NCBI GenBank assembly: GCA_038888155.1
Contig: JAWAJB010000001.1
Location: 224,001-288,000, forward strand
Direction of reading: 5' to 3'
Source of the DNA: Desulfurococcaceae archaeon
GTDB taxonomy: Archaea > Thermoproteota > Thermoprotei_A > Sulfolobales > Desulfurococcaceae
Length of the DNA: 64,000 nucleotides
A model generated the notes under the pieces. The model had not been told where the DNA came from. It made no database searches and saw only the letters and a program-made list of their open reading frames with translations. The stretch's first letter is position 1, and each line of letters opens with the position of its first letter. This document shows positions 1 through 64,000 of this stretch, in pieces. The position numbers and the translations under genes are program-made.

Positions 1-77
1 GGCCTACTTTCATAAATACCATCGAAATTTACATTAGGTAGAAACCAGCGAAAAGTTGAGCAAGCAAGATTGAAAAT

Positions 78-653
78 CTATTCAACTTTTACTTTAACGC
101 CTTTACCGTTTCCCTTCAGCTTTTTTAGCTTAACCTCTAAAACGCCGTTCTTGTAAGTGGCTACAGCTGACGAGGGATCTGCCTTAGCTGGCAAGTCTAC
201 TTCTTTATAGTACTTTCTCTTTTCGTTGCTGGCGCTTATAATTAGTGTTTTGCCGTCCTCTGACACTTTCACGTCGATTTTGTCTTTATCTACGCCGGGA
301 ATTTCAGCCACAACGGTCATCCCTTCCTCGGACTCAAATACATCTACAAGCGGCTCTCTCTCCTCGACTACAGAGGGCTTTCCGCGAACTCTTTTAACAT
401 TGCCGAACTCCCTAATGATGGGTTTACCGTCAGGGCCGATCGTTATGCTGAACCCGTACACGTAGGGCTTAATGCCGTACTTTTCAAGCTCCTTCATTTT
501 CTCCGGGGTAGTTTCCCAGGAAAACCTCATGCCGAACTCCTTGAGAAGCCTCTCCATGTCCTCCATGATCCGATTGAAGTACTCATCGATGTCGTCCCAA
601 TACCTCCTCCTCCTTCGCCACCACCAATTGTCTTCTTCCAATTGCATCACCAT
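78..653 (-). CDS. hsp20: Archaeal small heat shock protein Hsp20
   Basis: Alpha-crystallin domain (EPLVDVFE...AEIPGV.K..I.V...YKNGVLEV); archaeal PYVYGFSITIGPDGKP motif; C-terminal VKVE. Confidence 0.95.
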   Translation of the reverse strand: MVMQLEEDNWWWRRRRRYWDDIDEYFNRIMEDMERLLKEFGMRFSWETTPEKMKELEKYGIKPYVYGFSITIGPDGKPIIREFGNVKRVRGKPSVVEEREPLVDVFESEEGMTVVAEIPGVDKDKIDVKVSEDGKTLIISASNEKRKYYKEVDLPAKADPSSAVATYKNGVLEVKLKKLKGNGKGVKVKVE

Positions 654-729
654 TTAGTTAATAAGATTTCTAGCTCTTTATATTTTTAGTAAATAAACGA
701 GGCTGAAGCATATAGTTTACAGTGAACGC

Positions 730-1173
730 GTGAGTCCGGGACTGGTGTCTGACTTGCCTGAAGCTCATGTAGAGATCTTGAGGCTGAGATCTACTGAGAG
801 ATTTCAGCTAATCGACATTACCGGCATGGTAGAAGACGCCGTTGTTAAGTCGGGCGTGTCGCGCGGGCTTGTCCTCGTTTTTGCGCCCCACACTACAGCC
901 TCTATAATAATCAACGAGGGAGAGGGGGGTTTAATGAGCGACATCATGGAGAAAGCAAAAGACTTCACTCAACCTGGAAGCACTAAGTGGAGGCATAATT
1001 TGATCGACAGGAACGCTCACGCGCACATAGGATCAGCTATTTTCGGCTCCGAGAGGTGCCTTCCAGTAGTTGGGGGACGAGTAGCTAGAGGTCCCTGGCA
1101 AAATATAATGTTTTTTGAAATGGATGGACCTAGGGAGGAAAGAATGGTATACGTAGTCGTTGTGGGTGAGTAA
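730..1173 (+). CDS. yjbQ: YjbQ/UPF0047 family protein
   Basis: [16 protein letters not shown] and [15 protein letters not shown] motifs. Confidence 0.9.
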
Positions 1174-1175
1174 AC

Positions 1176-2354
1176 ATGAAGCTGTACATTGCATCAGAAG
1201 AAGAGATCTTAAGTGGCGCTGTCACGGATATCTACTTCACTCGAACAGTTAATGTCCTCAGAGCTAAGAATATAAGGAAAAAGGTCAGAATGGAGTTTCA
1301 CGTAGTGAAGCTCCCAAGGGGATTCGAGTGGGCTGTCTTCGCCGGGCTAGAGGAGTGCCTATACTTACTCAAAGATAAGCCTGTAGACGTTTACGCAATG
1401 CCCGAGGGAACGCTCTTCAAGGCTGGCGAGCCATTAATGATTGTAGAGGGGTACCTCGACGACTTCATTATCTATGAAACGGCGCTACTGGGTATACTTA
1501 GACACTACAGCAGCATTGCCACAAAGGCGGCCAGAGTGAAGAGGCTTGCGCTGGATAAAACGCTGCTCTTTTTCGGGCTCAGGGCATTGCACCCAGCAAT
1601 TGCGCCCATGGTTGACAGAGCTGCGTACATTGGAGGCATAGACGCCGTATCAGGAGTGGCTAGCAACAAGCACTTAGGCCTACAGCCTCAAGGAACAATG
1701 CCCCATGCTTTGATTATAGCTTTCGGCAACCAAGTCGAGGCGTGGAAGGCATTTGACGAAGTAATAGAGCCAGAGACTCCTAGGGTAATGCTCGTTGACA
1801 CATTCTACGATGAAAGAGTAGAGGCGCTAATGGCTGCCAATGCCCTAGGGAAAAAGCTCTACGGCGTTAGGCTGGACACACCTAGCAGTAGACGCGGGGA
1901 TATGAGGCTAATTGTAGAAGAAGTTCGCTGGACTTTAAAGTTACATGGATACGATAACGTTAAAATAGTTGTTAGCGGCGGGGTTGACGAAAAAGAAATA
2001 ATTAAACTGAGAGACTTGGTGGACGTATTCGGCGTGGGAACAAGCATAGCTATGCCCCCGAGCATTGACATTAGCGCAGATATTGTTGAGGTGTTTGAAG
2101 ACAATGAGTGGAAGCCCATTACAAAGCGGGGTAAATTGCCTGGAGCTAAGCAAGTTTACAGGAAGAGACCTGGCTTAAATGACATAGTAACGTTGCTCGA
2201 GAGGGGGGGTAAAATGCCAGCTGATTATCAACCGCTTATGAGAAAATACATTGAGGCGGGAAGGGTTGCTTCCGCTCTACCTAGCCTCAGAGAAATTAGG
2301 GACTACGTTATTGAGCAGCTAAAGGAGGTCCCAGAGCCCGTAGTTACCGAGTAG
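1176..2354 (+). CDS. pncB: Nicotinate phosphoribosyltransferase
   Basis: [35 protein letters not shown] motifs. Confidence 0.93.
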
Positions 2355-2363
2355 GGTGGCGCA

Positions 2364-3359
2364 GTGTACCTGGATACTGCAATACTAGACCACTACTACT
2401 TAGAGCTCGACAATGGATGTATTGCCGTAGTAACTGGCAACTGGCATACTGAGTACTGCGCGGTAGGGTACATTAAGTACTGCCCCACTAGCAAGCCAAC
2501 GCCGTGGAGCAGAAATGGTACATTCTACGAGAGGCTTGTGAAGACTTACAGCGCTAAAAGCGTAAGAGAGCACACCGGTTGGAGTATCTACATCCCCTTT
2601 TTCGACAGCTTTGTGCCGTGCATACCAGTTCACAGAGTTGTTAAGGCGTGGAACCCCATTGCGCGAACGCTTGATCTAACTAATAAAGTTAGAGATGAAC
2701 TGGAGAGAAGAGCCCTAGAGGCTGTAATGGAAATTAGCGAATACACTGGAGTTTTAACGGGAATAACTGGCTCGCTGCTCCCGGGAATACACAACTTGCA
2801 AATGAGCGACATAGATTTTGTAATATATGGTTCCTACAATTCACTTAAAGTTGTTGAGTACATTAGCGATCATAAGGATACTTTTAAGCCTTTAAACGGG
2901 CTTTCGCTCGCGAAGTGGGCTGAAGGCGCCTCTCAGAGTACTGGGCTGACAGTCAAAGAAGTCCTCAAGTTCTACCGCAATTGGCGAAGGGGGGCCCGTA
3001 ACGGAAGGGAGTACTCAATAATATACAACGACGGTGTACGCAGAGATGCGCTCACGCTGCCTACCTTCAGGAATGGCAAACCCATTAAAGCCATTGTAGA
3101 GCTTGAAGGCGGTTTAGATGCATTAAGCTATCCGTCTTACTCAAGGGTTCTCTCGTGGAGGGCGCCGAAAACAGCCTCGCGGGATGCCCCGCACGACATT
3201 GAGGGCATCTTAAGCTATGAAACTGTTTACATGCCTGCCCTATACGAGGGTGGCCTATTTGAGATAGATGGCTTGCTTCAGTGTTGTGACTTAACTGAGA
3301 CGTGCAGGGTGTTATTAGGGGGAGCTGAGTATAGGGGGACAATGAAGTACTGTAAGTGA
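2364..3359 (+). CDS. Nucleotidyltransferase-domain protein (COG1665-like)
   Basis: GITGSLL...SDIDFVIYG Pol-beta-type NTase motif. Confidence 0.7.
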   Translation: MYLDTAILDHYYLELDNGCIAVVTGNWHTEYCAVGYIKYCPTSKPTPWSRNGTFYERLVKTYSAKSVREHTGWSIYIPFFDSFVPCIPVHRVVKAWNPIARTLDLTNKVRDELERRALEAVMEISEYTGVLTGITGSLLPGIHNLQMSDIDFVIYGSYNSLKVVEYISDHKDTFKPLNGLSLAKWAEGASQSTGLTVKEVLKFYRNWRRGARNGREYSIIYNDGVRRDALTLPTFRNGKPIKAIVELEGGLDALSYPSYSRVLSWRAPKTASRDAPHDIEGILSYETVYMPALYEGGLFEIDGLLQCCDLTETCRVLLGGAEYRGTMKYCK

Positions 3360-3363
3360 TTGC

Positions 3364-3954
3364 ATGGCTGTTTTCCTTGTAGCTTACGACATAGGCGGCT
3401 CAAAACCAATCTCGCGAGTGCTGTGTTATGCGTCCAAGCGCTACGGAGTTGACGCCATACTGCTCTTGGGCGAGACGATATCGCCTAACGTAGTTAAGTG
3501 GCTTTACGAGGGGTGTAGAGCAAAGGTTCTCGGAGTCCTCGGGAGATGCGATGGGGCCGCAGTTGCGCAAGCGTTAAAAGAAGTTGGCGGGCTTGTTGAG
3601 TGTAAGCAAATTAGTGTAAGCGGAGTAGATATTTACGGGTTTGGATTGAGCGGTTGCCAGCCGACTACCTCTTTAAAGGCACATTTATTTATCTCAAATA
3701 TGCCCGGCCTAAATTACACATGTCAAATGCCAGGATCAGATGTTGTAGATGCGATCGTAGAGCAAATTAGCCCAATTGCAGTAATTGCGGGCAGATCTAA
3801 TACACCGTGCAGAAGGGGCATCGTTTTCTCGCCGGGTAGTGCAAGAAGAGGCTACTTTGGGTTGCTGAAAGTAGAGGACTCAAAAGCATTAACTAGTGTT
3901 GTGCACACCGATTTGCTGATAGTAAACAGCATTGAGAGCAATATGTCAACTTAG
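3364..3954 (+). CDS. Degenerate metallophosphoesterase-fold protein
   Basis: Calcineurin-like layout (YDIGG, LLGET, VLGRCD, SPGS..RGYF) with the metal ligands substituted. Confidence 0.5.
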   Translation: MAVFLVAYDIGGSKPISRVLCYASKRYGVDAILLLGETISPNVVKWLYEGCRAKVLGVLGRCDGAAVAQALKEVGGLVECKQISVSGVDIYGFGLSGCQPTTSLKAHLFISNMPGLNYTCQMPGSDVVDAIVEQISPIAVIAGRSNTPCRRGIVFSPGSARRGYFGLLKVEDSKALTSVVHTDLLIVNSIESNMST

Positions 3955-4194
3955 CTATCTAATAGAGGGTCCAATAACGTAAAAGAATTGACTCGCTTAT
4001 AGAGATGCTCAAAGAGCTCTGCAGCAGATTTAAAAAAACAAGCATTGGGGCAGAGAGAGGCATAAGGCATATTACGCATTACGCTTTGCTCGAGCGGCTA
4101 AAGCAGCCTAGTTGGTATTTCAGCTGAAAAAGCAGGGAATTTCGTTGGCGAGTTGCTGTAATGTTGTGGAAACTAAAGCAGCAAAGCTTTAAAG

Positions 4195-4527
4195 CTAAAT
4201 AAGTTTTGATCCAGGCTTGACCTTTTCTGCCGCTATTACTACTACTGGGGGGTCAGAATCAGTAGCTAATAGCATGCCCTGGCTCTCTAAGCCCATTATT
4301 TTCTTTGGCTTTAGGTTTACAACTACTACGATGTGCTTACCAATGAAGTACTCGGGAGGGTACCATCTAGCGAGCCCTGCAATTATTTGCCTTTCCCCCA
4401 GCTCCCCAAGATCAACGGTTAGCCTTATGAGCCTTTCTGCGCCAGGAACTTTTTCAGCTGTCTTAACGAGCCCTACCCTCAAATCTACCCTCTTAAATTC
4501 CTCTATACCTATTGTCTCCCCGCTCAT
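4195..4527 (-). CDS. tRNA-binding protein (Trbp111/CsaA, MetRS C-terminal-like)
   Basis: F.RVDLRVG, RQIIAGL, VNLKPKKIMGLESQGMLLA. Confidence 0.92.
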   Translation of the reverse strand: MSGETIGIEEFKRVDLRVGLVKTAEKVPGAERLIRLTVDLGELGERQIIAGLARWYPPEYFIGKHIVVVVNLKPKKIMGLESQGMLLATDSDPPVVVIAAEKVKPGSKLI

Positions 4528-4583
4528 AAGAACCTACCATAATCCCATAGTTAATTAAGGTTGGTAGTATTAAATAAATCGAG

Positions 4584-5294
4584 CTAGCAGCTGAGCCCTT
4601 TTTCCCTGCACATTTCCCTGAAAATATCAGCTGGTGTTCTTCTGTAAGAGAGGAATCCCCGCTGAGCTATATCCTCCTCTATAAATTGATCTACCCCTTC
4701 CGGCAGGGCTTTTGAAAGCTCTAGATATAGGCTTTCCAACCTAAGCTTGCCCTCTAGGAGGCTTTGGTTCAAGATGTCAACGAGGGGGAAAAGGCTTTCT
4801 CTATTAACAATTATGCCGCTTCTGCCTAGGATTAACTGGGATATGTAGATGCCAGTTATAAGCTCCAAGAAGTAGCCTCTTCTCTTGCTTGCGCTCAATA
4901 CACCGCTGTGCTTAAACCCAAGTCTCCTAGCAGTTTTTAAGAGCGCTACTGCTTTCTTAGAGCTAAGCGCGTATACATGCAGTATTGGTCCAGTCACGTT
5001 AATCCACAGATTCTTATAAGGCTTTAAGCTGTACAGGAAGTCTAGTTCTTCAACTTTTACGGGCGTGTGCGATTTAAACACAACGCCTGTTTCCTCTCTA
5101 CTCCAAGGGTAGAGCGAGTCAATAACTACTATTCTACCGCTACAGCTGCTGGTAGTGTAGAGATCGCTGTCTCTATTTATAGTGAGGAGAAGCGGGAGTA
5201 AATCCCTATCGAGGTAGCCTATCTCGAGGTCGCTCCATATCTTGCCCCAAAATAGCCTTTTCCGAGATTTCCACTCATTAGAGCTTAGATGCAT
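4584..5294 (-). CDS. taw3: tRNA(Phe) wyosine methyltransferase Taw3
   Basis: YTTSSCSGRI signature, PILHV, GFKHSG. Confidence 0.9.
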   Translation of the reverse strand: MHLSSNEWKSRKRLFWGKIWSDLEIGYLDRDLLPLLLTINRDSDLYTTSSCSGRIVVIDSLYPWSREETGVVFKSHTPVKVEELDFLYSLKPYKNLWINVTGPILHVYALSSKKAVALLKTARRLGFKHSGVLSASKRRGYFLELITGIYISQLILGRSGIIVNRESLFPLVDILNQSLLEGKLRLESLYLELSKALPEGVDQFIEEDIAQRGFLSYRRTPADIFREMCREKGLSC

Positions 5295-5359
5295 AAATTC
5301 AGCACCGCTGTTATAATTAAAAGGTTTTACTTGTTTAAGTTTTAATTCAGGTTAAAGCA

Positions 5360-6190
5360 ATGATTGGGCTTGTTTACAGCGTCATAGATAGAGCTGGAAG
5401 GGGGATAGCGGGCTATTTGGTTAACGAGCTCAGGCCAACAGAAGTTGGGCATTGCAGGGAAGCTGTTGTCTGCCTCTCTGGAGAGAACTTCATGCTAGCT
5501 GGCTTTAATGAAGACGTTATCTACTTTGACTTTCTCGACAAGAGGTTGCCGCCAGCAGTTGAGCTCTATATCATACTTTCAAGGCACTCGAGCGAGGCGG
5601 GAATAAAAAGTTACACAGTGCACGCAACTGGCAACTTCTCCGATGATGCTACAGTGGGCGGGCGCCCCCGCGAGCTGGGAATTGCCCATCCCCCCGCCTC
5701 ATGGGCTCTACTTAAGGCCCTCGATAAAATATCAAGGGATGCTGACAGGAGGGAGGAATACGAGGTGAGCTATGAGGCGACTCACCACGGCCCTACTAAT
5801 TTGCTTAAGCCAACGGTGTTCATCGAGATTGGTAGCAGCTTAAGCGAGTGGAGCGACTCGATAAATCACATCATTGTTGGCGAGGCCATAAAGCAAGTCA
5901 TTGAAGCGTACCCCAAGCTACCGCCTTGTAAACCGGTTATCGGAGTAGGAGGCGGCCACTACCCCAAGAAACACACAGAGCTCGCCCTTAGTGAAAACGT
6001 GTGTTTTGGCCACATAGCGTCAAAGTACGCGTTGAGTTTCCTAGACTTGAATATGTTGAACAACATGTTAACTAAGAGCGCTGTTGCCCCAGAAGGCGTA
6101 GTTGTCGAGAGGAAGAGCACAACCCGCGAGCACAGAGCTCTCGTTGAGGAATTCTCTCGGGGAAGAAGCTTGCAACTCAGATATATTTAA
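5360..6190 (+). CDS. dtdA: D-aminoacyl-tRNA deacylase (DTD2 type)
   Basis: SRHSS, TVHATGN, EATHHGPT, FIEIGS, GGGHY motifs. Confidence 0.93.
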   Translation: MIGLVYSVIDRAGRGIAGYLVNELRPTEVGHCREAVVCLSGENFMLAGFNEDVIYFDFLDKRLPPAVELYIILSRHSSEAGIKSYTVHATGNFSDDATVGGRPRELGIAHPPASWALLKALDKISRDADRREEYEVSYEATHHGPTNLLKPTVFIEIGSSLSEWSDSINHIIVGEAIKQVIEAYPKLPPCKPVIGVGGGHYPKKHTELALSENVCFGHIASKYALSFLDLNMLNNMLTKSAVAPEGVVVERKSTTREHRALVEEFSRGRSLQLRYI

Positions 6191-7245
6191 GTGAAGTTGA
6201 TAACTTTGTCGTGAATCCACCTTCTAGTAAGCTTCATCCATATCAATCTAATACAGAGGTCTCCCGACAAGCCCCTATCGGCTGGTAGCTCGATCTCAGT
6301 TTCGAAGGTATCGCCTGGGGCCATTTTGGCCTTAGTTTCCTTCGAAGTGTATAGGAGGTCTCCGTGCTTGAGCAGGGATATAACGAGCTTATCTGGCTGG
6401 GCTTCCCCCCTGTTGTGAATGGAGAGCTTGAGTTTAATCTTCTTGTCCTCAACAACGTAATTTACGCTGCTTAATTCCAGCAGGGGTTGCTTTACAGTGC
6501 TATTGTACAGGGTTAGTCCAGACAGCACTAAGTGTGAGTCCCCGCCCTCTAATCCTATTGGGGACACCTCAATAAATTCCTCGTTTTCCCCCAGCGTAAC
6601 AGCTAGCTCCTCGAACCTCCTCTGAGGAACATGATACCTCGTGCTGTACGTGTTAGTTGCTACTTTGATTTCAGTTGGTTTAGGAGCGTACGTAATTATT
6701 CTAGCTGATAGTGCTTTCCCCGATGGATCGAGCTTGAACCTTACGCTTTCGCCTTGCTTTAGCATGAGTAAGCCGGTTAAGTGCTTGTAGTCTGTTAATG
6801 CATCTTGGTCTTCGTATATGACATCTAGTAAAATTGCCTTGATTGTGAAGGGGTCTCCCCCTTCGTACTTAATTCCCAAGTTAATCCACTCCCTGTTGAG
6901 GGATTCGGGGATGTTTAAAATGCTCGTTATGTCGTATACAAACTTGTACAGCCCGCGATCCTTCTCTACATCTGTTAACGTGTACGTTGGTTTGAACAGG
7001 CGAGTAATGCCGATTCCGTTTAACTTTAACTTCCACTCTGAGTAGGGCTTCCTAGACTCCACTAAGACCTCCAGAAGCGCATAGCTAGCTTTTCTACTCG
7101 CTCTATTCAGGAGGTTTAAGGGAATGTTTATCTTGGAGTTGTAGTTGCTAAGCGTCTCGTCTAGCGGCTTAAATAGCGCTAATAGGTCTCCCCTAACTTG
7201 GTGTACTTCCACTGTGTCAACTACTCCTTTGGGCACTTCTATCAC
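6187..7245 (-). CDS. Hypothetical protein with C-terminal CARDB/Ig-like domain
   Basis: Long ORF; C-terminal IHNRGE...APGDT beta-sandwich pattern. Confidence 0.55.
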   Translation of the reverse strand: MIEVPKGVVDTVEVHQVRGDLLALFKPLDETLSNYNSKINIPLNLLNRASRKASYALLEVLVESRKPYSEWKLKLNGIGITRLFKPTYTLTDVEKDRGLYKFVYDITSILNIPESLNREWINLGIKYEGGDPFTIKAILLDVIYEDQDALTDYKHLTGLLMLKQGESVRFKLDPSGKALSARIITYAPKPTEIKVATNTYSTRYHVPQRRFEELAVTLGENEEFIEVSPIGLEGGDSHLVLSGLTLYNSTVKQPLLELSSVNYVVEDKKIKLKLSIHNRGEAQPDKLVISLLKHGDLLYTSKETKAKMAPGDTFETEIELPADRGLSGDLCIRLIWMKLTRRWIHDKVINFT

Positions 7246-7464
7246 CTTTAAAAATTATACTACCACTAAATTTATGTGTAGTGAGTAATTATAATGCCTG
7301 TTTTAAGCAAGGCATTAAGGGAAGCTAAAGCAGAGGACTTAATTGCGAGGTTCTCAGGTAGCTGGGGCTATGCGCAACCTAGTAGTGGACAGGGTAATTA
7401 GGTCGAGGGATTTTTGCTCGAGTTAATGCCAACTCATTTAGATTGCGCGTTACATTTAATTTGT

Positions 7465-7479
7465 TGCGTTAATAACGCA
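7465..7479. promoter_or_regulatory. Perfect palindrome TGCGTTA-A-TAACGCA, candidate operator
   Basis: 7-bp inverted repeat ~40 nt upstream of the GNAT/MoaD operon; contains GTT-N3-AAC. Confidence 0.4.
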
Positions 7480-7517
7480 CTGAGCCTATAGTATATCATT
7501 AGCTATGGTGTTGAGGC

Positions 7518-7892
7518 ATGTCTTGGGAGCTTGGGCGCGAAGTTAAGCACACAAGCCAAGTAATATACGTAGTTCTCGAAGATAAGAGCAAGGCGTATTT
7601 AAAGTACCAAGTCGAGGGCAAAGTCATGAAGCTCGTTGAAACTTATACTCCGCCGCAGCACAGGGGCAAGGGAATTGGCAACGTACTAGTGAACTACGCA
7701 ATTGACTTAGCGAAGAGCAACCAGTGGCTTATAGAGCCCATTTGTAGCTATACAATATACTACTTTATGAGGAATAAGGACAAGAGGCTTGCCCTAGTGG
7801 AAGAGTACAGAGATCTAAGTGAGGAAAAGTGGGTGAGCCTCTTCGAGAGCGCTAAGAGGAGAGAGGCAGAACAAAGGCGTGAGCAGAGTTGA
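7518..7892 (+). CDS. GNAT N-acetyltransferase (YjdJ-like)
   Basis: ETYTPPQHRGKGIG acetyl-CoA motif and PICSY. Confidence 0.85.
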   Translation: MSWELGREVKHTSQVIYVVLEDKSKAYLKYQVEGKVMKLVETYTPPQHRGKGIGNVLVNYAIDLAKSNQWLIEPICSYTIYYFMRNKDKRLALVEEYRDLSEEKWVSLFESAKRREAEQRREQS

Positions 7893-8161
7893 GGATCTAC
7901 ATAAAATACTTGTTGTGGCTATCTGAGGTATTCGGGACTAAAGAGGAAATAGTAGAAGTCCCTGGAGAAACAACAGTAGCTGGCGTATTGAGAGCATTGA
8001 TCGCACGAAGACCGCGGGCTGAGAGTTATATAAGGAATATCCTCTCTGGGAATTCAGAGATAATTGTCCTTCACAACTCTATGACTCCAGTTAATGGCTT
8101 GGATACTGTTCTCCGCGATCAAGACACTATTACTTTAATTCCACCTGTTTCGGGCGGTTGA
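7889..8161 (+). CDS. MoaD/ThiS/Urm1 ubiquitin-like sulfur carrier
   Basis: Beta-grasp size, C-terminal LIPPVSGG. Confidence 0.9.
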   Translation: MRIYIKYLLWLSEVFGTKEEIVEVPGETTVAGVLRALIARRPRAESYIRNILSGNSEIIVLHNSMTPVNGLDTVLRDQDTITLIPPVSGG

Positions 8162-8200
8162 ATTTAAAATCTGCATTTATTTAAGATATATCATAAAGAG

Positions 8201-8306
8201 GCCGCCGTGGCTCAGCCTGGTAGAGCGCCGGCCTTGTAAGCCAGGTTAGATTGCTAGGCCTGTCCGGGTGAGCCGGTGGTCGCGGGTTCAAATCCCGCCG
8301 GCGGCT
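8201..8306 (+). tRNA. tRNA-Thr(TGT) with 32-nt intron at 37/38 (8239-8270)
   Basis: Cloverleaf GCCGCCG/CGGCGGC; anticodon TGT at 8235-8237; GGTTCAAATCC T-arm; BHB-like junction; upstream TTTAAG TATA box. Confidence 0.93.
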
Positions 8307-9462
8307 TGTTTCCGTCCTCTCCTTTGAGCCCTCCTCTCTGATGTGAAGATCTCAACTTCTTGGCGTTAAAGCGGTACACTGCAAGGGGGTTCCCTCCGCC
8401 AGGGCAGCGCTCAATTATGGGGCACAGACCTCCTGCCTTCAGGTTTTCGCAAGTGTAGGGCTTATACTTCACCTTACTGCCTCTAAGCCCGAGAATATGC
8501 TCTATCTGGTACCTAGCCACTCTTTCATTGAAATCAGCTGCCCTCTTAAAGTACTCCATGAGTTCATCTACATCTAGCCCAATGTTGCCCAAGAAGGCTA
8601 CTAGGTTGAATCTCTCTGCGTGGCTTGGGTTTCCACCAGAGTTCAAATTATCTAGTATTTTCTTTATGCAGGGCGGGAAGAGGCTCTCGGCTATTCTGCC
8701 CCTATACAGCGAGCCGACGAGCTCGCCCTCGTTGCTTGGGGTTATTGAAGGTTGCTCTGCCAGCTCCTTCCCGTATAGAGCTGCGACTAAAGCCTCTACT
8801 TCCTTAAGCATGTTGCTGTACTCCTCATTTGTGGGTGGAGTAGCGGACTCGCATGCCGACACTATGACTTGAAATATGTACTCCTCGAGGACTCGTCTAT
8901 ATGACTGGTGGTCTAGGTATATGTAGCCCCCGTGAACGATGTTGTTAACTAGCGCGTAAGATTGATCATGAAGAAGCCTGTGCAGGGCTATTTTCATGTA
9001 CTCGACAACGGGTAGCGCGAAAACGCATGCCTTAAAGCCCACGCCCTCCCTTTTCCCGTGAACAGCTAATACTGGTAAACGAGGGGGGTTATCTACTTCT
9101 AGTATTACGTTAAGACCTAGCTTCCTCCCAATGAGGTACAAAACATCATCTCTTTCGTTGCCTAGAAAAGTAGATGCAGTCTTTGAGTAAGCTAGTGCTA
9201 TCCTATTAACTAATCGCCTGTCATTTAATGACTTGGCTAGGTCTAGTAGAGAGCAGTACATTAACACGCCTTCATCCTCGCCCCCGAGGTTCTCTAAGGG
9301 GACTTTGCCCTTCTCTAAGATTTCCCTAAGTGTGGCCACAAGCTTATCCTTTAGGTCCTGGCTCTTTGAAACGAGAACGCTTGGCTTCACTATAAATAAT
9401 TGAGGAAACTCTTTGGGGGATGCCACAAAGGGGTACTTCAAGTAATCTATTTTAGCCGGCAA
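8254..9462 (-). CDS. priL: DNA primase large subunit
   Basis: KYPF N-terminus; FPPCI, SHAERFNLVAFL, DFNERVARYQIEHI, YKPYTC..L...GLC Fe-S domain; probable TTG start at 9462. Confidence 0.92.
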   Translation of the reverse strand: MPAKIDYLKYPFVASPKEFPQLFIVKPSVLVSKSQDLKDKLVATLREILEKGKVPLENLGGEDEGVLMYCSLLDLAKSLNDRRLVNRIALAYSKTASTFLGNERDDVLYLIGRKLGLNVILEVDNPPRLPVLAVHGKREGVGFKACVFALPVVEYMKIALHRLLHDQSYALVNNIVHGGYIYLDHQSYRRVLEEYIFQVIVSACESATPPTNEEYSNMLKEVEALVAALYGKELAEQPSITPSNEGELVGSLYRGRIAESLFPPCIKKILDNLNSGGNPSHAERFNLVAFLGNIGLDVDELMEYFKRAADFNERVARYQIEHILGLRGSKVKYKPYTCENLKAGGLCPIIERCPGGGNPLAVYRFNAKKLRSSHQRGGLKGEDGNKPPAGFEPATTGSPGQA

Positions 9463-9526
9463 GGCGCTGCACCAACTACTAATCTTGAGATTGGCTACTC
9501 CAAGGTCATCTCTTAATTTAAGAAAG

Positions 9527-9594
9527 TCAGCGCTTTGGCCCCACATCACTCTTCAGGGCGGTACCTCTATCGAGGTCCCCCTAACATCATCCGC
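9527..9594 (-). ncRNA. Candidate box C/D sRNA
   Basis: Minus strand reads ATGATG...CTGA-aga-GTGATG...CTGA (C, D', C', D order); TTATAAG TATA ~25 nt upstream. Confidence 0.6.
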
Positions 9595-9653
9595 AAATTC
9601 ATATTTACACACTCCCTTATAAGTTCTAGTAGTACTACAGGGTGTAGGGCTGG

Positions 9654-10181
9654 CTAGCTAAATAGCTCGAACTCTATTCTCTCATAGCCACTAGTGATCT
9701 GCCCCTTGCTCACTGCAAATGATAGAACTCTACTATCGTAGAGCAAATTAAAAGGAACGCCTAAATCCGCTTTTAAGACTTTAGCCCTTGAGGGGAAGAC
9801 CCAGTAGACCCTGTAGTCGTACTCAGCTGTCTCAGGCTCATAGATGTCTTCATATGTGTTTACCCCCCTTCTAAACTCGCCTAGAAAAACTATGAAGAAA
9901 ACTACGTAAGGGTGCCTGTAGCTACCCCGGAACCCTACATCTACTCCCAATACCCCTGGGTAAACGGGCTTAGAGTTGATTTTCACTTCTTCGGCATCTA
10001 GAAAACTCTGCATGTTTCTAGCTAAGAGCTTTTTCTCATCTTCGAGCTTATCTCTGCTCTGAGCTATTGACTTGTAGTACTCGCTTGGGTCATGGTAATC
10101 GAAAACTACTACTTGTTCCACTAACCCCGTTTCGCGGACGAAAAACAGCCCCATGCCGTAAACAGGGGTAACGCTACTCAC
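9654..10181 (-). CDS. Conserved crenarchaeal hypothetical protein
   Basis: Clean ORF in an operon with the upstream HTH gene. Confidence 0.6.
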   Translation of the reverse strand: MSSVTPVYGMGLFFVRETGLVEQVVVFDYHDPSEYYKSIAQSRDKLEDEKKLLARNMQSFLDAEEVKINSKPVYPGVLGVDVGFRGSYRHPYVVFFIVFLGEFRRGVNTYEDIYEPETAEYDYRVYWVFPSRAKVLKADLGVPFNLLYDSRVLSFAVSKGQITSGYERIEFELFS

Positions 10182-10190
10182 TCTCTCTCC

Positions 10191-11141
10191 TCATTGATGA
10201 GCTATTCTCCTGTATAGATCATATCCTTTATCTGTAAGGCTTATGTAGTTGTACTTGCCTACGCGCTTAACTGCTACAATGCCGTCGTCCTCGAGCCTCT
10301 TAATCCTCCTACTCACGCTAGACTTCGGCAAACCTGTCTCTTTAACTATTTCTGCTTGCGTAAGCCCTTTAGCTCCTGCTTCTCCTAGCGCTTTCAATAT
10401 AGTTCTCGAAGCGCTATCGTACAAGTAGTCAACCCTCTCTACAAGTATTTTGCTACGCCTTCTAAAGTAGTAAACAGCAAAGGAAATTATTCCCACCGCT
10501 ACTATTGCCCCTGCGATAATGAGCGGGGCTTGGGAGGAGGGGGGAGTGCTTGCAGGAGGCTCCGTCATAGGAATAAACGCAATAATGAGGAGCTCGCTGA
10601 AGCCATTTAGGCACACCCTAGTGTAGTTCTTCTCTTTGATCACCGATATCGTTGCATTTCTCCTCGTAAGGGATGGCTCTATGTTGAACTCGCCGGGCAG
10701 TAGAAGTTCAACTTCGGCGTTGTTCGCCGTGCTGGCCAAGTCGGTAGTGTCGATTAGAGTAACATATGCCCCAATGCCTGTCTCCTCAAATAAGGCACTA
10801 ACGCCAAAATACATTGTTAGAGTGCCGTTGCCTGCAATAAAGGCGTATATTTCAGCGGTGTCGTTTTGGAAATTTAAGCCCCCTACCAAGAGGTTGCTCC
10901 AAGTGTAATTCAATAAATTGATCCTAGTTTGATCTCCAAAAATACCTATGGGGATTACAACCCAGCTTGGTTCCTCTAGGGTTAGCTGAGCGCTTACTTC
11001 TAGTATCCCCCTGCCTTCGAGGGGGTTATACGCTATAAAGTAGCGTATACTAGGCAGGCTTGGAGTAGCGGCTTGAGATAAGCCAATGCTGCAGAGTCCC
11101 CCAAGCATTAAAATCAATGCCAAATGAGCTGCTAGCTTCAA
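10191..11141 (-). CDS. Membrane-anchored winged-HTH regulator (COG2512-like)
   Basis: Signal peptide, extracellular domain, TM helix, C-terminal TQAEI...LPKSSVSRRIKRLE HTH. Confidence 0.8.
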   Translation of the reverse strand: MKLAAHLALILMLGGLCSIGLSQAATPSLPSIRYFIAYNPLEGRGILEVSAQLTLEEPSWVVIPIGIFGDQTRINLLNYTWSNLLVGGLNFQNDTAEIYAFIAGNGTLTMYFGVSALFEETGIGAYVTLIDTTDLASTANNAEVELLLPGEFNIEPSLTRRNATISVIKEKNYTRVCLNGFSELLIIAFIPMTEPPASTPPSSQAPLIIAGAIVAVGIISFAVYYFRRRSKILVERVDYLYDSASRTILKALGEAGAKGLTQAEIVKETGLPKSSVSRRIKRLEDDGIVAVKRVGKYNYISLTDKGYDLYRRIAHQ

Positions 11142-11198
11142 AGCGCTAATTCACCTAAGGTTTTATTAATAGTGTGATGCGTTTATATAAAGTAGCTG

Positions 11199-11840
11199 GT
11201 GTGGGGGGATTTGTGGCACTATAAAGAGCTTATCAGCTGTCCATTAGTTCTAGTGCTGGGCAAGTTTACCTATGGGGATCTCACGGGGTTTGTGTCGCTG
11301 CCTGTGCTAAACCTCAGGGTCTCAATTCTGGTTACAAACAGCGGGGAACACAGAGTTGTTTCTAATGTTTCCAACGAGGAGTGGCTAGACAAGCTATACC
11401 GAGTGTGTAGCGCAGTATTAAGCGGGAACATAAGTAGCCTCAACGATATGGAAAAAATCGAAGCGACTTCAATGATCTACGGAGGTTTAGGATTATACAG
11501 TACAATTGACGGAAATGCTGAGTGCGTTTCGCTTGATTACGTTAACACGAAAAGCTTCTACTTTTACTTAACCCCATCGAAACTCAACGGTAGCTATGCA
11601 GAAGCAAGGCTCGAAGACTGGGTCGCGCTCCAATTTGCGCTTAGGGCGGGCCTCAAAAAAACTCTCCACTATGCTTGTAGCAACATTTCGAGGGATGGCG
11701 GAGAGGTGTGCGCTATTAAATCTAGCCACGGGCTACTGCGCATAACTAGTTCAAGAACCCCGCCCTGGGGAGGTTGCACGAGAGTAATACCCGACAACAG
11801 CCCGCTGAGGCACGTAATAGCTTTAACTGATGACAACTGA
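11199..11840 (+). CDS. Hypothetical protein
   Basis: ORF with GGTG RBS-like element and upstream TATA. Confidence 0.55.
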   Translation: MWGDLWHYKELISCPLVLVLGKFTYGDLTGFVSLPVLNLRVSILVTNSGEHRVVSNVSNEEWLDKLYRVCSAVLSGNISSLNDMEKIEATSMIYGGLGLYSTIDGNAECVSLDYVNTKSFYFYLTPSKLNGSYAEARLEDWVALQFALRAGLKKTLHYACSNISRDGGEVCAIKSSHGLLRITSSRTPPWGGCTRVIPDNSPLRHVIALTDDN

Positions 11841-11841
11841 G

Positions 11842-12366
11842 CTATACTTCACTGCACGCCCTATCTAGGGCGATCTCTAGGGCTTTAACGGGCTCGTAAC
11901 TAGATCTAAATATGAGCTGAAATAGTTCCTCGTAGTGCTTCTTGACTTCCTCAAGGTATGACTTTAGGTCCTCCCAAGGAGGCGCGATGAAGCCGCCCTG
12001 TCCAACCCCTGGGCACTTCGCTGAAACCTCTAGCTTGCTGCTTTCGCCTGGAGATATGGGTATAAAGGGGTAGAGGCGACATCTCAGCGGTCTAGCTGGG
12101 TAAATCGTGCACACTGCCTTAGCCCCCTCTGTTCTAAGGAATGCACACCTGTCTCTAATACCCCGCAGAACAGCTACAGGTATGTAGTCAGCTACTACAA
12201 CATAGAAGTATTTTCCTGCCAGCTCCCTCCAGGCACTGTTAGTGTACTTAGCTAATCTACATATGTCGAACACTGTTAGAGCGACATTTGGTCCACTGCT
12301 ACAGCACCGCCCGCACCTAATACAAGAGTACTGGACAGAGCTACCGGGCTCTATTAAAGTATTCAT
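11842..12366 (-). CDS. YkgJ family cysteine-cluster protein
   Basis: CxxCGxCC, C.FL, C.IY..RP..CR.YPF, CPG. Confidence 0.9.
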   Translation of the reverse strand: MNTLIEPGSSVQYSCIRCGRCCSSGPNVALTVFDICRLAKYTNSAWRELAGKYFYVVVADYIPVAVLRGIRDRCAFLRTEGAKAVCTIYPARPLRCRLYPFIPISPGESSKLEVSAKCPGVGQGGFIAPPWEDLKSYLEEVKKHYEELFQLIFRSSYEPVKALEIALDRACSEV

Positions 12367-12370
12367 TTTT

Positions 12371-12565
12371 TCACAGCCCGCAGTAGCCGCGCATCCTGCA
12401 CTTTTTACACGAGCTTCTGCCGTAGCTAGGCAATTGAGCTCTTTTGCCCCTACACTCGTAGATAACGCCAGAGCTAGTTACGATGAGCAAATTGCCTTGA
12501 TTCTCTTGCTCCCCGTTGGCGCTCACTGCGAAATACACCGTTTGGTGGTTAAATCTAGGCAACAC
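12371..12565 (-). CDS. Small hypothetical protein with C-terminal CxxC-x5-C
   Basis: AGGTG RBS, ends 4 nt before the YkgJ gene. Confidence 0.45.
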   Translation of the reverse strand: MLPRFNHQTVYFAVSANGEQENQGNLLIVTSSGVIYECRGKRAQLPSYGRSSCKKCRMRGYCGL

Positions 12566-12660
12566 CTATGAACTTAGACCCGTATATAGCTATTGGGAGG
12601 GCAAGAGCCTAAAGGTATTTAGCTGTTTCTTTGGAATAAGTAAAAAAGAGGTAGGTTAGT

Positions 12661-13476
12661 TTGCTGGATATCTACAGCCCCAGCGATTACAAGTACATAG
12701 GCTCAGATAAAGTGTCCGCAATTGGAATGGGCACATATGGAATAAGGTCATACGATAGGGCATTCGAGGCATTTGTGTACGCTATAACGCGGGGCGTTAA
12801 CCTGTTAGACACTGCCGAGATGTACGACAGCGGTAGGGCAGAGGAGTTTGTCGGCAGAGTCGTGAAGGAAGTTGGCAGGGACTCCGTGTTCATTACGACC
12901 AAGATGCTACCTAGCAGGCTAGAGGACAAGGACGCTGTAGTGAAGGCAGCTCGCGAATCCCTCAGGCGAATTGGCGTTGCCTATGTCGACCTCTACTTGA
13001 TTCACTGGCCTAATGAGAGAATAAGTATCCAACAGCAAATTCAAAACTTCGAGGTGCTCGCTGATTTAGGTTTGACGAGGTACATTGGAGTTAGCAACTT
13101 TGATGCTGCTCAGTTGAGGATAGCTATGCAGTCTACAAAAAAGAGCGAGATTGCTGTAAACCAAGTACACTACAGCGTACCTAGCAGGTATTACATTGAA
13201 AAAGAGCTGCTTCCCTACTGCATTGAGAGAGGAGTGGTAATACAGGCCTACACTCCTCTCGAGAGGGGGTCTATTGCGGTAAATCCTGCTCTAATTTCAG
13301 TTGCCTCTAAATATAACAAGAGCCCTATACAAGTAGCCCTGAACTACCTGATAAGCCACAAAAACGTAGTAGCGATACCGAAGTCAGAGACAATAGAGCA
13401 TGTCCAGGAAATAGTCGGCTCAATGGGCTGGAGGCTAGACCTCAAGGACTTAGAGTACATTAAGAAACGCGCGTAG
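12661..13476 (+). CDS. Aldo/keto reductase
   Basis: DTAEMY, DLYLIHWP, IGVSNF, AYTPL, AIPKS. Confidence 0.95.
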   Translation: MLDIYSPSDYKYIGSDKVSAIGMGTYGIRSYDRAFEAFVYAITRGVNLLDTAEMYDSGRAEEFVGRVVKEVGRDSVFITTKMLPSRLEDKDAVVKAARESLRRIGVAYVDLYLIHWPNERISIQQQIQNFEVLADLGLTRYIGVSNFDAAQLRIAMQSTKKSEIAVNQVHYSVPSRYYIEKELLPYCIERGVVIQAYTPLERGSIAVNPALISVASKYNKSPIQVALNYLISHKNVVAIPKSETIEHVQEIVGSMGWRLDLKDLEYIKKRA

Positions 13477-13636
13477 CTTAGCTTATAGCCTCCAGCTGTA
13501 AGCAATACTGGATAAGACCTAACTACATGGCTTTAATTCCGCTAGAAAATCGCAGCGATGATGCACTGCGAGTTAGTACACTTGGGGCCCTAGCATAGGA
13601 GTCGCCTTTTTAGGAGGTTAGTTCGCCCGCAGGCTA

Positions 13637-14755
13637 TTAATACGAGTGCCCCAACAGGAATGTGTTCCCAACGTATACGTTTGTCAGGCCATTTTTCTTG
13701 GCTATTCTCACTGCCCTCTCGGCGTGGCTCCAGCTTGTAGTGGGCAGGTCGAGGAGCATGTAGTCTGGGCGATACCCTAGAAAAACGTAAGGTATTTCTG
13801 TATCTATTTTAGCCACGTAATCTGTCATATGTTCTATCTCGTAGTCATCTAAGTAGCCGGGTACGAGCAAAGTGGACACGGTTAGCAGGGGCGGGAGCCT
13901 CCTTTTGTGCACGTATTTACCTATTAGGCTGATGTTTCTCTTTATTAGATCGACGTGTTCTCTCTCAACATCGCATAGGGCTTTGTAGACCTCGGGGCTC
14001 CACGCCTTAAAATCTACTTTAACAATGCCCCCTGTATCTAGGCTCAGCTTTACTGCTTCCTCGAGTAGCAATGGATTCCAGAGGCCGTTAGTTTCCCAGC
14101 AAACTCTAAGGGTTCTTAAACCAGTCGATCGAGCCCTCTCAACCATCTTCTTCGAGGCTAAAATGGCGTGAGGAGCGAAGGGGCCAGGATCGCCGCCGAA
14201 GAAGCATACGCAGGACGTCCTGCTGTTCACAGCTTTAACGAGCGAATCTATGCTTAGCCTCGGGCTTGCTGAGTGGGCCATTCTGCGGTAATCCCAGTTC
14301 TGACAGTATAAACAGTCCATGCTACAGCCACCGTAGAAGACCGCAATGTTGTAGAAGCCCTGCTCCCCACTTGGAGAGAGGGCGTACTCTGGGTAGCCTA
14401 AACCAGTTGTTGCCGGGCAGACGTGTGCAGCAACGCAGTTTGTTGGGTGAGGGTCGTAGTAGTACAGGCCGACTGCTTCGTGAGGGGATCCAGTGGATGT
14501 TTTAAGGCTATTTCCCAGTGCACTTAAGTACCCGCAGTAGCCTCTCCCCCCAGCGGGTATACTGCATCTTCTTCCACAAGTAAAACATCTAACTCCGCTC
14601 CTTAAGTCTTTGAAGCTAGGTAACTTGAAGGATATACGGGATTTTTCGTGGAGGTCTGCGCTAAGTTTTACGCCCTTCCTCAAACAATCTACGCAGAGAT
14701 TAATAGCGTTGCTTATAGTTACTGATGAGGCGCTACAGCTTGCACAAGTCCCCAT
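13637..14755 (-). CDS. Radical SAM protein (PflA/AmmeMemoRadiSam-related)
   Basis: GCSMDCLYCQNW motif, N-terminal Cys clusters, WETNG. Confidence 0.85.
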   Translation of the reverse strand: MGTCASCSASSVTISNAINLCVDCLRKGVKLSADLHEKSRISFKLPSFKDLRSGVRCFTCGRRCSIPAGGRGYCGYLSALGNSLKTSTGSPHEAVGLYYYDPHPTNCVAAHVCPATTGLGYPEYALSPSGEQGFYNIAVFYGGCSMDCLYCQNWDYRRMAHSASPRLSIDSLVKAVNSRTSCVCFFGGDPGPFAPHAILASKKMVERARSTGLRTLRVCWETNGLWNPLLLEEAVKLSLDTGGIVKVDFKAWSPEVYKALCDVEREHVDLIKRNISLIGKYVHKRRLPPLLTVSTLLVPGYLDDYEIEHMTDYVAKIDTEIPYVFLGYRPDYMLLDLPTTSWSHAERAVRIAKKNGLTNVYVGNTFLLGHSY

Positions 14756-14857
14756 CTATATCCCAGCTACCTATTTGGAGTTGCCCCTATTATGCACTGT
14801 AAGTTGCAGTTGATGGTTATTAAGGGATATAACAAATGCCCCCATGGTGCAAGCTGA

Positions 14858-15367
14858 TTGGGCAACGTCGGGAGGGAAAAAATAGCTAAGCTGCTTGAAG
14901 TACTGATAGATGAGCCAAGAATAAGCATTAGAAAAATATCCGGGAAAACGGGCCTAAGCTATGCATCTATAAGGCGAAGGCTTAAGTCTATGAACTCGAG
15001 AAATATTCTTTCATTTAGCGTTCTTCTATCTGCAGACTTAATGGGCAGAGATGTTGCCATTGTGCGGTTCAAGACGAGTAAGCTGGATCACTTGCTGAAC
15101 TTGGCGCTTCACTGCAATAAAGTACTAGTTGGGGCTAGAATAAACAGCGAGGAGGCCCTTATGGTAATTAACGGCGAGAGCAAGCAGGAAATAGCTAGCA
15201 CTGTCGATAAAATTAGATCAAGCGTTGATGATCTAAGGGAGATCTCGGTAGAGTACGGCAAGCTACCAGCGAGATTTATGGTGAGGATTAAAAACAAGAA
15301 CTTGAACTGCAACCCGCATCTGAGCTGCAACAACTGCGCACAAATCAACAGCAGCCACTACTCCTAG
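14858..15367 (+). CDS. Lrp/AsnC family transcriptional regulator
   Basis: N-terminal HTH, Cys-rich tail. Confidence 0.75.
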   Translation: MGNVGREKIAKLLEVLIDEPRISIRKISGKTGLSYASIRRRLKSMNSRNILSFSVLLSADLMGRDVAIVRFKTSKLDHLLNLALHCNKVLVGARINSEEALMVINGESKQEIASTVDKIRSSVDDLREISVEYGKLPARFMVRIKNKNLNCNPHLSCNNCAQINSSHYS

Positions 15368-15394
15368 AGAGCTCGCTAAGTGCTGTTCGTCCCA

Positions 15395-16069
15395 CTAAGT
15401 GCTTATATCCTTGCAGGGCTTCAGCTTCAATACCTTGTTCTCCAGCAAAAGCCTCTCGAGGAGCGGCACGACTTCCTTGATTGGCTTATCTGCGTTAACT
15501 TCTATAAGCCTGCGAGTAGTTAAATAGTAGTTAATTATTGGGCTGAATGACTGATAGAACACTCTATACCTCTTTATAATGATCTCCGGTTCGTCGTCCT
15601 TTCTCCTAAGCAGTTTAGCTCCATCGTAATCGCACTTCTCATCTTCTCTGGGCTTAGGTTCATAGTAAATGTTGTAAACCCTGCCGCAGGAAGGGCAGAC
15701 AACTCTACCGCTAAGTCTTTTAACGGCAACATCCTCTGAGACTACCAAGTGTATTGCAGCGTCAATTGCGACGAACTCGTCAAGCGACTTCGCTTGGCTC
15801 AGCGTCCTAGGGTAGCCATCCAGTATGAAGCCTCTTGCTGCGCTTGGCTCGCTCAATTTCCTCTTAACTACATCAGTTACTATGTCGTCGGGGACTAAGA
15901 GGCCCTGCTCTACGTACGGTTTTACCATGATGCCGAGTGGAGTGCCCCTGGAGATCTCCTGCCTGAAGATCTCGCCCGTGCTTATTTGAGGTATGCAGTA
16001 TTTTTCGCTGAAGTACTGCGCGTATACCCCTTTACCTGCACCGGGTGCTCCAATTAATACTACCTTCAT
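15395..16069 (-). CDS. adk: Adenylate kinase (bacterial type, Zn-lid)
   Basis: GAPGAGKG, GFILDGYPR, CxxC...CDYD lid, RKDD. Confidence 0.93.
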   Translation of the reverse strand: MKVVLIGAPGAGKGVYAQYFSEKYCIPQISTGEIFRQEISRGTPLGIMVKPYVEQGLLVPDDIVTDVVKRKLSEPSAARGFILDGYPRTLSQAKSLDEFVAIDAAIHLVVSEDVAVKRLSGRVVCPSCGRVYNIYYEPKPREDEKCDYDGAKLLRRKDDEPEIIIKRYRVFYQSFSPIINYYLTTRRLIEVNADKPIKEVVPLLERLLLENKVLKLKPCKDIST

Positions 16070-16109
16070 GTATGATCACTTGCATTTACCGATAATGTAA
16101 GTGGGGCAA

Positions 16110-17264
16110 CTAAGATTTTAAGCGCTGATCTTCTAGGCCGAGCCACTTCATGAGTATATCGTACGCTTTGAACTTAGATATGGATCTGCTCCCCGGTGGA
16201 CCTGGCATCTTCATGTAAAATGAGTTCACCTCGTATATAGTGCCGTAGCTAGCCCTATCTAGTGCCATTTTCCCTAGCCTAACGAGGTCTACGAGCAATC
16301 CAGCAATTGCAGGTTTGTCGTTTACTCTCATTATCACGTAGATCTCGTCTTTAAACTCTCCGAAGCTCAAGTACTCTACAATCATTGCGACGAACTTTTT
16401 ATCTCCAAGCGGCTCTAGGTATCCTGTTGGGCGTATGTAGTTAGGCACGCTGTATCCAAGTATGTCCTCTATAACGCTGCTCTTAGTCTTCTTTTTCATT
16501 ACGTTTCTCTCGGGCTGGGCTAGCGCGTAGAAATCTGGGTTTCCCCCAATATTGAATTGCGCTACATCTAATACGCGCCTTCGCCTCTCGTAGAGGTGCT
16601 CGAGCAGGTCAGCAGTCAACGGAGTTGCCCCTGTTGCTGCATCGTCCCCGAACATAACCCCTCTGCTTTCTCTGTACAAGTTAATGAAGCCCCAGTCGTT
16701 GGCGAGAGGCGAAGGTATTCCATTTATGAAGGCAGCGCCTTTATACTTAGCTGAGTAAAGGGCTGTAGCGTAGGCGTAGGCTTGAGACGCGGTTAGATCG
16801 CCGCTAGTAAACCTGCTGTGGAGTTCTCCTAGGCTTCCTGCAGGCTCAACGGGCTCGGTAGTAATTATATTTATGATTACGTCTGCGCCTAGCTCTTTCC
16901 AGTCATCAATGAGCATGAAAACAGCGTCCTTTAGGTCTCGATCTTCCTCGATGCCCCGCGCCTTTAGCGGCAACCCCTTTACGCTCCCGAGGTGTATACC
17001 GCGCCTAACGAGGATATCCTTTAGGCTTCCCGGAATTGGCGCCGAGCCGCTGTAATCCTTTTTGGCGAGTTCGTACACTGTTTTGCCCACTTTGGACTCG
17101 TCGACGTCGTATGAAGCCACTATTTCTATGTCGCTGTACTTGTACGGGAGCCTAGTACTCAGCGGAACCCCGTAGTCTGGTATTTCATTTGCCTTCAGCT
17201 TCTCTAGCCCAACTTCGAAGTGCAAAGCTGCAAGACCTTGCCCTAAAATCACTGTGCGAATCAT
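16110..17264 (-). CDS. ino1: myo-inositol-1-phosphate synthase
   Basis: GDDAATGATPL, QFNIGGN.DF, GDKKF, DKPAIAG. Confidence 0.92.
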   Translation of the reverse strand: MIRTVILGQGLAALHFEVGLEKLKANEIPDYGVPLSTRLPYKYSDIEIVASYDVDESKVGKTVYELAKKDYSGSAPIPGSLKDILVRRGIHLGSVKGLPLKARGIEEDRDLKDAVFMLIDDWKELGADVIINIITTEPVEPAGSLGELHSRFTSGDLTASQAYAYATALYSAKYKGAAFINGIPSPLANDWGFINLYRESRGVMFGDDAATGATPLTADLLEHLYERRRRVLDVAQFNIGGNPDFYALAQPERNVMKKKTKSSVIEDILGYSVPNYIRPTGYLEPLGDKKFVAMIVEYLSFGEFKDEIYVIMRVNDKPAIAGLLVDLVRLGKMALDRASYGTIYEVNSFYMKMPGPPGSRSISKFKAYDILMKWLGLEDQRLKS

Positions 17265-17270
17265 TCATTA

Positions 17271-17597
17271 TCACCCGTGGAGCTTAAGCTTCGCGAGAAC
17301 CTCCTCTATGAAGACTAGGCCTTCTCTGTACGCGTTAATGCCTCTCTCGGTGAGAGAGTAGAAGACTTCTTCTCCCCTGTGCTCTCTAGTCAGTAGCCCG
17401 TCTCTAACCATTCTGTAGAGTACAGTGTAAACAGTTACTGCTGGAGGATCTATTTTGAATAAATCCCTGAGAGCGACCTTTATGTCGTAAGCTTTCAGGG
17501 GAGCGCCTCTACTTTTCAAGACGCAAACAACGTATAGCCACAAGTTCTCCACCGTGAGTTTCTTTTTGAGCCGTACAAGTGCTCTTGGGCTGTCCAA
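17271..17597 (-). CDS. PadR family regulator
   Basis: ENLWLY, Y.VLYRM..DGL, YSLTERG. Confidence 0.85.
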   Translation of the reverse strand: MDSPRALVRLKKKLTVENLWLYVVCVLKSRGAPLKAYDIKVALRDLFKIDPPAVTVYTVLYRMVRDGLLTREHRGEEVFYSLTERGINAYREGLVFIEEVLAKLKLHG

Positions 17598-17685
17598 TGC
17601 CTTACCCTAATTAAAAACTTATTCACGATCACAAATATAAATGTTTCAAGACAGGATTAGTCTGCAGGTGATCCTAGGTTTAAAA

Positions 17686-18942
17686 TTAAGGGACTAGCCT
17701 AGTCCTATCTCGAACGAACATTATAGCCTCTCGTATATTCTCTAGGCCGAGGAGCTTCATTAATAACCTCTCAACGCCGAGCCCAAAGCCGCCGTGAGGA
17801 GGCATGCCGTACTTGAAAGCCTCGAGGTAGAAGTCGAAGTCTGAGGGATTTAATCCCTTTTCTCGGAGGGCATCAATGAGTTTCTCGTACCTGTGCTCTC
17901 TCTGCCCTCCACTAGCGATTTCTAGGCCACGGAAATCTAAGTCAAACTTCCTAGTGTGCACCCCATCGTCTTCCCTCATGTAGTAAAAGCCTGTTGCCTG
18001 CCGCGGAAAGCCAACAATGAAGTACAAGTAGTGCTTTTTCTCGCTCAGTATTTCGCCCAGTTTTCTCTCGGCGTAGTCGCTTAAGTCTTCCCCTTCGCTA
18101 ACCTCAACTCCCTCTGCCTTCAAGATGTCAACTGCCTCTGTGAACTTAAGCCTCTTAAATGGGGGTACAATCTTCGGAAGTTCTACGCCGAGGATTTCAA
18201 GTTCTTCCTTGCGGCGGGCCTCAATGTAGCTCGCAATGTACGATATGAGGTTTTCGAGCGTGTTCATTACATCCTCTACGCCAGCAATAAATCCCTGCTC
18301 GGCATCAATTCCCCACAATTCATTGAGGTGCCTTACTGTATTGAACTTCTCTGCCCTAAAGTAAGGAGTGATCTCGTAAATTCGCTCAAAGCTGCTAATT
18401 AGTATTTGCTTGTAAAGCTGGGGGCTCTGGCTCAAGTAGGCCTCCCTCTCGAAGTATTGGACCTTAAATAGAGTAGCCCCTCCCTCAGCGCCTGCAGCCA
18501 CTAGCTTTGGAGTTTGAACCTCTATAAAGTTGTTTTTGTCAAAAAATTCGCGAGCGGCCTTTAGTAGATCTGCTTTGACTTTGAAAATAGCTTTTTCAAC
18601 TGGATTCCTCGCTAGGAGCCACCTGTACTTAATTCTCGTGTCCATTAGCGAGGGGACTTTCCCCGATACATCTACAGGCAGAGGCTCCACGGGCTGCCCG
18701 TAAATCTCTATTTTACTAACTCTATACTCTAGCCCGCGCTTGCTCTTCTGCTCTTGAGCCGGAGAGCCCTCAAAGCATATAGCGGTGCCTACTACTAGTT
18801 TGCTAGCCACTTGGAATAGCTCTACATCCCTGTCTTCTTTTAGTACGAGCACTAAAGGCTTTGCGTTGTTTCCGCAGACTTCAACAATTAAGATTTTCCC
18901 AACTCTCGCCGTTCGAATAACCCAGCCGCACTCCCTTGCCAA
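17686..18942 (-). CDS. aspS: Aspartate-tRNA ligase
   Basis: AEGGA, LSQSPQLYKQ, FRAE, GGQREH, GMPPHGGFGLGVERL; TTG start after AGGTGG RBS. Confidence 0.95.
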   Translation of the reverse strand: MARECGWVIRTARVGKILIVEVCGNNAKPLVLVLKEDRDVELFQVASKLVVGTAICFEGSPAQEQKSKRGLEYRVSKIEIYGQPVEPLPVDVSGKVPSLMDTRIKYRWLLARNPVEKAIFKVKADLLKAAREFFDKNNFIEVQTPKLVAAGAEGGATLFKVQYFEREAYLSQSPQLYKQILISSFERIYEITPYFRAEKFNTVRHLNELWGIDAEQGFIAGVEDVMNTLENLISYIASYIEARRKEELEILGVELPKIVPPFKRLKFTEAVDILKAEGVEVSEGEDLSDYAERKLGEILSEKKHYLYFIVGFPRQATGFYYMREDDGVHTRKFDLDFRGLEIASGGQREHRYEKLIDALREKGLNPSDFDFYLEAFKYGMPPHGGFGLGVERLLMKLLGLENIREAIMFVRDRTRLVP

Positions 18943-19055
18943 GAATTTCCACCTGAATACTCTACGTAAGGCACTTAATTTAAAAATAAATGAGTACGGG
19001 GGTTTAATACTCAAACGAGATCTTAGGAGTGGCGGGGCCCGCTATGAAGCGAGAG

Positions 19056-19098
19056 TAGCGGGGGGTGGATTTGAACCACCGACCTCGGGGTTATGAGC
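19056..19098 (-). tRNA. 3' half (positions 31-73) of split initiator tRNA-Met(CAT)
   Basis: GCTCATAACCCCGAGGTCGGTGGTTCAAATCCACCCCCCGCTA, preceded by a 22-nt GC-rich leader (19099-19120) and its own TATA box. Confidence 0.9.
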
Positions 19099-19144
19099 TT
19101 CGCGGGGCCGGGCTGCCGCTCTATTATACTAGAGTGGTTTTCCG

Positions 19145-19152
19145 CTTATAAA
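19145..19152 (-). promoter_or_regulatory. TATA box of the 3'-half tRNA gene
   Basis: TTTATAAG 25 nt upstream of the leader start, preceded by purine-rich BRE-like sequence. Confidence 0.7.
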
Positions 19153-19272
19153 TTTTATCGCTGGGGCAAGGAAATATGCCTGTTGCGTTAGTTGATGTAA
19201 ATGCTCCTGTGTGATTGCTGCAGCTGACAACATTAAATAATTGGAGAAAAGTGAAGCGCCTGTAGAAATGTG

Positions 19273-19278
19273 AAAAAA
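19273..19278 (-). terminator. Oligo-T terminator after the 5'-half tRNA trailer
   Basis: TTTTTT directly after GGCTGCCGC. Confidence 0.6.
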
Positions 19279-19296
19279 GCGGCAGCCACGGCGCCT

Positions 19297-19327
19297 CCCG
19301 CGGGCTACCAGGCTGCCCTACCCCGCT
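19297..19327 (-). tRNA. 5' half (positions 1-30) of split initiator tRNA-Met(CAT)
   Basis: AGCGGGGTAGGGCAGCCTGGTAGCCCGCGGG (A1, D-arm), then a trailer complementary to the 3'-half leader; TTTTAAGG TATA at 19363-19370. Confidence 0.9.
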
Positions 19328-19417
19328 GTTAAACCCCGCCAATTCTACCTTTCTGTTTTATCCCTTAAAAACTTGAAGAGCTGGGCGAGCGAAGCCGATA
19401 TAGCTGCCAATTTACTC

Positions 19418-20353
19418 CTAGCTTAAGTAGCCGCGTGCCCTAAAGAACTCTACAAGCCGCTTGGCTACATCCTCGCTAGCTCGCACCTGAGCTTCGTGAG
19501 TGCTTGCCCCAACGTGGGATGTTAGAACTACGTTATCTAGCTTGGCGAGTGCGTGGCCTGCAGGCAGCGGTTCTTCTTCGTAGACATCTAAGCCGGCTCC
19601 AGCAATCCAGCCCTCCTTTAGGGCCTTTACGAGGGCGCTTTCATCGATTACAGCGCCTCTTGCCGTATTTATTAGGATTGCTGTGCGCTTCATTAGCTTC
19701 AGCCTCTCTTCGTTAATCATGTGCTTTGTCTCTGGAGTTAGAGGTACATGTACGCTTACTATATCTGCGCTTCTCAATATATCCTCTACTGACATGTACT
19801 TCGCCCCTACTTCTTCCTCTAATCTCTTGTTCCTTGAAATATCGTAGTATATGATCTGCATGTTGAAACCGTGCTTAGCTATTTTAGCTACTAAAGAGCC
19901 GATCCTACCCGCGCCCAGTATTCCAAGTACCTTTCCGCTAAGCTCGCTGCCTACGGCTTGCTTCTTAGGCCACTCCCCCCTCCTAATTTCCCTATCGCAG
20001 TAAGCTATTTTCCTAGCTACAGCTATCATCAAGCCCACTGCTAGCTCAGCTACGCTTGTTGTTGTTGCCTCGGGCACAGTTATTACCTCTATGTTGCGAG
20101 ACTTCGCAGCATCTACATCAATGTTGTCCACGCCAACGCCAGCTCTAGCTATAACCTTGAGGCTATCTGCGGCCTCAATTACAGACCTTGTTACTAGGGG
20201 CCTGCTCCTTACTATTATGCCGTCGAAGCCCTTAATCAGCTTAGCTAGCTCCTCTACGGAGGGCTCCTCAACAAAGGCGGTTTCCACCCCGCTGGCCCTG
20301 AGGATCTCGACTCCCCCCTCGTGTATCTTGCTTGCAACTAGCACTCTAACCAA
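19418..20353 (-). CDS. D-2-hydroxyacid dehydrogenase (phosphoglycerate DH-like)
   Basis: RAGVGVDNID, GAGRIG, INTARG, LDVYEEEP, HVGAST. Confidence 0.9.
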   Translation of the reverse strand: MVRVLVASKIHEGGVEILRASGVETAFVEEPSVEELAKLIKGFDGIIVRSRPLVTRSVIEAADSLKVIARAGVGVDNIDVDAAKSRNIEVITVPEATTTSVAELAVGLMIAVARKIAYCDREIRRGEWPKKQAVGSELSGKVLGILGAGRIGSLVAKIAKHGFNMQIIYYDISRNKRLEEEVGAKYMSVEDILRSADIVSVHVPLTPETKHMINEERLKLMKRTAILINTARGAVIDESALVKALKEGWIAGAGLDVYEEEPLPAGHALAKLDNVVLTSHVGASTHEAQVRASEDVAKRLVEFFRARGYLS

Positions 20354-20383
20354 CTGCTTACCACCTCTACTTCGCTTAATACT

Positions 20384-21535
20384 CTAACTGTGGGGCTTAT
20401 AACCAATAGATGCTAATACTTCTCTAAGCGTGCTGAAAAGCGAGGCTATATCCTCATCTGTGATATAGCCCATGTGGCCTATTCTAAATGTAACATCTCT
20501 AACTTTACCGTATCCGCGGGCTATCTCAATGCCCCTCTTCCTCATTTCATCGTAAATCACTGGGCCCTTTATTCCGGGCGGATTATACACAACAGTTATA
20601 GTTGGACTATAGTACCCTGGCTCAGCGAACAGCTGAAGGCCAAGGTCTGTAGCGCCGCTCCTTATCTTCTCAGCTCTCTCTGAGTACATTTTAAGCCAAT
20701 TGTCCCGGCCCCCCATTTTCTCAACAATCCTTAGGGCAACGTTTAGGCCGACAACTTGAGGAACTGGCGGCGTTGTAGGAGTAGACCACTGAGTTTTAAG
20801 GTATTGCTGGATCTCCAGTAGGTCAAAGTATAGCCCTCTCTCGGGGAGGGCCTTAGCTCTGTTAAATACAGCTTCGCTAACAGCCGCCATAGACAGCCCT
20901 GGGGGGACGCCAAAGGCCTTCTGGCTACTGGCAAACACTAGGTCTATTCCCCATTCATCTACTCTAATATCAGCTGCGCCCATTGAGGATACAGCGTCTA
21001 CAAAAAGGAGCTTTTCCCTCTCTTTAACAACTTTAGCTAGCTCCTTAAGCGGGTTTATTACTCCTGTGCTTGTCTCGTTGTGAGTAATAGCGACTGCCTC
21101 TACATCGGGGCTCTTCTTTAGAGCTTCGTCCAGCTCGTTTGGTAGAACTGGCTTACCGAGCGGCTTTTCTAGGACTACTGGTGTTCTCCCATTTCTCTCA
21201 ACAGCTTCCCTGTACCTCTGCCCGAACTCGCCAATAATAGTTACTAGGACTTTCCCCCCTGGGGAAACCGCGTTTCTTATGCTGGCTTCCATAAATCCAG
21301 TGCCGCTAGAGGGAAATAGCAGAACAGTTGAGTGCCTTGCGCCGAGAAAATCTGCTAGCCTTTGAACGGTGTCTCGGTGGATGGCTCTATACTCATCTGA
21401 TCTATGGCTGAGCATCTGGAACTTCATGGCCTCTAGCACTTCGGGGAAGCATGCTACAGGTCCAGCAGTGAACAATTTTAGCGGCCTGGGCCACAAAATT
21501 CTCTCTACATCTTTAAGGACGTCGGGATAGAGCAT
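20384..21535 (-). CDS. Class V PLP aminotransferase (alanine-glyoxylate/serine-pyruvate)
   Basis: SGTGFME, HNETSTG, VDAVSS, SSQKAFGVPPG, FRIGHMG. Confidence 0.93.
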   Translation of the reverse strand: MLYPDVLKDVERILWPRPLKLFTAGPVACFPEVLEAMKFQMLSHRSDEYRAIHRDTVQRLADFLGARHSTVLLFPSSGTGFMEASIRNAVSPGGKVLVTIIGEFGQRYREAVERNGRTPVVLEKPLGKPVLPNELDEALKKSPDVEAVAITHNETSTGVINPLKELAKVVKEREKLLFVDAVSSMGAADIRVDEWGIDLVFASSQKAFGVPPGLSMAAVSEAVFNRAKALPERGLYFDLLEIQQYLKTQWSTPTTPPVPQVVGLNVALRIVEKMGGRDNWLKMYSERAEKIRSGATDLGLQLFAEPGYYSPTITVVYNPPGIKGPVIYDEMRKRGIEIARGYGKVRDVTFRIGHMGYITDEDIASLFSTLREVLASIGYKPHS

Positions 21536-21704
21536 GATATCTCATCCCGTGTATATACTATTGTGGGAGAAGTAAATAAGCGTGACAGCTTAGGTCCCCG
21601 TCGCTCCACCTTACATCACATTATCAGCACGTTCCTGCTAGGTCATCCCAGTTGGTAATTCTCTTTATGGCTTAATATAGCTCCCTTCGCGTTAAATCTT
21701 AAGT

Positions 21705-22076
21705 ATGGTGGAGCAATTGAAAGTGTACTTGAAGATGCGCAACAAGTCTTGGATGCTCATAGTAAAGAAGATCGAGCAGGTCTCTCTGTCGAGGAAGAAA
21801 CACGCTAGCAGATACATATTAGCGGGAGAGAGAGCAGATCCCCCAAAAATTAGCAAGGACTTTACGGCTATTGAGGTCCCAGCTAATATTGTGAACAAGT
21901 TTATATCCAAGCTGCTAGACTTGGGGGGCAATGATGAGATCGCGTTGATAGAGCCTTCAAGCGCAGACCGCTACGTTGTTAAAACAAGCAAAAAGGTCAA
22001 AAGAGCGCTTGATGAAATCTTAGCGAGCATTGCTTCGGGGAGCTCTAGGGACCATAAGGAAATAGAAACTTCTTGA
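21705..22076 (+). CDS. Hypothetical protein
   Basis: Clean ORF with upstream TATA. Confidence 0.6.
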   Translation: MVEQLKVYLKMRNKSWMLIVKKIEQVSLSRKKHASRYILAGERADPPKISKDFTAIEVPANIVNKFISKLLDLGGNDEIALIEPSSADRYVVKTSKKVKRALDEILASIASGSSRDHKEIETS

Positions 22077-22263
22077 TTACAGTTCCCTGGTCCCCTCTCT
22101 TAACTTCTAACCTCTCGAGATCCTTTCGGTACCCGCAGGCAGAGCACTTGTAGTAGATAGATACTTTCACTAAGTCTCCTATCTTCTCGGATTCGTATAT
22201 TACTGTCAATGAGTTGCCATCCCTAGGGCACTTAACTTCTCTACCGCCTTCTTCGCTGCTCAT
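22045..22263 (-). CDS. Small zinc-ribbon protein
   Basis: CPRD...YKCSACGY. Confidence 0.6.
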   Translation of the reverse strand: MSSEEGGREVKCPRDGNSLTVIYESEKIGDLVKVSIYYKCSACGYRKDLERLEVKRGDQGTVIKKFLFPYGP

Positions 22264-22316
22264 ACTTTGGTCCCTGCACGTTACTTTTATTTGCACACAC
22301 ATATTTTTAAATACCG

Positions 22317-23432
22317 GTGAATAACTTGATTGAAACGCTTCGCCGCGTTGCTGAAAGCAGGGGACTGGACGCTCTAATGATATCTGCTCCCGACAACGTA
22401 GAGTACCTCACAGGCGTCTCCACAGTAGCTGACTCTACTCTCTTAATGGTTTACTGCAGAGGAGAGGAGACAGCTTACCTGTACGTACCGCTCCTTGAGT
22501 ACTATAGGTATAGGGATCTTTCGCCTCCCAATGTAGTAGTGCGCGCCGTAGCTAAACCTACTGATGTTTTGCCGAGCAATGTGTTAGCCGTTAACAAGGA
22601 ATGGGGCGATATTATCTCGGAGTACAGGGGCTCAAAGAAAATCGGGGCAGATCTCTCGCATAAAAACCCACTTGGGAGAACAATTGAAGGCGTATTACCT
22701 GAAAAGGTCGTTGACGTATCAGATGAACTTTGGAGAGCTAGAGCAATAAAGTCTAGCCGCGAGATCGAGTCAATAGTAGAGGCCACGAAAATAACCCTGA
22801 GAGGAATACTAAGCGTGTATGCTGAAATTCACGACAACGTAACTGAGGCAATGCTAGCTGGCATATTCGAGAAGACCATTAGAGATCACGGCGCAGAAGG
22901 ATCTGCCTTTGAACCAATTGTGGCCTTCAAGCCGAACAACGCCTACCCGCACACAATGCCCGGTCAAAGAGCACTGAAGAGGGGAGACCTCGTATTGATA
23001 GATGTAGGCGCGAAGTTTAAAGGCAGATGCAGCGACGTTACAAGGATGATCACATATAGAAGACCTGAGCCTGAGGAGAGGAAGAGCATTGAAGTAGCCA
23101 TTGAGGCAGCCTACTCAGCAATAGATGCAATTGTGCCGGGGATAAAGGCCAGCGAAGTACACCAAGCGGCTACTAAGGTCTTAGAGAAGCACGGGCTAAA
23201 GGAGAGGTTCATACACGGGCTCGGACACGGCGTAGGCGTCGTTGTTCACGAGCCTCCATACATAAGGGCTAACAGTAGCGCAGTGCTGGAGCCTGGAATG
23301 GTGTTCACTGTTGAGCCGGGCATCTACTTCCCTGGTAAGTACGGAGTGCGAGTTGAGGAACTCGTGCTACTGACAAAGAAGGGCCCGAGAATACTGTCCA
23401 AGAGGCTCGAGTGCGCTTTATCGGCCCTATAG
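22317..23432 (+). CDS. Xaa-Pro aminopeptidase (M24B)
   Basis: DVGA...SDVTR, HGLGHGVG..VHE, FTVEPGIY, GVRVEE. Confidence 0.93.
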   Translation: MNNLIETLRRVAESRGLDALMISAPDNVEYLTGVSTVADSTLLMVYCRGEETAYLYVPLLEYYRYRDLSPPNVVVRAVAKPTDVLPSNVLAVNKEWGDIISEYRGSKKIGADLSHKNPLGRTIEGVLPEKVVDVSDELWRARAIKSSREIESIVEATKITLRGILSVYAEIHDNVTEAMLAGIFEKTIRDHGAEGSAFEPIVAFKPNNAYPHTMPGQRALKRGDLVLIDVGAKFKGRCSDVTRMITYRRPEPEERKSIEVAIEAAYSAIDAIVPGIKASEVHQAATKVLEKHGLKERFIHGLGHGVGVVVHEPPYIRANSSAVLEPGMVFTVEPGIYFPGKYGVRVEELVLLTKKGPRILSKRLECALSAL

Positions 23433-24230
23433 CCTGTCCAAAACTCCGAACAGGGGGCTATTTTTATATGAGATCAACACTTTCTTTATGTTTTGAACTG
23501 CGTCTAATCTAATGCTGGGCAGAGGAGGGTCTATATAAACGCCGGCGTCTAGCTTGCTGGCAATTGCGAGGGCGACTGGTATATCAGTGTTCCTCAGCTT
23601 GCCCGTTAAGTGCGCGAAGTACCCTATCAAGCCTAGTGCTGCGTATGCAGCCTCTATTGAGGCTGAGCCCATTGTCCTAACCTTGGCGTTCACGCCGCTC
23701 GCCTCGATGGCCTTCTTGACTCTCTCTATGTGCAGCGGGCTCTCAGCGTAAATAGAGGCTAGCTCTATTCCCCTGTTGAGGTACTTGTTCACAGCATTTC
23801 CATTAATGAAGACGCTGTTTCCGCACAGCTCTACAACATCTCCTGTGAACACGTTGTACACTATTCCGTACTTGGGCTCGACAACGCTTGTAAGCCCCCT
23901 GTAGACAGCTATAGAGATTGAAGCAAATGGAATTCTGTGGGCGTAGTTCAAGCTGCCATCGAGCGGATCTGCGAGGACAATGTAGTCGGGCTTGTCGCCC
24001 ACTCTCCACAGGCCTCTCTCCTCGCCTAAAACCCACGCCTGAAGCCCTGCTTCCTCAACTCTGCTCACAATGTGCTTCTCGGCGATAAGGTCTATGCGCC
24101 TAGTGACGTCGCCGCTTACGCCTATATTTACTACCTCAACGTAGTTCTCCTCGCCGAAGTGCTTGCGTATAATAGACGCTGTTGACTCCGCTATTTTCTT
24201 GAAGATAAAGCATATCTCCTCTTCGCGCAC
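23427..24230 (-). CDS. Inositol monophosphatase/FBPase family protein
   Basis: GD.TR.ID, GEE, DPLDGSLN, RTMGSAS. Confidence 0.88.
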   Translation of the reverse strand: MREEEICFIFKKIAESTASIIRKHFGEENYVEVVNIGVSGDVTRRIDLIAEKHIVSRVEEAGLQAWVLGEERGLWRVGDKPDYIVLADPLDGSLNYAHRIPFASISIAVYRGLTSVVEPKYGIVYNVFTGDVVELCGNSVFINGNAVNKYLNRGIELASIYAESPLHIERVKKAIEASGVNAKVRTMGSASIEAAYAALGLIGYFAHLTGKLRNTDIPVALAIASKLDAGVYIDPPLPSIRLDAVQNIKKVLISYKNSPLFGVLDRL

Positions 24231-24299
24231 TACTCCACCACCACTTTAATCTAAACACACTATAGAGTGATTAAACATGCCCAGTAAAAATATAACAAA

Positions 24300-24806
24300 G
24301 TGGGGTATTGCTTGAGGGAGTCGCCTGACCTCATAGTTACGTGCAGGACTAGCTCTGTGGAGTTGTGCAAACAGGAAGTGGGCAACGTAATATTTCGCAG
24401 AGACCAACGGGTTAAAATAGAGGAAACTCCCTTTAGGGGAGTTCTATTTATCTACACCTCGCTTGGTCCAGATAGAGCATACGCTGTATCTTCCCGCAGA
24501 GAGTACGGTTTTGTGGAGAGCATTATACCTGTACACTGCGCTCTCAAGAGCCCCCCGCCTGTGAATGAACTAGCGGAGTGCCTCGAGAAAGTAGTCAAGC
24601 TCTCAGAGATTAAGTTGAGAGTTAAGTCTAGGGGGCTGCGCGGAGTGAGTACGGATATCTTTAAATCTGTGAGCGAGGTAATTAGTAGGCTAGGAGTTAG
24701 GCATAGCCCGCAGGCCCAGAAGTGTCTCTACGTAGAGGTTTTCAGGGACAGCGTCTACGTGGGCCTCGGCGACTGCCTGTCCGTTTTTAAGTCCAGGATT
24801 GAGTAA
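24300..24806 (+). CDS. THUMP-domain protein
   Basis: LIVT...C.QEVGN, RVKSRG, LYVEV pattern; upstream of cdc6. Confidence 0.6.
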   Translation: MGYCLRESPDLIVTCRTSSVELCKQEVGNVIFRRDQRVKIEETPFRGVLFIYTSLGPDRAYAVSSRREYGFVESIIPVHCALKSPPPVNELAECLEKVVKLSEIKLRVKSRGLRGVSTDIFKSVSEVISRLGVRHSPQAQKCLYVEVFRDSVYVGLGDCLSVFKSRIE

Positions 24807-24809
24807 TGG

Positions 24810-26072
24810 TTGAGTGAAAGTTTTGGTGTAAACGTAACTATGAAGGATTCGTGGAGAATTATAGAGGAGGAGCTGAGCAAGCAGTCGATATTTAGGAGCA
24901 GAGAGAGCCTCATGCCTGAACACCTGCCGGATAATCTCCCCCACAGAGAGGACGGGCTGAGGGCCCTCGTCTCGTACTTTAAGCACCTCGTTACAAGCCC
25001 GGGAAGCATATCACAGCGAGTGCTAATAATGGGGGGAATAGGCACGGGCAAAACAGCTTTATCAAAGCTATTTGGCAAGACATTTACTCGCATGGCAAAG
25101 GACAAGGGGTATAACGTATCGTACGTGCACGTGAACTGCCACAGAAACAGAACGCTTTTCAACATAATTTACGACATAGCGAGGCAGCTTAACATCCCTA
25201 TACCGCCGCGAGGTCTATCTGCAAAGGAGATGTTCGACACTATACTGTCATACCTAGAAGAGCTAGATCTGCACGTTATAGTGGCACTCGATGAATTTCA
25301 CTACTTTGCTAGCATATCTAGGAACGACTCTCTCTACTTTATAGCTAGGGTATATGATGTATACGAGGGCGCAAAGCACATCAACTTCATATTTATCGCC
25401 TCAGATACTTCAAAGCTAGCGTTTCTTGATCCCACCACTGAGGGCTACTTACTGAGGCATGTGCTGAAGCTCGAACCCTATAGCTCACAGCAGCTCTTCG
25501 ATATTTTGAAGTACAGGGCCTCTCTATCCCTATACGAGGGGTCTTACGACGACGAAGTTCTGAAATTCATCTCAAGCTACGAGGGAGTGGATAAAGGGGG
25601 GGCTGGCAATGCAAGGCACGTACTGGAAACGCTTTTAATTGCTGGGGATATAGCCGAGAGGGAAGGCTCGAAGAAGATTACCCTAGAGCACAGTAGGAGA
25701 GCTCTAATGAGCCTGTCGAGAGATATAGTAAGCATAAGCGAAACTATTAGATACAGCACTCTCCACGAGCTCCTTGTGCTCCTCAGCATAGTTAAAGTGC
25801 TCAGGAGAACTGGCAGGGGGGAGGTTAAAATGGGCGACGTAGAGGAGGAGTACAATTTAATTTGCGAGTCATATCGCGAGATACCTCGAAAGCACACGCA
25901 GCTGTATGAGTACGTGCAGAACCTAGCAAAAGCTGGAGTAATATACGCTTATCCCAGCGGGAAGGGGTACAGGGGGAGAACGACTCTAGTCACTATACAC
26001 TACGGCCCCCTAGATGTGCTTGAAAATCACATAGTTGAGTTAATCAAGGAGAGGCGGGAGCTTGGATTCTAA
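24810..26072 (+). CDS. cdc6: Orc1/Cdc6 family AAA+ protein
   Basis: LPHRE, GGIGTGKT, HVNC, ALDEF, GNAR, C-terminal wHTH with GRT. Confidence 0.93.
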   Translation: MSESFGVNVTMKDSWRIIEEELSKQSIFRSRESLMPEHLPDNLPHREDGLRALVSYFKHLVTSPGSISQRVLIMGGIGTGKTALSKLFGKTFTRMAKDKGYNVSYVHVNCHRNRTLFNIIYDIARQLNIPIPPRGLSAKEMFDTILSYLEELDLHVIVALDEFHYFASISRNDSLYFIARVYDVYEGAKHINFIFIASDTSKLAFLDPTTEGYLLRHVLKLEPYSSQQLFDILKYRASLSLYEGSYDDEVLKFISSYEGVDKGGAGNARHVLETLLIAGDIAEREGSKKITLEHSRRALMSLSRDIVSISETIRYSTLHELLVLLSIVKVLRRTGRGEVKMGDVEEEYNLICESYREIPRKHTQLYEYVQNLAKAGVIYAYPSGKGYRGRTTLVTIHYGPLDVLENHIVELIKERRELGF

Positions 26073-26271
26073 GAGATACGACGACGTCGTAATAAGAGCA
26101 TTGAAGAGGCTAGGTGAGTGCAACTTAAACGCCCTCAGGAAGGAAACAGGGCTCTCCTACTACACTTTAGCGAAGAGCATAAGCAGGTTAATTTCGCAGG
26201 GCATTATCGCAGAGAAGAGAATAGGTAGGCTGAGGTTGTTTAAGCTAATTGAAGGTCGAGGCTCTGCTTGA
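26062..26271 (+). CDS. Small winged-HTH protein
   Basis: ALRKETGLSY.TL...I.RL...G, overlaps cdc6 stop. Confidence 0.7.
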   Translation: MDSKRYDDVVIRALKRLGECNLNALRKETGLSYYTLAKSISRLISQGIIAEKRIGRLRLFKLIEGRGSA

Positions 26272-26476
26272 AGGGACACGCTGCCCAGTATGTAGTGCAC
26301 TTAGACACTGAAGACCTAGTTAGGTACCTATTCGTTGCCTTGCAGTAAGATACGCAAGTAATCTCTGGCTCCCTTCCGAGCTGAACTACAGCGTAGTGGG
26401 GGCAGTTGCTCCGCTCAGTGCAAGAAGGCAGCGCGTGAACAGCTAAGTACACCTCTCTCGGCTTACTAGTGCTCAA
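26240..26476 (-). CDS. Small Cys-rich hypothetical protein
   Basis: GCGGTGG RBS; several Cys residues. Confidence 0.5.
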   Translation of the reverse strand: MSTSKPREVYLAVHALPSCTERSNCPHYAVVQLGREPEITCVSYCKATNRYLTRSSVSKCTTYWAACPFKQSLDLQLA

Positions 26477-26593
26477 GGTTCCACCGCTTATTATATTAAC
26501 TAAAGTTAAAGAATTAAATACCCTCTAGTGAAATACCATTTTGGGCCCGAACGGAATTGATGAAGAGCCCAGGCCATGCGCTGTGTAGAAAAT

Positions 26594-26692
26594 GGCCCGG
26601 GTAGCTCAGCCTGGTAGAGCGCCGGGCTGTGGACTCCCGAGATGATGGGGACAGATACCCGGAGATCCCGGGTTCAAATCCCGGCCCGGGCC
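26594..26692 (+). tRNA. tRNA-His(GTG) with encoded G-1 and 24-nt intron at 37/38 (26633-26656)
   Basis: Cloverleaf; anticodon GTG at 26629-26631; BHB helix CTGT/ACAG with 3-nt bulges; C73. Confidence 0.95.
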
Positions 26693-26802
26693 CTTGCGCT
26701 CATGCGGCTCTACGCCATTGAGCTTACCCCGCTGCTCAATAAAGAGCTTAGGAATGAGTAGCGCCTAAAATTAATCTGCTGTGCGCTTATATTATATTTT
26801 AG

Positions 26803-27117
26803 GTGAGGGGCTTGAGGATACTTGCATCAATTAAAGTTACACCTATAGGCACGAGCAGTTCCAGCCTAAGCAAGTACGTCGCTGAAGTAGTAGAAGTTTT
26901 AAGGCGCAGAAATTTGAAGTACGCTATTTCGCCTTTCAACACATCTGTAGAGCTAGACAGCTTGACGCAGCTCGTAGAGCTAGTAGAAGAAGTTAAGGAG
27001 AGGTTAAAGGAGATGGGAGTTCCTAGAGTGGGTATAGATATTAGCTTGGACCTGAGATTTGATAAAGAAACAACATTAGAGCATAAAGTGAACAGCGTTG
27101 TGCAGAAGCTTAAGTAG
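26803..27117 (+). CDS. MTH1187/thiamine-binding family protein
   Basis: V.PIGT.S.SLSKYVA, D.R.DK...LE.KV.SV. Confidence 0.85.
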   Translation: MRGLRILASIKVTPIGTSSSSLSKYVAEVVEVLRRRNLKYAISPFNTSVELDSLTQLVELVEEVKERLKEMGVPRVGIDISLDLRFDKETTLEHKVNSVVQKLK

Positions 27118-27164
27118 AGATATTAATCCTTACGTTCAAACTGCGCCTTTTTAGCAGCTAAAGA

Positions 27165-27238
27165 AGCCGCCGCCGGGATTTGAACCCGGGACCTCTGCCT
27201 TACCAGGGCAACGCTCCACCAGGCTGAGCTACGGCGGC
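27165..27238 (-). tRNA. tRNA-Thr(GGT)
   Basis: Complete intron-less cloverleaf on the minus strand. Confidence 0.97.
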
Positions 27239-27337
27239 CTTCTCTAGGTCTAATTTGATGTATAGTGAGCTTATATTTTAATTTTCTTCGCCTCTTTTGA
27301 GGTAGGGAACTTCAACTCTAGCCCTTAGAGAGCATAG

Positions 27338-29470
27338 CTAATCCGCTGTGCTGTACCCTAGCTCCCTTAGCTGTGTTCGCACTTCATCGGCAATTTTGGG
27401 GCCAAAAAGGGGGAGCGAGGCTATTCTCTTCTTAGGCACTTTAGCTAAGTCTTCAAGCGTTTTTATCCCATACTCTATTAATATCCTAGCCCTAACTCTA
27501 CCAATGTACCTAAGCGAAGCCAGCTCAAGGGCATCTGGCTTAACTCCTTTTTCAAGCCTCTGGGACAGCTTGCCTAGCTCCTTGTAGTAAGGTATGTCGC
27601 CTAAAACTCCAGCGATTTTGCTCAAAGCGCCTGTAATCCAGCTAGCTGTGTCCTTTAAGTTGTATACATCCCCAGGCCCTAAGTAGTATTTTTCCATAAT
27701 TCGATCCTCGTCTAACTCGTTAATCCAGTCGTAGAGGGCCATTGAGTGTACAAAGCCTCGCAACCAGTCATCGTAGTCCCCCAGCTCAGTAGTGGGGGGT
27801 ATTATTAAGCCGCTGCTTGAATATGCTTCAGCGAGCTCTTCGTAGTTTGCCAGGACTCTCCCGGGGATGTATGCGCTACTCCTCATGAAGTCAGGCGTGA
27901 GGGCCACTAAGTGCAATATGTAGATGTCGCGATATCTCTCAGGCCTATACTTGAAGAACGCGCTAACCGTTATTGGGTCGAGGTAGCTGAACGTCGTTAT
28001 TCTGCCTAGCTTCGTGGGCCTAGCAGAAGGCCCGCTCCTAGCGACCATGCCTAGTTCTCTCAAGAATTCAACTAGTTCATCTATACGCTTGTTTAGCTCG
28101 AAGCCAGCGTTGAGTTGGGCGGATAGGGTCCTGCCGAGAAGGTCTACGAGGCTGTCTATATCTCCTGCTTCAAGCGAAGTTAACGCTGAGAGTATGTGAA
28201 TTCTGAGGCTTCTCTCATTAAACAGCTTTCCCTGAACGGGCTCTGGCCTAGAGTCAATGTAGGTAAATCCCTCGCTCACACTTGAGGCATCAACGATAAT
28301 TGACTCCCCTATTTCATCATATTTAGGCCTACCAGCCCTTCCGACCATTTGCTTGTACTCAGATACGCTTATGTTCACTTTCCTGCCCCTCGTCGGGTCG
28401 TACCTCTTAATTGACACGATCACTCTCCTCGCGGGGAGGTTTACGCCAGCGGCGAGAGTTGGCGTAGCGTATATTACTCGTAAAAGCCTTTTCCTAAAGG
28501 CCTCTTCAACAGTCCTCCTAGAAACATGTGAAAGCCCTGCGTGGTGGAACCCAACTCCGCACAACATGAGGTTTCTCAAGTGCACTTTTTCAAGCCTTGT
28601 TGGCGCTTCTTCGAGCTCATCAATTAAGCTCGAGAGCTCGCGCGAGGAAGTATATCCCAATATGTTCGCTGTCTCGCTAGCTAGCTCCTCTACTCTCTTC
28701 CTGTTGTGTACAAAGACGAGGGTCTGGTAGCTATTCTCTAAGTTGTGCAGCACTAAGTTAATGATAGAGTCGCTGCTTTCCTCAGGCACTTCTTCTCTAC
28801 TACCGCTAGAAAAAACTACCTCGGACTTCCTCTTGTTGTAAACGCCTTCAACGAGCTTAACGGGCCTCCAATCGGATACGACAGCCTGGCCATTAATCCA
28901 CTTAGCTAAATCTGCTGGGTTACCTATAGTAGCTGACAGCCCTAGAACCCTTATGCCCTGCTTAAGCGACCTGGCGATAATCATCTCTATAATTGGACCT
29001 CTCTCTGGGTCGCTTACGTTGTGCATCTCGTCGACTACTACTAGCTTTACCCTATTCAGCCACGTCGGCTTGAGCCTCATTAAGCTGTCGAATCTCTCGT
29101 ACGTTGCAACAATGATGTCGTGCTCACCGAGGTGCTCAGCCGGCTGATCATAATCCCCCGTTGTAATTCCTATGCTTAAACCTAGTTTCCACAGTGCGCC
29201 GAACTCGCCGTACTTTTCGCTCGCAAGAGCTCGCAGGGGGGTTAAGTAGACGCCAATGCCCCTGTTTACAGCAGTCTTTACGAGGGCCATTTCAGCTACT
29301 AGCGTCTTGCCGCTAGCTGTAGGGGAGGATACAACCATGTTTGCGTCTCCCAGCAGTCCAAGCTCAACAGCGCGCACCTGGATGGGGTTCAGCTCTTCAA
29401 CTCCCCTCTCCTGGAGTATCTCTACGTAGGCCTTTGGGAGGCCGCGCTCAACGAGCTCGCTAACATTCAT
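27338..29470 (-). CDS. hel308: Hel308/Hjm SF2 DNA helicase
   Basis: PTASGKT, DEMH, LSAT, HHAGL, TPTLAAGVNLPA, QMVGRAGRP, C-terminal HhH with RAR. Confidence 0.93.
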   Translation of the reverse strand: MNVSELVERGLPKAYVEILQERGVEELNPIQVRAVELGLLGDANMVVSSPTASGKTLVAEMALVKTAVNRGIGVYLTPLRALASEKYGEFGALWKLGLSIGITTGDYDQPAEHLGEHDIIVATYERFDSLMRLKPTWLNRVKLVVVDEMHNVSDPERGPIIEMIIARSLKQGIRVLGLSATIGNPADLAKWINGQAVVSDWRPVKLVEGVYNKRKSEVVFSSGSREEVPEESSDSIINLVLHNLENSYQTLVFVHNRKRVEELASETANILGYTSSRELSSLIDELEEAPTRLEKVHLRNLMLCGVGFHHAGLSHVSRRTVEEAFRKRLLRVIYATPTLAAGVNLPARRVIVSIKRYDPTRGRKVNISVSEYKQMVGRAGRPKYDEIGESIIVDASSVSEGFTYIDSRPEPVQGKLFNERSLRIHILSALTSLEAGDIDSLVDLLGRTLSAQLNAGFELNKRIDELVEFLRELGMVARSGPSARPTKLGRITTFSYLDPITVSAFFKYRPERYRDIYILHLVALTPDFMRSSAYIPGRVLANYEELAEAYSSSGLIIPPTTELGDYDDWLRGFVHSMALYDWINELDEDRIMEKYYLGPGDVYNLKDTASWITGALSKIAGVLGDIPYYKELGKLSQRLEKGVKPDALELASLRYIGRVRARILIEYGIKTLEDLAKVPKKRIASLPLFGPKIADEVRTQLRELGYSTAD

Positions 29471-29517
29471 AGTAGCACGCTCACTCGCGCTTCATTTTTA
29501 TCCTAAATAGTTATTAA

Positions 29518-31509
29518 ATGATTGAAATAGCAGGGGTTTTATCCGTGCCTGCGGAAGTTTTTCACAAACTCACAGGGTTAGATGAAACGCTGAAGCTAAT
29601 TGTAGAGAAAGTTCGGCCCGCTCCAAAGGGAGTAGAGGAAGTGAGTATAGAGGACGCTCTACTGAGAGTGCTTGCATCTAACATATACGCTCCAATGGAT
29701 TACCCTCCATTCGATAGATCAGAAGTAGACGGCTACGCAGTTAAAAGCCCGAGCACAGCGTATGCAACAGAGCTGAGCCCCGTTGCTTTGCCTTTAGCGG
29801 GCTCGCTGAAAGCAGGGGATCCAGGCACAGGCTACAGGTGTGTTGACAGCGCTGTTCAGGTGTCAACTGGAGCTGTTGTGCCGCTAGACTGCGACGCAGT
29901 AATTATGGATGAACACACGGAGAGAGCCGGCAATTACGTGAAGGTGTACCGCTCAGTAGCTCCGGGCGAAAATATCTCAACAGCTGGCAGCGACATATCG
30001 GCGGGAGACTTCTTGCTCCCCGAGGGGCTGGTGCTTAGGCACCGCCACATTGCGCTACTTGCTGGGCTTGGTGTCTTGAGAGTGCCTGTCTACATTAAGC
30101 CTAAGATTGCTGTGTACTCAACTGGAGCTGAGCTAGCTGCTCCTGGGAGCCCTCTAAGTCAGGGCAAGGTTTACGATGTTAATGGATATCTGATATCCTC
30201 TTTTCTAAGGGAGCTCGGCGCAGATGCTTCATTTAAAGGAGTGTTGCCGGATGACTACAGGCTAGTCAGGGAAGCTATTGAGAGAGATCTCAGCACTTAC
30301 GATGCTATCTTCACCAGTGGGGGAACTAGTGCAGGCGAGAGCGATGTAGTTTACCGCGTGTTTGGGGACTTAGGCGAAATCGTTGTCCACGGGTTAAAGT
30401 CCAAGCCCGGCAAGCCTACAGTTGTAGCCTCTAGTGGGGGGAAAATCCTATTTGGGTTGCCCGGCTTTCCGCTGTCGTGCTACATGATATTAGTTCGCGT
30501 AGTAGAGCCCCTTATAGCTATGTTAACTGGCGCTAAGTTCACGGAGGAAACGCTCAACGTGAGGCTCCCAATTAAGTTGAGAAAGGACGTCGGCAAAACT
30601 TGGCTTGTCCCCTCTATAGTAGTGGAGTCAGAGAGAGGCTACGTAGCGTACCCCGTATCTCTGAGTAGCGGCAGTATATACTCTATTACCTACAGCGACG
30701 GCTTCGTTGAGCTAGGTGAGGACGTTGAAGTGCTTAATCCTGATTCCGCGGTTCCCCTCCGCTTATTTGTGTGGAGAGGGGGATTGCATAAACTAGTGAT
30801 TATCGGGAGCAATGACCCCCTGCTGGAGTTTACGCTAGTTAAGACGGGCTTAATCTACGTGAGCAAGGTCCTGAACACGGGGAGCGTAGGGGGGTGGATT
30901 GCTGTTTCAAGGGGGGAGGCAGATATTGCACCTACGCACCTGCTAGACCCAGAGTCAGGCAAATACAACACTCCGTTCTTAGATAAGTACGGCTTGAGCG
31001 AGAGGGCAGTCCTGATAAGGGGGTATGATAGGCTAATAGGTTTTGTTACTGCAAAGGGCAACCCCAAGAGAATTGGCGGATTTGACGACTTTTTCAGGGA
31101 GGATATAAAGGTAGTCAACAGGCCTAGGGGGGCTGGGATAAGGGCGCTCATTGACAGCAATTTGAAGAAAATAGCAGCTGAAAGGGGGATTAAGTGGAGC
31201 GATGTCCCTAGTTTGATAAGGGGATACACGTACGAAGTGAAGACGCATACAGCTGTAGCTCTAGCTGTTAAGCAGGGCAGGGCAGATGTAGGCGTAGCAG
31301 TAGGGTACGTAGCGGAGATCTACGGCCTAGATTTCACGCCCATTGGATGGGAAGAGTACGACCTGTTGGTGCTGAGGAACAGGGTCGATAAACCTGGAGT
31401 AGCTAAGCTCTTAGATGCTCTGAAAAGCGGCGAGTTCATCGAAAAGGAGTTCAGGTTCAAGAAGTACTACAGGTTTCCGAGCAATACGGGCTACCCAAGA
31501 GGTCAATAG
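29518..31509 (+). CDS. moeA: Molybdopterin molybdenum/tungsten transferase MoeA fused to PBP domain
   Basis: PPFDRS.VDGYAV, SGGTSAG, KPGKP, GLPGFP; C-terminal PBP domain. Confidence 0.92.
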   Translation: MIEIAGVLSVPAEVFHKLTGLDETLKLIVEKVRPAPKGVEEVSIEDALLRVLASNIYAPMDYPPFDRSEVDGYAVKSPSTAYATELSPVALPLAGSLKAGDPGTGYRCVDSAVQVSTGAVVPLDCDAVIMDEHTERAGNYVKVYRSVAPGENISTAGSDISAGDFLLPEGLVLRHRHIALLAGLGVLRVPVYIKPKIAVYSTGAELAAPGSPLSQGKVYDVNGYLISSFLRELGADASFKGVLPDDYRLVREAIERDLSTYDAIFTSGGTSAGESDVVYRVFGDLGEIVVHGLKSKPGKPTVVASSGGKILFGLPGFPLSCYMILVRVVEPLIAMLTGAKFTEETLNVRLPIKLRKDVGKTWLVPSIVVESERGYVAYPVSLSSGSIYSITYSDGFVELGEDVEVLNPDSAVPLRLFVWRGGLHKLVIIGSNDPLLEFTLVKTGLIYVSKVLNTGSVGGWIAVSRGEADIAPTHLLDPESGKYNTPFLDKYGLSERAVLIRGYDRLIGFVTAKGNPKRIGGFDDFFREDIKVVNRPRGAGIRALIDSNLKKIAAERGIKWSDVPSLIRGYTYEVKTHTAVALAVKQGRADVGVAVGYVAEIYGLDFTPIGWEEYDLLVLRNRVDKPGVAKLLDALKSGEFIEKEFRFKKYYRFPSNTGYPRGQ

Positions 31510-31558
31510 CTCTTGCGTGCCTCGGTTTTAAACTGTATTAAATTGTATTGTAAACTAG

Positions 31559-32386
31559 GTGTTCAGCGTGTCTAAGCTGACTGTAGGATTAGTTCAAGCG
31601 TCTTTTACAGCGTCTCCATCTGAGAACTCCGAGAAAGCGTACTCAGTTATCAAGAGGAACTACAGGGAAGCAGACATAATAGTGTTGCCCGAGTACAGCA
31701 TGTCAAACCCATTTATACTGAAAGAGCCAGCGAGAGTCTACGAGATATCTGAGTTCTTAGCTAATAGCAGGTACTTGGCATTTTTCGCGAAACTAGCAGA
31801 CAACTTAGGCACTAATATTGTTGTGCACTTAATTGAGAGGACTGAGAGACCCCCGCTGGCGAAGAACACTACTGTGCTAGTTACAGGCCGCGGGGAGGTA
31901 CTGCCTTTGTACAGCAAGCTGCACCTAGTTGAGTCAGCGAACTACAGAGAAGTCGATTTCTTTGAGCCAGGCAAAAGCATAAGCAAAATTATATCCCTAA
32001 ACAACTTTGAAATAGGTTTTGCTATATGCCACGACTTGAGGTTCCCAGAGCTCTTTAGAGTTTACGCCAACTTAGGGGTAAAGCTGGTAATTGTGCAGGC
32101 TGCTTGGATAAAGGGGCCGCTAAAGGAGGAGATCCTAGATAAACTGGCTTCGTCTAGGTCGCACGAAAACGCGCTCTACCTCATAGTGGCAAACCAAGTC
32201 GGTGAAATGTTCACTGGGAGAAGCGGAGTATTTAACCCGCTAGGATACCGCGAGCTAGATATGGGGAATGGGGAGAAGTACTCCGAGCACACTCTGTTTC
32301 TCGAGGAAGTTGAGAGGGCGAGGTCAACTATGCCTATACTGAGACAGGCATTTGAGAAGTGGGAGGTAAAGATAAAGCAAGCATAG
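31559..32386 (+). CDS. Carbon-nitrogen hydrolase (nitrilase family)
   Basis: LPE, YSKLHL, ICHDLRFPE catalytic triad. Confidence 0.9.
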   Translation: MFSVSKLTVGLVQASFTASPSENSEKAYSVIKRNYREADIIVLPEYSMSNPFILKEPARVYEISEFLANSRYLAFFAKLADNLGTNIVVHLIERTERPPLAKNTTVLVTGRGEVLPLYSKLHLVESANYREVDFFEPGKSISKIISLNNFEIGFAICHDLRFPELFRVYANLGVKLVIVQAAWIKGPLKEEILDKLASSRSHENALYLIVANQVGEMFTGRSGVFNPLGYRELDMGNGEKYSEHTLFLEEVERARSTMPILRQAFEKWEVKIKQA

Positions 32387-32424
32387 GTCGTTAAGTTAAA
32401 AACTGCTAGGGTTGGGCTAGGTTC

Positions 32425-33108
32425 TCAGGCGCACGATTTAATCTTTGGTAGCAACTGCGCTAGCTCAGTAAGGTCCTTTACTGTTGTAGGCCAGGTGTAG
32501 CCTAGGCCCCGGTCAACTAGAACAGTTGTAGCCCCTAGCTCGCTTGCTGGCTTTAAGTCATATTGAGGATAAGCGGAGACGTGTATAGCTTGGCTGGGAG
32601 CTATAGAGAGCAGATCGTAGGCCTTTAAGAATGCATCCTTGAGGGGCTTGTACGACTTTACGTCTTCAGCTGTTATAACGTAGTCGAAGAGGGGCTTGAG
32701 GCCGCTCAAGGTGATATCTATTAATTCTCTGTCTGTGTTTGAGAGTACGCATGTCTTTAGCCCCTGCTCCCTAAGCTTTTTAATGCCGTAAACCGTGTCT
32801 GGGTACGGCGGGGACTTCGCGAACGTTAATATAAATGAATCCACTACATTCCTATCCGCTCTTACGCCGTAATCTGCAGCTAGTTCTAACAAGCACTTCT
32901 CGAGTACCTGCCTGTAGGGCCTGTAAATTGAGATTTCCCTAATATCGCACTCAAAGTACTTGCTTAGCGCTCCAGGGGAAACGAAGAACTCAACAAAGGA
33001 CCCTATTGCGTAATTCCAGTTCACGAGAGTCCCGTAGAGGTCAAATATAACGAGGCTGCCTCTAGTCGCTTTGTTGAGAGGGGAGTTGCGCGGACTAGAC
33101 ATGAGCAC
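32425..33108 (-). CDS. HAD hydrolase (2-haloacid dehalogenase-like)
   Basis: FDLYGTL, LSN, YKP, HVSA...D. Confidence 0.88.
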   Translation of the reverse strand: MLMSSPRNSPLNKATRGSLVIFDLYGTLVNWNYAIGSFVEFFVSPGALSKYFECDIREISIYRPYRQVLEKCLLELAADYGVRADRNVVDSFILTFAKSPPYPDTVYGIKKLREQGLKTCVLSNTDRELIDITLSGLKPLFDYVITAEDVKSYKPLKDAFLKAYDLLSIAPSQAIHVSAYPQYDLKPASELGATTVLVDRGLGYTWPTTVKDLTELAQLLPKIKSCA

Positions 33109-33124
33109 ACCACGCCACTATATC

Positions 33125-34300
33125 TCAGTATTCCTGCTTAGCTCTAATTAACTTTACACACATTAAGTAGAGAGACTTCAGGGCTTCACTTAATAGGCAG
33201 ATGCCTTCTTCTCTAGGCCGATCTACTTCAAGGAAAATAGTTCCCTGCCCAAACCAAGCCCTCCTGCAAGCTGTGCCCAAGGATTTAGCTAGAGCGCGCA
33301 CTTCAGCTTGATCTGGGCCTTTAATCCCCTCTACCTCTCCTCTGGAAGCTACTTTCATTTTTACACAGGTCAGTCCGTGCGCGTGCAAATTAGCCATACA
33401 AGCGTATGGGTAAAACACCAGCCCCCGCTTGCGGGCATATCGAGCGATTTTCACCTTAATATCGCCTGTGTATACACTGTACTGCGCGCGAGGCCTCATT
33501 TTATCTAGTCTAATTGGGAGCCTTTTGCTGACCTCCCCTAATTCTAGGCCTATCTCCTTTAGGTTGTTGAATACATCCCTTGTAATCCTCAAGGAGCCTG
33601 CAACGACGCCTACAGCTCCGTGCTCTACTGCGAGATCAATTATTTCCTCGTATTCTCTCTCAGTAATTCCAGGGATTATAGGCCTTAGGAATAGGAAAGG
33701 CTGTAGGCCAGCCCCTCTGAGGTTTCTCAAGGTCTCGAGTCTCCTCTCTGGTGGGGGCGCATAGGGCTCAAGCTCCCTGTGCGCCTTAAGTGTAACAACC
33801 GTAACTAGCGGAGAGATTTTTCCCCCGCTCAACTCTGCTAGCTTCTCGGCCTCGCTACTGCTCAAGCTCGACTTCGTGGAGAACTGGACTGGGTTACCTA
33901 GGTACTTGTACAGCGCCTCGATGTACTCGAAAGACTTGCCCTTTGTAATTGGGTGAAAGGGCTCAGTTACGCTACCTATAGCGAGGTAAGTGCCGCGTTT
34001 ACCAGGAACAAAGCACCTATTTGAGAGCAGAGCGTAGACTAGCTGTAGGCCCGTTAGCAGGTAGGGCTTTAGAGCTGCACTAAAGCCCATGGTATATATA
34101 TAGCAGTACCTACACTGGTATGGACACCCAGTGCCCGAGTGCACTGTTATGCCGCATAGCCTGGGGTACCTCGTCGCGTGCGGGTCTCTTATAGCGTATT
34201 TGCTCTCCTGGTCGCTCAATAGGGCCTTAACTTTCTCCCTAAGCTCCTCTTTTTCCTTGAGCAGCCTGGCGACGTAATTAACTGGTCCCACTTCATTCAC
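33125..34300 (-). CDS. Radical SAM protein (SPL-like)
   Basis: GCPYQCRYCY, TEPF, FSTK, EP.AP.PE.R, RPIIPG. Confidence 0.8.
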   Translation of the reverse strand: MNEVGPVNYVARLLKEKEELREKVKALLSDQESKYAIRDPHATRYPRLCGITVHSGTGCPYQCRYCYIYTMGFSAALKPYLLTGLQLVYALLSNRCFVPGKRGTYLAIGSVTEPFHPITKGKSFEYIEALYKYLGNPVQFSTKSSLSSSEAEKLAELSGGKISPLVTVVTLKAHRELEPYAPPPERRLETLRNLRGAGLQPFLFLRPIIPGITEREYEEIIDLAVEHGAVGVVAGSLRITRDVFNNLKEIGLELGEVSKRLPIRLDKMRPRAQYSVYTGDIKVKIARYARKRGLVFYPYACMANLHAHGLTCVKMKVASRGEVEGIKGPDQAEVRALAKSLGTACRRAWFGQGTIFLEVDRPREEGICLLSEALKSLYLMCVKLIRAKQEY

Positions 34301-34437
34301 GCTCTCGAGAGTAGGCTAAGAATGTTCTTTTTCCCCTTTACTCTCAGTGAAGGCATACTGCATAGAATCTATTAAGCTATTTACCCTGCTCATTTAAGGT
34401 TAAAAAACCGCATACACACTATTCTTAACCTGGACTT

Positions 34438-34522
34438 GCGGGGGTGCCCGAGCTTGGTCAAAGGGGTCGGGTTGAGGACCCGGTGGCGTAGGCCTGCGTG
34501 GGTTCGAATCCCACCCCCCGCA
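34438..34522 (+). tRNA. tRNA-Leu(GAG)
   Basis: Cloverleaf with long variable arm, anticodon GAG. Confidence 0.96.
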
Positions 34523-35204
34523 CTAGGTAAACTCTAGAGTTCCTATGGCTTATTGCCTGCAGAGAGTAGAGGGCGCGGAGAGCTCTGCTTCACAGATTAA
34601 GGAATACTAGGCTTTTGCCTAGATTTCAGCACATTGTTTAGCGGAAATTACATATGGTATAAATGCGAGTACCTGACGAATTGGTGGATCTAAGGGCGAA
34701 GTGCGGGGCGCCTTTAAAAATTTTTGGGCGAAAAGTACGGGAAATCGTGGGGCATAGGGAGGCGATATCTAGAGGAACTTTATGCCCTTTGCCAATTGCC
34801 GCCGTGGAATACCCTTTTTACTGGGGCATTTATTGCACCGAAGACTTAATTTGCCAGCCCTTATCTCGTCAAGCGCAGTTACAGATTTAGAGCCCTTAAT
34901 ACTAATGGTTGTGGGCCAAATTATCCTTTGCACGGCATAATCTAAAAATTTCTGCATCGATTGTTGAAGTCTCTCCCTATTTTACTTCTACTATAAGGCT
35001 GGCGAGAGCCTCGCTAGGCCAGCGAGCTAACATTTCAGCCAAGTGTTCTCCAACTTACCATAAACATGTATGGAGCTAGCGTGAATATCCTTTAAGTGCT
35101 ATTCAAAATATAGTTGAAAGATTTTTGAGAATTTTTATTGGGTTTCTGCACTACAAGAGTAAGTTGGATTACTTGGGTATAGGGTACTGTGTGGGGTAGT
35201 CCTC

Positions 35205-36011
35205 ATGAGTAGATTGTATGCAGTTCTGCTTGAGGTTTGCCTAGTGGCTCTCTCCACACTCCTTGTCTGGTGGCTCTTAGAGGTCTATTTAGGGTGGCTT
35301 AAATTCTGGGGGCACCTCTTTAAGGCCCTTTGGGTGCCCTTAATTCTTTGCGCTATCATACTGTCCAGAAGAAGTTTTAGGGACTACGGCTTTCTGCCTA
35401 GAAGCCTGCGCCTCGCTCTGAAGTGGAGTTTAATATTTATAGCAACTTTTACCCTGCCGGCAATAGTTTTGATCTCAGCGTCCGTGGCTTTAGGCGCGGC
35501 TAAGCCCGTAGGGCTGTCGCCGCTGGAGATAGCCTTGAATATAATCTGGTATATGGTCTTCGTTGGATTGGTCGAGGAGGCTTATTTTAGGGGCTACGTG
35601 CAGTCTAGGCTCAACGAGATCTTTGAGAGGCGCTGGCATGAGTTCATCTTTAAGGCTTGGAAAGTTGACTGGGGAGTGAGTTTACTTTTAACTTCTATGA
35701 TCTTCGCCCTAATGCATATAGCTAACTACTGGAACCCGCTTGCGTCTAGGTGGGAGCCGGCTTGGTATATGCCCATACACATCCTTGGAGGCTTCGCCTT
35801 TGGATGTCTAGCCGGGGCCTTGAGAGAAGCTTCGGGCGATGTTTACGTCCCATCCTCTCTGCACGGGGGGTTAATGACCGCCTACACATTTTTATCAATT
35901 TATACAAATGAATTGGCCCTGAATATCAGCCTCTTCATCAGCTGGTTCATTTTCTTCTACATGTTAGCTATTTTCTTTCACGAATTTGAGAGCTTAAAGT
36001 TCGTAGCTTGA
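35205..36011 (+). CDS. CPBP/Abi (CAAX-type) intramembrane metalloprotease
   Basis: EEAYFRG, FALMH, SLH motifs; multiple TM segments. Confidence 0.88.
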   Translation: MSRLYAVLLEVCLVALSTLLVWWLLEVYLGWLKFWGHLFKALWVPLILCAIILSRRSFRDYGFLPRSLRLALKWSLIFIATFTLPAIVLISASVALGAAKPVGLSPLEIALNIIWYMVFVGLVEEAYFRGYVQSRLNEIFERRWHEFIFKAWKVDWGVSLLLTSMIFALMHIANYWNPLASRWEPAWYMPIHILGGFAFGCLAGALREASGDVYVPSSLHGGLMTAYTFLSIYTNELALNISLFISWFIFFYMLAIFFHEFESLKFVA

Positions 36012-36142
36012 GGCAAGGTGGACTAAATAGATCTATGTGTCGCGCAATCTTAAATAGCAGTCCAATAAGCAGGAGGGTAGCGCGCATCATTAACTACGCT
36101 TTTTTCTCTGAACTTGTTTAAAATATAAATCGTGGTGAGATT

Positions 36143-37276
36143 TTGAAGCTATACGAGCATGAAGCTAAGGAGATAGCCTCAAAGTACGGCATTCCGGTAC
36201 CCAGAGGCAGATTAGCTTGTACTCCAGAAGAGGCATATAGAGCTGCGAGCGAGATAGGCCCGGTAGTTGTTAAGGCTCAAGTCCTCGTTGGCGGCAGGGG
36301 CCTAGCTGGGGGCATTAAGAAAGGATCTACACCTGAGGAGGCCGCCGAAGCAGCTAGGATGCTTTTGGGCTCTCATATACGAGGGGAAAAAGTGAGTAGC
36401 CTACTAGTTGAAGAAATCGTGTGCACCCAAAAGGAGCTGTACTTATCGCTAACAGTGGACCGAGCAACGAGAAAACTGGTTTACATAGTCTCAGAGATGG
36501 GGGGCGTTGAAGTAGAGGAAATTGCTAAGAAGCACCCAGACAGAGTTTACATGATACACGTTGACCCCGAAGTTGGGTACACAGAGTACATGAGCCGCGT
36601 TGCTTTAACTGCGCTGAGGCAAAGCTGGGGAATGCTGCAGGACTTAGCTACAATAATGAGATCAATGTACAGAATTATGCTTGACTACGATGCTGAGCTA
36701 GTAGAGTTTAACCCGCTAGCAGTTACCTGCAACAGCAAATTAATGCCGCTGGACGCAAAGATAGTCATTGACGACAACAGCCTGCACAGGCACCCAGAAA
36801 TTCAGAGAAATTACGGGAGGGAGCTCAAGGAGTACGAAAGAAAAGCAAAGGAGCTCGGCTTTAGCTACGTTGAGCTCGATGGTGATATAGGCATTATTAG
36901 CAATGGGGCTGGGTTAACTATGGCTACTATGGACTTAATACTGCATTACGGCGCTCTACCCGCGAACTTCCTTGACATTGGTGGTGGAGGCTCCAAGGAA
37001 AGAGTAAAGGAGGCAATTAAGCTCATGCTTGCGCACCCCAGGCCTAAGGTATTGCTGGTGAACATATTCGGTGGAATAACGAGGTGCGACGAAGTAGCTT
37101 TAGGCGTTGTCGAGGCCCTAAGGGAAACTGGGACAACAAAGCCCGTAGTTGTGAGGATGCTCGGAACAAATGAAGAGGAGGGGAGAAGAATACTCCTCGA
37201 GAACAATGTGCCGGTGCACGTTGAAATGGAGGACGCCGTTAAGGCGGCAGTTGAGCTGTCTAGGGGGCGGTTGTGA
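36143..37276 (+). CDS. sucC: Succinate-CoA ligase beta subunit
   Basis: MKLYEHEAK, KAQVLVGGRG, NGAGLTMATMD, PANFLDIGGG, NIFGGITRCD. Confidence 0.93.
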   Translation: MKLYEHEAKEIASKYGIPVPRGRLACTPEEAYRAASEIGPVVVKAQVLVGGRGLAGGIKKGSTPEEAAEAARMLLGSHIRGEKVSSLLVEEIVCTQKELYLSLTVDRATRKLVYIVSEMGGVEVEEIAKKHPDRVYMIHVDPEVGYTEYMSRVALTALRQSWGMLQDLATIMRSMYRIMLDYDAELVEFNPLAVTCNSKLMPLDAKIVIDDNSLHRHPEIQRNYGRELKEYERKAKELGFSYVELDGDIGIISNGAGLTMATMDLILHYGALPANFLDIGGGGSKERVKEAIKLMLAHPRPKVLLVNIFGGITRCDEVALGVVEALRETGTTKPVVVRMLGTNEEEGRRILLENNVPVHVEMEDAVKAAVELSRGRL

Positions 37277-38154
37277 TGGGCATTCTAGTCAACTCAAAGA
37301 CCGCTGTAGTTGTACAGGGAGCCACTGGAAGGGAGGGCAGCTTTCACGCCAAGCTCATGCTAGAGTACGGGACAAGAGTTGTTGCAGGCACTTCGCCTGG
37401 TAAAGGAGGTACATATATTCACGGGATCCCTGTTTACAACACTGTATACGAGGCAAGCAGAGAGCAGGGGCCAATAGATGCATCAATTGTGTTTGTCCCA
37501 GCTAGGTTTGCCGCAGATGCAGTTTACGAGGCTGTAGACAGCGGAATTAGGGTCGTAGTCGTGATAACAGAGGGCATACCGCTACACGAAGAGATTAGAT
37601 TCGTAAACTACGCAAAGAAAAAGGGCGCTACCGTAGTTGGGCCTAATACTCCAGGCGTTATGACAGTGGGAGAGTGCAAGCTAGGCATAATGCCGTCTCG
37701 CGTATTCACTAGGGGGAGCGTTGGGCTAGTCTCTAGGAGCGGCACGCTCACTTATGAAATAGCTAGAGAGCTGGGCAAGGCAGGCTACGGCATATCAACA
37801 GTGCTCGGAATTGGAGGAGATCCCATTACAGGAGTGAACTTCACTGAGGCGTTTGAAATGTTCGCAAAAGACCCAGATACAGATGCTGTAGTAATTATAG
37901 GGGAAATAGGCGGAGATGCCGAGGAGAGGTTCGCTAGGTATTACGCAGGGTTAACGGCGAAGAAGCCGGCAGTAGCGTACATTGCAGGCCGTGCAGCTCC
38001 TCCAGGCAAGAGGATGGGGCACGCGGGCGCCATAATATCTATGGGCGTAGGGGACTACTACTCCAAGAAAGGGTCGCTAGAGGCTTCAGGTGTACCAGTA
38101 GCTACTACGCCTTCGCAAATTCCCTCAGCGCTTTCAGCGCTTCTAAAGAAGTAG
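37276..38154 (+). CDS. sucD: Succinate-CoA ligase alpha subunit
   Basis: [32 protein letters not shown]. Confidence 0.95.
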
Positions 38155-38212
38155 AAAAATTTTTTACTCCGCGTTGCTTTCAACTATCCTAGTGCGCTTT
38201 AGGTGTGACTGC

Positions 38213-38749
38213 ATGAGGAACTTAGAGAAAGTTGGTCCGGGAGAGAAAGCACCGGAAGAAGTTAATGTACTGATAGAGATACCTATGGGGAGCGGAGTTA
38301 AGTACGAGCTAGATAAAGAGAGCGGCATCCTAGTTGTAGATAGGATTTTGTACACATCAATGGTCTACCCATTTAACTACGGCTTCATACCTGGGACGCT
38401 AGAGGAGGACGGAGACCCTGTTGATGTCTTAGTTGTTTCATATGATCCACTGATACCCGGCTCTGTTATAAGGGCTAAGCCCATAGGCACTTTGGATACA
38501 GAGGACGAGAAGGGCCTAGACACGAAAGTTGTCGCTGTGCCTTCAGAGAAGATCGACCCAAGGTTTCAAAATATAAAGGACGTAGGAGATCTGCCCGAAT
38601 CTATAAGGCGGAGAATAGAGCACTTTTTCGCCCACTACAAAGAGCTAGAGAAGGGTAAGTGGGTCAAGGTAATTGGCTGGAACAATAGAGCTGTTGCCCT
38701 CGAGAAGATAAAGAGGGCCATTAAAAGACAGGGGGAGATCAGCGGGTAA
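38213..38749 (+). CDS. ppa: Inorganic pyrophosphatase
   Basis: [31 protein letters not shown]. Confidence 0.96.
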
Positions 38750-38941
38750 GGCCCGCTAGCTAGCGAATCGGCCTAAACTGCAGGAGGACGGCTACAGCCC
38801 CTAAACAAGGGGACTGCAACCATTGAGGGGGGTATGGGAATTTTAGGAGTGACTAGCCCGCTTTATTAAACCCTGTTACCCAGAGGTATGAGCGTAGATA
38901 TGAAGGGCTCTACCTGCAGTGTTCAGCGCTGGGGACCGTTG

Positions 38942-39256
38942 CTATTTTCCGAACACCTTCTTTTTAAATTCTGCTGGTTGATGAATAAAGAGCTCTACTA
39001 GAGAATATATGTCTTCATCTATGCCTAAGGCCTGCGCTACTGGCTTAACGAAGATCTCCCTTGCAATAAAAGCAACAGTCTCTTTGTTTTGGTAAATCTC
39101 GCTGAGCGCCTGGACTATTAGCTCGGGATTAGAGAGCAGCGCGTCGAACACGCTTACGCCTCCCCTTAACATGCAGTGCAGGTTGAGCATCGCTAGTAGG
39201 CCTGGAGCTATTGACGAAGCTTTCGCTTTTATAGAGCTAATAATATTGCTCTCCAT
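38942..39256 (-). CDS. Small helical hypothetical protein, last gene of the RiPP/ABC operon
   Basis: ATG 20 nt after the permease stop; resembles the 55071..55283 protein. Confidence 0.6.
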   Translation of the reverse strand: MESNIISSIKAKASSIAPGLLAMLNLHCMLRGGVSVFDALLSNPELIVQALSEIYQNKETVAFIAREIFVKPVAQALGIDEDIYSLVELFIHQPAEFKKKVFGK

Positions 39257-39276
39257 GTCTTGCCACACAGCGCTTG

Positions 39277-40023
39277 CTACCTCTTCTCGAGAACCATAAG
39301 GGCACCCTGGCGGGTCTTGTAAAGGGTAACGGCAGTAAGCAGTAGGGTCAGGGAGATGAGGTATGCAAGGGAGTAGCTGACGGGAACGCCCTCCTGAAAG
39401 CCAACACTCAACCTCAACAAACAAACAATGTGCGTAAATGGGTTAAAGAGCATGACAGTTCTCCAGGGCTGGTAAATGCCCTTTAACGTGTAGTAGAGCG
39501 GGGTTGCAATAGCCAACAAGATTATTAAAAGGGTGAGGAGGGGCTCTAACCTGTACCTGTTCCTAACAGTTAAGCCTAGGAGCACAGCGATGTTCGGGAA
39601 CAACAAGGCCGAAATGAGCAAGCTGAGGAAGACGTAGATCCAGTTCAGCCCTCCAGCTGCAACTAAGAGTAGCGCTACTCCTAGAGCGACTGGCGGTATG
39701 CTAAAGAGGAGCTGAGATACAATGTAGGATGCAAACAGCTCCCTCAAAGAGATAGGCAGAGATGCGTGTAGCTCTAGTACTTGCTCTTCAAACGTATTAG
39801 CAACAGTTACGGCAACGGGGTAAACTAGCGTCGAGAAGCACGCCATTACTACATAGCCCGTTAAGCCCACTAGGAAAGATTCAGCGCTGCCTCCAGAGGA
39901 GAGAACCACCACTGCCATATACGTAAGCGGCAACAGCACTGTTACTGTCACTAAGCTCGTCCAGTAAAGCCTGTACATCTTGAGATTGAACAAAATTGAC
40001 TTAATTAAGGTCCTAGGAGCCAT
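39277..40023 (-). CDS. ABC-2 type exporter permease
   Basis: About six TM helices; LPIS and NPFTH motifs. Confidence 0.85.
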   Translation of the reverse strand: MAPRTLIKSILFNLKMYRLYWTSLVTVTVLLPLTYMAVVVLSSGGSAESFLVGLTGYVVMACFSTLVYPVAVTVANTFEEQVLELHASLPISLRELFASYIVSQLLFSIPPVALGVALLLVAAGGLNWIYVFLSLLISALLFPNIAVLLGLTVRNRYRLEPLLTLLIILLAIATPLYYTLKGIYQPWRTVMLFNPFTHIVCLLRLSVGFQEGVPVSYSLAYLISLTLLLTAVTLYKTRQGALMVLEKR

Positions 40024-40026
40024 GTA

Positions 40027-40932
40027 TTACCCCCTGCTAGTTACCGCCTTGGTGAGGATTGTTTCAACAGATGGGTACTCTAAGTAAACCCTAATGTCAT
40101 CTCTGTACTCCCCATTAATTACTAATTGCTCTAGCTCCTGTAGCGCATCGACGAGCTTTTGATACTTTACAACTACGATGTTCTCGCCTACGTTCACATC
40201 CCCCCTTGTGAAGAGCTGCGCAAGTTTGCCGGCAAACCTACTGATGATCTTTACTTCTGCCCAAGTGTGCAAGCTATCAAGCGATGAAAGCACGTCAACC
40301 ACTCTACCGTACAGCATTAAGTACACTCTATCGCACAGCCTCCTCACTTCCTCTAGATCGTGGCTAACTAGCAGGAGCGTCTTTCCCTTACTCTTCTCAT
40401 ACGCGAGCACGTCCCATACTGCTCTTTTCTTTAACACGTCAATGTAGCTTGTCGGCTCGTCTAGTATCATTAGCTCGCTGTCCTTAACTAAGGCTTGGGC
40501 TAGCAGCAATAGCTTCCTCTGGCCCACTGAGAGCTGGTAGCCCAACCTGTCTCGGAAATCCCATAGCCCCAGCAGCTCGAGAACTTCCTGCACCCTTGTG
40601 TGCGGCGTGCCCGCTAAATCCGCTACATACCTGACTACTTCTATAACTCTGTGGGCTGGGAACACTAGGGGCAGTTGAGGGACATACGCAACGCTTCGCC
40701 TAATCGCCTCTTGCCTCTCAACTGGATTGAACCCGAGGACTGTTATTCTTCCACTAGTTGGCTTCAACAACCCCATTATCTGCCTCACAAGGGTTGTTTT
40801 ACCAGCGCCGTTAGGTCCCATAATGCAAGCTGTTTCACCGCTACATACCTCTAGAGATACGTCTGCGTTGGCCTTTACGCCGTTGGGGTAGACTTTAGTG
40901 ATCTTTTCAGCGACTATAACCCTATTGTACAT
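40027..40932 (-). CDS. ABC exporter ATP-binding protein
   Basis: GPNGAGKTT, LSVGQ, ILDEP, SH. Confidence 0.92.
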   Translation of the reverse strand: MYNRVIVAEKITKVYPNGVKANADVSLEVCSGETACIMGPNGAGKTTLVRQIMGLLKPTSGRITVLGFNPVERQEAIRRSVAYVPQLPLVFPAHRVIEVVRYVADLAGTPHTRVQEVLELLGLWDFRDRLGYQLSVGQRKLLLLAQALVKDSELMILDEPTSYIDVLKKRAVWDVLAYEKSKGKTLLLVSHDLEEVRRLCDRVYLMLYGRVVDVLSSLDSLHTWAEVKIISRFAGKLAQLFTRGDVNVGENIVVVKYQKLVDALQELEQLVINGEYRDDIRVYLEYPSVETILTKAVTSRG

Positions 40933-42241
40933 CTCTAACCACATCCCTGTACTTCGATATCGCGTAAGCTCGGACGAGCCTCTCGAGGTTGTGTTCACCG
41001 TATAAGGCTATAAGGCAGGTAGAGGCGCCCTTGGACTTCAAGTAAATGCAACCACCATAGCAGATTGGGGCGTATTTGCAGCTCTTAGTGCACTCGGGGT
41101 CATTTATTATTGGCGCCATTCTCTCAGGGGATATAGACGCTAGCCCATTGCCTAGAATTCTGCCCAGCGGCTTATCGTACATGTATGCTGGGCACATGTA
41201 TATATTCAACTTCTCGTCTACGGCGTAGCCGTTGCTGAACTTGCATATACACGGCCCCTTGATAAAGACCTTTGAGATCCTAAATCCCCTGCCTACAGCG
41301 TACTCTAGCGCTTCAACTATTCCCCTTGAGATATTCGAGTAGTACTCGCGGTAATTACTTGAGGCCTTAAACGGCCTATAAGCACTCGCTTGATCTGGGT
41401 GCACGGGAGAGAGGTCTATGCCCCAAACCTTGCTCTGGATCCCGAGGCTCGAGAGGAGATCTATGAGCTCAAAGGACCTCTCAACGTTGAACTCGTCGAC
41501 GTTTACTCGAATGCCTATGCGCTTGCCGTGTTTATCTATGAATTTAAGGGTGTTCTCTAGCACTATGTCAAATGTCCCCGTTCGATCTTTGAAGGGCCTC
41601 CTAGAGTTGTGTACATCACGCGGTCCATCAATAGTTACCTGAACGCTGTCAACGCTGTTGACAACTTCTTCAACTTCACCATCGAGAACTGTGGCATTAG
41701 TAATAAGGTCGACTTCTTTCCTGATGCCGTATTCCAAGACTAATTCGTCTATCTCTTTTGTGACTCTCTTGGCAATAGCAGGATTAAGTAGAGGCTCGCC
41801 GCCGTAAAGGGCTAAGGCCAGCATTTCGCTGCCGCTGTTGATTTTCCTCTCTAGGAACCCCCTCACTATTTCCCACTCCTTGGCGCTCATGTCATACCCC
41901 TCTACGTTGGGTCTGTAGGACTCGTAGCAGTACACGCACGCTAGGTTGCACCTATTGGTTAGCGACAGGAACATTGAGACTACTTTGCTTGAAAACCTAA
42001 CCTCTCTAGTTAGGCGAGAGTAGTGCTCCTCTTCGCTGAAGTCGTCGTCAATTAAAATTCGCTGGGACTTAAGCTGTGCAAAGACTTCAGAATCCGCTTC
42101 AAGCCTCTTCAACTCGCCAGAGCGAAGGGCTGAGCTTACATCTCTATCTACCAACAACAGAGTGCCGTAAAGGGAATTATAAACAAGATCGAAGTCTTGG
42201 GAGTACGGAAAAAACATGTTGAACTTTGATAGCTTGGTCAC
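40922..42241 (-). CDS. Radical SAM/SPASM peptide maturase
   Basis: CNLACVYC, YGGEP, IDGP..VHN.RR; SPASM Cys motifs (GPC...C...C..C...C..GC...C); N-terminal SKFN...YNS domain. Confidence 0.9.
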   Translation of the reverse strand: MTKLSKFNMFFPYSQDFDLVYNSLYGTLLLVDRDVSSALRSGELKRLEADSEVFAQLKSQRILIDDDFSEEEHYSRLTREVRFSSKVVSMFLSLTNRCNLACVYCYESYRPNVEGYDMSAKEWEIVRGFLERKINSGSEMLALALYGGEPLLNPAIAKRVTKEIDELVLEYGIRKEVDLITNATVLDGEVEEVVNSVDSVQVTIDGPRDVHNSRRPFKDRTGTFDIVLENTLKFIDKHGKRIGIRVNVDEFNVERSFELIDLLSSLGIQSKVWGIDLSPVHPDQASAYRPFKASSNYREYYSNISRGIVEALEYAVGRGFRISKVFIKGPCICKFSNGYAVDEKLNIYMCPAYMYDKPLGRILGNGLASISPERMAPIINDPECTKSCKYAPICYGGCIYLKSKGASTCLIALYGEHNLERLVRAYAISKYRDVVRDVQ

Positions 42242-42263
42242 TCACGGCACCTGCTTTGTAATA

Positions 42264-42383
42264 TTAGTTTGGAAGTATATAGTAACCCGTGCATACGAGC
42301 CTGCAGAAAGGACCGCAGAAATTCGACTCCCTCGCGTTAGTCATTCCCCTTTCTAGAACTATGACTTTGGGCTTGGACTTCAT
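42264..42383 (-). CDS. Putative RiPP precursor peptide MKSKPKVIVLERGMTNARESNFCGPFCRLVCTGYYILPN
   Basis: Translated by hand, 39 aa; ends 22 nt upstream of the rSAM/SPASM gene; CxxxCxxxC core; TATA-like element upstream. Confidence 0.8.
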   Translation of the reverse strand: MKSKPKVIVLERGMTNARESNFCGPFCRLVCTGYYILPN

Positions 42384-42515
42384 AATGTCGACCGATTAGA
42401 ATAATAGAAATTTTGAGATTTTTAAGTTTTTCGTATTTTTCCGAATAAGCAAATAATCAAAAATAAGCGCTTAGCTATTTTAGAACCTGCTGTATGATTA
42501 ATTATAGGGTAAACT

Positions 42516-43073
42516 ATGAGCAGCGATCCAATAACTGAGTGCAGCAAGAAAATATACATTGGGACATACGGAGCTGTCACTAAGGAGCTCGCAATATTAG
42601 AGAGCTCTACGAGGAAAGCTATTATTTACCAGCTGGCCGTTAATGGCCCTATGACAATCAAGGAGCTGTCAGATTCGCTGGGGCTCTCGCCATCCACTGT
42701 CTACGACCACATCAGGAAATTAAAGGAAGCTGGCTACATAGAGGAGGCGTCAGAGCACCCAAAGAAGTTCAAGGTCGAAGTTTACTACAGGCTCTCAATA
42801 CCGTATATGTTCTTCAGCGAGATAAGCTCGCTTGAGCCGCATTTATCGCCTCAACTTGAGAAGCTCAAAGGGGCAATCCGCAATACTCTCAGCAACATAG
42901 AGTCCACGCTAAAGGAGTCGCGCCTCAAGTGCGTTGAGTACTTACCCCAAAACTTAAAGGAGAGCTTCATTCACCGCCTATCTCTTGTTCTAATGACTCA
43001 GGCATTCGCCATGATACTGGGAGAGCTTACGGGCGAAACTTTCGTGTACGCGCTTATAGAGGATAGAAAATAA
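42516..43073 (+). CDS. ArsR-family transcriptional regulator
   Basis: STRKAI...L...PMTIKELS..LGLSPSTVYDHIRKL..AG HTH; divergent from the precursor. Confidence 0.85.
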   Translation: MSSDPITECSKKIYIGTYGAVTKELAILESSTRKAIIYQLAVNGPMTIKELSDSLGLSPSTVYDHIRKLKEAGYIEEASEHPKKFKVEVYYRLSIPYMFFSEISSLEPHLSPQLEKLKGAIRNTLSNIESTLKESRLKCVEYLPQNLKESFIHRLSLVLMTQAFAMILGELTGETFVYALIEDRK

Positions 43074-43089
43074 AATAGCTCTAGCTGCT

Positions 43090-44145
43090 TCAAGCAATAT
43101 CTCTCTTCAAGGCCCAGCTCGCATCTCGCGGATTGAGCCTCTTGACGTTGCCCGCTACCAAGCCGTGAGCAATAAGCGGTAACGCTATTGTTGCGTCTAC
43201 GTGAACTGTTCTCTTCTTCGCTACTGGCGAAACCTTTCCCCAGCTGACAGCCTCCTCAAGTGTAGCTCCGCTCAACCCTCCCCACTGAGGCATATCTGTT
43301 GTGAACTGGACTATGTACTCGAAGCCCTTGTAGTAGTCTAGCTTGCCTTCCTCGATCTCGGCTATGAGCGTAAGGGCTACAGTCATTAAGTTGACGTAGT
43401 CCTTTGGTACCCCTCCGCCAACGTATATTGCAGAAATCTTACCGGCGCCCCTGCCGATTTCAACTAGTTGGTGGAAATCCTTAACCATGTCTAGCACTAT
43501 TCTCTTTTTCTTCTTGAGGCCAGTTACTAGGGCTATGCCGTAGGCGCTGTCCACTATCGCGGGAGAGAAAACTGGCACTCTTGCCCTATACGCTGCAGCA
43601 ACTATGCTGTCTATGTTCTTCTCGTTGAGGTACTTCCCAAACTCGTGCAGGAACTCAGCTGTAGAGTACACGGCGTTATCCGGTAGCGTCTCGATAAACT
43701 CCCTTATCAAGGACTCCATTTTCCTGTAGTCGAGCTCGCTTGCTACAGTGTCGTAGAATCTATCGTACTTGAGCTTGAGCAACATGGAGTCATCGACGCA
43801 GGGGTTTACCTTGTAGTACTTGAAGCCCATTGCCTCGAAAATGTCCTCGCTTATGATAGCGCCCGTTGACACTACAACGTCTACATACCTCTGCTCTACG
43901 AGCCACTTAATGACCTTCCAGACGCCCGCTGTGCTCATGGAGCCAGCTAAGCCCATGAAGATCGTGTTATCGGGATCCCTGAACATGTCCAATAAAACGC
44001 GGTAGGCTTCACCGAGCGACCTGCCCTGAAAGGAAATATCTGACATGTCTAGGAGCAACTCGTGTATGTTCCTCTCCTTAACGTCAATTGATTTAACTAA
44101 GCCGTATGCAAAATCAGGTATGGAGTCGTCCACTGACTTCACCAC
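43090..44145 (-). CDS. dys: Deoxyhypusine synthase
   Basis: GGGVPKD, GGLSGATLEEAVSWGK, DATIALPL. Confidence 0.93.
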   Translation of the reverse strand: MVKSVDDSIPDFAYGLVKSIDVKERNIHELLLDMSDISFQGRSLGEAYRVLLDMFRDPDNTIFMGLAGSMSTAGVWKVIKWLVEQRYVDVVVSTGAIISEDIFEAMGFKYYKVNPCVDDSMLLKLKYDRFYDTVASELDYRKMESLIREFIETLPDNAVYSTAEFLHEFGKYLNEKNIDSIVAAAYRARVPVFSPAIVDSAYGIALVTGLKKKKRIVLDMVKDFHQLVEIGRGAGKISAIYVGGGVPKDYVNLMTVALTLIAEIEEGKLDYYKGFEYIVQFTTDMPQWGGLSGATLEEAVSWGKVSPVAKKRTVHVDATIALPLIAHGLVAGNVKRLNPRDASWALKRDIA

Positions 44146-44354
44146 AGGTTACTCTAATTTAACTTAGAATTTTAAATATTGCGTGAGGACACCTGCAACT
44201 AATTTGGCGATCGAGGTGTATGGCGCCTGCTTGGCGCAGTTGACTGCAGTCAATTATAAGTGGAAAACCAATAATATAGAGAGATACTTAAGTGTATAAA
44301 TGTGCTGTCGGCTGTAGTCAAATGAGCAGTTTATTGACGGGCGAGGATTGAACA

Positions 44355-45365
44355 ATGGGCTCAGGCAGTTCAGTTAAAGCTGTTGGAGAGGCCCTGCTTG
44401 TAGCTGGATACGGCGGACACGCTGGATACGCTTACGCGGTTGCCCACGAGCTGCGCAAAGCTGGCCTTACAGAGAGCGTTATACTTGTAGCTGAAAATTA
44501 CGGGTACCTCGTTGAGAAGTTCAAGGACTTAGGCAGAGTACACACTCTAGTGCTGCCGAGGAAGCCGGGAGAGCCGCTTTACGCGGGCCTAAGCAGGTGG
44601 GCAAAGGCTCTCTACCACTCAATTAAGTTGGCTGTAAAGTACCCAGTTAAAGTAGTCTTTGCGAGCGGCTCGAACTTCTCAATACCCCCCTCTATTGCCT
44701 CGAAGGCAGTGCGGGGGGCGAGCATATACACGCTAGAGGCAATAGAGCACTTCACAAAGCCCTCGCGATCAATAAAGGTTCTCGAAGGGGTAAAAGCCCG
44801 CGTTTTCCTGCACTGGGAGGAGCAACTTGAGATCTTCCCTAAGGGGGTAGTAGTTGGGCCTGTTTACGAGCCGCCCCTGTACACACCTTGCGACAGCGGC
44901 TACGTCTTAGTCACTACTGGCACGTTAGGGTTTAAGGAGCTGTTCAATTCCGTTGAAGAGCTAAAATTGGAGAAAGTTGTAGTGCAGACTGGCGACGTTG
45001 ACCCAGAACCATACATTAAGAGGAATCCCTCGTGGGTTGCTTTCAGGTACACAAGCGATATACACAAGTGGATAGCGGGAGCAAGCGTAGTTGTAGCGCA
45101 GCAGGGCTTGACGGCTTCAATAGCTACTCTAGCGTACGGCAAGCCCACTGTAATAGCCTGGAATCCAAGAGTAGTTCTAGGGGCTCCGAGGCTGGACGTT
45201 AAATTGTACGCAGAGAAAATAGGGGCGTTTTTCCTGGAAGAGCCTAGGCCAGATCAGCTGAGGAAGGCAATTGAACATGCTAGCAAACCGAGGAGAGAGT
45301 ACCCCAGTGGAGCGGCTGCAATTGCAGAGACAATGCTGAAATCCCTAGGCTCGATAAATAGGTGA
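44355..45365 (+). CDS. GT-B glycosyltransferase (MurG/Alg14-Alg13-like)
   Basis: GYGGHAG, VTTGT, VVQTG motifs. Confidence 0.75.
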   Translation: MGSGSSVKAVGEALLVAGYGGHAGYAYAVAHELRKAGLTESVILVAENYGYLVEKFKDLGRVHTLVLPRKPGEPLYAGLSRWAKALYHSIKLAVKYPVKVVFASGSNFSIPPSIASKAVRGASIYTLEAIEHFTKPSRSIKVLEGVKARVFLHWEEQLEIFPKGVVVGPVYEPPLYTPCDSGYVLVTTGTLGFKELFNSVEELKLEKVVVQTGDVDPEPYIKRNPSWVAFRYTSDIHKWIAGASVVVAQQGLTASIATLAYGKPTVIAWNPRVVLGAPRLDVKLYAEKIGAFFLEEPRPDQLRKAIEHASKPRREYPSGAAAIAETMLKSLGSINR

Positions 45366-45532
45366 AATAGAGCAGGGAATTAGGGCTTCCGAGAGCATAG
45401 TGTGGCGAGGAATTTAACTTCTTCTCCCCTGGAGAGAGCTGCTGTCGAGGTAGAAATAAAGGGGTGCTCCCCACAATGGTGAGGGAAAAAAGCTCGCTGT
45501 TGGGGGAATTCTTCTCCCTCTTCAACCAATTC

Positions 45533-46018
45533 TCACTTTCTCTCGGCGAGGTGCTCGTCGAGCTCTAGCAACCCAGCCGCGCTGTCCTTAACAAGCTCTA
45601 CTTTAGAGAGCAGGTCCATTGCCAGCTTTTCTTCTTCTACTTGCTCGTTTACAAACCAATGGAGAAATGCCTCTGTGGCTTTATCGCCGTGTTTTCTTGC
45701 TAAGTCAACTAAATCCCATATTCTCTGAGTGTTGGCTACCTCTGCGCTGTAGAAATCCTTGGCGGCCTCCAAGGTGCTTTTCCACTCCTTTTTCAACACT
45801 GGGACATCGTAGAGATCAACCCGCTGGCCTCTACTAACGATGTACTCGTAGATTTTGAGGGCATGCCCTATCTCTTCCTTGGCCTGCACCTTGAAGAAGT
45901 GCGAAAAGCCGCTTAGAGCTGTGCCGTCGAAGTATGCTGACATAGCGAAGTATAGGTACGCGTTCTGTAGCTCTTGATTTAACTGCTTGTTTAGTGCGCT
46001 CAGTAATTCGCTGTTCAA
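45533..46018 (-). CDS. ftn: Ferritin
   Basis: QLNQE...Y, EE..HA, WFVNEQVEEE ferroxidase residues. Confidence 0.93.
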   Translation of the reverse strand: MNSELLSALNKQLNQELQNAYLYFAMSAYFDGTALSGFSHFFKVQAKEEIGHALKIYEYIVSRGQRVDLYDVPVLKKEWKSTLEAAKDFYSAEVANTQRIWDLVDLARKHGDKATEAFLHWFVNEQVEEEKLAMDLLSKVELVKDSAAGLLELDEHLAERK

Positions 46019-46397
46019 GGGCGACCACCGACTGCAACTATGTAAAACTTAGGTAATTAACTTAACAAATCCCTCTGCAGGCTAGAGCACGTAGATTTGT
46101 GTGGGTTTGTTGGAGAGCTGAAAACTGCCTGCCCCGAGCGCCTGAAGGGCCTAGCTCAACGATGAATCTAAGGGCAAATGGCTAGGAAGAACGCACGGGC
46201 AAAAATGCACGTAATGGCCCACTGGCTTTGACCGCACTTGGTGGAAGGAGGCATATTTTCATTTGGGGGATAGCCGCTTGAGCCCGCCTGCCTAAGTCCC
46301 AATGGGGGGTGTTGATCTAGGTTGCTTAAATTAGAGAGATGGGAGAAACAGATATCGTTATTAAGGTGCTAAGCGAAAATCTCAACTCGGTGTTACA

Positions 46398-47606
46398 TTG
46401 AAGAATTTCACACCTGCGTTAATAATACTGGCGCTAGTTCTCCTCTCGCTGGGTGTAGCCCCAGCGCAGGCCTACAACAGCTCAACTGTCCGCGTTGTTA
46501 TAGGCATTAAGAACGAGCTGGACTACAACCAAGCGCTAAAGGCGCTCTCGGCCCTCGGTGCATTAAGCGCGGAGATCCCCGAGATAAGGGCAGTAGTGGC
46601 AGATGTTCCTGCTACGGCATTATATCATGTAGCTAAGTTGCCGTTCGTTAGATACGTTGAAGAGGATAAACCAGTTAAAGCCCTTGGAGAAGTTCAGTGG
46701 AATATTGAAGCAGTGAATGCAACTGATGTTTGGGGAGAGTACTATTTAATTTATGGGGACGCCGCACATGGAGCTGGCGTTCAAGTCGCTGTTGTAGACA
46801 CTGGCATTGACTACGCTCACAAAGACCTCCAGGGGTCTGTCGCGTACTGCATAGTTTCGCTGAGAAACAGCAAGACGTACTACAGGGGCACAAACCTGAA
46901 GAACTGCGCTGATCCCAACGGGCATGGAACGCACGTAGCTGGAATAATTGCCGCGAGGCTGAACAGCATTGGAGTTGTCGGCGTAGCTCCAAAGACTAGC
47001 TTGTACGCTGTTAGAGTTCTAGACGCATCTGGCTCGGGGTACGTGAGCGACGTGGCTAAGGGAATTGTAGAGGCCGCAAAGGGACCAGATAACGTGGTTG
47101 GCACAGAGGACGATGCAGATGTAATATCCATGTCGCTCGGTGGTCCAGCTTCACAAATTCTACAGGATGCAGTTAAGTACGCGTATGAAAGCGGGGCTGT
47201 TTTAGTGGCTGCTGCAGGAAACGAGGGAGCTCCCAACCCAAGCTACCCAGCCAACTACCCAGAGGTAATAGCTGTTGGCGCCGTAGACTCGAACTACACT
47301 CTAGCTTCTTGGAGCAACAGGTACCCCGACGTAGTTGCCCCAGGCGTAAAAATATACAGCACATACAAGAACGGAGGATATCGCTCCCTCAGCGGCACCT
47401 CTATGGCTTGCCCGCACGTGTCTGGGGCAGTAGCCCTCGTTCAGGCGCTGAGAGTAGCTGCTGGGCTATCTAAGTTGACGCCCGAGGACGTAAGCGAGCT
47501 AATTAAGAGCACGGCAATTGACTTAGGCGAAGAGGGCTACGATGAAATGTACGGTAGCGGGCTCATTGATGCATACGCGGCTGTTGCTGCATCGCTACAA
47601 AAGTGA
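46398..47606 (+). CDS. Secreted subtilisin-like S8 protease
   Basis: Signal peptide, I9 propeptide, DTG, HGTHVAG, GTSMACPH. Confidence 0.95.
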   Translation: MKNFTPALIILALVLLSLGVAPAQAYNSSTVRVVIGIKNELDYNQALKALSALGALSAEIPEIRAVVADVPATALYHVAKLPFVRYVEEDKPVKALGEVQWNIEAVNATDVWGEYYLIYGDAAHGAGVQVAVVDTGIDYAHKDLQGSVAYCIVSLRNSKTYYRGTNLKNCADPNGHGTHVAGIIAARLNSIGVVGVAPKTSLYAVRVLDASGSGYVSDVAKGIVEAAKGPDNVVGTEDDADVISMSLGGPASQILQDAVKYAYESGAVLVAAAGNEGAPNPSYPANYPEVIAVGAVDSNYTLASWSNRYPDVVAPGVKIYSTYKNGGYRSLSGTSMACPHVSGAVALVQALRVAAGLSKLTPEDVSELIKSTAIDLGEEGYDEMYGSGLIDAYAAVAASLQK

Positions 47607-47867
47607 AGGAGTTCACAGCGCTAAATGGGCTTCAGACTGAAAATTAAGACCTGGTTTTTACTCCCTTATTATCCCGCTTAGGGTCTCGCAACTTAATGGA
47701 GCTCTGTCCTGCGAGCCCCTGTAGACATTTTTGCGCTTTTGCGAGTTTTAAAGAAATGTTTAAATATTGTGTAGGCGCGTTTCCACAACTCTCTACAAAT
47801 AAATTAGGGGAAAAGTTTCGCTTAAGTCGCAGGCATAAATTGCCCCAGCAAGAATGCGGTGATTTGA

Positions 47868-48032
47868 GTGAGCGTATGCGATCAAGCGCACGCAATGGTT
47901 CTGCTGAGCTACGTGCAGAGGAGGATATCTAAGAACTGCAGGGATAGGGGAGTTGAGTGCGCCCTCGAGGAAATTGAAAAAATTAAGGCCTCAATCGAGG
48001 AAATACTCATAGAGGAGTTCCGGAACCTATGA
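47868..48032 (+). CDS. Small helical hypothetical protein (54 aa, not in ORF track)
   Basis: GGTGA RBS, GTG start; MSVCDQAHAMVLLSYVQRRISKNCRDRGVECALEEIEKIKASIEEILIEEFRNL. Confidence 0.55.
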   Translation: MSVCDQAHAMVLLSYVQRRISKNCRDRGVECALEEIEKIKASIEEILIEEFRNL

Positions 48033-48266
48033 GAAGCACGTGAGCAAGCACTCGCCCCTCTCTGTTTTTGCACACACTTTTTTAACAAAGGGAGCTTTAA
48101 CCGCCTTAACTTCCACAAGCCCTAGCTCCTCTAAGGCGCTTATGTAGTCGCTTATAGTGGCTACTCTTATTCTCAGCTTCTCGGCAATGTCGCTTATTGA
48201 GGACTCGCCGTCGCACGCCTTTAGCACTTCTAGCATTCTCTTAAACGCTTCAACGTTTCTCTGCAT
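48027..48266 (-). CDS. Winged-HTH DNA-binding protein
   Basis: SISDIAEKL....ATISDYI..LEELGLV, TERG. Confidence 0.8.
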   Translation of the reverse strand: MQRNVEAFKRMLEVLKACDGESSISDIAEKLRIRVATISDYISALEELGLVEVKAVKAPFVKKVCAKTERGECLLTCFS

Positions 48267-48328
48267 AAACGCTCCACCATTATTACATAAGTGCATATAT
48301 ATTAATACCATATTTTGACTATTTTATG

Positions 48329-48350
48329 ACTTTACGTATTAACGTAAAGT
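48329..48350. promoter_or_regulatory. Perfect inverted repeat ACTTTACGT-N4-ACGTAAAGT
   Basis: Lies in the AT-rich divergent promoter region between the wHTH and TFB-like genes. Confidence 0.6.
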
Positions 48351-48503
48351 TTAAAAACCGTGTTTATGACAATATATAAATGGTGTTGAATGTGGAGGAC
48401 AGGGCGGAAGGAGAGACCGGGACTCTAGGCGAGCCGGCAACGGTGCGCTCCCAGCAAGATCTGGCATCTCGAGGGGCAGGGAGACCTCCTCGAGGCGAGC
48501 GAA

Positions 48504-49046
48504 GTGAAGGAGCGCAAGCTAGTATATGATTACGCGGAGGGCTACGTCATAGACGCTGAAACTGGCGAAGTTGTTGAGAGGATTTACGACTGCTCTCCGC
48601 CCAAGATAGCGCGGGCGGGCGCACTTGAAAGAAGAGGTAAGAGGGCTAGGAAGCCAAAGGCGAAGTTGCGAAGGCTTGTAGAGCGGTACAGGGAGCTGGC
48701 AAACTACGAAGCGCGCGGATACTTAGTTGACTACGAGAAGGTGTTCAGCGAAAGGATGATAAAATCGCTGAAGCACGAGAGGAGCGCTAAGGCGGAGAGA
48801 TTCTTTGCCGAGAAAGGGCTACTGGACAAGCTCGCGAGTATAGTTGAGGAGCTCGACGCGAGGGGTTTAACGAGCGGGATGACGCTCCGAGGGAGGTTGG
48901 TATTAGCTTACGCGCTTTATTCGCTATCCCGCGGCGAAGTCCCAAAATACAGTGAGCTCGGGGCAGTGATATCGGAGTCTACTTTTAGGAGGATCAAGAG
49001 CAGAGTGGAGAAGCTACATGGGTCGTGGAGGGCAGGCACTAAGTAG
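48504..49046 (+). CDS. Truncated TFB/TFIIB-like protein
   Basis: LVYDYAEGYVIDAETGEVVERIYD zinc-ribbon-like N-terminus; short cyclin/HTH-like C-terminus. Confidence 0.55.
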   Translation: MKERKLVYDYAEGYVIDAETGEVVERIYDCSPPKIARAGALERRGKRARKPKAKLRRLVERYRELANYEARGYLVDYEKVFSERMIKSLKHERSAKAERFFAEKGLLDKLASIVEELDARGLTSGMTLRGRLVLAYALYSLSRGEVPKYSELGAVISESTFRRIKSRVEKLHGSWRAGTK

Positions 49047-49200
49047 CCTTAATAATATTTTTCTCGTATCGCTTAACGCTAGATCTGTCAGTCCTAAAAT
49101 TTAGAAAAGCTGATGGAGAGACTTTTCCCGAGAAGCGCTGAAATAGCTATTCCTGGATCTATTGTGGAGACTAGCGCCCAAGTTAATAGGCGGAGCGCGC

Positions 49201-51282
49201 TCACTTAAGCCACTTATTCAGCGCGTTGTATAGGGATAGGGCGTGTGCCTCGGCTGCTTTTAGTTGCTCTTGAATGGGTAGCTCTAGCTTGTAGACATAT
49301 CTGTTGAAGCCAGCGTCAAGTACGAGGTAGAATGCACTGGAGAGCGGCGCTGAAACATCGTTCAACCCGGGCCTAACAACACAGCCCTTAGCGCCCTGAC
49401 CACTGTAGACTACTAACCTACCGAGCACTTTTGACTTGAACTTAATAACGGCGTTAGCTATGCCAACCGCTACTTTAAATCCCCACAGCGGGTTTGTCTC
49501 AGGGATTGAGGGCACAATGTATCTAGCTATGAAGCCTCCTTCGCGGTATTCGTGAAAGCCCGCACTGGTGTGGGCTAGAATGTAGTCCATAAGGCCCCTT
49601 ACGACTACGTCCTCTCTACGCCTATAGATGAAGCCTTTGTGCTTAAGCTCTACTTCTACGCGAGCGGGAGTAATGCAGTTTCTAACAGTAGACCCCAGCG
49701 CCGAGAGCTCTAACGCCCCGTTTCTGCAAATGAGGCGGGAAAGGGCTTTCTCAGCGCTAGTGTTTATCCTAATGAAGCTGTAGTCTCCCCCGTGCTCTAC
49801 GTTCACGCTTAGCGCGGGCTCGGGGATCTCTACAACCTCTACTTTTAGGGGGATAAGCTTCTTGGAGGTCCCAGCGACGGAGTCAACAGCAACTGGCTCA
49901 ATGCTCGCTGGCACTTCGCCCATGCAAATAGAGTTTTTGCCCGCTCTCACCTCTTTACCCTCAACCAGGACCTTAACTCTGCTTGGTGCTTTTACCTCTT
50001 TTACGTCTAGCTCTAGGAGGGATAGACCGCCGCACTCGTGCACCCCTGTGCTAGTGAATGCCTTGGCATAAGCATTTACTTCTACCTTCGATGCTGGGCT
50101 CTCAATGGACGCTCCAATCGAGCCCAGGATGTGACGAATTTCGACGTTAAAATAGCAGGGCTCTAAGACGCTAGCCTCTTCATTTACTATCTCTAGCGAG
50201 CTTCCCAGTTTAACGCGGCGAGTCGTGTTATATGTAACTAGGGCTGGGACCTCAGGAGCAACTCTAACTGCGTGTTGCTCTTTCGCGGAGTCGCTTGGGG
50301 AGTCTAAGTATATGAAGGAATGCACTGGCTCGATTACTCCGCACATGCCCATCGTGCAGCAGAATACCTTGCCCTCAGTGCTCCAGCACCGAGAAGCGCT
50401 ATCCTTCTGCGCATTAATCGCGGGCTTTAAGCTTACATCGTGGACGGATAGAGCTTCACCTGAGTCTACTACAATGAAGTCGCTCGCAGTGACTAAAGCT
50501 TTCGCGGGAAGGCTAACGTTTAATTCTACTAGCGCTCCTCCCTCGAGCCTGTGCAATTTGTTTTGTACCTTAAAGACGGGTAAAGACTGGTGGAATCCAG
50601 TGAACTCCGCGCTCGCATCCCTGAGTAGAATAGTGGGCCTTGGGATATCTGGCTCCATCCACACGAGCCAGCCACTGCTCCTAGCCAAGAGCACGCTGTT
50701 AACGAGCGCGACGGCCTCTAGGGGAAATCCCGCTTCGAAGATCCTATCCTCAGTGACTAGGACGGTCCTGCCGTTACTGAAGACAACGCTGTATGACCTA
50801 TATCCAACTGCAGCCTTTACTGGCCTGCCCTTAAACGCCCTCTCGAGCTGTTGCGCGCCGCTGTAAGATGATGTAGCTACGTGAGTCCAGGGCGGATCGT
50901 AGAGAGCGACAATCAAGGCTCCTGGTACCTGCGAGTAAACAGCTTCGCCGCCAAAGAGCTTTACTCCATCTCCGAATTCAACAGCGTAGCCTTTAGCAGT
51001 TTTCACGAGCGCTAGACCGTGCTCTTCGTGAGAGAAGCCCGCTAGGGCGCCGCAGAGGTGTTCATCCCTATTGATGTAGACTGCGCTCTCACAGCCTTCT
51101 GCTTTCTCTACCCACGCCGAGCCGTGGACTCCTGTAGCTGTGATCTTTGGGTGTAACGCTAACCCTTTTAGAACAACTGACTCCATGTCGTAGGGACTTA
51201 AAGTGGGCTCGTAATCTAATAGCGGTAGCTCTAAATGAGATTTCACGCTGTATGGTAGCCTGATCCTCACGCCTGAAGTCAC
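49201..51282 (-). CDS. Large beta-rich hypothetical protein
   Basis: 693-aa ORF abutting the upstream membrane protein gene. Confidence 0.6.
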   Translation of the reverse strand: MTSGVRIRLPYSVKSHLELPLLDYEPTLSPYDMESVVLKGLALHPKITATGVHGSAWVEKAEGCESAVYINRDEHLCGALAGFSHEEHGLALVKTAKGYAVEFGDGVKLFGGEAVYSQVPGALIVALYDPPWTHVATSSYSGAQQLERAFKGRPVKAAVGYRSYSVVFSNGRTVLVTEDRIFEAGFPLEAVALVNSVLLARSSGWLVWMEPDIPRPTILLRDASAEFTGFHQSLPVFKVQNKLHRLEGGALVELNVSLPAKALVTASDFIVVDSGEALSVHDVSLKPAINAQKDSASRCWSTEGKVFCCTMGMCGVIEPVHSFIYLDSPSDSAKEQHAVRVAPEVPALVTYNTTRRVKLGSSLEIVNEEASVLEPCYFNVEIRHILGSIGASIESPASKVEVNAYAKAFTSTGVHECGGLSLLELDVKEVKAPSRVKVLVEGKEVRAGKNSICMGEVPASIEPVAVDSVAGTSKKLIPLKVEVVEIPEPALSVNVEHGGDYSFIRINTSAEKALSRLICRNGALELSALGSTVRNCITPARVEVELKHKGFIYRRREDVVVRGLMDYILAHTSAGFHEYREGGFIARYIVPSIPETNPLWGFKVAVGIANAVIKFKSKVLGRLVVYSGQGAKGCVVRPGLNDVSAPLSSAFYLVLDAGFNRYVYKLELPIQEQLKAAEAHALSLYNALNKWLK

Positions 51283-51609
51283 CTACTCGTTTTCGCTCCT
51301 CCGCCTTGGTCGCACTAAGGCGCAGAATAGCGATAGGAGCAACGAAAGCGATTTTGCCTCAAAGCTCATTGAGCCGCGCGAGAAGAGCGATGACAGTATG
51401 CCCGTGATCCCAGCAGCACACCCAAGAGCTAGTGGAGCGGGCACTCCGCGCAGCCCGCCCCATAAGAGGATTATTGCAGGGAAAAAATACAGCAAGTGTT
51501 TGACTCGAAACAGACCGAAAACGCGCTCGTTTAAGATGCCAATATCCCCAATTGATATGAACTTACGCTGCCTACTCTCGAACTCAACCACGCCCTTCCC
51601 CGTTTTCAA
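51283..51609 (-). CDS. Small 2-TM membrane protein (PrgI/VirB3-like)
   Basis: ERVFGLF.VKHL followed by two TM helices; near virB4. Confidence 0.5.
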   Translation of the reverse strand: MKTGKGVVEFESRQRKFISIGDIGILNERVFGLFRVKHLLYFFPAIILLWGGLRGVPAPLALGCAAGITGILSSLFSRGSMSFEAKSLSLLLSLFCALVRPRRRSENE

Positions 51610-51710
51610 ATGCGTAGCTTATAAGCAAGCGGGTAGTTGAACTCCCAATTGCGCTTAATTGGTCTACCCCCCTTACCTTTAAGATTTCATAGGCGAGAGA
51701 CCTCGAGTTG

Positions 51711-52832
51711 CTAGGGACTAACTGCTTCAGCGGCAAGAGAAACTGTTGCAGAGAGCGACCCCGCGAGAGCCTCGATGCCGACTAGTATGTAGGCCTCGCT
51801 CAGGGCGAGGTCTGCTAGGCTAGCGTTCACGCAGTAGGTTTTGCTCCAAGACTTAGCGCTCACTGGCCCCTCCTCGAGCTTTACTCTGGCTAGCCACGAG
51901 GAGGGCCTGTAGTTCTCAGCGTGGTAGAGTATTGTGGCGCCACCAGTGTAAGCCCCCACTGAATTGTAGGTAGTGACAGGGGACGAAATGTCGTAGCTCG
52001 CGTCGTATACATATACTACGGGCACGAAGCTCACGCTAGCAGACGAGCTCACGGAAAAGTGCGCGGAGAGCGAGACGATATCTGCACCGGACGCCCTCAC
52101 GACTCTGTACACTTGCGCGTAGCCGCCTCCTGAGACAATAGTCACAGAGTCGTTCTGGACTGCGTACGAAACTGTTTTCCCGCAGCCGCTCAGCGATCCG
52201 CTGCTCCTGTTGTACGTCAGCGCAGAGAAGGCGCAGTATGGCACGCCAGTTGACGTGGCGAAAATGTCCACGTTGTTGGCGCCGAACTGCGCATAGGGGT
52301 ATATAGATGGACCGCTAACTAAGGCGTCTGCGGAGGCTGAAGAGCCGACGAACATCTTGAAACCAACTGGGAGGACCGCTACGCGCGGTCTCGAAAGGGA
52401 GTCTCGAAGATGATCGAGCAGCTGGGCAACCCCTCCATAGGGGTCCCAAGTGAAAACGTTGCCGAGCGATGTGACAGCCACGAGGTGAGCCCGTCCGCTC
52501 TTCACGGCCTCTGCAGTTGATCTATCGGCTACAAGTTGCGTCCAATTCAGAGCTACGAACAAGCTCTCGCGGCCTTCATATATAACTCCGTCCTCGTTGT
52601 AGGAAGCAATGTACAAAACCCTTGAGCCCACTGTAGAGCGCGCGTATATCGCGCCGTTGGAGTAGTAGAAGTAGAGCTGCTCGGCCCTTCTAGCCGCGTC
52701 GAGCTGTGCTATCTCCGATGCCTCCTGCAACTGCCTTGAAGCAGACCTCGTAACGAGGCTGTAGGCAACAAGGCCCAGCAGTATTAGCGCGGATATGACA
52801 ATTGCCCCAACAGCCTCTGCCTGCCCCCTCAC
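51711..52832 (-). CDS. Archaeal type IV pilin-like protein (class III signal peptide)
   Basis: MRG/QAEAVGAIV cleavage motif plus hydrophobic helix; E.L and V.VTSLGNVF motifs. Confidence 0.75.
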   Translation of the reverse strand: MRGQAEAVGAIVISALILLGLVAYSLVTRSASRQLQEASEIAQLDAARRAEQLYFYYSNGAIYARSTVGSRVLYIASYNEDGVIYEGRESLFVALNWTQLVADRSTAEAVKSGRAHLVAVTSLGNVFTWDPYGGVAQLLDHLRDSLSRPRVAVLPVGFKMFVGSSASADALVSGPSIYPYAQFGANNVDIFATSTGVPYCAFSALTYNRSSGSLSGCGKTVSYAVQNDSVTIVSGGGYAQVYRVVRASGADIVSLSAHFSVSSSASVSFVPVVYVYDASYDISSPVTTYNSVGAYTGGATILYHAENYRPSSWLARVKLEEGPVSAKSWSKTYCVNASLADLALSEAYILVGIEALAGSLSATVSLAAEAVSP

Positions 52833-52836
52833 GCTC

Positions 52837-53193
52837 TCACTCCCCGAACTTCTTCACGGGTAGTATCCCCTCGCTGTCCGCGTAAGCGCAAGTGGCGTTC
52901 GAGGGCGCTACGTAGAGGACTTTGCACTCTCCAGGGCCCAGAGCGCCTACTTTCACGCGGCTTTCTCCGCAGATTACTGTTGCTTCTGCTCTCGGCGCAC
53001 TGCCGTAATTTACTGCAATTACTGCGTTATGAGTTGAGTTAAACCGCAGCGCGATTGCTGTGACCGGCAATGCGCCTGCAATCCTCATTGAAGCTACTCG
53101 CTCCACGTTGCTTCTCGCGTGCTGAAACAGCGCGGCTCCACCTGTAAGGACTACGAGGGCTAATGCTATTCCGGCGACAAAGCTAGATGCCAT
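52837..53193 (-). CDS. Small pilin-like membrane-anchored protein
   Basis: N-terminal hydrophobic helix; N.G and L.PGE Ig-like motifs. Confidence 0.5.
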   Translation of the reverse strand: MASSFVAGIALALVVLTGGAALFQHARSNVERVASMRIAGALPVTAIALRFNSTHNAVIAVNYGSAPRAEATVICGESRVKVGALGPGECKVLYVAPSNATCAYADSEGILPVKKFGE

Positions 53194-53243
53194 GGGGTCT
53201 CGCCCATTGATAATAGCCTGCTTTTAAAGCACAAGCGCAACTA

Positions 53244-55070
53244 GTGGGAAGCTGGTTGAGGGGAGTTAATAAAAGCAGAGGATATGAGTGGTACAGGCTT
53301 CAAGGAGTGAGCTTCGCGATACTGTCCTACGAGGAGAGGGACTCCGTTTTATCTGAATTCAGCGCCCTGCTAGGGGCCGTGAAGCGAGGTGCTGTCCTAG
53401 TTAGGAGGATCCCCAGCTCGTTCAAGTACTCTGGGTACGAATTCGCCGTAGTTAAGACTGAGTTCTACTTGAGGGCGGAAAGAGGGAGCCAAGTGCTACA
53501 CTTCAACGCAGAGAAAGTGAAAGAGGTGGACAGACCGCAGATCAAGAGGCTGGTCAATCCATATACTCTCCTCCTCGATGGAGGTCAGTACGCGAGAGTG
53601 CTAGCTGCTTACAAGTTCCCTGCCCTACTGCCCGAGGGCTTTCTGTATACGCTGTTTAGCGAAGCGTCCGAAATAGCGCTTGTGTTCAGAGAAGTAGAGC
53701 GCAGTAGAGCTGTTTCAACGGCAGAGCTTGCTAGGAAGAGGCGCTTGACGTCTGCTAGCGGTAGAGTAGAGGATGCATGGGAGGCTGGAGCGCTAGAGGA
53801 GCTCGCGACGCGCGTGTTAGCGGGCTCGTCGCTCTTCGAGCACTACTTGTTGATAACGATATCTGCGTATAGCGTTGAAGAGCTAGCAACTAGGGAGAGG
53901 GCAGTTAGGGTAGCACTTAAGGGCTTTGGCTTAGAAGCTGAGGCCCCGCCTATACAGGAAGACCTGTACAGGCTAAACCCCTGCCCGCTTCTCTGCGTTG
54001 AAAAGCGCTACGCGGACGGCGAGAGCCTAAAGGCGCTATTCCCCCTAGTGGATGAGGAGCTACAAGACGTTAACGGCGTCTTCTTGGGTGTAAGCGGCAC
54101 TGGCTCACCAGTTCTCATAGACGTGTGGTCCAAGCATAACTTGAACTTCGTGGTAGCGGGCGTGACGGGCAGCGGCAAGTCAGTAACTGCTAAAGTTTAC
54201 TTGAAGAGACTGCGCGAGCTAGACCGCAAAATAGTGTACGTAGGAGTAGACCCTGAATCAGAGTACACAAGAGTAGCCCGGCATTTCGGTGCTCAAGCAG
54301 TAGAGATAGGAGAGAACCAGGGGCTCGGTTTAGACCCAATTAAGCTAATGAGAGAGGGAGCGCTCGAGATATCGCAGGTCTCGGATGTACTCGCTGAGAT
54401 ATACGGAGTACCGGAGCGCCTACAGGGTGTTCTACGTAAAGAGCTCTTCTTGAGCGCAGACTTCTTGGATGATGTAACAGAATTCGCCAGCAGCGTGAAA
54501 GACTCCGAGCTAGCGAGGTATCTTCAAGGAGCTACAGTTCCACCGGACTTGCTGGTATACGAGGGAAATCCGCCCCCTTTAGGCGGCTCAACGATCTTTG
54601 GGCTTAGGAATGTCCGTAGCAAGAGGCTAAAAGTACTCATATCCGCGCTGATATCTGCGTACGCCTACAGCAAGTTGCTAACGAGGGCCCAGAGATCAGT
54701 TTTCTTTGTCGACGAAGCGTGGCTCTTCATGGAGACGCCCTCTATTATCAACTTGTTTGAAGACACAGCGCGCAGAGGGCGCAAGCACGGCGTCGCGTTC
54801 ATCTACATATCACAGAGAGCCGAAGATCTAGCCAGGTCGCCCCAAGGGAGAGCAATACTAGAGCAAAGCTCTACAGTTCTACTATTGAGGCAGGAGCCCC
54901 AGGGGAGAGATGCAGTTAGAGAAATATACAAGCTCTCAAGCGCTGAAGCAGACTACCTAGTGAGCGCCCGAGTGGGGAGCGGCATCCTCAAAGCGAGTAG
55001 GAAGAGGATAACTCTGCAGGTGTTGCCCACGCAAGAGGAGCTCGAACTCTTCTCCACTACGGTGCAGTAG
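53244..55070 (+). CDS. VirB4-family T4SS ATPase
   Basis: G.PV.ID.W, GVTGSGKS, DPESEY, VDEAW, RRGRKHG...ISQ, LS..E...L....G.G. Confidence 0.88.
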   Translation: MGSWLRGVNKSRGYEWYRLQGVSFAILSYEERDSVLSEFSALLGAVKRGAVLVRRIPSSFKYSGYEFAVVKTEFYLRAERGSQVLHFNAEKVKEVDRPQIKRLVNPYTLLLDGGQYARVLAAYKFPALLPEGFLYTLFSEASEIALVFREVERSRAVSTAELARKRRLTSASGRVEDAWEAGALEELATRVLAGSSLFEHYLLITISAYSVEELATRERAVRVALKGFGLEAEAPPIQEDLYRLNPCPLLCVEKRYADGESLKALFPLVDEELQDVNGVFLGVSGTGSPVLIDVWSKHNLNFVVAGVTGSGKSVTAKVYLKRLRELDRKIVYVGVDPESEYTRVARHFGAQAVEIGENQGLGLDPIKLMREGALEISQVSDVLAEIYGVPERLQGVLRKELFLSADFLDDVTEFASSVKDSELARYLQGATVPPDLLVYEGNPPPLGGSTIFGLRNVRSKRLKVLISALISAYAYSKLLTRAQRSVFFVDEAWLFMETPSIINLFEDTARRGRKHGVAFIYISQRAEDLARSPQGRAILEQSSTVLLLRQEPQGRDAVREIYKLSSAEADYLVSARVGSGILKASRKRITLQVLPTQEELELFSTTVQ

Positions 55071-55283
55071 ATGAGCCTTGAAGAGTGCATTGAGGTGTAC
55101 TTGAAGGCTAGAATGCCTGGACTGTATTACGCCTTATCCCTCGTTGCTAGGATCGAGCACCGCGCTGAATTCGAAGAGCTACTAGTGCGCGATAGATGGA
55201 AAGCTCTCAGCACAGCAAGGAAGCTCTACGGTGAAGAAGCTACCTCGTTCTTGTTAAAGGTGCTTGAAGAAGCGTGTTTCTAA
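55071..55283 (+). CDS. Small helical hypothetical protein
   Basis: Starts immediately after the virB4 stop. Confidence 0.65.
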   Translation: MSLEECIEVYLKARMPGLYYALSLVARIEHRAEFEELLVRDRWKALSTARKLYGEEATSFLLKVLEEACF

Positions 55284-55564
55284 ATAAGCAAAGAGAGGGG
55301 CAGGAAGCATGGGGGAAGCGGGCACGAGCGCTGTTAGCTGTTCCTTTATTCCGGTAATATTCTAGAGACAAAGGAACTTGCACGGATGAGGGGCTACAGT
55401 AATTCCAGGATTAGCTACTCGAGCTCCCTGGGGGGCTGGGCAGGATACCCGGTTCGCTGCCTGAACGTGCGAGAAAATGTTAAAAGAAGCTTTACAGGAC
55501 AAAAGGTCAGACTGCTTTGCGCCAGACCCTCTTCGCGTTTTAAAGCCGAAAATACTCACGGGAA

Positions 55565-57676
55565 TTGATAGTGGCTGACATATGGGAGCTGATTTCGTAT
55601 GGGCTGTGGATCGCCTCTGCGTGTGGGCTGAGCAGCTTTATATATGGAGTGATACTCAGAGCGCTGGGCAGAGAAGACTACAGTAGATTCATTGCAGGCG
55701 GTCTATCCGCAGTGCTCGTTGTTGCCTTTGGGTGGGGACTAGTCCAAGCACTCTACGGGGGCGCAGAGCCGCCGGCTCCATACGGCTGGGTTTTCTACGC
55801 AATAGCAGGCGCGCTACTAGCGTGCGCTGCTGTATACTTAGCTATTGGGAAGACGCACGAGGGCTCTCAGTCTCTAATAGGTGCGCTATTAATTGTTGGC
55901 ATAGGCTTCTTCGCGGCATCGCTAGCTACTGGCGTGGAAGTAGGCCCCAGTGGAGCGATATCTGTCACGGCTGTCCCATCGACAACTATGCTCAAGAACA
56001 ACGAGGAGCTCAAGATAGCGGTTATCCCAGCTGGTGGAGACCCGCCTTACTACGTTAGCGTTGACTGGGGAGATGGAGAAAGTAGCGCAGGCTCAACGAG
56101 CGCGAACATATCTTTCACGAAGAGGTACGACTTGCCGGAGGAGAAGCCAGCGGACTCTTTTACAATTAAAGTAGATGTTGCAGATGTAAAGGGGAGGGTA
56201 GGGTTTAACATATTAGCGGTTACAGTGCAGAACCAGGACTACTGTCCACTACCTTGGCCCTTCAGCCTGCTGTGCGGGTTCTACGAGCTCGTATCAGCCG
56301 TAGTGCCGGCAATTGATTTGCAGAAGCTAGTAGAGTGCCCCCTGTTCCCAACGAGCGGCGACCTCCACGATCTATACAATTTCATACTAAGCGCCTCAAT
56401 GGGCGCTCTCGGATTGTTCCTCGCGTTTAATTTAGCGTGGAGAGTTGTTGGGGGAGAGGATGTAGCTGGAGGGCTGGTGCAGTCCCTGAAAGAAAGTGTT
56501 ACCGTAGTTGCACTAGCTCTCCTCGCACCTTACGTCTACAACGCTACGGCTCAGGTCCTCAACGCAGTATCCTACCAGCTAGTGAGTAGAATAGCTATAG
56601 GCTGGGTCTTCGCGTGGATAATGCTGCAGATAGCGCTCGGAGTGGTTATAGGCTACTTCGTGCCCTTTATGGCGCAATACGCTGCTTTCATGGCTGTAAC
56701 GCTCTTTTTAGCAAGTACTGTAGTGTACGCGAGATATATTTTAATAATAACACTAGTAGCTGCCTCGCCGCTACTAGCCGTAAGCTATTTGCACCCGAGT
56801 CTAAGAGGCGTGGTCAGGCACATGGTAGCGATTCTCGCAGGGTTAATGCTCGCGGGGCCACTAGCTGCAGTATTCCTAGTAGTGCTAAACAAGGTTATAC
56901 CCGGGCAGGACATAGTCTTCGGAATACTTTACCCCTTGATAGTTGGTGCGCTACCCTCAATGCTGGGGGTATTTGGAAGCGGGGCGCTGGGGGGCATGGC
57001 AGGAGCAGTTAGAGGGGGACTAGCTACTCTTGGCGGGACAGTTGGGAGAGCGATGGGTAGGAGAGAAGCGGGGGCTACAGCGATTACCAGCTTCCAAGGA
57101 GCCACGGTAGTAGCACCCTCTACGATAAAGCTGAGGGCACCGGCAGTCTCGGCAACACCTAAGAGAGCAACTGGCTTGTATCCAAAATTGGAAACACCGA
57201 CAACTTCGAAGCCACGGATTGAAGGCGCGAGGGTAGCAGAGGTACTGGTTGACGTCTCGAAGCCAGCGCCGATAATTAGGCCCGGGCTCATCAAGCACGC
57301 TGGAGCTGAGGCAAGTCTAAAACGAGAAGTAGCCGAGTCGGTGAGAGAGGTTCAGGCGCTAGGACCGGGCATAGCATACACACTTGAAGGAGCCGAGAAA
57401 GCTAAACGTATAGAGCAAGAAGTAAAACGAGAACTAGTAAGACCAAGATGGGAGAGCCTTAAAGAGTTCACAAAAGACCAGGCAGGGCTAAGCTGGAGAC
57501 AATTGAAGACAAACACAAGAGCCTACGCTCAACATTTCAAGGAGGGGTTAAAGTATCATGTAGAAAGAGAGCTAGGAATAAAGATAGAGAGAGCAGTTGC
57601 TGATACGCATGAAACCAAGGGTACTTATGTAGATAGTGCATCGAGGAGAATTAGGCGTGTTGTTCTCCGCAGTTAG
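55565..57676 (+). CDS. VirB6/CedA-like polytopic membrane protein with PKD domain
   Basis: Four N-terminal TMs, GGDPPY..V.WGDG PKD, multi-TM core, Gly/Ala-rich then charged tail. Confidence 0.65.
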   Translation: MIVADIWELISYGLWIASACGLSSFIYGVILRALGREDYSRFIAGGLSAVLVVAFGWGLVQALYGGAEPPAPYGWVFYAIAGALLACAAVYLAIGKTHEGSQSLIGALLIVGIGFFAASLATGVEVGPSGAISVTAVPSTTMLKNNEELKIAVIPAGGDPPYYVSVDWGDGESSAGSTSANISFTKRYDLPEEKPADSFTIKVDVADVKGRVGFNILAVTVQNQDYCPLPWPFSLLCGFYELVSAVVPAIDLQKLVECPLFPTSGDLHDLYNFILSASMGALGLFLAFNLAWRVVGGEDVAGGLVQSLKESVTVVALALLAPYVYNATAQVLNAVSYQLVSRIAIGWVFAWIMLQIALGVVIGYFVPFMAQYAAFMAVTLFLASTVVYARYILIITLVAASPLLAVSYLHPSLRGVVRHMVAILAGLMLAGPLAAVFLVVLNKVIPGQDIVFGILYPLIVGALPSMLGVFGSGALGGMAGAVRGGLATLGGTVGRAMGRREAGATAITSFQGATVVAPSTIKLRAPAVSATPKRATGLYPKLETPTTSKPRIEGARVAEVLVDVSKPAPIIRPGLIKHAGAEASLKREVAESVREVQALGPGIAYTLEGAEKAKRIEQEVKRELVRPRWESLKEFTKDQAGLSWRQLKTNTRAYAQHFKEGLKYHVERELGIKIERAVADTHETKGTYVDSASRRIRRVVLRS
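57178..57196. repeat. Palindromic repeat copy 1 (GTATCCAAAATTGGAAACA)
   Basis: 18/19 identical to copies 2 and 3. Confidence 0.7.
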
Positions 57677-58254
57677 AGAAATTTGAGTTCAACCAGATCT
57701 GCTTCGTAATACAGAAAACCCACATCCATGGCCAGGCCCACGGCAATAGCAAAGTTTTTCCTCAAAGCCTCCTCCGTCTCACCAAAGAATCCGGGAACGT
57801 CGCGGGCGTAAATGGTCGCTATTATTCCATGTAGGTCTCCGAGAGTTATGCCCGGATTCGCTTCGATGTTAGCTATGACGTTTAATAGCGCGCCTGGTTC
57901 TATGCGGAATCTAACACCGTCAAACCGCTCTATCACTAGTCGGTCACCATCCGGATCTGGTCTTTCTTCAATGGTCTTATACCTTGGGTATATTAGGATT
58001 TTGTCTAGTTTCTCTAGGAACGTGTAAATGTGGGTTCCCTTATCTGTGCAGTCCACGATTCCAAGGTAACACGGTTGTTCGTCCGGGCTTCCAAGTAGAA
58101 GCCTAGAGTCAAGCAATATTGCGTTCTCTCTATCATCTACGTGTGCTCTAAGCATAGCTGGTTTGTAAACACTAACCCATTCGCCCTGAGGAGTTCTAAC
58201 AGCATAAAGTATTTTCTTCTCTCTCATCTTTTCAGGGGCGGTTTTAGCGTCCAT
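57673..58254 (-). CDS. Hypothetical protein
   Basis: 193-aa ORF. Confidence 0.6.
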   Translation of the reverse strand: MDAKTAPEKMREKKILYAVRTPQGEWVSVYKPAMLRAHVDDRENAILLDSRLLLGSPDEQPCYLGIVDCTDKGTHIYTFLEKLDKILIYPRYKTIEERPDPDGDRLVIERFDGVRFRIEPGALLNVIANIEANPGITLGDLHGIIATIYARDVPGFFGETEEALRKNFAIAVGLAMDVGFLYYEADLVELKFL

Positions 58255-58299
58255 TGAGATTCCCTGATAATGATTTCACAACTTTATAAATTGAACAGT

Positions 58300-58506
58300 T
58301 CAGTAATATTTTCGTTCAAGCTCTTTTATGGCATTTAACAACTCATCGACATCGTTGCGTAGCGGATCATTGGCTGGCTCTCTACATAGAGCGGCTTTAC
58401 AGCACTCAAGGATCCCTTTACGCTTCACGAGTATTTCTCTTAGTGTGAGAAGAGATAAAAAACCTCCTTGAAAATGCTCAGCCCCATGATTTTTCTTACA
58501 ATCCAT
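58300..58506 (-). CDS. Small hypothetical protein
   Basis: ATG ORF in AT-rich segment. Confidence 0.4.
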   Translation of the reverse strand: MDCKKNHGAEHFQGGFLSLLTLREILVKRKGILECCKAALCREPANDPLRNDVDELLNAIKELERKYY

Positions 58507-58540
58507 AATGCAATAAATCTTACTAATAAAAATGCAATTA

Positions 58541-58768
58541 TTAACAATATAATGAATGTTGTCGTATCTGTCGGTGGTTGTAGTAAGTTGTAGTTGAATA
58601 GCGATACACCGAACTTACCAATGAAATAATAAAAGCCATTATTGCTATAAGTATACCGATAGCTCCACCAGAAATAGATCCCATTGCAATTATAAGCTCC
58701 TTAGTTTCTTTTACTATTTCCTTACATTGGTCTATGGTAACTTCTTGATGTTTAGTGTCATTACACAT
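58541..58768 (-). CDS. Small single-TM hypothetical protein
   Basis: One hydrophobic segment; AT-rich. Confidence 0.45.
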   Translation of the reverse strand: MCNDTKHQEVTIDQCKEIVKETKELIIAMGSISGGAIGILIAIMAFIISLVSSVYRYSTTTYYNHRQIRQHSLYC

Positions 58769-58793
58769 GATTTACACTCTCAACATGGGCAGT

Positions 58794-58997
58794 CTATTCC
58801 GCTTTGTAATATATTAGGGCTTTCCGTCTCTTCCCCTCTATCTCTAGTTCTAGCACTCTCGCTATGAGGAAGTCTCCTTTCTCCCAGCCGAGTTCTTTAA
58901 CCAGTATAGAGGGCACTGTAGCAACATACTGTGTTCCAGAGGGCTTGAGCTTCCTAGCCTGTAGCTTGACGACTTCTATCGGCAAAGCCTCACCCAC
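58794..58997 (-). CDS. AbrB/MazE/SpoVT-like DNA-binding protein
   Basis: QY.ATVP..LVKELGW.KGD.L signature; GGAGG RBS. Confidence 0.85.
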   Translation of the reverse strand: MGEALPIEVVKLQARKLKPSGTQYVATVPSILVKELGWEKGDFLIARVLELEIEGKRRKALIYYKAE

Positions 58998-59132
58998 CTC
59001 CGTTTATATCAACAAACAGTTATAAACGTAGTGTGGCTTAACAACTAGCTACAACAGGTAATTTTATAAATCCCTTAACGACTAGTAATCAATGGTGACA
59101 ACATTAAACAACTATAATCCCTCAAGTCTAAA

Positions 59133-59297
59133 ATGAATAGATTTAAACAAGTCATCTACGTTGTGGAGAAGTCTAAGACACAAGAGGGAGCACTTGAGAA
59201 GCTGTCAAGGTCACTAGAGGAGCTGGAGGCAGGGTCCAATGCGCTGTTGATCGAGGATGAGAAGCGCTCGGTTTTTAAAGGCAGTGTCTCCGGCTGA
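59133..59297 (+). CDS. Small hypothetical protein (54 aa, not in ORF track)
   Basis: MNRFKQVIYVVEKSKTQEGALEKLSRSLEELEAGS...; first gene of the rightward operon. Confidence 0.5.
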   Translation: MNRFKQVIYVVEKSKTQEGALEKLSRSLEELEAGSNALLIEDEKRSVFKGSVSG

Positions 59298-59307
59298 GGG
59301 GTTGAAT

Positions 59308-59796
59308 GTGAAGATTGATGCGTGTCCTCGCTGCGGGGCACCCGGCTACTTGATCATCGATGAAAGGGAGCTTAAATCCGGCACGCAAGTCTACTACTTT
59401 GTCCTGCATAAATACAGAGACCCAGCTACAGGCAAGCTGAGGACAAAGAAGTGTAGTATTGGTAGCGAGGGATACATATACGTTACTAAGACCCACACGC
59501 TACCATACCATGGCATATCGCTGAGGCTGAGTAATATTGTTGAAGCTGAGAAGCTCGCCGAGCTAGCTGTGAAAACATTAGAGAACATTGAGAAATACTT
59601 GAAGAGGCTCAGCCCAGAGAAGCGGGAAGAGGAGATCAAGAGGCTTGGGCCGAGGATCGAGCGGCTCGCTGAGATCATCGCGCTCCTCAGCGAGCTTGAA
59701 CCGAGCCTGTATCCAAATTTGGAAACACTGAGAAGAAGCCCGGGAAGGAGCCCCGGAGACCCGAGTTCGACCACGAGTACGATGGGAGAGCTGTGA
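59308..59796 (+). CDS. Zinc-finger DNA-binding protein of archaeal MGEs
   Basis: CPRCG...YYFVLH...KKCSIG; helical C-terminus. Confidence 0.6.
   Translation: MKIDACPRCGAPGYLIIDERELKSGTQVYYFVLHKYRDPATGKLRTKKCSIGSEGYIYVTKTHTLPYHGISLRLSNIVEAEKLAELAVKTLENIEKYLKRLSPEKREEEIKRLGPRIERLAEIIALLSELEPSLYPNLETLRRSPGRSPGDPSSTTSTMGEL
59709..59727. repeat. Palindromic repeat copy 2 (GTATCCAAATTTGGAAACA)
   Basis: Exact reverse complement of 63684-63702. Confidence 0.75.
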
Positions 59797-59933
59797 AGGT
59801 GCTTCTGCATAATGGTACTACTATAGTTGGCAAAGCTGAAACATCCAAGTACTGGCTGAAGATGCAGGTTGCCGGCGGCAGGTGCATCTACGTGAACAAA
59901 GCCTACGTAGTGATGATCGAGCCGGCGGAGTAG
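59793..59933 (+). CDS. Hfq/Sm-like small protein (not in ORF track)
   Basis: VKVLLHNGTTIVGKAETSKYWLKM...IYVNKAYVVMI resembles Sm1/Sm2 motifs; GTGA overlap with the upstream stop. Confidence 0.55.
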   Translation: MKVLLHNGTTIVGKAETSKYWLKMQVAGGRCIYVNKAYVVMIEPAE

Positions 59934-60153
59934 GCTTCACACTACAGCTGTTTTTAAAACTACACCTTTTTACAGGGTTGCGCTTTGACGAAAAACAGTG
60001 AAAAAGGTGGAAAGGTGTGCCCGCGTGAACCCCGATAAGCCTCCAACAGATGAATCCGGGCTTAAAAAGCGAGTGGGCGGGCTATCGGTCAGCGTCTCGG
60101 GGAGCTTGTGCTCCTGGATGAGAAAGATGTAGAAACAGTGCGGGGCGTGCTCT

Positions 60154-62004
60154 ATGGTAAACTCCGGTAGAGAGGATAATAAAGCAATCGTTGGCGTCGA
60201 GGTCAAGGAGCTGAGGCCCCTGGTTCTCGCGCGAAACGAGGGCTGGTTCAAGCTCGGGAACGCCTACGTTGTTCTGAGGTTCTCGAAGGATAGGACAGTT
60301 AAGGTAACCGTGATCAATGGGGACGGCGTTGCTGGCGGCTACGTCATATATAGTAATGTGAATTGCTCCATTACTCAGATAGTTGTCGACGGAGTTGACA
60401 TATGCAACGAGTTGGTGAAGGTTATAAACAACTACAACGAGCTCGTTGAGCAGTACGAGCTAGTTGAGAGAGCCAAAGCCGCGAGGATTTTGGACGATAG
60501 AATGGTTCCGAGAATGCCGAGGGAGTTCAACGTACTGCTCTACTCTCTCACGAAGAAGGTCCTGGACACGAGGATCGTTAAGACGTTCTACATATACGAG
60601 GGAGCCAGGGAGGTTGTCCTGGGGATCTACTGCTACGATGGAGGCTACTACCGGGAGTGCGAGGAAACGCTGAAGAACGAGCTGACGAAGGTCGTTGCAG
60701 ACAGCGGATTATTGGAAATGCAACTGGCTCCGACCGTTGCTGGCCTTGTTGTCAAGAACATAGAGATGAGGACAATGGAGTACTACAGCCCTGCCAGGCG
60801 TTGCCTACTGTTTAAGAACAAAGTATTCTGCTGGGACCAATTCCTAGAGACAAAGGATATAGAGAAATCACTTATGGAGCCAAGCCCAGATTTAATTGTT
60901 ACACACAAGGTACCGTGGGAGCTGAAGCCCGACATACTGAAGAAAGCCCGAGAAGGATTGCTCAAGTACGTGCCCCCCAAAGACATCAATGATCTAGTTG
61001 AGTTGTTCAAGGCGCTAGCACCAAAAAGCTTCAAGGCGTTCCTGAACTGGGTTAAGAAGCCTGGCGAGGACGAGAAGGATGCTTATCCAAGAGTAGTATT
61101 ACTACTAGAAATAATAGGATATACTTTGTACCCGCACGACTACCCCTTCCACAAGGCAATCCTGCTCGTTGGAGAGGGCTCCAATGGGAAATCAACTTAC
61201 CTGAAACTTATTGAGACAATACTGTCGAAGGCAAACGTGTCAAACGTGAGCTTATCGGATCTGGACCCGCTGATAAACCGCTTCGCCGCGGCGGATCTCT
61301 ACAACAAACTGGCTAACATCTCGAGCGAGCCCCCGAAGAGGGCGTTCGAACCAACGCTGTTCAAGATGCTGACGGGCGAGGACTTGGTCAGGATGGAGCG
61401 GAAGTTCAGAGATTCTTTTAACGCATACAACTACGCGAAGATGATATTCGCAGCGAATGAGCTCCCACAGATCACAGAGGATACATACGCGTATTGGAGG
61501 AGATGGATAGTGATAGAGTTCCCGAACAGATTCGACCCAGACCCCACATTTTTCGAGAGAACGTTCACGCCCGATGAGATTGAAGTAATCATACTGCTGG
61601 CGCTACACGCCTTCCGATTAGTCCTCGAGAGAAAAGCGTTCTCGGAGTCAGGTGTCGAAGACGTTAGAGAAGAGTGGTTGAGCAGAGCTAACCCAGTCTA
61701 CAGAGTCGTGAAGAGAATGCTTGACGACGGAATCATAGAGCTGGATCCCAAAGGCGTAGTAGTAAAGTCGGACCTGTACCAGCTCTACAAGAAGTACGTT
61801 GATGTATTGAATGACGAAGGATACGAGCCACCCGTGCTAGAGCAGAAGGACTTCACCAAGAGCTTGACACGGTACTTCCCGATCAGAAGCGGGTCTACTC
61901 GGATTCTGGGGAGAGGTAAAAACGTCTACTTCAGTGTTAAAATAAAGAACTACGACAAAGCACTCGAGCTGACGGGGCGTCTTGAAACACCAAGAGGTCT
62001 GTAA
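60154..62004 (+). CDS. SF3 helicase, D5/P4-type, without primase domain
   Basis: GEGSNGKST Walker A, KLANISSE, FKMLTGED...ERKF, AKMIFAAN.LP, AYWRRW, C-terminal wHTH. Confidence 0.9.
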   Translation: MVNSGREDNKAIVGVEVKELRPLVLARNEGWFKLGNAYVVLRFSKDRTVKVTVINGDGVAGGYVIYSNVNCSITQIVVDGVDICNELVKVINNYNELVEQYELVERAKAARILDDRMVPRMPREFNVLLYSLTKKVLDTRIVKTFYIYEGAREVVLGIYCYDGGYYRECEETLKNELTKVVADSGLLEMQLAPTVAGLVVKNIEMRTMEYYSPARRCLLFKNKVFCWDQFLETKDIEKSLMEPSPDLIVTHKVPWELKPDILKKAREGLLKYVPPKDINDLVELFKALAPKSFKAFLNWVKKPGEDEKDAYPRVVLLLEIIGYTLYPHDYPFHKAILLVGEGSNGKSTYLKLIETILSKANVSNVSLSDLDPLINRFAAADLYNKLANISSEPPKRAFEPTLFKMLTGEDLVRMERKFRDSFNAYNYAKMIFAANELPQITEDTYAYWRRWIVIEFPNRFDPDPTFFERTFTPDEIEVIILLALHAFRLVLERKAFSESGVEDVREEWLSRANPVYRVVKRMLDDGIIELDPKGVVVKSDLYQLYKKYVDVLNDEGYEPPVLEQKDFTKSLTRYFPIRSGSTRILGRGKNVYFSVKIKNYDKALELTGRLETPRGL

Positions 62005-62022
62005 ATAGGGGTCTGCCATGAT

Positions 62023-62119
62023 TGCAATTACTGAGTTTCAACTCTTTACCCCCTATACCCCACCCCTCTGCAAAACCACCCCCCTATACGGGGTAAAGAC
62101 TCAAAAATCAGTAATTGCA
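62023..62119. other. Candidate replication origin of the element (nested inverted repeats)
   Basis: TGCAATTACTGA/TCAGTAATTGCA and TCTTTACCCC/GGGGTAAAGA arms with symmetric 8-nt spacers. Confidence 0.65.
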
Positions 62120-62186
62120 GAGTTTATAAACTTTTCGCTACTGTTCACATTACAGCGTTTCATGAGATGTACAGGTGTTATACAGT

Positions 62187-63227
62187 ATGGGCAAGCTTGA
62201 TTTCATAGAGTATCTGAGGGAGTACTTTAGGGGTCCTACGGGGTTGGCGGAGGATCGTGAGTTGTTCATCTGCAGGGGGGATCCTGCTAGTAGTAGGGTT
62301 AAGGACAGGGGGGTTGTCTGGCTCCACGGCTTGGACGCCTACCTATCTACATATGTTAAATCACTGAGAAGGCTCAAGGAGCGGAACATCTACATGGGGG
62401 TTGGTTTTCTATCGGAGCATGGGGAGACGGCTCCTGTAGTTGATAAGATGCTGTACGATCGCCTCAGCTTCGACTTCGACAGCGAAGACAACCCAACTAA
62501 CGCGGTTGTGGAAGCCCTCGGGTTTGCCCAGTACATCAGCACGAAGTACAAAGCGACACCGATCGTGTTCGAGACTGGCTTCAAGGGTGCACACGTTGTT
62601 GTACCATTATCTAAGCCCGTGGACTGGGAGGGCTACCAGTTGCTGTGGAAGCACCTCTACGGCGAGATACCCCTTGAAACAAGGAAGCTCGTGGATGTAA
62701 ACATGCTTCAATGGAACCGCGTTGATAGAGTACCCTTAACCTACAACGTCAAGGAGAACGATGCTAGGTTCTGCAGAGTCATCTACCCGAGAGAGTTCTC
62801 CTGGGGGGACTTCAGCTGGAGGGAGCTCAAGCCTCTTGACCCAGCTAGCGTTAGACCAGTCAAGATAGTAGTTCCCCAGGTCGTTAAACCCAAGATCATC
62901 GCTTCTACTAAGCACGAGAGCTCCTGGGTTTGGGAAGTGGTTGAATCCGGTCTGCCGGATGGGCGCAAAAGGTTCATACTATACGTGTTAATACCGTACT
63001 TAGTCAACATCGTTAACAAGAGCGAGGACGAGGTTCTCGAGGTGTGCAGAGAGTTCCTGGAGAACAGTTGCAGAAACCACGGGAAGTGCAGCAAGGTCTA
63101 CGACTCGTGGATACGCTCGGTTATCAGGAGCGCGAGGAGCAGGAAGTTCAACGGCTTTAGCCTAGAGAAGTTCAAGGATAAAAACCAGGACGTCAAAGAT
63201 GTCGTTGAGAAGCTGTTGGGCGAGTAG
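62187..63227 (+). CDS. AEP primase-polymerase, PriS-like domain fused to PriX-like domain
   Basis: FDFDSED and ETGFKGAH AEP motifs, RVDRVP.T.N; C-terminal GLPDGRKRFILYVL.PYLVN. Confidence 0.82.
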   Translation: MGKLDFIEYLREYFRGPTGLAEDRELFICRGDPASSRVKDRGVVWLHGLDAYLSTYVKSLRRLKERNIYMGVGFLSEHGETAPVVDKMLYDRLSFDFDSEDNPTNAVVEALGFAQYISTKYKATPIVFETGFKGAHVVVPLSKPVDWEGYQLLWKHLYGEIPLETRKLVDVNMLQWNRVDRVPLTYNVKENDARFCRVIYPREFSWGDFSWRELKPLDPASVRPVKIVVPQVVKPKIIASTKHESSWVWEVVESGLPDGRKRFILYVLIPYLVNIVNKSEDEVLEVCREFLENSCRNHGKCSKVYDSWIRSVIRSARSRKFNGFSLEKFKDKNQDVKDVVEKLLGE

Positions 63228-63230
63228 AGC

Positions 63231-63671
63231 ATGGGCGTTGAACCCCTCCACAGGGGTTTTCTGAGGAGGTTTGAAAACCACGACGCTAAGTCAAGGGACT
63301 ACGGGGTCAAGCCACCGGTTCTCTCCGAGTGGTGGAGCAGGGTTCTCGAGTCTTACCGGAACGGGTTTAGATGTGAGTACTGCGGCAGGCAATTGAAGCT
63401 TGAAGGGAGTCCTGACGACCCAGACCTCTGGACAATAGACCACAGGATCCCACTGAAGCTCGGTGGGGACAACAGTGCGGGAAACATAGCAGTAGTCTGC
63501 AACAGGTGCAACCGGGCAAAGTCCTCCTTACCCGCAGACCTCTACCTTAAGCTACTGGACGCTGTTAGAAAAGTATACGGCGAAGATGTCCTCGAGCAAA
63601 TCCTCTACTACTTGTCAATACCCGGTAAAGCCAAGAAGGTTGAAACTTGGAGCCGGGCAAAACATAGCTAG
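63231..63671 (+). CDS. HNH endonuclease
   Basis: CEYCG...TIDHRIPL..GG.N...N.AVVC.RCN..K. Confidence 0.92.
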   Translation: MGVEPLHRGFLRRFENHDAKSRDYGVKPPVLSEWWSRVLESYRNGFRCEYCGRQLKLEGSPDDPDLWTIDHRIPLKLGGDNSAGNIAVVCNRCNRAKSSLPADLYLKLLDAVRKVYGEDVLEQILYYLSIPGKAKKVETWSRAKHS

Positions 63672-63683
63672 CAAAACATCTCA

Positions 63684-63702
63684 TGTTTCCAAATTTGGAT
63701 AC
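63684..63702. repeat. Palindromic repeat copy 3 (TGTTTCCAAATTTGGATAC)
   Basis: Intergenic, inverted relative to copies 1 and 2. Confidence 0.75.
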
Positions 63703-63713
63703 CCAGGTCTTGT

Positions 63714-63929
63714 TTAAACCGCTTTAACCCACGTAGCATCAGCCTTCATTCTCGCTTCTACCACTAGTGATCTGATCTCGTCTAGTTCTCTGTGAACCCA
63801 GTAGAGCCTTGACCGTAGCCGCTACGGCGCGAGCTCTATTCTTCTCTGCAGCTCGTCTATTCTGTCAATGCACTCCTCGAGGACGCGGACTACCTCCTCG
63901 ATAAGCCAGCACCTCTCACTAGAAGACAT
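63714..63929 (-). pseudogene. Small coiled-coil ORF interrupted by an in-frame TAG
   Basis: 35 codons, TAG at 63822-63824, then 35 more in-frame codons to TAA. Confidence 0.35.
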
Positions 63930-64000
63930 AGAGGCTTAAAAAGCAGAAGCACAAAAGCACAAGCTCGTGCAAACCGGGGATCAATGCTTCTGCCACGCCC

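Follow-up and report, generated by a model that had tools for sequence, protein, structure and literature searches.

The window analysed here is a 64,000-nt stretch of DNA from a hot-spring archaeon of the Desulfurococcaceae, positions 224001-288000 of contig C1 of its assembly (G000). On the minus strand of the window lie the two exons of an initiator tRNA-Met (tRNA-iMet). The 5' exon (19297-19327, 31 nt, reading AGCGGGG...CGCGGG) carries tRNA positions 1-30 and the 3' exon (19056-19098, 43 nt) carries positions 31-73 including A73, and an interruption of 198 nt stands between them. Joined in this order, the exons give 74 nt that fold into a perfect initiator-type cloverleaf with a minimum free energy of -36.1 kcal/mol, and ARAGORN identifies the joined molecule as tRNA-Met(CAT). 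The anticodon CAT, the A1:U72 pair and the pairs G29-G31:C39-C41 can be read directly from the sequence; an A1:U72 pair, three G:C pairs at 29-31:39-41 and the anticodon CAU are the hallmarks of archaeal initiators. A sequence-only reading made earlier had placed both exons here, on the minus strand and about 200 nt apart, and had named the tRNA as the initiator, and on both counts the cloverleaf and the initiator pairs bear it out. The 5' exon is the same as the 5' part of intact tRNA-iMet genes in many relatives. The core of the 3' exon, scanned in one genome per species, is identical in at least 121 gene copies at a minimum of 119 loci of other Thermoproteota; among the matches listed (121 copies), site 30/31 is uninterrupted in 116 and interrupted in five.

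The interruption begins with a trailer of 19 nt (19278-19296, minus strand), composed of the bulge base A, an inner helix strand and the 10-nt arm GGCTGCCGCT, and ends with a leader of 22 nt (19099-19120, minus strand), composed of the 10-nt arm AGCGGCAGCC, an inner helix strand, CGCG and the bulge AA. The trailer sequence AGGCGCCGTGGCTGCCGCT at the start of the interruption pairs with the leader sequence AGCGGCAGCCCGGCCCCGCGAA at its end over 10 + 4 + 2 = 16 bp, in a G+C-rich helix with two single-base bulges. The duplex of trailer and leader alone is predicted to be stable at 80 °C (-14.3 kcal/mol), and the cofold of the two halves reaches -70.6 kcal/mol at 37 °C. At the 30/31 junction, CGCG of positions 25-28 can pair with the CGCG of the leader between the bulges GG|A and AA|G; cleavage in a bulge-helix-bulge motif follows the second base of the bulge. 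Both elements had been described in the sequence-only reading, the helix as ten perfect base pairs plus an extension and the junction as a CGCG/CGCG helix between these two bulges. The first is confirmed, at 16 bp in total; the second can be drawn with standard pairs only but is not the minimum-energy fold. Because the bulge-helix-bulge conformer (-62.5 kcal/mol at 37 °C) lies 8 kcal/mol above that fold, takes C25 out of the D stem and does not form the outer 'h' helix, the junction is, as modelled, a relaxed form of the bulge-helix-bulge motif. In a second scan with the interrupted junction as pattern, ten loci were retrieved, and the CGCGAA|G intron end is present in all of them.

A further helix encloses the whole gene. 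The 5' leader arm TGGCGGGGTTT (19331-19341, minus strand) pairs with the arm at 19040-19030 of the 3' trailer (19030-19051, minus strand), in which the hairpin CGCT-TCAT-AGCG is followed by this arm, GGGCCCCGCCA. Across loci L001-L164, tRNA-iMet genes are bracketed by a leader/trailer helix of this kind, with GGCGGGG upstream and a small hairpin and then CCCCGCC downstream. Its compensating variants, seen among 131 gene copies, are GGTGGGG/CCCCACC, TGGGGCCGT/ACGGCCCCA, TGGGAGGC/GCCTCCCA and GGCAAGGG/CCCTTGCC, and its commonest length is 8-10 bp as compared to 6-7 bp in shuffled controls.

Promoter-like boxes were scored with a 12-nt matrix derived from the sequences preceding 42 tRNA genes of contigs C1-C4. 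Within 19040-19420 of the minus strand, the best two matches start at 19154 (score 8.8) and at 19373 (score 8.2), so that the promoter box which the sequence-only reading had assigned to each half is recovered as a matrix prediction in both cases. The box upstream of the 5' half (AGTTTTTAAGGG, 19362-19373) starts 46 nt before A1; for the internal box (AATTTATAAGCG, 19143-19154), the distance from its start is 34 nt to the leader arm and 56 nt to the 3' exon. Scores of at least 8 are reached by 25 of the 42 training promoters and at a background rate of 0.00083 per position (C1-C4). In ordinary tRNA genes of this genome the motif is mostly found 35-43 nt before the mature 5' end, and the 34 nt between the internal box and the leader arm would thus place the transcription start at most a few bases away from the first paired base of the leader. 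Upstream of the internal box, a run of six T (19273-19278, minus strand), which had likewise been noted after the 5' half, begins with the last base of the 5' arm and is the candidate terminator for the transcript of the 5' half; archaeal RNA polymerase terminates at runs of at least five T. T runs of at least six have a frequency of 0.00032 per position. Of 69 ARAGORN calls, only the tRNA-iMet locus and two doubtful calls with 'introns' of 723 and 2223 nt contain five or more successive T within the gene. At separated tRNA-iMet 5' halves elsewhere, at least five T are found nearby in only one case out of six.

Weighing these elements, we lean towards the reading that the tRNA-iMet gene is an adjacent split gene expressed as two transcripts, with cis splicing as a minor route. 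The rival to be weighed most carefully holds that the locus is one gene with a 198-nt cis-spliced bulge-helix-bulge intron, transcribed as a single unit from 19373 through the T6 run. Both the TATA-like box inside the interruption and the run of T would then be incidental features of an A+T-rich insert, perhaps a decayed mobile insertion; the spacer has 38% G+C vs 44% in the genome, which makes chance motif matches more likely. Since the halves are colinear on one strand and 198 nt apart, a read-through transcript could physically be spliced in cis. Such a precursor folds with the same helix and junction, and ARAGORN, when introns are allowed, models the locus in this way, as tRNA-Met with a 198-nt intron. 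On the other side, a T6 run inside a credible tRNA transcription unit would be unique in this genome, and 198 nt exceeds the 11-129 nt range of archaeal tRNA introns (Chan, Cozen and Lowe 2011; PMC3218864). Given a T6 run and a promoter-like box inside the interruption, a single transcription unit across the locus is doubtful, and we consider the one-gene reading rather unlikely.

The origin of the interruption can be traced to a short intron. The congener G004 (locus L113) has a 27-nt intron at 30/31, AGGCGCCGT-TGAAACA-GGCCCCGCGAA, of which the first 9 nt are identical to the start of the trailer in the window and the last 11 nt to the end of the leader. The flanking genes on both sides of tRNA-iMet are kept in seven of the eight congeners compared. 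Identical intron ends and conserved flanking genes together indicate that the 198 nt result from a local insertion into the intron loop, and the window form is, judging from this alignment of ends, an intron of the 27-nt type with about 171 nt added in place of the loop; the inserted DNA starts and finishes with the 10-bp arms. The interruption shares the 30/31 site, the 5' start and the CGCGAA 3' end with the ordinary non-canonical bulge-helix-bulge introns of five congeners (27-46 nt), which are cis introns and to that extent speak for the one-gene reading. From ordinary crenarchaeal tRNA introns it differs by its length of 198 nt, its internal T6 run and its internal promoter-like box.

Between the internal box and the T6 run, homology, ORF, Rfam and C/D-box searches recognised nothing in the spacer (19155-19272, minus strand). 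Neither blastn nor tblastx found a homologue of it in the genome or in the loci examined. Over 18900-19500, a weak tRNA match to the 3' half (21.7 bits) was all that Rfam returned at E up to 1; no C/D boxes were found in the spacer, and the 72-aa frame at 19342-19127 had no Pfam match. A tblastn search with the ORFs that relatives carry in their tRNA-iMet inserts found no homing-endonuclease remnant in the window spacer, which stands against its being the decayed insert of the one-gene reading. The only matches fell in G027, whose 252-nt interruption keeps an antisense, LAGLIDADG-like remnant of the C-terminus of the insert ORF (E 6e-4 to 8e-3 in a tiny database). Long ORF-less interruptions can therefore be decay products, as the one-gene reading supposes.

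Forty related genomes (G000-G039, with G040 left out) were read at site 30/31. The site is intact in 23 of them and holds an intron of 24-46 nt in 11. Two have an ORF-less interruption (198 nt in G000, 252 nt in G027), and two have a same-strand insert of 1.45-1.58 kb (G020 and G035). In one (G026, same contig as L121) the two halves occupy opposite strands at a distance of about 2 kb, with no intact copy, and G008 was unreadable at an assembly gap. Within the genus of the window (17 genomes), ten genomes are intact, five have short introns and one is unreadable, and the long form occurs only in the window.

The inserts of 1.37-1.58 kb at 30/31 (L147 in G020, L148 in G035, L120 and L123) contain related ORFs antisense to the tRNA, with the motifs LALSDGS and LAG(V/I)IDGDG; their Pfam matches to LAGLIDADG_3 and Hom_end (19.1 and 17 bits) are below the cut-offs. 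The ORF of G020 is broken into two frames, and the copy of L123 is without the first motif. Other sites of the gene are interrupted as well. At L157 (G018, minus strand from about 627), tRNA-iMet has an insert at 59/60 with a sense ORF that matches LAGLIDADG_3 above the cut-off (26.4 bits). The genes at L121/L160 (G026) and L120 are likewise interrupted at 59/60, after TTCAAA of the T loop. The 3'-most tRNA piece of L120 and L121 was not located within the stretch examined, and these genes may consist of three pieces or contain a long endonuclease-bearing intron. In L146 (G023) and L150 (G032), the tRNA-iMet gene is interrupted immediately behind the anticodon loop, by 254 and 175 nt, respectively, that contain no ORF. 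Trailer and leader form strong helices in both, a TATA-like box stands 56 nt (G023) and 64 nt (G032) upstream of the 3' piece, and G023 has a T5 run as well. In G002, of the same genus as the window, the tRNA-iMet gene (L154, minus strand, ~660-845) is interrupted three times: 30/31 holds 31 nt, a second insert of about 55 nt follows the anticodon loop, and the longest, of 187 nt, sits at 59/60. In this longest insert a helix of 13 bp is combined with a T5 run behind the 5' arm, and a TATA-like box precedes the 3' piece by 58 nt; the architecture of the tRNA-iMet gene of the window is found again here at another site.

The position of the internal box could be compared among relatives, by measuring the distance from box to 3' exon in 12 long or separated tRNA-iMet interruptions. 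It falls within 52-64 nt in ten of the 12 cases, in a comparison that uses a matrix from one genome and a scan range of about 65 nt and includes two weak scores (3.8 and 4.1). Where the halves are on opposite strands, the motif starts 52 nt (L042), 56 nt (L121) and 55 nt (L122) before the 3' exon; where 1.55-1.58 kb lie between the halves, the distance is 58 nt (L120) and 63 nt (G035). Four other ORF-less cases have 56-64 nt (L006 at 30/31, G023 and G032 at 38/39, G002 at 59/60). Outside this range are G027 with 67 nt and a weak score, and L123 with 95 nt. The promoter geometry of the window is hence common to separated tRNA-iMet halves, and this shared spacing is supportive of the split arrangement. 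It also bears against a single transcript, as the best promoter match of the region sits where a leader-producing promoter should, just as in the separated halves. The sequence-only reading had called the gene split and trans-spliced. Its first part is favoured by the promoter spacing in relatives and by the T6 run and has the colinear halves against it; trans-splicing itself, like both transcription starts and termination at T6, we infer.

Expression of an adjacent split gene could proceed as follows. The promoter at 19373 would give a transcript of about 70 nt that comprises the leader, positions 1-30 and the 19-nt trailer and ends at T6. The promoter at 19154 would give a second transcript from near 19120, with the 22-nt leader, positions 31-73 and the 3' trailer. 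The two RNAs would pair through the 16-bp trailer/leader helix, the acceptor stem and the outer leader/trailer helix, the last of which would add intermolecular pairing between the two tRNA halves. The crenarchaeal splicing endonuclease would then cut both 3-nt bulges, GG|A and AA|G, and RtcB would ligate G30 to G31. Read-through past T6 would lead to the same junction by cis splicing, probably as a minor route, as reported for Aeropyrum pernix tRNA-Asp.

Genes for the enzymes of this pathway are present in the assembly. ORFs of the splicing-endonuclease family (PF01974) are found at C4:102321-102572 (94.3 bits) and C3:116569-116805 (31.2 bits), and the RtcB ligase is encoded at C3:118380-119684 (587 bits). 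The crenarchaeal splicing endonuclease is a two-subunit enzyme, an expectation that the two EndA-family ORFs match. The weaker homologue, a 192-aa frame, is on the same strand as RtcB and about 1.6 kb upstream of it, and the two may form a small tRNA-splicing gene cluster.

No second tRNA-iMet copy or fragment was found by blastn of the halves and the joined form or by ARAGORN over the 134 contigs, and the three other tRNA genes of the assembly with a CAT anticodon have G1:C72 acceptor ends. A search for an intact copy elsewhere had been proposed as a check on the split reading; it returned none, in an assembly that is a draft and probably composite. G000 comprises 134 contigs and 2.42 Mb (16 congeners have 0.9-1.5 Mb), with an estimated completeness of 97.4% and contamination of 6.4%. 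Several near-duplicate tRNAs occur in it, e.g., at C1:437603 and C29:1458, and the bin probably holds more than one genome. For this composite look, the statement that there is no intact tRNA-iMet copy is valid for the assembled sequence only.

The state of the assembly brings up a further reading, namely that the locus is inactive and disrupted by an insertion, the intact initiator tRNA gene having been missed in the draft. The 134 contigs, the completeness of 97.4% and the composite look leave room for such a gene, and conserved tRNA genes are a frequent break point of metagenome assemblies, to which the contig ends at tRNA halves attest. Yet relatives have intact, functional-looking genes with the same sequence in both exons, and the insertion falls precisely inside an intron that was already there, with both splice-junction sequences and a 16-bp closing helix preserved. 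The locus is moreover at the conserved genomic position of the tRNA-iMet gene of congeners, and not even a fragment of a second copy turned up; an inactive locus is hardly credible. Alternatively, the 198-nt spacer could be an assembly artefact that misjoins two tRNA pieces. Public runs were compared as contigs, from the metatranscriptome X4 (54% of sampled words), the one RNA run in which the organism was recognised, and three DNA runs, and no contig of these covers 19107-19297; in these metagenomes tRNA halves are of high multiplicity, with depth in the thousands. However, a misjoin would not yield the matched helix formed by the complementary trailer and leader, which flank the exact 30/31 junction, and both flanking genes are syntenic with congeners. 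Halves that were not adjacent would make the gene split all the more. We hold a misjoin to be extremely improbable, and an inactive copy and an artefact taken jointly would still be highly improbable.

In default mode, ARAGORN reports only two tRNAs in the window and Rfam at its gathering score reports four, in neither case including the tRNA-iMet locus. The expectation that standard annotation would miss the gene thus holds for these two procedures and fails for ARAGORN with introns allowed. Routine tRNA annotation of hot-spring archaeal bins can accordingly list the initiator tRNA as missing.

The closest precedent for the putative split tRNA-iMet is, by analogy, the adjacent split tRNA-Asp of Aeropyrum pernix, where an apparent intron of 121 nt contains a promoter 20-25 nt short of its end and a G/C stem measures 14 bp (PMC3218864). 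Near halves on the same strand and membership in the order Desulfurococcales are common to both, as are an internal promoter and a bulge-helix-bulge junction, the former predicted in the window and the latter modelled there in a relaxed form; the G/C-rich stem has 14 bp in A. pernix and 16 bp in the window. They differ in isotype (Asp vs initiator Met), in the junction (37/38 vs 30/31) and in the spacer (121 vs 198 nt), and unlike A. pernix tRNA-Asp the gene of the window has a congener with a short, ancestral-looking intron. Northern blots of A. pernix tRNA-Asp detected both halves and the mature tRNA, and the full-length precursor was detectable by RT-PCR only (PMC3218864), a read-through product that lends the one-gene reading some support. 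Two transcripts are thus documented by northern blot and RT-PCR in A. pernix, whereas the tRNA-iMet of the window is known from sequence alone.

[quoted passage not shown] The halves of tRNA-Lys(CUU), however, are 4.5 kb or more apart and are reported to form a canonical hBHBh' motif, whereas those of the window are adjacent and without the outer h helix. Initiator tRNAs made from separate or rearranged pieces via the splicing endonuclease pathway are likewise not confined to the proposed case: Nanoarchaeum equitans has a tRNA-iMet split at 37/38 and Thermofilum pendens a permuted tRNA-iMet at 59/60 (PMC3218864). In contrast to both, the junction of the window is at 30/31, and the lineage is another one. 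The available part of a 2014 review gives, among the split tRNAs known then, no tRNA-iMet in the Desulfurococcales (PMC4033280), and full-text searches of open-access papers brought up none that reports, in its title or abstract, a split tRNA-iMet in this order. New in the window is the isotype of the putative adjacent split, initiator Met, together with a visible short-intron relative.

It has long been debated whether split tRNA genes are ancient two-piece relics or genes with introns that broke apart recently. In the window, the tRNA that starts every protein appears to have 'just split', with a sister species retaining the short parental intron, and relatives with separated halves or homing-endonuclease genes at the site complete a natural series from intron to split gene. 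Within one order the stages comprise intact genes, introns of 24-46 nt, inserts of 1.4-1.6 kb with an endonuclease ORF, remnants of 180-270 nt and halves on opposite strands. A tentative generalization, which we regard as speculative and quite unlikely to hold as it stands, is that the tRNA-iMet 30/31 intron of the Desulfurococcales is a hot spot at which invasion by LAGLIDADG-type homing endonucleases turns a cis intron into a split gene. If so, the usually antisense endonuclease gene would make a separate promoter and stop signal necessary for each tRNA half, and the window would represent an ORF-less end stage in which an essential single-copy initiator tRNA is made by trans-splicing. Split tRNA genes would then have a concrete 'late' mechanism of origin.

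Further observations concern the sequence libraries and other tRNA genes of G000. A 107-nt contig of the X4 RNA library, matching 19056-19106 and 19297 onwards, joins the tRNA-iMet exons through a 31-nt intron at 30/31. It was considered as a transcript of the window itself and rejected on account of 23 differing letters, which assign it to another organism; it is either an unspliced precursor or DNA carry-over in the RNA library. A search of metagenome contigs with the trailer pattern found no strain variants, and the four loci retrieved were dismissed as chance matches in unrelated G+C-rich coding DNA. With introns allowed, ARAGORN also calls a tRNA-Ala at C4:66266, a tRNA-Leu at C114:947 and a tRNA-Arg at C54:2942, with 'introns' of 723, 2223 and 1581 nt; at least the tRNA-Ala call is absent among the listed Rfam tRNA matches, and these giant-intron calls may be false or may represent further disrupted genes. 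Two intron-containing tRNA genes that ARAGORN misses in default mode are located in the window at 8201-8306 and 26595-26692 of the plus strand (Rfam 61.4 and 60 bits).

Follow-up and report, generated by a model that had tools for sequence, protein, structure and literature searches.

A 64,000-nucleotide genome stretch (the window) of a Thermosphaera-like hot-spring crenarchaeote of the Desulfurococcaceae carries a radical-SAM gene preceded by a 39-codon ORF. Does this ORF encode the substrate of the enzyme, what would the enzyme make of it, and what is the product for? A sequence-only reading of the locus had proposed a complete radical-SAM RiPP cluster with a hidden Cys-rich precursor. The operon order that it described is the one we find: precursor, maturase, overlapping ABC ATPase, ABC-2 permease and a small protein, with a divergent ArsR-type gene. 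The predicted features of the cassette are as follows.

38942..39256, minus strand: PH0832/NitrOD5-like protein, 104 aa, all-helical, in 8/9 loci (Foldseek; VIA)
39277..40023, minus strand: ABC-2 type permease, 248 aa (PF12698 35.2 bits and PF01061 28.5 bits, both above cut-offs)
40027..40932, minus strand: ABC transporter ATPase, DrrA-like (PF00005 109.5 bits)
40922..42241, minus strand: radical-SAM/SPASM peptide maturase, 439 aa (PF04055 58 bits; NCBIfam alignments; CteB fold)
42264..42383, minus strand: precursor peptide gene, 39 aa, ATG to TAA, conserved in 9/9 orthologous loci and co-occurring with the maturase
42418..42445, minus strand: promoter-like element ahead of the precursor gene: TTCGGAAA-N4-CGAAA, then a TATA-like TTAAAAAT; aligned in 9/9 loci
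42471..42483, plus strand: TAGCTATTTTAG-like element, some 39 nt ahead of the ArsR start; most of the nine loci can be aligned here
42516..43073, plus strand: ArsR-type winged-helix regulator, 185 aa, divergent (PF01022 53.5 bits)

A conserved precursor gene precedes the maturase

The precursor ORF lies upstream of the radical-SAM/SPASM gene with a gap of 22 nt. A homologous ORF of 32-42 aa sits directly upstream of the maturase in all eight same-genus orthologous loci, nine of nine with the window, and by this comparison the small ORF is a real, conserved gene. Maturase homologues devoid of similar upstream peptides, the outcome that would have spoken against a precursor, were not seen among these loci; an alignable peptide accompanies each. 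Using a profile built from the nine peptides, a six-frame search of 61 genomes of the family returned one match per genome in exactly the nine genomes with a maturase orthologue (E 2e-22 to 7e-15). Two further weak matches (E 4e-4 and 4e-3) fell within 138-aa frames in another genus, and no second copy was found elsewhere in the maturase-bearing genomes. Comparison thus shows a precursor gene that heads an operon with a predicted radical-SAM/SPASM maturase, the two always together across the genus, which upholds the overall interpretation as a radical-SAM RiPP cluster with a Cys-rich precursor.

Conservation of the ORF is of the coding type, judging from pairwise differences of 506/429/793 at codon positions 1/2/3. 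The median pN/pS is 0.45, a rough estimate because pS (about 0.79) is near saturation. The amino-acid sequence and Cys pattern are kept even though the maturases of these loci share only 45-58% identity. The window precursor has a basic, beta-strand-like leader (K-V-I-V-L-E-R), an E-S-N-F junction where most relatives have E-P-N-F, and a C-x3-C-x3-C core followed by a variable hydrophobic tail. The leader follows the pattern [KR]-[VI]-[VI]-[VI]-L-E in the nine loci, and most share C-x3-C-x3-C. Among 18 aligned sequences, L10 and E11 are invariant, conservation reaches at least 90% at E19, N21, F22, C23 and C27, and every peptide has at least two Cys after the N-F junction. No single Cys is universal, with Ile at the first Cys position in L029. 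The Cys are followed by G, P, F/Y, R/S/K, L/T and V. In a library of predicted proteins the family has 12 cluster representatives (31-45 aa), with two to four Cys after N-F spaced as C-C, C-x2-C or C-x3-C. The precursor was therefore hidden only in falling below the ORF cut-off of the earlier reading; its family was already among predicted proteins. None of the nine peptides matches any NCBIfam model at E<=10, and the family appears not to have been described previously.

The archaeal BRE/TATA consensus is the basis on which 42418..42445, about 38 nt ahead of the ATG, would be the precursor promoter; a GGTG-type ribosome-binding site is also conserved ahead of the gene. The TAGCTATTTTAG-like element is likely the TATA box of the regulator gene, and the ArsR-type protein may control both back-to-back promoters. 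Contigs of a metatranscriptome library, with at least 99% identity, span the genes for permease, ATPase and maturase; one of them covers 42164-42349, so that it takes in the start of the maturase gene and the greater part of the precursor ORF. As DNA may be present in RNA libraries, these give only a weak hint of expression.

The cassette occurs as a whole or not at all

Among Desulfurococcaceae (Thermosphaera-like) genomes the cassette behaves as an insertion or deletion of about 4 kb, regulator included. PPase, wHTH and DHS genes directly adjoin in three genomes without it (G007, G008 and G010); in a fourth, G016, just DHS and wHTH are visible before the contig end. The ArsR-type regulator, whose C-terminal 90 aa or so belong to no recognised family, is found in all eight orthologous loci and was not found (E<=1e-8) in five same-genus genomes without the maturase.

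The longest ORF of the ATPase runs from a GTG at 40998 (40027-40998, minus strand), and orthologue N-termini best fit ATG 40932, giving an 11-nt overlap with the maturase gene; from ATG 40944 the overlap would be 23 nt. TIGR01188 matches the ATPase at 160.8 bits, under its cut-off. The ORF of the 104-aa protein was listed as 38942-39424. Orthologue alignment makes ATG 39256, 20 nt past the permease stop, the more likely start, and shows an invariant P-G-L and one Cys. The structure model (pLDDT 93.3) matches PH0832 (2p9x) by Foldseek (TM 0.60-0.63, prob 1.0) and by VIA (Z 9.2, rmsd 2.8 over 93/98 residues; runner-up Z 5.5). PF11537 (NitrOD5) weakly matches six of eight family members (best E 3.5e-4); the window protein itself, at 14.1 bits, is under the gathering cut-off of 27. 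We know of no RiPP system with this fold. The earlier reading had noted merely a small protein. It is present as described, but its gene is also kept where the ABC genes are missing, and there it abuts or overlaps the maturase gene, so that gene context makes it a conserved maturase partner rather than a bystander. It could serve as a maturase chaperone or scaffold, or else take part in sensing or immunity.

Three of the nine loci lack the ABC pair, two have it in disrupted form and four keep it as an intact ABC-2 exporter. Some of the disruptions, found in metagenome bins, may be assembly errors. Where the ABC genes are missing or broken, the precursor, maturase and regulator are intact, and locus L027 retains only these three. 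Export is therefore not obligatory, and the losses argue against self-toxicity as well. The first proposal of an exported peptide is weakened by this distribution; where present, the ATPase and permease would be accessory, serving product export or producer protection.

The same losses leave room for a product that is a cell-internal or signalling molecule, SCIFF-like, rather than a secreted antimicrobial. Its sensor would be the ArsR-type regulator, the NitrOD5-fold protein or both, and the ABC pair would be an optional extra. In the available portions of two reports, NitrOD5 is an output domain of archaeal response regulators (PMC5847659) and SCIFF-derived peptides are cited as quorum signals (PMC13635244). 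However, the four intact exporters are translationally coupled to the maturase, any receptor function of cassette components is only putative, and the count of broken ABC genes is open to the assembly errors mentioned. We regard this role as possible but on balance unlikely. It concerns what the product does, and so is compatible with a thioether or a non-thioether chemistry; its likelihood is not to be added to theirs.

The maturase resembles thioether-forming enzymes

The maturase starts at a GTG with AGGTG 6 nt upstream. Its CxxxCxxC motif (C98/C102/C105) is invariant, as are C331, C350, C384, C394, C398 and C409; C388 is at least 90% conserved, and these seven C-terminal Cys look SPASM-like. 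An AF2 model (pLDDT 79.8) has an RRE-like N-terminal domain (about residues 1-85) of the peptide-recognition type, beta-beta-beta-alpha-alpha-alpha, with strands at 8-12, 17-22 and 27-32 and helices at 33-41, 44-48 and 51-59. Pfam SPASM and PqqD/RRE models gave no match at E<=0.01, so both assignments rest on the conserved Cys, the NCBIfam alignments and the model. With CteB (5wgg) as the best fold match (TM 0.64-0.66, 466 columns; 96 bits among PDB sequences), what had been assumed of the enzyme is borne out.

Peptide-maturase HMMs align over the full length, beginning at residue 2-3. The best are CefB (185 bits, 1.8e-54, cut-off 600) and the geopeptide maturase (178 bits, 3.9e-52, cut-off 400), followed by TIGR04463 (151 bits, 3.7e-44, residues 7-400, cut-off 525) and PapB (104 bits, 9e-30, cut-off 340). 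Scores are lower for RumMC sactisynthase (77 bits, cut-off 720), the SCIFF maturase (69.8 bits, cut-off 425) and SkfB (47 bits). The protein is under the curated cut-off of every named NCBIfam family.

We put the probability of a self-contained, regulator-linked RiPP cassette with a thioether-forming maturase at about 0.7. The C-x2-3-[D/E/Q/T] acceptor motifs known from characterised ranthipeptides are missing from the core, and Cys number and spacing vary in the family. Both facts would suit a maturase of another kind in the same cassette, one making a C-C or ether cross-link, an epimerisation or a Cys oxidation. A cross-link could then involve conserved aromatic residues or the Asn (N-F-C-G-P-F/Y), cyclophane- or streptide-like, and the Cys would form disulfides, bind metal or serve in recognition. 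Conservation of N21 and F22 equals that of the Cys, position 26 is often aromatic, the cyclophane (YhhB) and dynobactin (DynA) maturase HMMs match at 57-59 bits, and TigE (8vpo), which we take to be a cyclopropylglycine-forming enzyme, ranks second by fold, ahead of anSME. Yet the top HMM and fold matches (CefB, TIGR04463, PapB and CteB) are Cys-rich-peptide families and thioether synthases, and the conservation of C27 and of at least two Cys past N-F also speaks for thioethers. We therefore hold such chemistry improbable.

That the small ORF instead arose by chance or has a regulatory role as an upstream ORF, the enzyme having another target, could appeal to the lack of NCBIfam recognition and the nearly saturated pS, but is very improbable. 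It is largely refuted by the conservation of peptide and Cys pattern beside diverged maturases, by strict co-occurrence, by the 12 clusters in an independent library and by the nearest enzyme families, each of which comprises peptide maturases that carry a recognition domain at the N-terminus.

Comparison with known systems

Archaeal radical-SAM RiPP clusters are already known as a class from genome mining, and we found none described in the literature for Crenarchaeota. The claim that crenarchaeal RiPPs of this kind are uncharacterised stands to that extent; an archaeal enzyme of this sort has been characterised, however. According to the available part of a 2026 report on Methanococcus voltae, CrpC is a TIGR04463 radical SAM/SPASM enzyme that installs ranthionine links in CrpA, a 28.8-kDa protein of ten 17-residue repeats with C-x-x-Q/D motifs (PMC13692751). 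CrpC shares with the window its archaeal origin, RRE, radical SAM and SPASM domains and an adjacently encoded Cys-rich substrate (PMC13692751). It differs in its methanogen host, as opposed to a crenarchaeote, and in its substrate, here a 39-aa C-x3-C-x3-C peptide with no Q/D acceptor; at 151 bits the window maturase is no TIGR04463 member.

The CefB/CefA "Cys-every-fifth" (NF038107) and geopeptide (TIGR04280) families are the best HMM matches. Relatives at 29-33% identity adjoin C-x4-C repeat peptides (L034, L035), and beside a Polyangiaceae relative (L079) the leader, K-F-V-I-I-K-R-G-V-K-L-D-E-P-N, closely resembles that of the window precursor. Cys-rich small ORFs adjoin these three remoter homologues of the maturase and also L048, L057 and L065/L080. 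The maturase nevertheless scores far under both cut-offs, and its substrate has Cys every fourth residue, not fifth. A literature search on TIGR04463, TIGR04280, NF038107 and "Cys-every-fifth" found only TIGR04463 named, in one paper, and hence no described chemistry for the CefB and geopeptide families.

CteB/thermocellin (SCIFF), which supplies the closest solved structure, and PapB/freyrasin share short Cys-rich precursors and a minimal cluster of precursor and maturase. Here, however, the maturase is far under their cut-offs, the core lacks C-x3-D or C-x2-T, and an ArsR regulator, a PH0832-fold partner and an optional ABC-2 exporter are added. The subtilosin-type operon (sboA-albA...albC-albD) encodes a precursor, a radical-SAM/SPASM maturase, an ABC ATPase and a membrane permease in a like order. 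The window maturase differs in scoring low with sactisynthase HMMs (RumMC, SkfB), and the precursor tail beyond the last Cys is variable and almost missing in orthologue L028, which makes a sacti-type hairpin with acceptors further downstream improbable. Nor does the cassette hold AlbE/F-type proteases. Pfam and NCBIfam found no peptidase domain in any of its five proteins, as the first reading had noted, which leaves the completeness of the cluster unproven; leader removal, if any, would fall to a protease encoded elsewhere. For the 104-aa protein, the available text of one report places NitrOD5, stand-alone and receiver-fused in Thaumarchaeota, within an archaeal "death-domain-like" family (PMC5847659).

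A proposed route to a cross-linked peptide

In the thioether reading, the RRE-like domain would bind the leader (K-V-I-V-L-E-R ... E-P-N-F) as an extra beta strand. The radical-SAM cluster would cleave SAM, and a core residue would lose a hydrogen atom to the resulting radical. The carbon radical left behind would then be captured by a core Cys, probably on an auxiliary Fe-S cluster, as an intramolecular thioether, giving one to three small rings inside ...N-F-C-x3-C-x3-C.... The link is more likely to be of the non-alpha-carbon (ranthionine) type, since the closest characterised enzymes (CrpC/TIGR04463, PapB and CteB) all form such links.

Taken together, our results indicate that this hyperthermophilic Desulfurococcaceae archaeon very probably makes a cross-linked, Cys-containing peptide of an undescribed family. 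Its chemistry would be a Cys-derived thioether, and the product may be thermostable and bioactive.

Gene content of the cassette

The sequence-only reading had proposed a complete archaeal radical-SAM RiPP cluster with a hidden Cys-rich precursor. The genes on which it was built, namely a precursor ORF, a maturase gene, an ABC pair, a small protein gene and a divergent ArsR-type gene, were all located in the window, between two housekeeping genes:

38174-38749, inorganic pyrophosphatase, housekeeping flank
38942-39424 as listed, minus strand, last gene, 104 aa; start placed at ATG 39256 from orthologue N-termini
39277-40023, minus strand, ABC-2 permease
40027-40998, minus strand, ORF of the ABC ATPase; start placed at ATG 40932 from orthologue N-termini, an 11-nt overlap with the maturase gene
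40922-42241, minus strand, radical-SAM gene (maturase), 439 aa; GTG start with AGGTG 6 nt upstream
42264-42383, minus strand, precursor ORF, 39 aa, ATG to TAA
42516-43073, plus strand, divergent ArsR-type gene, 185 aa; 132-nt spacer to the precursor gene
43090-44145, deoxyhypusine synthase, housekeeping flank

The gap from the precursor ORF to the radical-SAM gene is 22 nt, and the 104-aa gene starts 20 nt past the permease stop. Pfam and NCBIfam bear out the radical SAM, ABC_tran, ABC-2 and HTH_5 domains of the cassette. Neither collection matched a peptidase domain in any cassette protein, in line with the earlier remark that the operon holds no dedicated protease.

In the metatranscriptome library X6, contigs with 99% or more identity to the window run over the permease, ATPase and maturase genes and part of the regulator gene, and one contig at 42164-42349 takes in the start of the maturase gene and the larger part of the precursor ORF. 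No contig covers the 104-aa gene, the gene for pyrophosphatase or the initial 34 nt of the precursor ORF, gaps that in contig data prove nothing. Being contigs rather than reads, from RNA libraries that can contain DNA, these matches hint only weakly at transcription of the operon in a community of a hot spring or sediment.

The precursor is conserved together with its maturase

A maturase search of 41 genomes (the window's own and 40 relatives) recovered full-length orthologues, 45-58% identical, in 8 other genomes of the same genus. At all eight orthologous loci an aligned ORF of 32-42 aa lies immediately 5' of the maturase gene. Including the window, the precursor can be aligned at nine of nine loci, so that maturase homologues do carry a similar upstream peptide, the point on which the proposed cluster had hung. 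The peptides begin with a basic N-terminus, [KR]-[VI]-[VI]-[VI]-L-E-[RK] and 6-8 variable residues, and continue with [RK]-E-[PS]-N-F, C-x3-C-x3-C and a variable hydrophobic tail. Two loci depart from the pattern: L029 has Ile at the first Cys position, and L027 has a shorter leader and N-G-I-C-x3-C-x3-C. The core reads C-G-P-F/Y-C-R/S/K-L/T-V/F-C.

We searched 61 genomes of the family, in six frames, with a profile built from these nine peptides; exactly the nine maturase-bearing genomes gave a match, one apiece. The only other matches were two weak ones, within 138-aa frames of another genus, and co-occurrence of precursor and maturase in this search is strict. Nucleotide differences at codon positions 1/2/3 number 506/429/793, with a median pN/pS of 0.45 and pS near saturation. 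Most of the nine loci have a GGTG-type ribosome-binding site before the precursor. All nine share a spacer element (window 42418-42445), TTCGGAAA-N4-CGAAA followed by TTTAAA/TTATAA, some 35-40 nt before the start codon, which is BRE/TATA-like by the archaeal consensus. Among 1.84 billion representative proteins, 12 library peptides of 31-45 aa match the profile. Some are divergent, keeping V-L-E ... E-P-N-F-C with 2-4 Cys spaced C-C, C-x2-C or C-x3-C, and members of the family in this library had already been called as genes elsewhere. Conservation, co-occurrence, codon pattern, upstream elements and library matches therefore establish the small ORF as a real gene. The earlier interpretation is supported at the gene level, precursor and maturase forming a conserved pair.

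The precursor matches no NCBIfam family. Over 351 genomes of the class the profile's sole clear match outside the genus was in G203, a genome of another family of the same order, and a 401-genome phylum sample gave no match outside the genus. These searches thus gave no genomic context for the divergent library peptides P0126-P0132.

The maturase resembles peptide-modifying radical-SAM/SPASM enzymes

C98-x3-C102-x2-C105, the SAM-binding 4Fe-4S CxxxCxxC motif, is invariant in 10 aligned maturase sequences, and PF04055 reaches 58 bits, its cut-off being 29.5. In the same ten sequences C331, C350, C384, C394, C398 and C409 are likewise invariant, with C388 conserved to at least 90%, giving the approximately seven C-terminal Cys that two auxiliary clusters of a SPASM domain call for. 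The usual SPASM spacing is C-x2-C-x5-C-x3-C; that of the maturase is C-x3-C-x5-C-x3-C. The Pfam SPASM and PqqD models had no match on the maturase (SPASM none at E<=0.01). NCBIfam peptide-maturase alignments span it from residue 2-3 to about 400, and it lies under the curated cut-off of all named families in that collection.

NCBIfam scores of the maturase (bits) and family cut-offs
CefB (NF038107): 185.2; cut-off 600
Geopeptide: 178; cut-off 400
TIGR04463: 151.2; cut-off 525
PapB: 104; cut-off 340
RumMC (sactisynthase): 77; cut-off 720
TIGR03974 (SCIFF): 69.8; cut-off 425
GggB (sactisynthase): 46; cut-off 650

The SkfB sequence scores 47 bits with the maturase profile. By sequence profile the closest solved structure is CteB, the SCIFF maturase (96 bits), with anSME second. 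CteB is also the best superposition, over the whole length, of the AF2 model of the maturase (TM 0.64-0.66; pLDDT 79.8). Residues 8-59 are modelled as three strands followed by three helices, with block-mean pLDDT of 81-92. The N-terminal domain is, on the model, of the peptide-recognition type (RRE) and would bind the leader. A predicted complex of maturase residues 1-95 and the precursor, both entered as alignments, scored 0.27 where the mark is 0.32, which counts neither for nor against such binding. By sequence and model together, the maturase has the cofactor-binding residues and domain layout of peptide-modifying radical-SAM/SPASM enzymes.

In a collection of 5.8 billion proteins the orthologue group comprises 18 clusters at 47% identity or more, the named ones labelled 'radical SAM protein [Desulfurococcaceae archaeon]', and the next matches fall to 30%. 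A metagenome scan with the maturase added only two loci, both near-copies of the type found in G002. A 34% relative occurs in G036, a genome of another family.

Distant maturase relatives are likewise flanked by Cys-rich small ORFs of other types. The leader at a Polyangiaceae locus (L079), K-F-V-I-I-K-R-G-V-K-L-D-E-P-N, is strikingly like that of the cassette precursor. A separate family of small peptides lies 5' of distant relatives in two Thermoplasmata bins (L065:3906-3986 and L080:3903-3986) and in G036, which belongs to the window's order (L011:1399-1485); these share the leader K-[VL]-[VL]-K-[IL]-[ED]-R-K and the end R-C-[GN]-Y-S-P-S-W-G-[NQ]. Further precursor types neighbour related maturases: a tandem pair of Cys-rich peptides with C-x3/4-C repeats in a Thermococci bin (L034:3631-3972), a peptide with six C-A-L-E-V-Q-P-T-F repeats in a Theionarchaea bin (L093:3738-3965) and four tandem M-K-L-L-V-L-R-N peptides in a Halothermothrix bin (L048:3348-3901).

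Partner proteins and regulator

The 104-aa protein has no Pfam match above threshold. Its AF2 model (pLDDT 93.3) has seven helices, and one solved structure is far ahead of all others: PH0832 of Pyrococcus horikoshii (2p9x), with a Foldseek probability of 1.0 and TM of 0.60-0.63, and by VIA a Z of 9.2 and rmsd of 2.8 Å over 93 residues (runner-up 5.5). PH0832 is, we presume, a member of PF11537 (NitrOD5). That domain is matched weakly in 6 of 8 members of the 104-aa family (best E 3.5e-4), the window's protein scoring 14.1 bits, under the gathering cut-off of 27. According to PMC5847659, NitrOD5 is an uncharacterised domain, stand-alone or fused to receiver domains in Thaumarchaeota, and is placed in an archaeal 'death-domain-like' family. 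The top PDB sequence matches of the 104-aa profile, the designed helical repeat proteins 8g8i and 8eoz, were set aside as compositional resemblance. The ESM Atlas returned only archaeal 'hypothetical protein' clusters, one with 12% PF11537, a lead rather than evidence. Where the ABC genes are absent, the 104-aa and maturase genes share a 4-nt overlap. The protein is probably a dedicated partner of the cassette.

On the ABC pair, PF00005 (109.5 bits), PF12698 (35.2) and PF01061 (28.5) all score over their cut-offs, and the arrangement of a separate ABC ATPase and ABC-2 membrane protein is that of DrrAB-like exporters. The pair would fit export or self-protection, yet it is dispensable, and the product may instead have a signalling or internal role.

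The regulator shares HTH_5 with ArsR/SmtB regulators (PF01022, 53.5 bits against 22) but stays under the metalloregulator subfamily score (NF033788, 39.1 against 55). A conserved element, CTAAAATAGCTAA, lies on the regulator side of the spacer (window 42471-42483), and the repeated CGGAAA/CGAAA in the spacer could be an operator. That the ArsR gene is a resident housekeeping gene of the locus can be dismissed, since every cassette-less locus lacks it as well.

Presence, absence and decay of the cassette

At seven of nine loci the cassette is flanked by the genes for pyrophosphatase and deoxyhypusine synthase. In G004 (L029, G004:C13) it adjoins purK/purE instead of the usual site, and at the purK/purE place of G009 (L030:5880-7479, G009:C1), another genome of the genus, there is a remnant: an ATPase stub of 90 aa and a maturase pseudogene, in whose two matched segments 9 stops were counted. 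Neither precursor nor regulator was found at this remnant. In three genomes of the genus without maturase (G007, G008 and G010) the genes for the pyrophosphatase, a small wHTH protein and the synthase directly adjoin; in another, G016, just the synthase and wHTH genes are visible up to the contig end. An ArsR-type gene was not found at E<=1e-8 in the maturase-less G007, G008, G010, G014 and G016. Regulator, precursor, maturase and partners are therefore present or absent jointly, as one block of about 4 kb.

Cassette components at the nine loci
Precursor, maturase, regulator: present in 9/9
104-aa protein: present in 8/9 (absent from L027)
ABC pair intact: 4/9 (window, L022, L026, L029)
ABC pair disrupted: 2/9 (permease in L025, ATPase in L028)
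ABC pair absent: 3/9 (L023, L024, L027)

Errors in assembling the metagenome bins could account for some of the ABC disruptions. The G203 locus (L123:4213-6782, G203:C4) has an ArsR-type gene and, at 4926-5081, a precursor ORF of the E-D-P-N-F-C type; its ABC ATPase and permease genes each contain a frameshift that splits them. No SPASM maturase is present at this locus, and the radical-SAM gene at 3320-4117, which encodes 265 aa, is unrelated. The locus looks like what is left of a cassette in decay.

In L022 a wHTH gene of about 107 aa (3816-4145) separates the pyrophosphatase gene from the cassette, with equivalents in L023-L028. At this position the window has only 193 nt (38750-38941), with no tblastn match to the wHTH gene. 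The assembly that holds the window totals 2.42 Mb over 134 contigs and has 6.4% contamination, while the 16 other genomes of its genus measure 0.9-1.5 Mb; more than one organism may be present in the bin. The cassette occurs in it as a single copy.

Proposed chemistry and relation to known RiPP systems

By analogy with characterized systems, the leader would be bound by the N-terminal domain of the maturase, SAM would be cleaved and a hydrogen abstracted in the core, and the resulting radical would be captured by a Cys thiol to form thioether rings. A ranthionine-type link, not at the alpha carbon, is favoured because CrpC (the TIGR04463 maturase of Methanococcus voltae), PapB (the freyrasin maturase) and CteB, the closest relatives with known chemistry, all make non-alpha-carbon thioethers. 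The maturase reaches none of the ranthipeptide family scores (SCIFF/CteB, PapB, TIGR04463). The ranthipeptide motif is a Cys with an acceptor at +3 or +4. As defined in part in PMC13692751, the acceptor is Asp, Glu, Gln or Thr, whereas the core has no conserved acidic, amide or Thr acceptor. N21 and F22, immediately before the first Cys, are the most conserved precursor residues besides Cys, and an unusual acceptor or a different cross-link is therefore possible.

CefA/CefB has Cys at every fifth residue, where the cassette precursor has x3 rather than x4 spacing; the maturase is under the NF038107 cut-off and the precursor is outside NCBIfam. In sactipeptides the thioether runs from the Cys sulfur to an alpha carbon, within a hairpin that has its acceptors downstream. 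For these the maturase is below the sactisynthase family scores, and a sactipeptide-type hairpin is disfavoured because the tail past the last Cys is unconserved, with 3 residues in L028.

Beyond the ranthionine-type link lies a bolder proposal, which we think unlikely: that the 'V-L-E ... E-P-N-F-C' peptides are a new RiPP class belonging to hyperthermophilic archaea, with a cross-link that is neither classical sactionine nor C-x-x-D/Q ranthionine. The cross-link could then join Cys to the invariant junction Asn or Phe, for example, and the system would also require the PH0832/NitrOD5-fold protein as its third component, either a maturase chaperone or a peptide sensor. If true, the ArsR-type regulator and this protein would close a peptide-signalling loop, giving NitrOD5 its first function.

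Genome mining has placed rSAM-type RiPP clusters across archaea, the TACK group included, and attempts to activate archaeal rSAM clusters failed, according to 10.1101/2024.10.07.616454. CrpC (PMC13692751) is the first characterised archaeal enzyme of such kind, with a protein as substrate. Literature searches on TIGR04463, TIGR04280 (geopeptide), NF038107 and Cys at every fifth residue yielded the CrpC paper alone, the CefB and geopeptide names giving unrelated acronyms. We found in the literature no archaeal radical-SAM-modified small peptide with known structure or function. Among the literature matches listed there was no Desulfurococcaceae or Thermosphaera RiPP cluster like the cassette, although the supplementary tables of the mining preprint might list some.

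New in the cassette are the precursor family, a maturase that falls in no curated family and, unexpectedly, a partner with the PH0832 fold. With four to six genes in about 4 kb and a 39-aa substrate, it is a compact and well-delimited test case. The nine natural precursor/maturase pairs and at least seven further precursor variants (P0125-P0132) are usable for structure-activity comparison, and because the hosts grow near boiling, enzyme and product should be robust. PH0832/NitrOD5, a fold without known function, is tied to a defined pathway. Patchy presence, loss of the ABC pair and pseudogenised copies make the cassette useful for asking what role such peptides have in hot-spring archaea.
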